Shown piece by piece: positions 1 through 24,000 of a stretch of DNA of 24,000 bases. The notes beneath the pieces were generated by a model. The model searched no databases, had not been told where the DNA came from, and saw nothing but the letters and a program-made list of their open reading frames with translations. The translations under genes and the position numbers were made by a program. The stretch spans positions 936,594 to 960,593 of the forward strand of contig NZ_CP067420.1 in assembly GCF_016653635.2 (NCBI RefSeq). Direction: 5' to 3'. This DNA is from Skermanella cutis (lineage in GTDB: Bacteria > Pseudomonadota > Alphaproteobacteria > Azospirillales > Azospirillaceae). Numbering within the stretch: position 1 is the first letter of the stretch; the number at the start of each line of letters is the position of its first letter.

Positions 1-467
1 TGGCTCCCGGCCCGGTGGAACGCCTGGTCCTGGTGCCAGGGGGTGGCGGATTCGGGGTGCGGCGGCTTGCTGATCGCGTGGTCGAACGAGAAGCGGGCAT
101 CGGCGCCGAGCAGGGCCTTCGCGACCGCCTCGGCATTGGCCCAGAACACCGTTCGCAGAAGTTCCGGCGCGTACTTGGCGGGGTGGAGCAGTTGGGGCAG
201 CTTGAACTCGTCGCCCTGGTCAAGCCCCGCGATGTCGTAGAAGTCGCCCTCCTTCCAACCGGCACGGGTCCGGAACAATCTCTGGAAGGAACGATCGATC
301 TCGTCGACCTGGGCCACGTCGATGAAGTCGGGGATCGTCAGGTACCCTTCCTTCCAGAAAGTGTCGATCTGATGCTTGCTGAGCGCCACCCGGGGCTGGC
401 GCTTCACCAGGTTCCAGCGCATGTCGAATGGGAGCGTCTTATCGAGAACCACGTCGAGGACGGTCAA
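1..467 (-). CDS. Phytanoyl-CoA dioxygenase (PhyH) family protein, N-terminal part; the C-terminus lies beyond the left edge
   Basis: My manual reverse-strand translation gives ...MRWNLVKRQPRVALSKHQIDTFWKEGYLTIPDFIDVAQVDEIDRSF...FDHAISKPPHPESATPWHQDQAFH. The LS..Q...F...GY start and the PWHQD iron-binding region are typical of PhyH-family enzymes. The ORF is absent from the track because it has no stop in the window. A TTG at 467 lies 5 nt after a GGAGA Shine-Dalgarno sequence; the alternative ATG start is at 422. The listed + ORF 15..530 is its antisense shadow. Confidence 0.7.
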   Translation of the reverse strand, partial: MTVLDVVLDKTLPFDMRWNLVKRQPRVALSKHQIDTFWKEGYLTIPDFIDVAQVDEIDRSFQRLFRTRAGWKEGDFYDIAGLDQGDEFKLPQLLHPAKYAPELLRTVFWANAEAVAKALLGADARFSFDHAISKPPHPESATPWHQDQAFHRAGS

Positions 468-1002
468 TTCGATCTCCGAACGATACTAATTACAGTTGAT
501 CCGATGCCGTTATCTTCCACGCTGAGGTAATGAAAATCATTCCGGAAGTTGTTCTAATCCGAGGTCGCGGCGCAGGAACCCCCGGACACGCCGCCCTGGG
601 CGCAAAGGTCGCGCCGGCCGGGTAGGCAAATCGGATTGCGACAGGGATCCGTCCGATCCATCACCTTCTCCGGTTGGTATCCCATTGGAGGTCGGACCAA
701 CGCCGGTCGGGCGGAGGACTTCACCGATGCGCGTCGAGGAGGAATGAGCCGGAAACTCGGGCCGCATGTCTCGTGCCGCCGGTGACCGGCTCGTGGCTTT
801 CGGCGGAGCAGGGGGCCGTAGGTCGGTTTCGGCCAAAGGCCGACGCCGGCACTCCCGCGAGTGGACGAACACTACCGTGCAGGAACTCCAAGGATTTCCC
901 CGTTCCCTGAACTCCGTTCCGTCCGATCGTATTTGTTCTTGTTTTGTTCATAAGATCCCGATAAATTTAGACATCCTCCGCTTCCGCTCAAGGTCCGCCG
1001 CC

Positions 1003-1653
1003 ATGCAACCAGCCCCCCCTTCCTCATCCACCCCGGTGATCCGCCTGACCGCCCGCCAGGAGGCGTTCTGCCAAGCCATGGCCGAGAATGTCGGCGGGGC
1101 GGAGGCGGCCCGGCGGGCGGGGTATTCGCCGAACGGGGCGAAGCAGCGCGGAGCCTTCCTGATGACCCGGCCGGAGATCCGCATCCGGGTCGATCAACTC
1201 CGCGCCGCCCGCAACGGCAGCCACCAGTCCGACCTGGAGGAGGCGGCGGAGACCGTCAAGACCATCATCGCCGAGGCCATGGACAGGAAGTCGCTGTCGC
1301 TCGCCCTGCGCGCGGTCGAATTGCGGCTCAAGCTGCGCGGCGTGATCCGGGACAAGCGGATTCCCCACCACTATGTCAGCGACGCCCCGCATCCCGACGC
1401 CGACCTGGAGCAGCTGGATTTCGACCCGGCCGAGGATGACGACGCCCCCGCTGCCGAGATGCCGGCCGAGGCCCCGGAAGAGGCCGCGTCAGAGGCCCCG
1501 GCCGAAACAGTGACCTCCGATAGTGACCCTGCGCCGGCCCCCGCCGGCGCCGGGCGGCCGACGTCGGCAAACCCCACGCAAAAGCCCTTCCGCCACCGCG
1601 AGCGGGGCGGCGGCCCGGGCCGCGAAGGGCACCGGGACCGCCGCGCCGCTTAA
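1003..1653 (+). CDS. Phage terminase small-subunit-like (Terminase_2-type N-terminal HTH) protein with an acidic, Pro/Ala-rich low-complexity tail
   Basis: This is the internal ATG of ORF 766..1653, in frame and preceded by an AT-rich stretch at 925-970. The N-terminus LTARQEAFCQAMAENVGGAEAARRAGYSPNGAKQRGAFLMTRPEIRIRVDQL matches the conserved TerS HTH signature (LT.kQ..Fc..Y...gna..Aa..AGYs...A). The rest is low complexity (DDDAPAAEMPAEAPEEAASEAPAE...). Confidence 0.6.
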   Translation: MQPAPPSSSTPVIRLTARQEAFCQAMAENVGGAEAARRAGYSPNGAKQRGAFLMTRPEIRIRVDQLRAARNGSHQSDLEEAAETVKTIIAEAMDRKSLSLALRAVELRLKLRGVIRDKRIPHHYVSDAPHPDADLEQLDFDPAEDDDAPAAEMPAEAPEEAASEAPAETVTSDSDPAPAPAGAGRPTSANPTQKPFRHRERGGGPGREGHRDRRAA

Positions 1654-1680
1654 ACAGGCCCCGCCGCGCCCCGCAGCACC

Positions 1681-2991
1681 TCAGAACTTGTAGCGCAGCG
1701 ACGCCGCGATGATGTCGACGCTGCCCTCGCTCACGGCGCGGGTGTTGGTGGACAGGGCCGCGACGGCGCCGGGCTGGGTGGTGTTGATGTCGGCGTCGTC
1801 GATGATGATGTGGGTATAGGCCACGTCCACGACGAAGCTCTCCGACAGGGCGTAGGAGGCGCCGGCGCTCAGCCAGTAGCGGTCGGCGTCCGGCGTCCGG
1901 GTCGAGCGGAAATTGTCCACCGTCGGGGTCTCGTCGTACTGGAAGCCGCCGCGGACCGTCCACGCATCGTTGATCTGGTACTGGGCGCCGACGGCCAGCG
2001 AGAAGGTGTCCTCGTAGTTCTGGCCGACGACCTGGTCGGGCAGTCCTGGGCGCTTGACGCGGATCTCCTCGAAGTTGCTCCAGCCGTACCAGTTGTACTC
2101 CGCCATCAGCGTCAGCTTCGGGGTCAGTTCGTGGACGACGCCGACCGCGATGATGTCGGGCAGGTTGAGGTCGGCGGTGCCGGAAGAGGTGTTGAACGTG
2201 GTGCCGGCCCGGCTCAGCTGCACGTCGCCGTCAAGCGTGTGCTCGATCTGGGACCGGTAATGGATGCCGATCCGCGTGGTCGGGATCGGTTCGAACAGCA
2301 CACCCACATTGTAGCCGAAGGTCCAGTCGTCGCCCTCCACCTTGGAGATGATGTCCGGGCCGGTCCCGGTGAACACCGCGTTGGTCAGCTTGGCGTCGGC
2401 ATACTGGATGTCGATGCCGCCGCCGATCGAGATCCAGTCGTTCACCCGGTACGCGACGCTGGGTGCGATGTTGAGGGTCAGCAGGTCCGTCTCGATCGAG
2501 TCGTAGCGGCCGAACCAGTTCGCATCGTACTTGTTGGCGAGGCCGAACGGGGCGGAGACGCCCAGGCCCACCCACAGGTCCCGGTCCATCAGCGGATAGG
2601 CGAAATAAGCGTTCGGCACCGGCGTCGGGTCATAGGGATTGCCGCCGTCGTTGCCGACGATCGGGCGGGTCAGCGCCCCGGCGGGAGTCTGGACGGTCGC
2701 GGTCGAGCCGCGGTTCTCCAGGTCGGCGCGCGGGATCAGCAGGTGGACGCCGGCGGTCGCCTCGGGCCCTTCCAGCCGGGTCATCCCGGCGGGGTTGAAG
2801 AAGATGGTGCTGGCGTCCTCGCTGATCGCGGACTCGCCGGCGAAAGCGCGGCCCAGCCCGGTGACGCTCTGCTCCTTGATGTAGAAGCCGGCGGCCTGGA
2901 CGGCCTGGGTGCCGGCGAGCAGGGCGATCGCCGAGGTGGCGGCCAGGATCGACGCCGTCGCACGTCCCGGGAAGCGCTTGATGGGGTTCAT
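1681..2991 (-). CDS. Outer-membrane long-chain fatty acid / hydrophobic compound transporter, FadL/OmpP1/TodX family
   Basis: 436-aa ORF with a signal peptide (ALLAGTQAVQAAGF). It has the N-terminal GLGRAFAGESA hatch-like motif, alternating beta-strand character and a C-terminal aromatic residue (..SLRYKF). A GGGAGA Shine-Dalgarno sequence lies about 8 nt upstream of the ATG. Confidence 0.9.
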   Translation of the reverse strand: MNPIKRFPGRATASILAATSAIALLAGTQAVQAAGFYIKEQSVTGLGRAFAGESAISEDASTIFFNPAGMTRLEGPEATAGVHLLIPRADLENRGSTATVQTPAGALTRPIVGNDGGNPYDPTPVPNAYFAYPLMDRDLWVGLGVSAPFGLANKYDANWFGRYDSIETDLLTLNIAPSVAYRVNDWISIGGGIDIQYADAKLTNAVFTGTGPDIISKVEGDDWTFGYNVGVLFEPIPTTRIGIHYRSQIEHTLDGDVQLSRAGTTFNTSSGTADLNLPDIIAVGVVHELTPKLTLMAEYNWYGWSNFEEIRVKRPGLPDQVVGQNYEDTFSLAVGAQYQINDAWTVRGGFQYDETPTVDNFRSTRTPDADRYWLSAGASYALSESFVVDVAYTHIIIDDADINTTQPGAVAALSTNTRAVSEGSVDIIAASLRYKF

Positions 2992-3071
2992 TGGGTGTCT
3001 TCTCCCGATTGATTCTTTCTTCCGCGGATCGTTGATCTTTCCCGCGGATATGGGAGAAAGGGGTACTAACA

Positions 3072-3083
3072 GTTTACGTAAAC
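3072..3083. promoter_or_regulatory. Perfect 12-bp palindrome GTTTACGTAAAC abutting a -35-like TTGACG (minus strand) upstream of the FadL-family gene; candidate operator
   Basis: Read directly from the sequence. On the minus strand it reads cTTGACGTTTACGTAAACtg, about 80 nt upstream of the fadL-like ATG. Two CCGCGGAT direct repeats sit at 3022-3029 and 3042-3049. Confidence 0.3.
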
Positions 3084-3110
3084 GTCAAGCTCCCCGTGCA
3101 AGGAGGGAGA

Positions 3111-3137
3111 CGAAGCGCCCGCAGGTGTGGCGCTTCG
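3111..3137 (-). terminator. Hairpin with a 9-bp perfect stem (CGAAGCGCC / GGCGCTTCG) and a 9-nt loop, downstream of the CBS gene
   Basis: Inverted repeat seen 30 nt past the CBS gene stop (3168). The U-tract is weak, so it may be a weak or factor-assisted terminator. Confidence 0.35.
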
Positions 3138-3167
3138 CCTACACTGGCCCGACACGGCGGGCCGGCG

Positions 3168-3602
3168 TCACCCCTGTCCGGTCACGTAGCCGCGCAGGGT
3201 CTCCACCTCGAGTTCGGTCTCGTCCAGCCGCTGCTTGACCACGTCGCCGATGCTGATCATGCCCAGCAGCTTGCCGTCCTCGACCACGGGAAGGTGGCGG
3301 AAGCGCCGGGTGGTCATGACGGTCATGATCTCGGCGATGGTATCGGAGGGGGAGCACTGCTGCACGTTGCGGGTCATGACCTCATCGACCCGCCGGTTCA
3401 GCGTGTCGGCGCCGAACCTGGTCAGGGCGCGTATGATGTCGCGTTCGGAGATGATGCCGCGGATGCCCTCGTTGTCGTCCATCACCAGGACGGCACCGAT
3501 CCGGTTCTCGGTCAGCAGGTTCGCGGCCTCTCCGATGGTTCGCTCGGGCGCGATGGAGACGACGCTGGAGCCCTTGCGCTTGATGACGGCTGCGACATGC
3601 AT
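3168..3602 (-). CDS. CBS-pair domain protein (standalone, 144 aa)
   Basis: Two CBS repeats are present: ...IGAVLVMDDNEGIRGIISERDIIRAL... and ...HLPVVEDGKLLGMISIGDVVKQ.... The size is typical of standalone CBS-pair proteins. Confidence 0.9.
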   Translation of the reverse strand: MHVAAVIKRKGSSVVSIAPERTIGEAANLLTENRIGAVLVMDDNEGIRGIISERDIIRALTRFGADTLNRRVDEVMTRNVQQCSPSDTIAEIMTVMTTRRFRHLPVVEDGKLLGMISIGDVVKQRLDETELEVETLRGYVTGQG

Positions 3603-3767
3603 GGAACCTGCTCCTCCTTGTCAGGGCGGCCCGTGGGCAAGATGCGGGCGGGCCGCCATCGTTGGTCTTGTCATTCGACGGGCCATGATACGTCCATTCC
3701 CGGGGCGCCGTGCAAGCCGGAGTTGTCGCTCCTCTCTTTATTGTCGCCAGCCCTCATCACCCGGCCC

Positions 3768-4262
3768 TCATCGCCCAGCCGGCGTCGCCGGGGCGGCAAC
3801 CTGGGCCAGGCAGTTCTCGATGATGGTCTGGCACTGGGCCAACTGGCTGCCGCCGACGCCCTCCGGACCGCCATAGACGATCCGCTCGACGACGCCGTCG
3901 CGGAGCGTGAATGTCGCGTTGCAGCTGAAGCTGCGGAAATCGTAGGTCGGCGCGAAGGAGCCGTAATAGGGAAAGCCGTAACCATAGCCGTGATAGGGAT
4001 AGCGGCCATATCCAAGGAGCGGCGAATAGCTCTGGTAGACCACCGTGCGATTGCTGGAGTAGGTGAAATATTCCAGGTTGCCGACCTCGGCCATTCGTTC
4101 CGGGACGCCGGCACAGGACAGCAGCGTCTCCTTGGGCATGCCCACGAAGGCGGTCTGGGCGAACAGCGCCTCGTCCGCGCGCGGATTGGCGCAGGACGCC
4201 AGTGCCCCGGCGCAGAGCGCCAGCAGGGCGAAGCGCAGGGAGACCGTTGCAGGGGAGATCAT
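3768..4262 (-). CDS. Putative lipoprotein with a Tyr/Gly-rich segment, function unknown
   Basis: Signal peptide with lipobox LASC (MISPATVSLRFALLALCAGALASCANP). The start lies 15 nt downstream of the upstream FAD oxidoreductase gene on the same strand, consistent with an operon. Confidence 0.7.
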   Translation of the reverse strand: MISPATVSLRFALLALCAGALASCANPRADEALFAQTAFVGMPKETLLSCAGVPERMAEVGNLEYFTYSSNRTVVYQSYSPLLGYGRYPYHGYGYGFPYYGSFAPTYDFRSFSCNATFTLRDGVVERIVYGGPEGVGGSQLAQCQTIIENCLAQVAAPATPAGR

Positions 4263-4277
4263 GGCTCGCTTCCTTCT

Positions 4278-5420
4278 TCAGGGCGCCCGCAACCGCTCCG
4301 GCGCCAGATCCGTGGCCTTCACGCCGAGGGCGGCGAGATCCTCCGGCACCCGCCCGTCGGCCAGCAGCCCGGCGGCGGTCCGCGCCATTCCAGGCGCCGT
4401 CTGGATGCCGTAGCCGCCCTGGCCGGCCAGCCAGAAGAATCCTTCCGCCTCCGGGTCGGGACCCACCACCGGACTCTTGTCCGGGGCGAAGGTGCGAAGC
4501 CCGGCCCAGCGGTGGCCGATCCGCCGGACCTTGAACAGGCACGCCCGCTCGATCCGGTCAACCGTCAGGGCAACGTCGAGTTCCTCCGGCTGGACGTCGC
4601 AAGGCTCGACCGGCGTCTCGTCGGCCGGCGAGCCCAGGAGCCGGCCGCCCTCGGGTTTGAAATAGAACGTTTCGTCCACGTCGCAAACCATCGGCCAGCG
4701 GGGCAGGCCGGCCTCGTCCGGGATCGGCGTGGGATCGAAGGTGATCGCCGTCCGGCGTTTCGGCACCAGGCCGACCGGGGCCAGCCCCGCCATCCCGGCG
4801 ACCGCGTCGGCCCAGGCCCCGGCGGCGTTGACGATCCAGGGGGCCTCGAAGGCTCCGGCGCGGGTCTCCGCCCGCCAGGTCCCGTCCCGGCGGCTCAGTC
4901 CCGTCAGCTCCGCGTCGGTCACGACCTCGCCGCCCCGGGCGCGCAGCCCGCGCAGATAGCCCTGGTGGATCGCGTGGACGTCCATGTCCATGGCGTCCGG
5001 CTCCCACACCGCGCCCGCGACATAGTCCGGCCGAAGCATCGGGGCGAGCGCCAGGGTCGCCTCGCGGTCCAGCAATTCCACCGACGGCGTCAGGACGCTG
5101 CCGGTGCGGAAGGCGCCGTCCAGGCCGTCCCTCTGGTCGTCCCGCCCGACCAGCACCACGCCGCGCGGGGTCAGCACCGGATGCGCGGCGAAGCCCGAAG
5201 CCACGGCGGCGTCGTAGAAGGGGCGGCTGCCGACGGTCAGCGCCCGGATCGCCGCGTTGCCGTAGGTCTCGGTATAGAGGGCGGCGGAGCGGCCGGTCGA
5301 GTGGTAGCCCGGCTGGGCCTCGCGCTCCAGCAGCACGACGCGGCCGCGGGACGAGAGCTCGTAGGCCGCGGAAGCTCCGGCGATGCCGCCGCCGATGATC
5401 AGGAAGTCGCAGGAAGTCAT
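4278..5420 (-). CDS. FAD-dependent oxidoreductase (DAO / glycine-sarcosine oxidase-like family)
   Basis: N-terminal dinucleotide-binding motif DFLIIGGGIAGASAAYELS. The 380-aa length and overall pattern are typical of the DAO family. The substrate cannot be assigned from the sequence. Confidence 0.85.
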   Translation of the reverse strand: MTSCDFLIIGGGIAGASAAYELSSRGRVVLLEREAQPGYHSTGRSAALYTETYGNAAIRALTVGSRPFYDAAVASGFAAHPVLTPRGVVLVGRDDQRDGLDGAFRTGSVLTPSVELLDREATLALAPMLRPDYVAGAVWEPDAMDMDVHAIHQGYLRGLRARGGEVVTDAELTGLSRRDGTWRAETRAGAFEAPWIVNAAGAWADAVAGMAGLAPVGLVPKRRTAITFDPTPIPDEAGLPRWPMVCDVDETFYFKPEGGRLLGSPADETPVEPCDVQPEELDVALTVDRIERACLFKVRRIGHRWAGLRTFAPDKSPVVGPDPEAEGFFWLAGQGGYGIQTAPGMARTAAGLLADGRVPEDLAALGVKATDLAPERLRAP

Positions 5421-5533
5421 GGTGCGCAGTACCGGTCCGCCGTCAATGGTCAGGGATTTCCCACAGTCTATGCCCGGCGGACCGCTTAGTCACATCCCAC
5501 GGAGGCGGATGGGCACGGAAGAGGCTGGCGGGA

Positions 5534-8500
5534 TCAGGCGGCGCCCCGCAGTTCCTCGGCGCGGCGCAGATCGACGGACACCAGCTGGGAAACGCCGCGC
5601 TCGCCCATGGTGACGCCGAACAGCCGGTCCATCCGGGCCATGGTCAGGCGGTGATGAGTGATGATCAGGAAGCGGGTGGCGCCGACGCGGGCCATCTCCT
5701 CGACCAGGGTGCAGAAGCGGTCGACGTTGGCCTCGTCCAGGGGCGCGTCCACCTCGTCCAGCACGCAGATCGGCGCCGGGTTGGTCAGGAACACGGCGAA
5801 CAGCAGCGACAGCGCGGTCAGCGCCTGCTCGCCGCCCGACAGCAGGGACAGCACCTGGAGCCGCTTGCCCGGCGGGCTGGCATAGATCTCCAGCCCGGCG
5901 TCCAGCGGGTCCTCCGCCTCGGTCAGCTTCAGGTACGCCTTGCCGCCGCCGAACAGCCGGACGAACATGTCCTGGAAATGCCGGTCCACCGTCTCGAACG
6001 AGGCCAGCAGCCGTTCCCGCGCCTCCCTGTTGAGGCTGGAGATGCCCTGGCGCAGGCGGCCGATCGCGGCGACCAGATCGGCGCGCTCGCTCTGCATGCC
6101 GGCGATCTGCTGGTCCAGCTCGGCCGCCTCGGCCTCGGCCAGCAGGTTGACGGGTCCCATGTTCTCGCGCTCGCGCGCCAGCTTCTCCAGCCGCGCCTCG
6201 ATGCCGGCCGGGTCCGGAAGCGGCTCGCCGGGCGGCAGGTCGGCCAGGGCGGCCGTCTGCTCCGGCGCGCATTCCAGCTTCTCGGCGATCCGCTCCCGCA
6301 CCGCCTCCAGCGTCTGGCGGGCCGAGGCCACGGCGGCTTCCGCCCGCACGCGGGCCTCGCGGGCGTCGCCCAGCCCTGTCTCGGCCTGTTTCAGGCGCTT
6401 CTCGGTGGCGGCCAGCGTCGCTTCGGCCTCGTTCAGGGTGTCGGCGGCGCGCTTGCGCACCCGTTCGGCATCGGCGATCCGGGTCGCCAGGTCGGCGCGC
6501 TCCGCCTCGATCTCATCGGGCCGGCCGGCCAGCTCCTCAAGCTCGGCCTTCGCGGTCTCGGCGCGCTCCATCAGTTCGGCCAGGCGCTCGTCCGCCCCGT
6601 CGGACCGGTTCGTCCAGCCGCGCCGTTCCGCCTCGATCGCGGCGAGGCGCTGGCGCCGGCCCTGGGCCTCGCGCAGGGTGCGGTCCAGCGCGTTCTGCCG
6701 GCCGGCCAGATCGGCGCGGGTCTCCGCCAGGGTGGCGCGCAGCTCGGCGACCCGCTCCCGCGCCCGGCCTGATTCGGGCAGCGCGTCCAGGGCGGCCCGC
6801 GCCTCGGCGACCTGGCGCTCGGCCTCGCGGCGGTCGGCGTCCAGGCGGTCCACCGCCTCGGCCAGGGCGGTCAGGCGGGAGGCCGCGGCGGCAGCGGCCT
6901 GGGCCAGCTTGGCGTGCTGGTCGCGGGTCCGGCCGACCGCGCCGAAGGCGTCCCGCACGGCGTCCCGGCAGCGCCGTTCCTGGGCCGCCGCCTCCGACGC
7001 GGCGGTGCGGGCGGCCTCGAACTCCTCCCGCGCGTGGACGGAGGTATCCTCGGCGCTTTCCAGCTCCAGGCGAAGCTCGGCGAGGCGGTTGCGCTGCTTC
7101 AGCCGGATCGCGGCCGCCGTCGGCGCTCCCGCCGCGACCGACAGCCCGTCCCAGCGCCAGGACGCGCCGTCGCGCGTGACCAGGATCTGGCCGGGCAGCA
7201 GGGTCGGGGCCAGGGCGTTGCCCTCCTCGGCACCCGCGACGACGCCGATATGGTCGAGGCAGCGGGCCAGGGCGGGGGGCGCCTTGACCCGGGAGGCCAG
7301 CGGCTCCGCCCCGGCGGGCAGCGGCGCGGTCCGGTCGAGCGCCGGGTGCGCCCGCCAGTGGACCGCCGCCGCCTCGTCCAGCGGTGCCGTCAGGCCGTCG
7401 CCCAGCGCCGCGGCGATCGCGACCTCGTAGTCCGGCGCCACGGCGACGGCATCGATCAGCGGCGGGAACAGGTCGCCGGAGCCGGACTCCAGAAGCTCCG
7501 ACAGCGCCGTCTCCTCCGCCTTCAGCCGGGCGCGGGCGCCATCCGCCGCCTGCAGGGCATCGCGGCTCCGGGCCTGCGCCGCTTCGGCCGCCGCCTTGGC
7601 GTGTTCCGCCGCCTCGGCCCGGTCGCGGGCGAGGTCCAGCGCCTCCTCCGCGGCGGCGACGGCTTGCTCCGCCGCCTCGATGTCGGGGCGGGACGCCAGC
7701 TCGGCCTCCAGGGCGGCGCGCTGGCGCTGCTGCTCGTCGAGCCGGCGGGTCGCGGTCGCCAGCCGCTGGTCCAGGTCGGCGGACTGCCGCTGAAGGGCGG
7801 TGCGCCGGGCATCGTCGGCCGCGGTCCGCTCGGTCAGCGCCGTCAGCTCCCGGTCCAGCGCCTCGACACGCTCGCGGGCCTCCGCCAGGGACTCGCGGGC
7901 GGCCTCCTCGACGGCGGCCTCGTCGCCCTGTTCCTCGACCAGGCCGTCCCGCTCGTCGGCGAGGCGGGCCAGCGCCGTCCCGGCGTCCTCCGCCAGCGCC
8001 CGCTCGCGCGCCAGGTCGGTCGCGACCTGGGCCAGCCGGCGCTGGTTGGCGGTCCGGGCCTCGGCGACCCGCTTCTCCTCCGCGTCCAGCGCCTCGCGGG
8101 CGATCACCAGCCGCTGGAGCGCCTGAGCCGCCTGGGCCTCGGCCTGGCGGAGGCGGGGCAGCCCCTCGGCGTCGGCGGCGCGCCGGGTGGTCTCGGCCGC
8201 GACCTCGCCCATGCGGTCGCGCACCAGCACCTCGGCATCGTTGAAGGCGAGCCGCGCCGCCGCTAGCGCCGCCTGGGCCGCGATCCATCTGATGTGGAGC
8301 AGCACCGCCTCGGTCCGGCGGACCTGTTCGCTGAGGTTCCGGTAGCGCGAGGCCTGCCGCGCCTGCTTGCGCAGCGTGCCGAGCTGGGCGTCCATGGTGA
8401 CGATCACGTCGTCCAGGCGCATCAGGTTGGCCTCGGCCGCCTTCAGGCGCAGCTCCGCCTCATGGCGCCGGGAATGCAGCCCGGTGATGCCGGCCGCCTC

Positions 8501-8995
8501 CTCCAGCAGGACGCGGCGCTCGGTCGGCTTGGCGTTGATGAGGGTGCCGATGCGGCCCTGGCTGACCAATGCCGGGGAATTGGCGCCGCTGGCATTGTCG
8601 GCGAACAGCAACTGGACGTCGCGGGCGCGCACCAGCTTGCCGTTGATCCGGTAGTCGGACCCGGAGCCGCGCTCGATCCTGCGCTGGATCTCCAGGTCGT
8701 CGAACTCGTTGAAGCCGGCGGGGGCGGTGCGCCGCGAGTTGTCCACCCCCAGCGTCACCTCGGCGATGTTGCGGGCCGGCCGCCTGTCGGTCCCGCCGAA
8801 GATGACGTCGTCCATGTCGTCGCCGCGCATCTTCTTGGCCGAGGTCTCGCCCATGACCCAGCGGAGCGCCTCGACCAGGTTGGACTTGCCGCAGCCGTTG
8901 GGACCGACGATGCCGGTCATGCCCGGCTCGATCACCAGTTCGGTGGGGTCGACGAACGACTTGAAGCCGGAGATGCGGAGCTTGACGAACTGCAC
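5534..8995 (-). CDS. smc: Chromosome segregation protein SMC
   Basis: 1153 aa. It has the N-terminal Walker A (GPNGCGKSNLVEALRWVMGE), long Ala/Glu/Arg-rich coiled coils and a central hinge. The C-terminus carries the signature motif LSGGE and Walker B (CVLDEVDAPLDEAN). Confidence 0.95.
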   Translation of the reverse strand: MQFVKLRISGFKSFVDPTELVIEPGMTGIVGPNGCGKSNLVEALRWVMGETSAKKMRGDDMDDVIFGGTDRRPARNIAEVTLGVDNSRRTAPAGFNEFDDLEIQRRIERGSGSDYRINGKLVRARDVQLLFADNASGANSPALVSQGRIGTLINAKPTERRVLLEEAAGITGLHSRRHEAELRLKAAEANLMRLDDVIVTMDAQLGTLRKQARQASRYRNLSEQVRRTEAVLLHIRWIAAQAALAAARLAFNDAEVLVRDRMGEVAAETTRRAADAEGLPRLRQAEAQAAQALQRLVIAREALDAEEKRVAEARTANQRRLAQVATDLARERALAEDAGTALARLADERDGLVEEQGDEAAVEEAARESLAEARERVEALDRELTALTERTAADDARRTALQRQSADLDQRLATATRRLDEQQRQRAALEAELASRPDIEAAEQAVAAAEEALDLARDRAEAAEHAKAAAEAAQARSRDALQAADGARARLKAEETALSELLESGSGDLFPPLIDAVAVAPDYEVAIAAALGDGLTAPLDEAAAVHWRAHPALDRTAPLPAGAEPLASRVKAPPALARCLDHIGVVAGAEEGNALAPTLLPGQILVTRDGASWRWDGLSVAAGAPTAAAIRLKQRNRLAELRLELESAEDTSVHAREEFEAARTAASEAAAQERRCRDAVRDAFGAVGRTRDQHAKLAQAAAAAASRLTALAEAVDRLDADRREAERQVAEARAALDALPESGRARERVAELRATLAETRADLAGRQNALDRTLREAQGRRQRLAAIEAERRGWTNRSDGADERLAELMERAETAKAELEELAGRPDEIEAERADLATRIADAERVRKRAADTLNEAEATLAATEKRLKQAETGLGDAREARVRAEAAVASARQTLEAVRERIAEKLECAPEQTAALADLPPGEPLPDPAGIEARLEKLARERENMGPVNLLAEAEAAELDQQIAGMQSERADLVAAIGRLRQGISSLNREARERLLASFETVDRHFQDMFVRLFGGGKAYLKLTEAEDPLDAGLEIYASPPGKRLQVLSLLSGGEQALTALSLLFAVFLTNPAPICVLDEVDAPLDEANVDRFCTLVEEMARVGATRFLIITHHRLTMARMDRLFGVTMGERGVSQLVSVDLRRAEELRGAA

Positions 8996-9053
8996 GGCGC
9001 GGCCGACCCCAATCCTGTCCGGTACCTGCTGCGATTGCCCGCCCGAGCGCCGC

Positions 9054-9839
9054 TCAGGAACCCAGCTTGTCGAGCACGCGGGCGAACTCGGCGATCGGCT
9101 GGGCGCCCACGATCTTCTCCGTGGCGTCGCCGCGCAGGATCACGAAGGTCGGCGTGGACTGGACCTGGTACTTCTGCTCGGCTTCCAGCCGGCGCTCGAT
9201 CAGCTTGTTGGCCAGCGCCTCGTTGCCCATGCAGGCCTGGAACTGCTGCTCGCCGACGCCCGCCAGCTTGCCGGTCTGGGCCAGCGCCTGGGCCGGATCG
9301 CTGGCGCCGGCCCACTTGTTCTGGCTCTTGAACAGCACGTCGAGGAAGCCGAAGTACCGCTCCGGGTTGGAGCAGCGGGCCAGCATGCTCGCCTGGAGCG
9401 CCGCCCGGTCGAACGGAAAGTCCCGGAACACCAGCTTGGCCTTGCCGGTGTCGATGTAGTCCTTCTTCAGCTGCGGCAGCGTGTTGGCGTGGAAGCTGGC
9501 GCAGTGCGGGCAGGTCAGCGAGGAATATTCCAGGATCGTGATCGGCGCGTTGGGGTCGCCCAGCACGCGCTCGCTCAGCGGGTCGTTCTTCTCGGCGGCC
9601 TGCGCCACCTGGGCCTGGGCCGCCTGGCCCTGGGCGAGCTGGGCCTGGACCACCTGGGTCGGCTTCGGCGTGGAGTCGTCGTCCGGGACGGTCCCGGCCT
9701 GCGCGGGCGCGATGACTTCGGGTGCCGGTTTCTCCTTGGCGATGACGCCGGTGTTCACGAGGCCGACGCCGGCCCCAACAGCGACCACGGCGACCATGGC
9801 CAATCCCAGCATATAGCGGCGCAAGATGCCCTCCTGCAT
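9054..9839 (-). CDS. DsbA-family thiol:disulfide oxidoreductase (thioredoxin fold, membrane-anchored or exported)
   Basis: N-terminal hydrophobic segment followed by the CPHC active site (EYSSLTCPHCASFH). The position between smc and the DUF721 gene matches conserved alphaproteobacterial synteny. Confidence 0.85.
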   Translation of the reverse strand: MQEGILRRYMLGLAMVAVVAVGAGVGLVNTGVIAKEKPAPEVIAPAQAGTVPDDDSTPKPTQVVQAQLAQGQAAQAQVAQAAEKNDPLSERVLGDPNAPITILEYSSLTCPHCASFHANTLPQLKKDYIDTGKAKLVFRDFPFDRAALQASMLARCSNPERYFGFLDVLFKSQNKWAGASDPAQALAQTGKLAGVGEQQFQACMGNEALANKLIERRLEAEQKYQVQSTPTFVILRGDATEKIVGAQPIAEFARVLDKLGS

Positions 9840-9907
9840 ACAAGAGCTAGTGAGTATAAGGTCGGCCTACCCGATCGGGCAAGCGCTGGACGGGGTAAGG
9901 GGGCGAA

Positions 9908-10372
9908 TCAGGAACTCGTCTTGGCGTGGATCGCCCTTCCGAGCCGCACCAGCGCGTCGCGCAGGGTCGGATCCTCGACCGGACCGGCGGCCCGCTGGAT
10001 GCCGGCCTCCTCCTCCGGCGTCATGGGGCGCTGGACCTTGGGGCGCCGCGGCGCGCCGGGCAGGGGACCCTGGATCAGCTTGATCCGGTCGACGGCCCGG
10101 TAGCCGAAGAAGGCGTTGATCCGTTCGATCACCTGGGGTTCGGAGTGCTGCACGTCGAGAGCGGCGGCGCCTGAAACCTTGAGGTGCAGCGTGGCCCCCT
10201 CGCGCTGGCCGGGCGGGAAGGCCAGCTTCTGGGGCAGGGTGCTTCGGGCCAAGTCCGGCCCCATGATGGTCGGCCAGTCCGTGATCAGGGTGCCGAACGC
10301 CATGCCGCGCTTGCCCAGCGCCTTGCCGGCCACCTTGGGCACGATTCTGGCGAGTGGGCGGGGGGCTGCCAT
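9908..10372 (-). CDS. DUF721 domain-containing protein
   Basis: The ORF track extends to 10546, but I chose the ATG at 10372 (MAAPRPLARIVPKV...) because the upstream extension looks non-protein-like and runs into the mutY promoter and 5' end. The gene is divergent from mutY, as is usual for DUF721 genes. Confidence 0.7.
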   Translation of the reverse strand: MAAPRPLARIVPKVAGKALGKRGMAFGTLITDWPTIMGPDLARSTLPQKLAFPPGQREGATLHLKVSGAAALDVQHSEPQVIERINAFFGYRAVDRIKLIQGPLPGAPRRPKVQRPMTPEEEAGIQRAAGPVEDPTLRDALVRLGRAIHAKTSS

Positions 10373-10481
10373 TGGGGGATCTCCGAAACGTGAGGGACTG
10401 AAGCGGGTGGGTAAACGGAGCGCAGAGACTATTCTCATCGAAGCTATTGTTAAAGCACCTGTTGCGGGGCGACAACACACC

Positions 10482-11624
10482 ATGACATTGCACTCGGAAC
10501 CAAGCCTTTTCCCCGCGCCGCCGGCCCGGACCCCAGCCCGGATCATGGAACCGGACGAACTGGCCCGGTCGATGCTGGGCTGGTACGACCGGCACCGGCG
10601 CGTGCTGCCCTGGCGCGCGCCGGCCGGCAGGACCGCCGACCCCTACCATGTCTGGCTGTCGGAGATCATGCTCCAGCAGACCACGGTCGTCACCGTCGGA
10701 CCCTATTTCCAGGAACTCCTGCGGCGCTGGCCGACCGTCGCCGACCTGGCGGCGGCCGACCTCGACGCCGTCCTCCACGCCTGGGCGGGGCTCGGCTACT
10801 ACGCCCGGGCGCGCAACCTGCACAAGTGCGCCCGGGTGGTGGCCGACGGGCACGGCGGCCGGTTTCCCGATAATGAACAGGAATTGCGGCAACTTCCGGG
10901 CATCGGCGCCTATACCGCCGCGGCCGTCGCCGCCATCGCCTTCGACCGCCGCGCCACCGTGCTGGACGGCAACGTGGAACGCGTGATGGCGCGGCTTTTC
11001 GCGGTCGAGGAGCCGCTGCCGGCCTCCAAGGAGAAGCTCCGCGCGCTGGCCGACACCATCACGCCGGACCGGCGCCCCGGGGACTATGCCCAGGCCGTGA
11101 TGGACCTGGGCGCCACTGTCTGCACGCCGCGCAAGCCGAAATGCCCGCGATGCCCCTGGCACGACGGCTGCGCCGCCCGGGCCGCCGGCATCGCCGAATC
11201 GCTGCCGCGCAAGACGCCCAAGGCGGAGAAGCCGACCCGCCGCGGCACGGCGTTCTGGCTGCTCAACCCCGAAGGCGCGGTGCTGCTGCGCCGCCGCCCC
11301 GAGAGCGGGCTGCTGGGCGGCATGATCGAGGTGCCGTCGGGCGACTGGCTGGAGCGGCCGGCCCAGAGCCTGGCCGCGGCCTCGGTCCAGGCGCCGTTCG
11401 CTGCGTCCTGGCGGCTGCTGCCCGGGCTGGTCCGCCATACCTTCACCCATTTTCACCTGGAACTTCAGGTCGCGGCCGCCCGACTCGGCGCCGGGGATGG
11501 CGACGGCTGGATGCGGGCCGACGGCATCTGGGTGCCGGTCGACCGGCTGTCGGAACACGCCGTTCCCACGGTGATGCGCAAGGTGGTACGGCATGCGCTG
11601 GGCAGCATTGGAGTTCCCGAATGA
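10482..11624 (+). CDS. mutY: A/G-specific adenine DNA glycosylase MutY
   Basis: It has the HhH-GPD motifs (LPWR....DPY.VWLSEIMLQQT, LPGIGAYTAAAVAAIAF) and the 4Fe-4S cluster loop C-X6-C-X2-C-X5-C (CTPRKPKCPRCPWHDGC). A NUDIX-like C-terminal domain is also present. The start at 10482 (MTLHSEP) is uncertain; an alternative ATG lies at 10545. Confidence 0.9.
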   Translation: MTLHSEPSLFPAPPARTPARIMEPDELARSMLGWYDRHRRVLPWRAPAGRTADPYHVWLSEIMLQQTTVVTVGPYFQELLRRWPTVADLAAADLDAVLHAWAGLGYYARARNLHKCARVVADGHGGRFPDNEQELRQLPGIGAYTAAAVAAIAFDRRATVLDGNVERVMARLFAVEEPLPASKEKLRALADTITPDRRPGDYAQAVMDLGATVCTPRKPKCPRCPWHDGCAARAAGIAESLPRKTPKAEKPTRRGTAFWLLNPEGAVLLRRRPESGLLGGMIEVPSGDWLERPAQSLAAASVQAPFAASWRLLPGLVRHTFTHFHLELQVAAARLGAGDGDGWMRADGIWVPVDRLSEHAVPTVMRKVVRHALGSIGVPE

Positions 11625-12334
11625 TCCTCATCCGAAGCCTGGCCGCGGCCGTCCTCCTCCTGCTGGCCGGCGCCGCCGCACGGGCCGACCAGCCGGTCGA
11701 CCTTGAGTTGGTGATGGCCGTGGACGCGTCGGGCAGCATCACGACGGGCGCGCTGGAATTCCAGCTGCGCGGCCACGCGGCCGCCTTCCGCAGCGCCGAG
11801 GTGGCGGAGTCCCTGACCGTCGGCGGCACCCGGTCGGTCGCCGTCACGCTGGTCCAATGGGCGGGCCCCAACACCCTGGAGATCGTGGTGCCCTGGGCGC
11901 GGGTCGCGGACGCCGCCGACGCCAAGGCCTTCGCCGAACGGATCGGCGCGATGACACGGCCGCCCCTGGACGGCAGCACCGCCATGGGCAGCGCCATCGA
12001 CCGGGCGGCCGACCTGTTCGACGGCAACGGCTTCGAGGCGCCCCGCCGGATCATCGACATCTGCAGCAACGGCTTCAGCAACAGCGGCGTGGACGTCGAG
12101 GGTGCCCGCGACCGCGCCGTGGCCCGGGGCATCACCATCAACGCCCTGGCGATCCTGGACGAATACGACTGGCTGGAGGATTATTACGCGGAGAGCGTCA
12201 TCGGCGGCCCCTTCTCCTTCGTCCGCACCGCCGAGAACCGCGACAGCTTCGCCGAGGCCATCCTGCGCAAGCTGGTCGAGGAGATCGCGGGAGGGTACGG
12301 GGGGCTGGAACGGCGGCGGCTGGCGGCGCGGTGA
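11621..12334 (+). CDS. DUF1194 (vWA-like) domain protein, exported
   Basis: This is the internal ATG of ORF 11141..12334. It has a signal peptide (MILIRSLAAAVLLLLAGAAARA) followed by DLELVMAVDASGSI...IIDICSNGFSNSG...GITINALAI...YY...VIGGPFSFV, the typical DUF1194 pattern. The start overlaps the mutY stop (ATGA). Confidence 0.8.
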   Translation: MILIRSLAAAVLLLLAGAAARADQPVDLELVMAVDASGSITTGALEFQLRGHAAAFRSAEVAESLTVGGTRSVAVTLVQWAGPNTLEIVVPWARVADAADAKAFAERIGAMTRPPLDGSTAMGSAIDRAADLFDGNGFEAPRRIIDICSNGFSNSGVDVEGARDRAVARGITINALAILDEYDWLEDYYAESVIGGPFSFVRTAENRDSFAEAILRKLVEEIAGGYGGLERRRLAAR

Positions 12335-12447
12335 GTCGCGCTTTGAGGATCGGTCCTTGAAGCCATCGATTGCCTGGGCACTGTCCTGACGGAGGACATC
12401 ACGGTTTCAGGCGAACTGGGTTCTTCAGGGTGCTCTTGGACGTAACG

Positions 12448-13482
12448 TCAGGTGTTTGGAATCCAACCCTTGCTCTGCAGGGTCTGGAAGGCGATGCCGA
12501 TCTGGCGTGGAGAAAACCGCTTCTTGCGCTCGTTCCAGGCATAGGCCCTGGAAACCGCGGCTTCTCGGCTGACGGCATTCTCCTTGGTCGCTACCCAGTG
12601 CACCGTGGCGAGAAGTTCCAACCCGAATGGTGTCTCGAATCCTTCCACAAGCCGGGCGACGCGATCGAAGCGCACTCTCGTTTCTTGCTTGTCCGACAAG
12701 AAGGATCCGGCGTCCTTGACCGCGCCTGGAACCAGTTCGAGCTGCTTGTCCGGTGAGTCGCCGCCATCGGCGTAACCTGATACAAGGTGTCCTTCGACCG
12801 CGCGCAGAACATGCCGGAGATTTTCAGCATATGGGCCATACGGCCCTTTCGTGTACTGAAGCCGCAACGGTTCACCCGCTTCCTGCATGAAGTACATCAG
12901 CTTATGCAGTTCGATCAGTGTCACGAACGGATCCATCAGTCCGCCGAGATAGCGATGCATCAACGCCACGAGCGCAGCACGCCCAGGCGTCATGGCCGGA
13001 ATCTCGCGCGACTTAGTGGTGACGAGTGTATTGTTAGGTTCAAAGACGATCACCCGCAGATCATCGAAGCTGGACAAAGCTTCCACGATCCGTGGGCGCA
13101 CATCTGCCCAATCGAGTCCTCCAAGGCCGCTGCCGAGCGGCGGGATCGCGATCGAGCGAATGCCGCGTGCATGGATTTCTTCGACAAGCGCCTTCAAACC
13201 GGAGTCGATGTCTTCCATTCGGCTATTGCCACGCCAATGCCGCTTGGTAGGAAAGTTGATGATGAATCTCGGATTCGTGAGGGAGCGGGTTTCGAAGACG
13301 AACATATTGCCGGGCTGCACTTCGTCGCGTGCGCAAGCCGCTTCATAAGCTTTGAAATTTTCAGGAAACGCATTCTTGAACTGAAGGGCAATCCCCCGGC
13401 CCATGATTCCGACACAGTTGACTGTATTGACGATTGCTTCGACGTCTGCCGCCAAAATATCTCCTGTCCTGAAATTAATCAC
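12448..13482 (-). CDS. darG: DarG antitoxin: N-terminal macrodomain (DNA ADP-ribosyl glycohydrolase) plus C-terminal toxin-binding domain
   Basis: Macrodomain signature GDILAADVEAIVNTVNCVGIMGRGIALQFKNAFPEN....IINFPTKRHW...IAIPPLGSGLGG. The gene has a GTG start with a GGAGA Shine-Dalgarno sequence 6 nt upstream and begins 12 nt after the darT stop. The 344-aa size is typical of DarG. Confidence 0.9.
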   Translation of the reverse strand: MINFRTGDILAADVEAIVNTVNCVGIMGRGIALQFKNAFPENFKAYEAACARDEVQPGNMFVFETRSLTNPRFIINFPTKRHWRGNSRMEDIDSGLKALVEEIHARGIRSIAIPPLGSGLGGLDWADVRPRIVEALSSFDDLRVIVFEPNNTLVTTKSREIPAMTPGRAALVALMHRYLGGLMDPFVTLIELHKLMYFMQEAGEPLRLQYTKGPYGPYAENLRHVLRAVEGHLVSGYADGGDSPDKQLELVPGAVKDAGSFLSDKQETRVRFDRVARLVEGFETPFGLELLATVHWVATKENAVSREAAVSRAYAWNERKKRFSPRQIGIAFQTLQSKGWIPNT

Positions 13483-13494
13483 GGGTGTTCTCCA

Positions 13495-14130
13495 TCAATA
13501 GTACCAATCTTTTTTTACTTTCACTTTTGGTCTGTGCTCAGTTTTTCCTAGGGCTGCGATCGCACGGGTGCCAGTTCGTTCCGAGTATACGGCGACTCCC
13601 CTGACTAGCTCCCATGGGAAGTTCTCGTGCATAAGAAATTCTGCCATCTTGTGATCTCGGCAGGAAGCCCAGTTTCTTGCAGCAATCGCTGCCCAATTCA
13701 GCCTATCGAGATCAGCAAGATCATTGTAGAAATCAGCCGCCCGACTGGCCGCATTGATGTCCGTGAATGCCCAGCGACGCTCTTTGACGGCTGCCCAGGC
13801 TACAACCTCCTGCATGTCCGCTACGAGATGCACGACCGGTTCCTGACCATCCTTGTACGTTACATTGGGATGGTTGCGCTTAGAAATGACATAGAGCATC
13901 ACCGAGCGCGGGCAAAGATAGAAAGGAACGTAGTCGCCGACGTAGGTACCCGCATGGCAATCAACGGGCAGATGCAGTCGATCAGCCTTGATCTCGCTGT
14001 TTCCAATAACTGCCGCCCTCTGCCGCTTTACCATGACGGAGTCCGGCCACAAGCACCCGTCCGCGACTATCGACGCGAGATTATCCACGTGAACGATATG
14101 GTAGATCTTTGGACGATCAGGTATCGGCAT
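13495..14130 (-). CDS. darT: DarT toxin: DUF4433 ssDNA ADP-ribosyltransferase
   Basis: N-terminal IYHIVHVDNLASIV, then DYVPFYLCPRSVMLY, then KMAEFLMHENFPWELV with the conserved Glu, and a C-terminal KKDWYY. I recall the same motif order from characterised DarT proteins. It lies directly upstream of a macrodomain gene. Confidence 0.9.
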   Translation of the reverse strand: MPIPDRPKIYHIVHVDNLASIVADGCLWPDSVMVKRQRAAVIGNSEIKADRLHLPVDCHAGTYVGDYVPFYLCPRSVMLYVISKRNHPNVTYKDGQEPVVHLVADMQEVVAWAAVKERRWAFTDINAASRAADFYNDLADLDRLNWAAIAARNWASCRDHKMAEFLMHENFPWELVRGVAVYSERTGTRAIAALGKTEHRPKVKVKKDWYY

Positions 14131-14310
14131 TTCAGGCGGCTGTTCTCACATCACATGTCTTCGCCGACAGGCTTGTTGAGGATGGCTGCTCCGTCTTCCG
14201 CCGCCATCCCGTCCAGTTGCCCATTTATAGTGGCCCGGCCCAGTCAGAGTCGTTGAAAATCGTATGGCATGCCCCGGCGCCGATCGATGTCGGCTGGCCA
14301 GTGACCCACT

Positions 14311-15309
14311 TCACCCGGCGTCTTGCGCGTCGCTCGCCAGCACCGTCTCCTCCGTCAGCTTCGGCTTCGGGTCGGCAGGCGTCCGGCCGGGCGGGATCAG
14401 GCCGTCGCGCTGGCGCAGCAGGTTGTGGATCGCGGTCGCCGCGACCGCCGCCTGACCCATGGAGACGGAGATCTGGTTCAGCCCCTCCACCACGTCGCCC
14501 ACGGCGTAGAAGCCGGGGACGGAGGTTTGGCAGTGGCTGTCCACGGCCAGGCGGCCCTGGTTGTTCATGTCGGCGCCGAGCTGGCCGGCCAGCGTCGAGC
14601 GGGCCAGCGTGCCGAGGGCGGAATAGAGCGTGTCGAAGGCCAGCTCGGCGCCGCTCTTCAGGATCACCTTGGTGATCCGGCCGGCCTCCTCGGTCACCCG
14701 CTCCACCTGTTCCTCGACGATCGCGATGCCCAGGTCCGACAGCTTGGCACGGTCGTCGGCCGTCAGGTTCATCGGCGTGCCGAGCGTCAGCAGGGTCAGG
14801 TCCGACGTGTAGCCGCGGATGAACAGCACCTCGCCCAGGGCGTCGCGACCGTGGCCGATCACCGCCACCTTGCGGTCGATCACCTCGTAGGCGTCGCAGA
14901 TCGGGCAAACCCGGATCAGGCCGCGCTGCACCGTGTCGAACAGGTTGGGCAGGCGGGGCTGGTCGTCGATCACGCCGGTCGCCAGGATGACGGTCTCGGC
15001 GTCCAGCTCGACGCCGTCGGCGGTGGTGGCGCGGAAACCGCGGTCGCCCAGGCGGCGCAGCGAGGCGATCGAGCCCGTATCGATGCGGGCGCCGTATTGT
15101 CGGGCCTGGCACCGCATCCGCTCCAGCAGCTCGATGCCGTTGATGCCCTCCATGAAGCCCGCGTGGTTATGGGAGTTCGGGATCCAGGCGCATCGGCTCT
15201 TATCCTCGTCCACCACCAGGATGTCGCGCCTGTAGCGCACGAGATAGATGGCGGCCGTCAATCCGCCGGGGCCGCCGCCGACGATCAGGCAATCGAGCAT
15301 GCCGGACAT
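14311..15309 (-). CDS. NAD(P)/FAD-dependent oxidoreductase, thioredoxin-reductase-like, with a CPIC redox motif
   Basis: FAD motif CLIVGGGPGGLTAAIYL and a second Rossmann motif KVAVIGHGRDALGE. A CxxC (RVCPICDAYE) sits at the TrxR active-site position, and GFYAVGDV is present near the C-terminus. Confidence 0.85.
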   Translation of the reverse strand: MSGMLDCLIVGGGPGGLTAAIYLVRYRRDILVVDEDKSRCAWIPNSHNHAGFMEGINGIELLERMRCQARQYGARIDTGSIASLRRLGDRGFRATTADGVELDAETVILATGVIDDQPRLPNLFDTVQRGLIRVCPICDAYEVIDRKVAVIGHGRDALGEVLFIRGYTSDLTLLTLGTPMNLTADDRAKLSDLGIAIVEEQVERVTEEAGRITKVILKSGAELAFDTLYSALGTLARSTLAGQLGADMNNQGRLAVDSHCQTSVPGFYAVGDVVEGLNQISVSMGQAAVAATAIHNLLRQRDGLIPPGRTPADPKPKLTEETVLASDAQDAG

Positions 15310-15393
15310 GGTTTCCTGGACTCCAACGCTATGGCTGAAGCCATCAACGGGACTCGATGCCGGCCGTTCCCCCGCTACTTCGGGCAGGCGTGA

Positions 15394-15416
15394 CGCGCGG
15401 ATCCCGGTTCCGCGCG
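15394..15416 (-). terminator. Hairpin with an 8-bp perfect stem (CGCGCGGA / TCCGCGCG) and a 7-nt loop, downstream of glcB
   Basis: Inverted repeat about 20 nt past the glcB stop. There is no clear U-tract, so the call is tentative. Confidence 0.3.
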
Positions 15417-15435
15417 CCGTGCCCGCAAGCTTCTA

Positions 15436-17649
15436 TCAGCCGGCCAGCCTGGCCTTCAGCTCGCGCCGGCGCCGGTGCAGGACCGGCTCGGTGTAGCCGT
15501 TGGGCTGCTCGCGGCCCTTCAGGACGAGGTCGAGGGCGGCCTGGAACGCGATGCTGCCGTCGAAGTCGTCGGCCATCGGGCGGTAATCCGGATCGCCGGC
15601 GTTCTGCCGGTCGACGACCGCGGCCATCCGCCTCATCGTCTCGATCACCTGTTCTTCCGAGCAGATGCCGTGGCGCAGCCAGTTGGCGATGTGCTGGCTG
15701 GAGATGCGGAGCGTCGCGCGGTCCTCCATCAGGCCGACATTGTTGATGTCGGGCACCTTGGAGCAGCCGACGCCCTGGTCGATCCAGCGGACCACGTAGC
15801 CCAGGATACCCTGCGCGTTGTTGTCCAGTTCCTGCTGGATCGCTTCCGCCGTCCAGTTCGGCCGCTCGACCAGCGGGATGGTCAGGATCTCGTCCACCTT
15901 GGCCCGCTTCTTCCCGGCAAGCTCGGCCTGGCGGGCGGCCACGTCGACCTTGTGGTAGTGCAGCGCATGGAGCGTCGCGGCGGTGGGCGAGGGGACCCAG
16001 GCGGTGTTGGCGCCGGCCTGCGGGTGGCCGATCTTGGTGGCCAGCATCTCGGCCATGCGATCGGGCATCGCCCACATGCCCTTGCCGATCTGCGCCTTGC
16101 CCTTCAGCCCGACGGCAAGGCCGGTATCGACGTTCCAGTCCTCGTAGGCCTTGATCCAGTTGGCGCCCTTCATGTCGCCCTTGCGCAGCACGGCGCCGGC
16201 TTCCATGCAGGTGTGGATCTCGTCGCCGGTGCGGTCCAGGAACCCGGTGTTGATGAAGGCGACGCGGTGCCTGGCGGCGCGGATGCACTCCTTGAGGTTC
16301 ACCGTGGTGCGGCGCTCCTCGTCCATGATGCCCATCTTGATCGTGTATTGCGGCAGGCCCAGGGCTTCCTCGACCCGGCCGAACAGCTCGTCGGCGAAGG
16401 CCACTTCCTCCGGCCCGTGCATCTTGGGCTTCACGATGTAGAGCGAGCCGGCGCGGCTGTTGCGGAGGTCCCCTTCGCCCTTCTTCAGATCGTGCATCGC
16501 GATCAGCGTCGTGAACACGGCGTCCAGGATGCCTTCCGGCGCCTCGCCGCCGTCGCTGAGCTTGACCGCGTCGATCGTCATCAGGTGGCCGACGTTGCGC
16601 ACCAGCATCAGGCTGCGGCCGGGCAGGGTCAGGGTGCCGCCATCGGGCTTGGCATAGGTGCGGTCCGGGTTCAGCCGGCGCTCGATCCGCTTGCCGCCCT
16701 TCTCCAGGGTGGCGGTGAGCTTGCCGGTCATCAGGCCGAGCCAGTTGCGGTAGACGGTGACCTTGTCCTCCGCATCGACCGCGGCGACCGAGTCCTCGCA
16801 GTCCATGATGGTGGTCAGCGCGGATTCCGCGACGACATCGGCGATGCCGGCCGGGTCGTCCTTGCCGATGAAGTGCTGGCGGTCGAACCGGATCTCCAAG
16901 TGCAGGCCGTGGTTGGCCAGCAGCACGGCGGACGGGGACTCCGCGTCGCCCTGGTATCCCGCGAACCGCGCCGGGTCCTTCAGGCCGGTGGTGCTGCCGC
17001 CCTTGAGCGTGACGGCCAGCTTGCCGCCCTCGACGGCATAGCCGGCGGCATCGGCGTGGGAGCCTTCGGCGAGCGGGGCCGCCTCGTCCAGCACCTGGCG
17101 CGCGAAGGCGATCACCTTGGCGCCGCGATGCGGATCATAGCCGCCGACCGGCGTCTTCTCGTCGTCGGAAGGGATGGCGTCGGTGCCGTAGAGCGCGTCG
17201 TACAGGCTGCCCCAGCGGGCGTTCGCCGCGTTCAGCGCGTAGCGGGCGTTCATGACCGGTACGACCAGCTGCGGGCCGGCGATCGTCGAGATCTCGGGAT
17301 CGACGTCGGCGGTCGCGGCGGAGAAGTCCTCGCCCTCCGGCAGCAGGTAGCCGATCTCGCGCAGGAAGGCCTTGTATTCCTCCAGGTCGATCGGACGGCC
17401 GCGGTGCTCGCCGTACCAGGCGTCGATCCTGGCCTGCAGCTCGTCGCGCTTGGCCAGGAGCGCGCGATTCCGGGGAGTCAGGTCGTGCAGGATGGAATCC
17501 AGCGCGGTCCACAGCTGGCTGGGCTCCACACCGGTTCCGGGCAGCGCTTCCGTCTCGATGAACTCGTGAAGCTCGGCGGCGACCCGCAGTCCGCCGATCT
17601 GGATCCATTCACTCAAAACCCCATCCTCCTGTATTTCGTTCGTATTCAT
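15436..17649 (-). CDS. glcB: Malate synthase G
   Basis: The 737-aa length and end-to-end sequence pattern are typical of MSG, for example [36 protein letters not shown] and [16 protein letters not shown]. Confidence 0.95.
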
Positions 17650-17700
17650 GCCAACCCGTCCGGCACGCCGCCGGAGCGCATGCCTCGTATATAGTCAGGC

Positions 17701-17712
17701 CAAACGTGTTTG
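17701..17712. promoter_or_regulatory. Inverted repeat CAAAC-GT-GTTTG inside a candidate glcB promoter (TGCACA-N17-TATATA on the minus strand)
   Basis: Read directly. The arms are exact reverse complements. The site lies in the spacer of the only sigma70-like hexamer pair upstream of glcB, about 50 nt from the ATG. Confidence 0.3.
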
Positions 17713-17879
17713 TGCACCGCATCAACGCCAGAGTCAAAAATGCCGTCGGCATGGCTGCCGTTCCGCGGGTTGCGGCGGGAGTTGCGGCGCGGGCGGGCCG
17801 GGGTCTATAGCTGCCGGCGCGGGAGGCCGGCGTTGCAAGTCCGGAACTGCTGCCCCACATCATCGCCACCGCCGCAGCT

Positions 17880-17901
17880 CCCCGGGATCCCGATCCCGGG
17901 G
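17880..17901 (+). promoter_or_regulatory. 9-bp-stem hairpin CCCCGGGAT-cccg-ATCCCGGGG in the leader of the DUF2780 gene
   Basis: Perfect inverted repeat 38 nt upstream of the ATG at 17939. Its function is unknown. Confidence 0.25.
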
Positions 17902-17938
17902 CTGCGAAGCTCGAAATCACGTACGGAGACGAGAGACC

Positions 17939-18457
17939 ATGCGGCAATTCCTTTCCTCGCGGGTCCTGGTGCTCGCTTCCGCCCTGATGCTGGCCGTGGC
18001 GGCCGGCATGCCCTGCGCCGCCGACGCGGCCGACGCCGGAGGGCTGGTCAACGCGCTGACGTCGCAGCTCGGCGTCACCAAGCCTCAGGCGGAGGGAGGC
18101 GCCGGCGCTCTGTTCAACCTCGCCAAGCAGCGGATGAGCCCGGATCAGTTCGGGCAGGTCGAGAACCAGGTGCCCGGCATCGGCGGACTGATGAGCGCCG
18201 CTCCCGGCGCGTCGTCGGGCCGGGCCGGCGCATCCGGCGGCGGGGGGCTGTCCGGCATGGCGTCCGACGCGCTCGGCGGGATGGCGGGCGGAAGCGGCGG
18301 CGGTCTCGGAGCCCTCGCCCCGCTGGCAGGCTCCTTCTCGTCCCTCGGCCTGTCGCCGGACATGGCCTCCAAGTTCCTGCCGGTGGTCCTGGACTACCTC
18401 AACTCCAGCGGCGGGGGCGGCGCCGCCGGCCTGCTCAAGGGCGCGCTGACGGGCTGA
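17939..18457 (+). CDS. DUF2780 family exported protein (Gly-rich)
   Basis: This is the internal ATG of ORF 17648..18457. It has a signal peptide (MRQFLSSRVLVLASALMLAVAAGMPCAA). LVNALTSQLGVTKPQAEGGAGALFNLAKQRMSPDQF and the C-terminal LGLSPDMASKFLPVVLDYL match the DUF2780 pattern. Confidence 0.7.
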   Translation: MRQFLSSRVLVLASALMLAVAAGMPCAADAADAGGLVNALTSQLGVTKPQAEGGAGALFNLAKQRMSPDQFGQVENQVPGIGGLMSAAPGASSGRAGASGGGGLSGMASDALGGMAGGSGGGLGALAPLAGSFSSLGLSPDMASKFLPVVLDYLNSSGGGGAAGLLKGALTG

Positions 18458-18493
18458 CGGTCCGCAGGCCAGCGCAGGGGGGCGCCCGATCAC

Positions 18494-19003
18494 ATGCTTG
18501 CGGTCCTCGCCGACTACGGCGCCTTCGCCCACGATCTGGTGCCGGCCTCGGCGCTTCCGGACGCGTTCCGCGCGTTGCTGGACCATGGGAAATCCATGAC
18601 CGCGGTGCTGACCGACCATTGGCGGGCCGAGATCGTCGCCGAAGTCGCCTGCCACACCCTGGCCGGAGGGACGGCGGCCCTCGTCCGCCGGGTCGTCCTG
18701 ATGACGGAGCCGGCCCGCCTGCCGGTCGAGATCGCGGAGATCCGGGTGGAGCCCGGGGCGTTCGACGGCGCGCTCCTGCGGCGGCTCGCCGGGACGTCGG
18801 TCCCTTTCGGCAGATCGCTTCAGCGGGAGGGGATCGCCTTCGCCACCGAGCCCGTCGCCTTCTTCAAGGTGACCGCGGCCGGATCCCTGGCCGAGGCCGG
18901 ACGGGTGGAGGAGGGCACCGTCCTGTTCGGTCGGAAGGCCAGGCTTCTCGGCCGTGACGGCAGGCTGCTGGCCGAGACCGTGGAGATACTGCCGCGGGCC
19001 TGA
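18494..19003 (+). CDS. Chorismate lyase-like (UbiC/DUF98, UTRA-fold) protein
   Basis: LLDHGKSMTAVLTDH resembles the UbiC LLEDSMTKRFE segment. The C-terminal FGRKARLLGRDGRLLAETVEILP resembles the UbiC WGRRSRL..GKPLLLTELFLP. The similarity is weak and judged by eye only. Confidence 0.5.
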   Translation: MLAVLADYGAFAHDLVPASALPDAFRALLDHGKSMTAVLTDHWRAEIVAEVACHTLAGGTAALVRRVVLMTEPARLPVEIAEIRVEPGAFDGALLRRLAGTSVPFGRSLQREGIAFATEPVAFFKVTAAGSLAEAGRVEEGTVLFGRKARLLGRDGRLLAETVEILPRA

Positions 19004-19010
19004 GCCGGGC

Positions 19011-19631
19011 TCAGCGCAGCGCTCCGATCAGGCGGGCGACCTCCGCGGCGCGGGTCCGCCACAGCGTCGAGCCGGTCTCCATCTCGTCGCGGGCCGAACC
19101 GGCCTGCGCCATGACGACGGTCTTGCACGCCGGAAACCGGGCGGCCAGGGCTGGCGAGGCCGTGATGATCAGGTCGGCCCGCCGGGCCAGCTCGATTTCC
19201 AGCTGTTCCAGCGGGCAATGGGCGACCCCGTCGTGCCGCGCGAAATCCGTGTCGCAATGATAGACCACGGCATGTTCGTCCAGTTCGCCGACCGCGTCGA
19301 TCGCCGTCGGCCGCGACGTCAGCAGGATCGGCCGGCGCAGGCCCAGCGCCGCCATGGCGGTGCGGATCTGGTGGCCCAGCAACTGCTGGTTTGCCGCCCT
19401 CGCGGCGGGGTCGGTCGGAAGGGGCAGCGTCAGCGGCGCGAGGATCCTGTCCGGCCGGTAGCCGTCCCCGGGAGACGCGACCTTCAGGCGGGGGCAGGCG
19501 GAGCAGCAGCCGACGGTCGGTGAATTGACCCAGACCACCTTGCGTCCGGCGCCGAGATGGCGGACCAGATGATAGGTGCCGCTCGACGGCCAACCCCAGT
19601 TTTCCCCGAAGACGACAAGATCTATGCTCAT
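19011..19631 (-). CDS. Glycosyltransferase (GT4-like) N-terminal-domain protein, apparently lacking the C-terminal catalytic Rossmann half; possible gene remnant
   Basis: I chose the ATG at 19631 (MSIDLVVFGENWGW...). The pattern ...VVYHCDTDFARHDG...LEIELARRADLIITASPALAARF is typical of the first half of GT4 enzymes. The protein ends after only about 206 aa. Confidence 0.5.
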   Translation of the reverse strand: MSIDLVVFGENWGWPSSGTYHLVRHLGAGRKVVWVNSPTVGCCSACPRLKVASPGDGYRPDRILAPLTLPLPTDPAARAANQQLLGHQIRTAMAALGLRRPILLTSRPTAIDAVGELDEHAVVYHCDTDFARHDGVAHCPLEQLEIELARRADLIITASPALAARFPACKTVVMAQAGSARDEMETGSTLWRTRAAEVARLIGALR

Positions 19632-19743
19632 GTCGCTGTGCTCCCAGTGAGTGCTATGCTTGCCAGCTACCGATTGCACGGATCGTGCCGTTCGGCCTAA
19701 TACGGGAGGAGCATGGATTCCGCGGATGGAGCGGGGTTCCGTT

Positions 19744-19756
19744 TTGCGATTCGCAA
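19744..19756. promoter_or_regulatory. Inverted repeat TTGCGA-T-TCGCAA upstream of the DASS permease gene, next to a TTGACG hexamer
   Basis: Read directly. It lies about 235 nt upstream of the ATG at 19991. TGCGA words recur at 19806-19834. Confidence 0.25.
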
Positions 19757-19990
19757 TTCAGATTGCTTGACGGGCCGGCGGCTTTCACAATTTTTCGTCG
19801 GACGTGCGAATTGCCATTCGGAATGCGACGCCGCCGGTCGTCCGTCCGCCGGAACGGAGGGGCCGCGGCGGAACAGCACGGGGACAGGCGTGTTCCTGCC
19901 CGGCCGGTTCCGGGACATGTATCCTGCATTGCCATGCGGACATGCGCCGGCAACCTTCGATATCAGTACCTTCCCTTGGACGAACCTTTC

Positions 19991-21766
19991 ATGTCATTCA
20001 GCCAGGCAGCCGCCTTCTCCATCGTCATCGGCATGGTCGTCCTGTTCATCTGGGACCGGATCCGCTACGACGTGGTGGCGCTCGGCGCCTTGCTGGCCGC
20101 GGTGGCCTGCGGGATCGTCCCGGTAGACAAGGCGTTCAGCGGATTCAGCGACGACATCGTGATCATCGTGGCGTCGGCCCTGGTGGTCAGCGCCGCGGTC
20201 GGCCGGTCCGGCATCGTCGAACTGATGCTCCAGCCCTTCGTCAGGCACATGAAGACGACCAATTCCCAGGTCGCGATCCTGGTGTCGATCGTGACGGTGC
20301 TGTCCGGCTTCATGAAGAACATCGGCGCGCTGGCGATCTTCATGCCGATCGCCTTCCAGATCTCGCGGCGGACCGGCAAGCCGGCGTCGCGCCTGCTGAT
20401 GCCGCTGTCCTTCGGGTCGCTGCTGGGCGGCGTCGCGACCCTGGTCGGGACATCGCCCAACATCATCGTGTCGCGCATGCGCGAGGACATCGTGGGCGAG
20501 CCGTTCCGCATGTTCGACTTCGCCCCGGTCGGCGCCGGCCTCGCGGCGGCCGGCGTGCTCTTCCTGGTGTTCGGCTGGCGCCTGCTGCCGCGCAAGCGCG
20601 GGCGCGGCCCCGGCGACCAGATGTTCTCGATCGAGAACTACACCACGGAGGTCCGCCTCACGCCCGGCTCGCCGCTGGTCGGCAAGACCGTCTTCGACCT
20701 GGAGAGCATGGCGGAGGCCGACATCACGGTCTCCGGCATCATCCGCGAGCAGTACCGGCGCTACGTGCCGTCCGGCACCTGGACCCTGTTCGCCGACGAC
20801 ATCCTGGTCCTGGAAGGCGAGACCCACGCGCTGGAGAAGCTCGTGAAGGACGCCAAGCTGGAACTGATCGGCATGAAGAAGGACGGCAAGGTCGCGTCGG
20901 CCCGGCGCGGCGAGGTCGGCATGGTCGAGGCGGTGGTCACCCAGGGTTCCCAGATGATCGGCCGGTCGGCCGAGCAGCTGAGCCTGCGCGAGCGGTTCGG
21001 CGTCAACCTGGTCGCGGTCAGCCGGCGCGGCCGGCAGATCAGCCAGCGCCTGCGCCGGGTCCGCTTCCAGCAGGGCGACCTGCTGGTGCTCCAGGGCGTC
21101 AGGGACGCGATGCCGGAAAGGCTGGCGGCGCTGGGCTGCCTGCCGCTCGCCGAGCGCAACCTCCAGCTCGGCCGCAAGCGCCACGTCTACCTGCCGATCT
21201 CGGTGCTGGCGGTCGCCATGGTGCTGGTGGCGATCCAGGCGGTGAGCGTCACCATCGCCTTCTTCGGGGCGGCGGTCGTGCTGCTCCTCGCCCGGGTCCT
21301 GACCCCGCAGGAAGCGTACGAAGTGGTCGACTGGCCGATCCTGATCCTGCTCGGCGCGCTGATCCCGGTCAGCGACGCGCTGCGCACCACCGGCGGCACC
21401 GACCTGATCGCGGGATGGCTGTCGGGCGCCGCCGCGGCGCTGCCGCCCGTCGGCGCGCTCGGGCTGATCCTGACGGTCGCGATGGCGGTGACGCCGTTCC
21501 TCAACAATGCCGCGACGGTCCTGGTCATGGCGCCGATCGGGGCGGGCCTGGCGCAGCGGCTGGGGCTCAGCCCCGATCCGTTCCTGATGGCGGTTGCGGT
21601 GGGCGCGGCGTGCGATTTCCTCACCCCGATCGGCCATCAATGCAACACGCTGGTGATGGGGCCCGGGGGGTATCGCTTCGGGGATTACTGGCGGCTCGGC
21701 CTGCCGCTGTCGGTCCTGGTGGTCGTGCTCGGCACGTTCCTGATCAGCGTCTTCTGGCCGATGTGA
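19991..21766 (+). CDS. SLC13/DASS-family anion permease with two central TrkA-C (RCK-C) domains
   Basis: This is the internal ATG of ORF 19685..21766 (MSFSQAAAFSIVIG...). It has multiple TM helices at both ends and conserved GTSPN and NNAATVLVM hairpin-like motifs. The central soluble part holds two repeats of the TrkA-C pattern (..GSPLVGKTV.DL... and ..GSQMIGRSAEQLSLRERFGVNLVAV.R). Confidence 0.9.
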   Translation: MSFSQAAAFSIVIGMVVLFIWDRIRYDVVALGALLAAVACGIVPVDKAFSGFSDDIVIIVASALVVSAAVGRSGIVELMLQPFVRHMKTTNSQVAILVSIVTVLSGFMKNIGALAIFMPIAFQISRRTGKPASRLLMPLSFGSLLGGVATLVGTSPNIIVSRMREDIVGEPFRMFDFAPVGAGLAAAGVLFLVFGWRLLPRKRGRGPGDQMFSIENYTTEVRLTPGSPLVGKTVFDLESMAEADITVSGIIREQYRRYVPSGTWTLFADDILVLEGETHALEKLVKDAKLELIGMKKDGKVASARRGEVGMVEAVVTQGSQMIGRSAEQLSLRERFGVNLVAVSRRGRQISQRLRRVRFQQGDLLVLQGVRDAMPERLAALGCLPLAERNLQLGRKRHVYLPISVLAVAMVLVAIQAVSVTIAFFGAAVVLLLARVLTPQEAYEVVDWPILILLGALIPVSDALRTTGGTDLIAGWLSGAAAALPPVGALGLILTVAMAVTPFLNNAATVLVMAPIGAGLAQRLGLSPDPFLMAVAVGAACDFLTPIGHQCNTLVMGPGGYRFGDYWRLGLPLSVLVVVLGTFLISVFWPM

Positions 21767-21790
21767 AGGTCCGGACCGGCCTGGAAATGA

Positions 21791-21838
21791 AAGCGGCCCC
21801 GGGAGCCCGGCGATAACGCCGGACCCCCGGGGCCGCTT
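21791..21838. terminator. Bidirectional intrinsic terminator between the convergent permease and csp genes
   Basis: It has a 13-bp perfect outer stem (AAGCGGCCCCGGG / CCCGGGGCCGCTT). A nested inner hairpin is also present (CCGGCG-ataa-CGCCGG). T-containing tracts follow on both strands. Confidence 0.6.
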
Positions 21839-21880
21839 CCGCTTACTTGATCGATCCGCTTTTCCGGTCGCGGGTCCTGG

Positions 21881-22090
21881 TCAGACCCGCTTCAGGTTGA
21901 CGGCCGAGGTCTTCCCTTTGCGGGGGTCGTTCTCGAGATCGAAGCTGACGGTGTCACCGTCGTTGAGGCCGCTCATGCCAGAGCGCTCGACGGCGGAGAT
22001 GTGGACGAAGACGTCGGGCCCACCCTGATCGGGCTGGATGAAGCCATACCCTTTCGTGGCATTGAACCATTTGACGGTACCAGTCGGCAT
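21881..22090 (-). CDS. cspA: Cold-shock protein, CspA family
   Basis: The internal ATG at 22090 gives MPTGTVKWFNATKGYGFIQPDQGGPDVFVHISAV.... This contains the RNP1 (KGYGFI) and RNP2 (VFVHIS) motifs in a 69-aa protein. An AGGGAGA Shine-Dalgarno sequence lies upstream. Confidence 0.95.
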   Translation of the reverse strand: MPTGTVKWFNATKGYGFIQPDQGGPDVFVHISAVERSGMSGLNDGDTVSFDLENDPRKGKTSAVNLKRV

Positions 22091-22325
22091 TTTCTTGGTC
22101 TCCCTGACCGTATTATCAACCCTCCCAACCCTGTCTCGCCTTACGGCCTGTTGCAAGCCGCAAATGTCACGAATGGCGCGCGCGACAGTGGTATGCCTTC
22201 TCGCCAATCTTTTTTGCATCTCTACCGTGCACGCGTGACGTTCCGTCTCGCCGGATGTTCTGTCAGGTCTAGGGGTCGCGACTGCAGATCCGGAACATTC
22301 ATCCGAAGCACCAGGAAAACATCAG

Positions 22326-23264
22326 ATGACAGGACATCGTCCGCTGCGAGAGGGTGTGTACGACACATCCAATGGAACCGCTGCCGGCAGGGGGACCTTC
22401 TCCGATACGGTCGCGGTCCAGCCCGGCCTCTATCGCAGGATTTCATGGGGCGCAGTGCTCGGCGGCACGCTGATGGTGGTGGCGGTCCAGTTGCTGCTCA
22501 GCATGCTGGGCCTGGGACTGGGCCTGACCACGATCGATCCGGCGCAGGGAGCGGCGGGAACCCCGGAAGCGACCACCATGGGCACCACCGCGGCGGTCTG
22601 GTGGGCCGTCAGCTATCTGGTGGCGCTGATCGTCGGCGGCTACGTGGCCGCACGGCTGGCAGGCGCGTTCGAGAAGACCGACGGCGTGCTTCACGGCCTG
22701 CTGACCTGGGCGCTGGCCCTGGTGGTCAGCTTCTGGCTCCTGACCTCCGCGATCGGCAGCGTCATCGGCGGCGCCTTCAACGCGGTCGGCAACGCCGTCT
22801 CGGGCATCTCCAGCACGGTGGCCGACGCGGTTCCGCAGGTGGCCGACGCCAGCGGCCTGTCCGCCGAGCAGATCCAGCAGCGGGTCCAGAACCTGATGCG
22901 GCCGGCCGACCAGACCGGGCAGAGCCCCGAGGCGGCGCAGAACGAACTGGTCTCGCTGGTGCCGCGCATCGTCGCCGGCGGCCAGGACGCCGAGCAGGCC
23001 CAGCAGCGGGCGATCCAGATCGTCAGCCAGCAGGCCGGCATCAGCGAGGACGAGGCGCGTGCCCGCGTCGACCAGCTTCGCCAGCAGGCCGAGCAGACCG
23101 CCCAGCAGGCCGAGCAGACCGCCCGACAGGCGGCGGACACCACCGCCAACGCGCTCAGCCAGGCTTCGCTCTGGGGCTTCGGGGCCCTGCTGCTGGGGGC
23201 GATCGCCGCCGCCATCGGCGGTGCTTCGGGTACCCGCCGCCGCGACGACCTGACCGCGGCGTAA
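22326..23264 (+). CDS. Membrane protein of unknown function with a Gln/Ala-rich helical repeat region
   Basis: Four or five hydrophobic segments are present (WGAVLGGTLMVVAVQLLLSMLGLGLGL, AAVWWAVSYLVALIVGGYVAA, LLTWALALVVSFWLL, and the C-terminal LWGFGALLLGAIAAAIGGA). GC3 is high. A strong terminator lies downstream. Confidence 0.7.
   Translation: MTGHRPLREGVYDTSNGTAAGRGTFSDTVAVQPGLYRRISWGAVLGGTLMVVAVQLLLSMLGLGLGLTTIDPAQGAAGTPEATTMGTTAAVWWAVSYLVALIVGGYVAARLAGAFEKTDGVLHGLLTWALALVVSFWLLTSAIGSVIGGAFNAVGNAVSGISSTVADAVPQVADASGLSAEQIQQRVQNLMRPADQTGQSPEAAQNELVSLVPRIVAGGQDAEQAQQRAIQIVSQQAGISEDEARARVDQLRQQAEQTAQQAEQTARQAADTTANALSQASLWGFGALLLGAIAAAIGGASGTRRRDDLTAA
23081..23122 (+). repeat. Perfect 21-bp tandem duplication (CCAGCAGGCCGAGCAGACCGC x2) inside the membrane protein gene
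   Basis: Read directly. It encodes QQAEQTA twice, in frame. Confidence 0.9.
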
Positions 23265-23286
23265 CGGTTCCGGGTCGGGGCAGGGG

Positions 23287-23317
23287 AACCGGCCGGCCTC
23301 GTCCGGCCGGTTTCTTT
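23287..23317 (+). terminator. Rho-independent terminator of the 22326..23264 gene
   Basis: It has a 10-bp perfect stem (AACCGGCCGG / CCGGCCGGTT) and a 6-nt loop, followed by TCTTT. It lies 23 nt after the stop codon. Confidence 0.7.
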
Positions 23318-23381
23318 GCGTTAACCCTTTTGCGCCATGATGCGGGCTTCCGTTGCCGTAACCGGTTCGAAGGCCCGCATC

Positions 23382-23564
23382 ATGTCCTCCACCCTCTGGA
23401 TGCTCGTCTGCCTATACCTGATCATCGCTGCCGTTTCTGTGATGGAAACCGGCTTCGCGACGAGCCGCCCCGGCCGCGGCGCCTCTTTCGCCATATGCGC
23501 CGTCGCCCTGCTCCATGGACTGGGATGGCCCCTGCGCATGGCCCTCGGCGCGCGCCGCCCCTGA
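23382..23564 (+). CDS. Possible small (60 aa) two-TM membrane protein
   Basis: MSSTLWMLVCLYLIIAAVSVME...ASFAICAVALLHGLGWPL has high GC3. An antisense ORF (23321..23539) shares the wobble positions, so the coding strand is not certain. Confidence 0.3.
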   Translation: MSSTLWMLVCLYLIIAAVSVMETGFATSRPGRGASFAICAVALLHGLGWPLRMALGARRP

Positions 23565-23578
23565 GCGATCGAATCAGT

Positions 23579-23599
23579 TAGTTAACTCATAATTAACTA
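23579..23599. promoter_or_regulatory. AT-rich inverted repeat TAGTTAA-N7-TTAACTA with 11-bp-phased A(G/A)TTAACT direct repeats and a CATAAT hexamer, upstream of the SET-domain gene
   Basis: Read directly. It is an isolated AT-rich patch of about 30 bp (23572-23604) in GC-rich DNA, about 47 nt upstream of the ATG at 23646. Confidence 0.3.
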
Positions 23600-23645
23600 T
23601 AGCTCGCCACCCTGGGCCCTCCTGGCGCTTGATTTCGGGTGGGAG

Positions 23646-24000
23646 ATGGATGCGATCGATCTGAGGGCTTGGCATTCCGCCGCGGCTCCGAAACCACAGC
23701 AGAAGCTTGCCCAATACCTTTACCTCTTCGTGGCGCCCTCGGCCGCCGCGGGGCTGGGGCTGTTCACGTCGCGGCCGATCCGCGCCGGCTCCAGCGTCCT
23801 GACGGTCACCGACCCCGACTATCTGGCGCGGGCGATGAGCCGCCGCGAAATCACCAGGGCCGGTTACAGCCACGCCGACATCTTCCAGGTCGGGAAAGAC
23901 CTGTTCATCCCGCCCTATGGCGGACCCGACGATTTCACCAACCACAGCTGCGAGCCCAATTGCGGCCTGAGGGTCCGGCCCGACGGCTTCTCCATGATCG
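23646..24000 (+). CDS. SET-domain protein (putative protein-lysine methyltransferase), N-terminal part; continues past the right edge
   Basis: My manual translation gives MDAIDLRAWHSAAAPKPQQKLAQYLYLFVAPSAAAGLGLFTSRPIRAGSSVLTV...IPPYGGPDDFTNHSCEPNCGLRV. It contains the hallmark NHSCxPNC motif and the G.GLF....I..G N-SET motif. The ORF is absent from the track because it has no stop in the window. The listed - ORF 23574..23945 is its shadow. Confidence 0.8.
   Translation, partial: MDAIDLRAWHSAAAPKPQQKLAQYLYLFVAPSAAAGLGLFTSRPIRAGSSVLTVTDPDYLARAMSRREITRAGYSHADIFQVGKDLFIPPYGGPDDFTNHSCEPNCGLRVRPDGFSMI

Follow-up and report, generated by a model that had tools for sequence, protein, structure and literature searches.

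As judged from the characterised homologues, a DarT toxin would use NAD+ for the transfer of ADP-ribose onto N3 of a thymidine within a short ssDNA motif, and the ADP-ribosylated thymidine would block replication. The partner DarG is proposed to counteract the toxin in two ways: its N-terminal macrodomain, with K80 as the catalytic residue, would strip the ADP-ribose off, while its C-terminal domain would bind DarT. Infection or stress would upset this balance, and free DarT may then modify both host and phage DNA, halting replication. The founding DarTG2 module is that of Thermus aquaticus and Thermus sp. 2.9 (DarT PDB codes: 7OMV-7ON0; DarG macrodomain PDB codes: 5M31/5M3E), with the target motif TNTC. 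The DarTG of Mycobacterium tuberculosis (PDB codes: 7YK3 for the complex of DarT with the C-terminal domain of DarG, 5M3I for the macrodomain) is chromosomal, its darG is essential and the module is tied to replication and growth control, according to PMC5179494 and PMC12170906. For E. coli DarTG2 and EPEC DarTG, known from work on phage defence and DNA damage, PMC7003065, PMC9967889 and PMC11543638 report ADP-ribosylation of thymidine in ssDNA (TCT/TTT) and phage protection. The guanosine-specific DarTG1 systems (DarT1-NADAR) share with these a DarT-family toxin and an enzymatic antitoxin; however, the antitoxin is of the NADAR type (PMC11543638).

We analysed a window of 24,000 nucleotides of the chromosome of Skermanella cutis (Azospirillaceae). 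A 1,976-bp interval (12335-14310), bounded exactly by the stop codons of two convergent genes, DUF1194 and TrxR-like (thioredoxin-reductase-like), very probably represents a toxin-antitoxin module of the DarTG2 type that was acquired horizontally and is a candidate anti-phage system (Table 1). The order of the two genes, darT then darG on one strand, is that of the Thermus module and of the 62 distinct related darT-darG pairs that were extracted. The spacing of 12 nt, claimed in a previous sequence-only reading and read here directly from the sequence, recurs in Skermanella pratensis and at other loci; that reading named no strand, and both genes are on the minus strand. The spacer (TGGAGAACACCC) holds a GGAG Shine-Dalgarno-like (ribosome-binding) motif 5' of the darG GTG start, which suggests an operon or translational coupling of the two genes. 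The same reading placed the pair in an AT-richer stretch, and the base composition agrees: the GC content of darT is 0.53 and that of darG 0.56, as compared to 0.68-0.72 in the four neighbour genes and a window mean of 0.685, while GC3 is 0.575 in darT, 0.646 in darG and 0.85-0.94 in the same four neighbours. This compositional gap is far beyond chance. The flanking genes belong to the host: the DUF1194 gene is collinear in S. stibiiresistens and S. pratensis, and the TrxR-like protein has orthologues 79-93% identical within Skermanella, while identity falls to 44-57% outside the genus. A search for the exact sequence of the TrxR-like protein retrieved no record.

Table 1 Features of the darTG islet and its flanks (positions in the window).
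Feature	Coordinates	Strand	Description	Evidence
DUF1194/VWA protein gene, host flank	11621..12334	+	convergent with darG; one edge of the slot	Pfam DUF1194 6.4e-59, GC3 0.93
3' flank, darG stop to DUF1194 stop	12335..12447	.	113 bp, non-coding	12368-12447 common to S. pratensis
darG, whole gene	12448..13482	-	344 aa, GTG start	PADLOC, NCBIfam and PDB matches
darG C-terminal domain (aa 164-333)	12484..12993	-	homologue of the M. tuberculosis DarT-binding domain	PDB 7yk3_B 8.3e-29
darG N-terminal macrodomain (aa 1-155)	13018..13482	-	predicted ADP-ribosyl-thymidine glycohydrolase	Pfam Macro, PDB 5m31/5m3i
darT-darG spacer	13483..13494	-	12 nt, TGGAGAACACCC	direct reading of the sequence
darT	13495..14130	-	predicted DarT2-type DNA ADP-ribosyltransferase toxin, 211 aa, ATG start	PF14487, PADLOC, NCBIfam and PDB matches
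HTH_17 (AlpA/excisionase-type) gene, decayed 3' remnant	14154..14223	-	...LDGMAAEDGAAILNKPVGEDM*, runs straight into the darT start region	tblastn, blastn, alignment
Junction DNA, TrxR-like stop to cassette remnant	14224..14310	-	partly common to S. pratensis, no counterpart in S. stibiiresistens	
TrxR-like flavoprotein gene, host flank	14311..15309	-	other edge of the slot	Pfam Pyr_redox_2 1.6e-30, GC3 0.94

DarT matches Pfam PF14487 over the whole profile (positions 1-201 of 201; 3.8e-59, 200 bits with a cut-off of 22.5), the PADLOC DarT profile (1.3e-67) and the NCBIfam toxin_DarT equivalog NF048013 (243 bits, cut-off 150). Its relatives in the PDB are only the two thymidine-specific DarTs, those of Thermus (7omv, 3.7e-37) and M. 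tuberculosis (7yk3_A, 2.3e-16), to which it is 41% and 29% identical, respectively. The characteristic motifs start at residues 9 (IYHIVHVDNL), 67 (YVPFYLCPRS), 163 (AEFLMHENFPW) and 207 (KDWYY). In HMMER and MAFFT alignments to 7omv and 7yk3_A, residues R51, Y71, M78 and E164 correspond to R51, Y71, M78 and E160 of the Thermus enzyme, with which the C-terminal WYY end is also shared; both crystal chains carry an Ala at the position of the catalytic Glu. R51 and E164 are invariant across the 62 DarT relatives compared (residue roles according to PMC9967889 and PMC11543638). Thermus H65 is replaced by G65, and the base-coordinating H119 of Thermus by N126.

DarG is recognised by Pfam Macro (4.3e-26), by the PADLOC DarG profile (2.9e-137) and, at full length, by the NCBIfam antitoxin_DarG equivalog NF048014 (463 bits, cut-off 250). 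Its macrodomain matches two PDB entries at about 1e-50, 5m31 (“Appr-1-p processing domain protein”) and 5m3i (“RNase III inhibitor”, 9.5e-51), which we take to be the T. aquaticus and the M. tuberculosis DarG macrodomains, respectively; DarG residue 1 aligns to residue 11 of the PDB chain. N22, K80, H82, W83 and G119 are all present, the first four with a numbering identical to that of the Thermus macrodomain, and position 29 is an Arg where the T. aquaticus protein has a Lys (roles of the macrodomain residues: PMC5179494). K80 is the Lys of the FPTKRHW motif. The C-terminal domain is homologous to 7yk3_B, the M. tuberculosis DarG chain that was co-crystallised with DarT. The S. pratensis orthologue, of equal length and start, is annotated as DarG by NCBI. 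The motifs, E164 and K80 given in the sequence-only reading are thus as claimed, and the two residues hold in the alignments to the Thermus and M. tuberculosis structures; its identification of the pair, and its remark that the family is known rather than new, agree with the Pfam, PADLOC and NCBIfam matches, all of them full-length and far above cut-off. The locus is an ordinary member of the well-known DarT-DarG family, which standard annotation pipelines would name correctly.

The antitoxin is a macrodomain and not a NADAR protein, and the pair accordingly falls in the thymidine-modifying class DarTG2, in line with what had been proposed from the sequence and with the thymidine specificity of both PDB relatives of DarT. 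Only the Macro domain was found in the partner protein, with no NADAR match in Pfam or NCBIfam, and membership in DarTG1 was ruled out on this ground. The E. coli DarTG2 has the same class of macrodomain antitoxin; host, GC content and genomic context differ. A toxin that is not thymidine-specific, recognising guanosine as DarT1 does, or a new base or motif, is very unlikely. N126 is an Asn, as is N104 of DarT1, and not the His of the Thermus DarT2; nevertheless, the thymidine-specific M. tuberculosis DarT also has an Asn at this position and so have 62 of 62 macrodomain-linked DarTs; the residue fits a DarT2 but on its own does not tell it apart from a DarT1. Moreover, DarT is paired not with a NADAR protein but with a DarG whose macrodomain has the K80 machinery for the hydrolysis of thymidine-ADPr (PMC11543638), and no DarT1 or NADAR name occurs among the 11 PDB matches listed at E<=10, a set from which DarT1 entries may be absent. 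Further points in favour of another base or motif are the divergence of DarT from most toxins that are paired with very similar DarGs and a group of fixed substitutions near R51, N126 and E164.

These substitutions (D50, D124, I125, A128, A131 and M162, beside the three conserved residues) are fixed in a minority DarT clade, made up of the S. cutis copy, that of S. pratensis and two lineages from metagenomes. In addition, the loop just ahead of the catalytic Glu lacks three residues relative to the DarT of Thermus sp. 2.9 and six relative to the DarTs of M. tuberculosis and Rhodospirillum centenum. DarT is only about 45-50% identical to most DarTs whose partner DarGs are very similar (67-85% identical), and across the relatives it is far less conserved than DarG. 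In toxin-antitoxin systems the toxin is usually more conserved than the antitoxin, the reverse of what is seen here. With substitutions next to the catalytic residues, the DNA motif and even the base preference of this DarT may differ from those of the characterised enzymes, and it cannot be assumed that the Thermus motif TNTC carries over to the Skermanella toxin. We consider it unlikely, though worth stating, that the clade reads a motif other than TNTC, TTTW or TCT/TTT and yet can be countered by a near-universal DarG, as might be the case if toxins were swapped or under diversifying selection. Phage anti-DarT factors are one example of a possible driver of such swapping or selection. A test for recombination between darT and darG by dS across the distant loci met saturated synonymous sites. 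For the pair itself, toxicity and thymidine specificity are putative, as are the target motif and a role in phage defence: these properties are extrapolated from homologues whose DarT shares only 29-41% identity with this one.

Of the four congeners among the five Skermanella genomes or MAGs in the comparison, three lack the islet, namely S. stibiiresistens, S. aerolata and a MAG of the genus. Homology to S. stibiiresistens ends at 12330 and 14314, at the flanking stop codons. The slot is occupied by a formate/nitrite transporter gene in S. stibiiresistens and by a Gp49/HTH toxin-antitoxin pair in the MAG, and it is empty in S. aerolata. The sequence-only reading had expected the DUF1194 and TrxR-like genes to be adjacent where the islet is missing. 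This expectation failed: the two genes are directly adjacent in no relative, the site showing other cargo or rearranged synteny instead. No remnant of the S. stibiiresistens transporter was found in the window (best tblastn E = 1.1), and there is no evidence that darTG displaced it. The islet is not private to one strain, being common to S. pratensis (CP030265.1), where the orthologous darTG lies in the same TrxR-like/DUF1194 slot with 90% amino acid and 87% nucleotide identity and with the same HTH_17 stub. Shared slot, shared stub and nucleotide identity together point to a single ancestral acquisition; the comparison places the entry of the cassette into the DUF1194/TrxR-like gap in the common ancestor of S. 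cutis and S. pratensis. In S. pratensis, ~230 bp more follow the TrxR-like gene, and a further 1.1 kb, with a Terminase_2-domain gene, separates darG from the DUF1194 gene. This Terminase_2 gene was rejected as a part of the cassette: it is absent at other darTG loci and its sole relative is a paralogue elsewhere in the window.

DarG relatives are numerous (at least 8,000 were scored at E<=1e-20), and those that are 80-86% identical are spread over several alphaproteobacterial orders (Paracoccus, Rhodospirillum centenum, Bradyrhizobium and, on a plasmid, Xanthobacter) and also occur in a MAG of the Bryobacteraceae. The horizontal origin claimed in the sequence-only reading is thus borne out by the composition, by the absence from three of four congeners and by the closely similar DarGs of distant taxa. 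A history in which darTG was ancestral to the genus at this slot, with losses in the remaining species instead of a gain in a single sub-lineage, is highly improbable. Two species do hold darTG in the same slot and the comparison covers only five Skermanella genomes or MAGs; however, GC3 values of 0.58-0.65 against ~0.93 for the genome indicate little amelioration, the other three congeners differ from each other at the site, and near-identical DarGs are found in unrelated taxa and on mobile elements.

The HTH_17 stub upstream of darT is 55% identical over 20 amino acids to intact HTH_17 proteins encoded upstream of darT in relatives (E = 0.003 by tblastn in a small search space), with weaker similarity perhaps up to ~14270. 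The blastn match to one related locus (L088) starts within its HTH_17 gene, and the intact HTH_17 gene of a relative matches PF12728 at 1.2e-15. The incoming cassette was probably HTH_17-darT-darG, the presumed regulator having since been lost. After its arrival, only the last ~22 codons of the HTH_17 gene were left, while darTG was kept under purifying selection. No recombinase gene (integrase or transposase) was found at the islet, where this stub is all that is left of an excisionase-type gene. A tRNA scan of the whole window found no tRNA gene and consequently no tRNA integration site, and no Rfam family was detected in the window at gathering thresholds. A search of 11500-15500 for repeats that bracket the islet yielded a 15-nt direct pair (80% identity, 12343/14176) and inverted pairs of 22-23 nt (74-77%), which in 70% GC DNA were taken as chance. 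The lack of an integrase, a transposase and a convincing flanking repeat, already remarked upon from the sequence, was thus confirmed and extends to tRNA genes.

A scan of 12200-14450 revealed no promoter-like (sigma-70-like) site on either strand, and the minus (darTG) strand was free of terminator-like sites. Two terminator-like sites were discarded: they lie on the plus strand inside darG and their frequency is that expected from shuffled sequences. Folding of the spacer between the TrxR-like gene and darT gave no structure beyond shuffles (z = +1.07), and there is no terminator-like hairpin in 14224..14310. The TrxR-like gene, 180 nt upstream of darT and in the same orientation, is the likely source of read-through transcription, and with no terminator between the two genes such read-through is plausible. 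darTG would most likely be expressed in this way, or from an unrecognised promoter in the 180-nt spacer.

It could be argued that regulator and promoter were truncated together and that darTG is a silenced or decaying remnant which is not expressed and only looks intact, as the reduction of the HTH_17 gene to a stub and the 180-nt spacer without a promoter-like site might indicate. We regard this as extremely improbable; both open reading frames are full length with every catalytic residue kept, read-through from the TrxR-like gene is plausible, and both genes have stayed under purifying selection after S. cutis and S. pratensis diverged (dN/dS 0.10-0.16). With respect to the S. pratensis orthologues, dN/dS is 0.096 for darT and 0.155 for darG. 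An intact and live darTG, as already considered probable in the sequence-only reading, is therefore as well supported as sequence allows. The dS values are 0.53 for darT and 0.37 for darG, about twice those of backbone genes (0.15-0.25); weaker codon bias could account for this, as could an allelic replacement at a later time in place of strict vertical descent.

The genomic contexts of the close relatives include a type I R-M operon, the vicinity of another set of genes of restriction-modification type (ResIII helicase/endonuclease and N6_N4 methylase), and a region of T4SS genes that is read as an integrative conjugative element. Such contexts are only suggestive of a role in phage defence. 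In the Skermanella window itself no other defence gene was detected. The matches of an SMC gene to PADLOC profiles (mad3, LmuB, GajA and others) were dismissed as generic SMC/ABC-ATPase similarity of a housekeeping gene (1,153 aa, syntenic in S. pratensis). A second segment of the window (478-1679), with a Terminase_2-domain open reading frame, is also variable; the earlier claim that DarTG is the only accessory system in the window therefore holds for recognisable defence systems but not for accessory DNA as a whole.

It remains a considerable possibility, short of probable, that an active DarTG2 is kept not for phage protection but for selfish addiction and stabilisation, or for endogenous control of replication and growth. 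The islet stands alone with no other defence gene detected in the window, the rest of the incoming element was lost while the darTG pair was retained, and the Gp49/HTH pair at the equivalent position of the MAG fits toxin-antitoxin modules that persist wherever they land. PMC12170906 assigns a growth-control role to the M. tuberculosis DarTG. Against this, a macrodomain DarTG2 is reported to protect E. coli from phage (PMC11543638), the DarTG of V. cholerae is reported as a phage defence (PMC10760071), and the closest relatives of the Skermanella pair lie within type I R-M operons or in other settings linked to defence or mobility. A purely addictive or growth-controlling function would be equally compatible with an isolated locus. 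Such a function and a role in phage defence are not mutually exclusive.

As a horizontally acquired DarTG2-type module, the locus adds one more member to thousands. The gap 3' of the TrxR-like gene is a variable slot, occupied by DarTG in two species, by another toxin-antitoxin pair in a MAG and by a transporter in another species, and synteny also breaks there; the slot could offer a natural model of how toxin-antitoxin or defence cassettes of small size settle and are maintained in the absence of mobility genes. The cassette has been reduced to two addictive genes behind a host gene, and such a stranded toxin-antitoxin core raises the question of how it is regulated. Finally, a DarT that is less conserved than its enzymatic antitoxin could guide the specificity engineering of DarT2-based DNA editors.

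The DarT-DarG identity proposed in the sequence-only reading is supported by profile matches to both proteins, with corrections that concern adjacency at the slot, the gap between the convergent stop codons of the DUF1194 and TrxR-like genes. The upstream protein matches Pfam DarT end to end (PF14487, 3.8e-59), PADLOC DarT (1.3e-67) and the NCBIfam equivalog toxin_DarT (243 bits, cut-off 150); the downstream protein matches Pfam Macro (4.3e-26), PADLOC DarG (2.9e-137) and the NCBIfam equivalog antitoxin_DarG (463 bits, cut-off 250). The genes adjoin on the same strand, as had been described, and in their 12-nt spacer (TGGAGAACACCC) a GGAG ribosome-binding motif can be read directly. All motifs quoted earlier lie at the residues assigned to them, among them AEFLMH with Glu164 and FPTKRHW with Lys80.

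Coordinates and base composition of features in the window and at related Skermanella loci
Feature	Location	Strand	GC	GC3	Remarks
Terminase_2-domain ORF	1003-1650	+			216 aa
SMC gene	5534-8995	-			contains a stretch of 0.75-0.80 GC
Antisense ORF within SMC gene	6914-8266	+			450 aa
DUF1194 (flank)	11621-12334	+	0.72	0.93	
darG	12448-13482	-	0.56	0.646	GTG start, 344 aa
darT	13495-14130	-	0.53	0.575	ATG start, 211 aa
TrxR-like (flank)	14311-15309	-	0.70	0.94	
Malate synthase G			0.68	0.93	
Window mean			0.685	n/a	
S. stibiiresistens slot cargo	L003 9007-9834		host-like		formate/nitrite transporter gene, 276 aa
S. aerolata junction	L004 8955-9089				~134 bp, empty
MAG slot islet	L005 8850-9700		0.52-0.60		~950 bp, low GC

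DarT is matched among solved structures by the DarT of Thermus sp. 2.9 (PDB code: 7omv, 3.7e-37) and that of Mycobacterium tuberculosis (7yk3_A, 2.3e-16). A MAFFT alignment of the window DarT with these two crystallised DarTs shows conservation of R51, F70-Y71, M78 and the column of the Glu. R51 serves in NAD+ polarisation and proton abstraction, Y71 in nicotinamide stacking and M78 in stabilisation of the oxocarbenium ion, while E160 is the ART glutamate (PMC9967889, PMC11543638). E164 of the window DarT is aligned with Ala in both crystal chains, as expected for E-to-A mutants; 7OMW is DarT(E160A) (PMC9967889). The base-locking H119 of Thermus corresponds to N126, and since Asn is also found there in M. 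tuberculosis DarT and is invariant in 62 macrodomain-linked DarTs, N126 instead of His would be usual in this class, but by itself it does not separate DarT2 from DarT1 (N104). G65 takes the place of Thermus H65, as in all 62 of these relatives.

DarG residues 1-150 match the macrodomain chains 5m3i and 5m31 (about 1e-50), presumably those of the DarG proteins of M. tuberculosis and T. aquaticus, and residues 164-333 match 7yk3_B (8.3e-29), the C-terminal domain of M. tuberculosis DarG from its co-crystal with DarT. N22, K80, H82, W83 and G119 are all present, whereas position 29 is Arg in the window DarG and Lys in Taq DarG. K80 is the catalytic lysine of DarG, and TaqDarG is impaired by mutation of N22, K29 or G119 (PMC5179494).

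DarTG2 systems combine a macrodomain antitoxin with modification of thymidine N3, and DarTG1 systems a NADAR antitoxin with modification of guanosine N2 (PMC11543638). The antitoxin at this locus is a macrodomain DarG and gives no NADAR signal, which assigns the pair to DarTG2 at the sequence level, in agreement with the DarT2-like class suggested earlier from the macrodomain partner. No DarT1- or NADAR-named entry occurs among the PDB matches listed (E≤10), from a PDB set that may not include DarT1 entries.

The compositional contrast between darTG and the neighbouring genes is large, as had been claimed (see table). The best relatives of the TrxR-like neighbour are from Skermanella stibiiresistens (84% identity), a Skermanella MAG (82%) and S. 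aerolata (79-80%), and identity is at most 57% beyond Skermanella. Both flanks of the slot are collinear with the S. stibiiresistens locus, and homology ends at 12330 and 14314, where the two convergent genes have their stop codons; no trace of the formate/nitrite transporter gene of S. stibiiresistens is found anywhere in the window. Next to the TrxR-like gene of both S. aerolata and the MAG lies the orthologue of window 4278-5420. The MAG islet encodes a Gp49/HigB-like protein (PF05973, 2.7e-15) with a weak HTH partner. Since cargo and junctions vary among these genomes, and since both S. aerolata and the MAG have the SMC-DsbA-DciA-MutY-DUF1194 block at another place in the genome, the TrxR-like 3' flank is both a slot that varies recurrently and a breakpoint of rearrangements. 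The direct DUF1194/TrxR-like adjacency that had been predicted where the islet is absent was met in none of the genomes examined.

The best DarG match outside the source organism is that of S. pratensis (90% identity), where (CP030265.1) the order is malate synthase, TrxR-like, darT, darG, a Terminase_2-domain gene, DUF1194, MutY, DciA, DsbA and SMC. DNA identity to the window is 90-92% in the backbone and 87% in the darTG segment (window 12368-14283). The dN/dS values of darT (0.096) and darG (0.155) fall within the range of backbone genes (0.08-0.21). Purifying selection has acted on both since the species split, and the module appears intact, in line with the earlier view of a probably live locus. 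The dS values (darT 0.53, darG 0.37) are about twice those of the flanking backbone (0.15-0.25), which may reflect the weak codon bias of low-GC genes or a later allelic replacement.

S. pratensis has ~230 bp of extra DNA after the TrxR-like stop (L083 8970-9199), ahead of the darT upstream region, which could be a small insertion in S. pratensis or a deletion in the window lineage. This segment is flanked by similar short sequences, TCGGCGGCGGTGCC and TCAGCGCCAGGGCATGCC. A further 1.1 kb after darG holds the Terminase_2-domain gene (L083 11365-12099), which is linked to darTG at no other locus and whose sole relative is a paralogue in the window. The latter (44-50% identity) has an N-terminal Terminase_2 (small terminase/HTH) domain (1.4e-9) and an Ala/Pro/Glu-rich tail, and the ~1.2-kb segment that encodes it (window 478-1679) is missing from the S. 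aerolata and MAG loci. The Terminase_2-domain gene may represent a solitary accessory gene of small size that inserts into intergenic slots.

DarG relatives with 80-86% identity come from Paracoccus versutus, Rhodospirillum centenum, Bradyrhizobium, Hyphomicrobiaceae, Stappia, Mesorhizobium, Ancylobacter, a Xanthobacter plasmid and a Bryobacteraceae MAG, an identity far higher than expected from the relatedness of the hosts. Together with the low GC3 and the slots without darTG in S. stibiiresistens, S. aerolata and the MAG, these relatives in other taxa bear out the proposed horizontal acquisition. Among the relatives, darTG lies within a type I restriction-modification operon (hsdM-hsdS-darT-darG-hsdR), beside a restriction-modification-type set (ResIII helicase/endonuclease and N6_N4 methylase), among type IV secretion genes and an IS21-type transposase pair, a region we read as an integrative conjugative element, or next to a suf operon with a DDE_3 transposase gene downstream. 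In R. centenum-type contigs (L084-L086; L084 4012-4905) darT is called as 139 aa, yet an ORF of the full 216 aa can be read; its upstream neighbour, an HTH_17 homologue, is a pseudogene with an in-frame stop, and HTH and DDE_3 transposase-type genes follow darG.

In the closest group an HTH_17 gene (72 aa; PF12728, 1.2e-15) lies 22 nt upstream of darT, and the window spacer retains its last ~22 codons and stop codon (ending in LDGMAAEDGAAILNKPVGEDM), as supported by tblastn (E = 0.003), by a blastn match to the metagenomic locus L088 that begins within the HTH_17 gene of the latter, and by a sequence alignment (A4). The same stub, including the same 17-nt insertion, is found in S. pratensis. 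The simplest history would be a single gain of HTH_17-darT-darG by the common ancestor of the window species and S. pratensis, probably as part of a larger element, of which all except the toxin-antitoxin pair would have been deleted after acquisition. No integrase, transposase or convincing flanking repeat is left at the islet, confirming the earlier observation, and no tRNA either.

In a comparison of 62 non-redundant darT-darG pairs drawn from genomic and metagenomic loci, DarG proteins share 69% pairwise identity on average and DarT proteins 59%, DarT being the less conserved partner in 95% of the 1,891 pairwise comparisons (correlation only 0.42). The window DarT forms a clade with those of S. 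pratensis (90%) and of the metagenomic lineages L088-90 (79%) and L104 (70%), and is 41-55% identical (~45-50% for most) to all others in the set, the DarG partners of which are 67-85% identical to the window DarG. Clade-specific fixed changes (D50, D124, I125, A128, A131, M162) lie beside R51, N126 and E164. The darT:darG dN ratio is about 1-2 in close pairs and about 4 in distant ones. With synonymous sites saturated, the pattern may reflect toxin diversification, or recombination or toxin swapping (module shuffling). The sole phage record with a DarT match is that of Thermus phage phiMa (MH673674.1 26352-26957), in which the homologue, full-length (37.7% identity, 2e-32), is annotated only as a hypothetical protein.

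Between the TrxR-like stop and darT, promoter and terminator scans found no sigma-70-like promoter and no intrinsic terminator, and folding of this spacer revealed no unusual structure. Read-through would be the most economical source of darTG transcription, since the TrxR-like and malate synthase genes run in the same direction as the pair. Elsewhere in the window, weak PADLOC defence matches to the SMC gene were dismissed as generic ATPase similarity, and the antisense ORF within it most likely reflects the extreme GC content and is not a gene.

The window darTG is a textbook case of DarTG2, an intact module of foreign origin that is under selection. It adds a member to a known family, the S. 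pratensis orthologue already carrying a DarG annotation. Thymidine specificity and target motif of this DarT are predicted, and thymidine-directed ssDNA ADP-ribosylation that is reversed by DarG is strongly suggested as the function, with phage defence, or addiction or growth control, as candidate roles.
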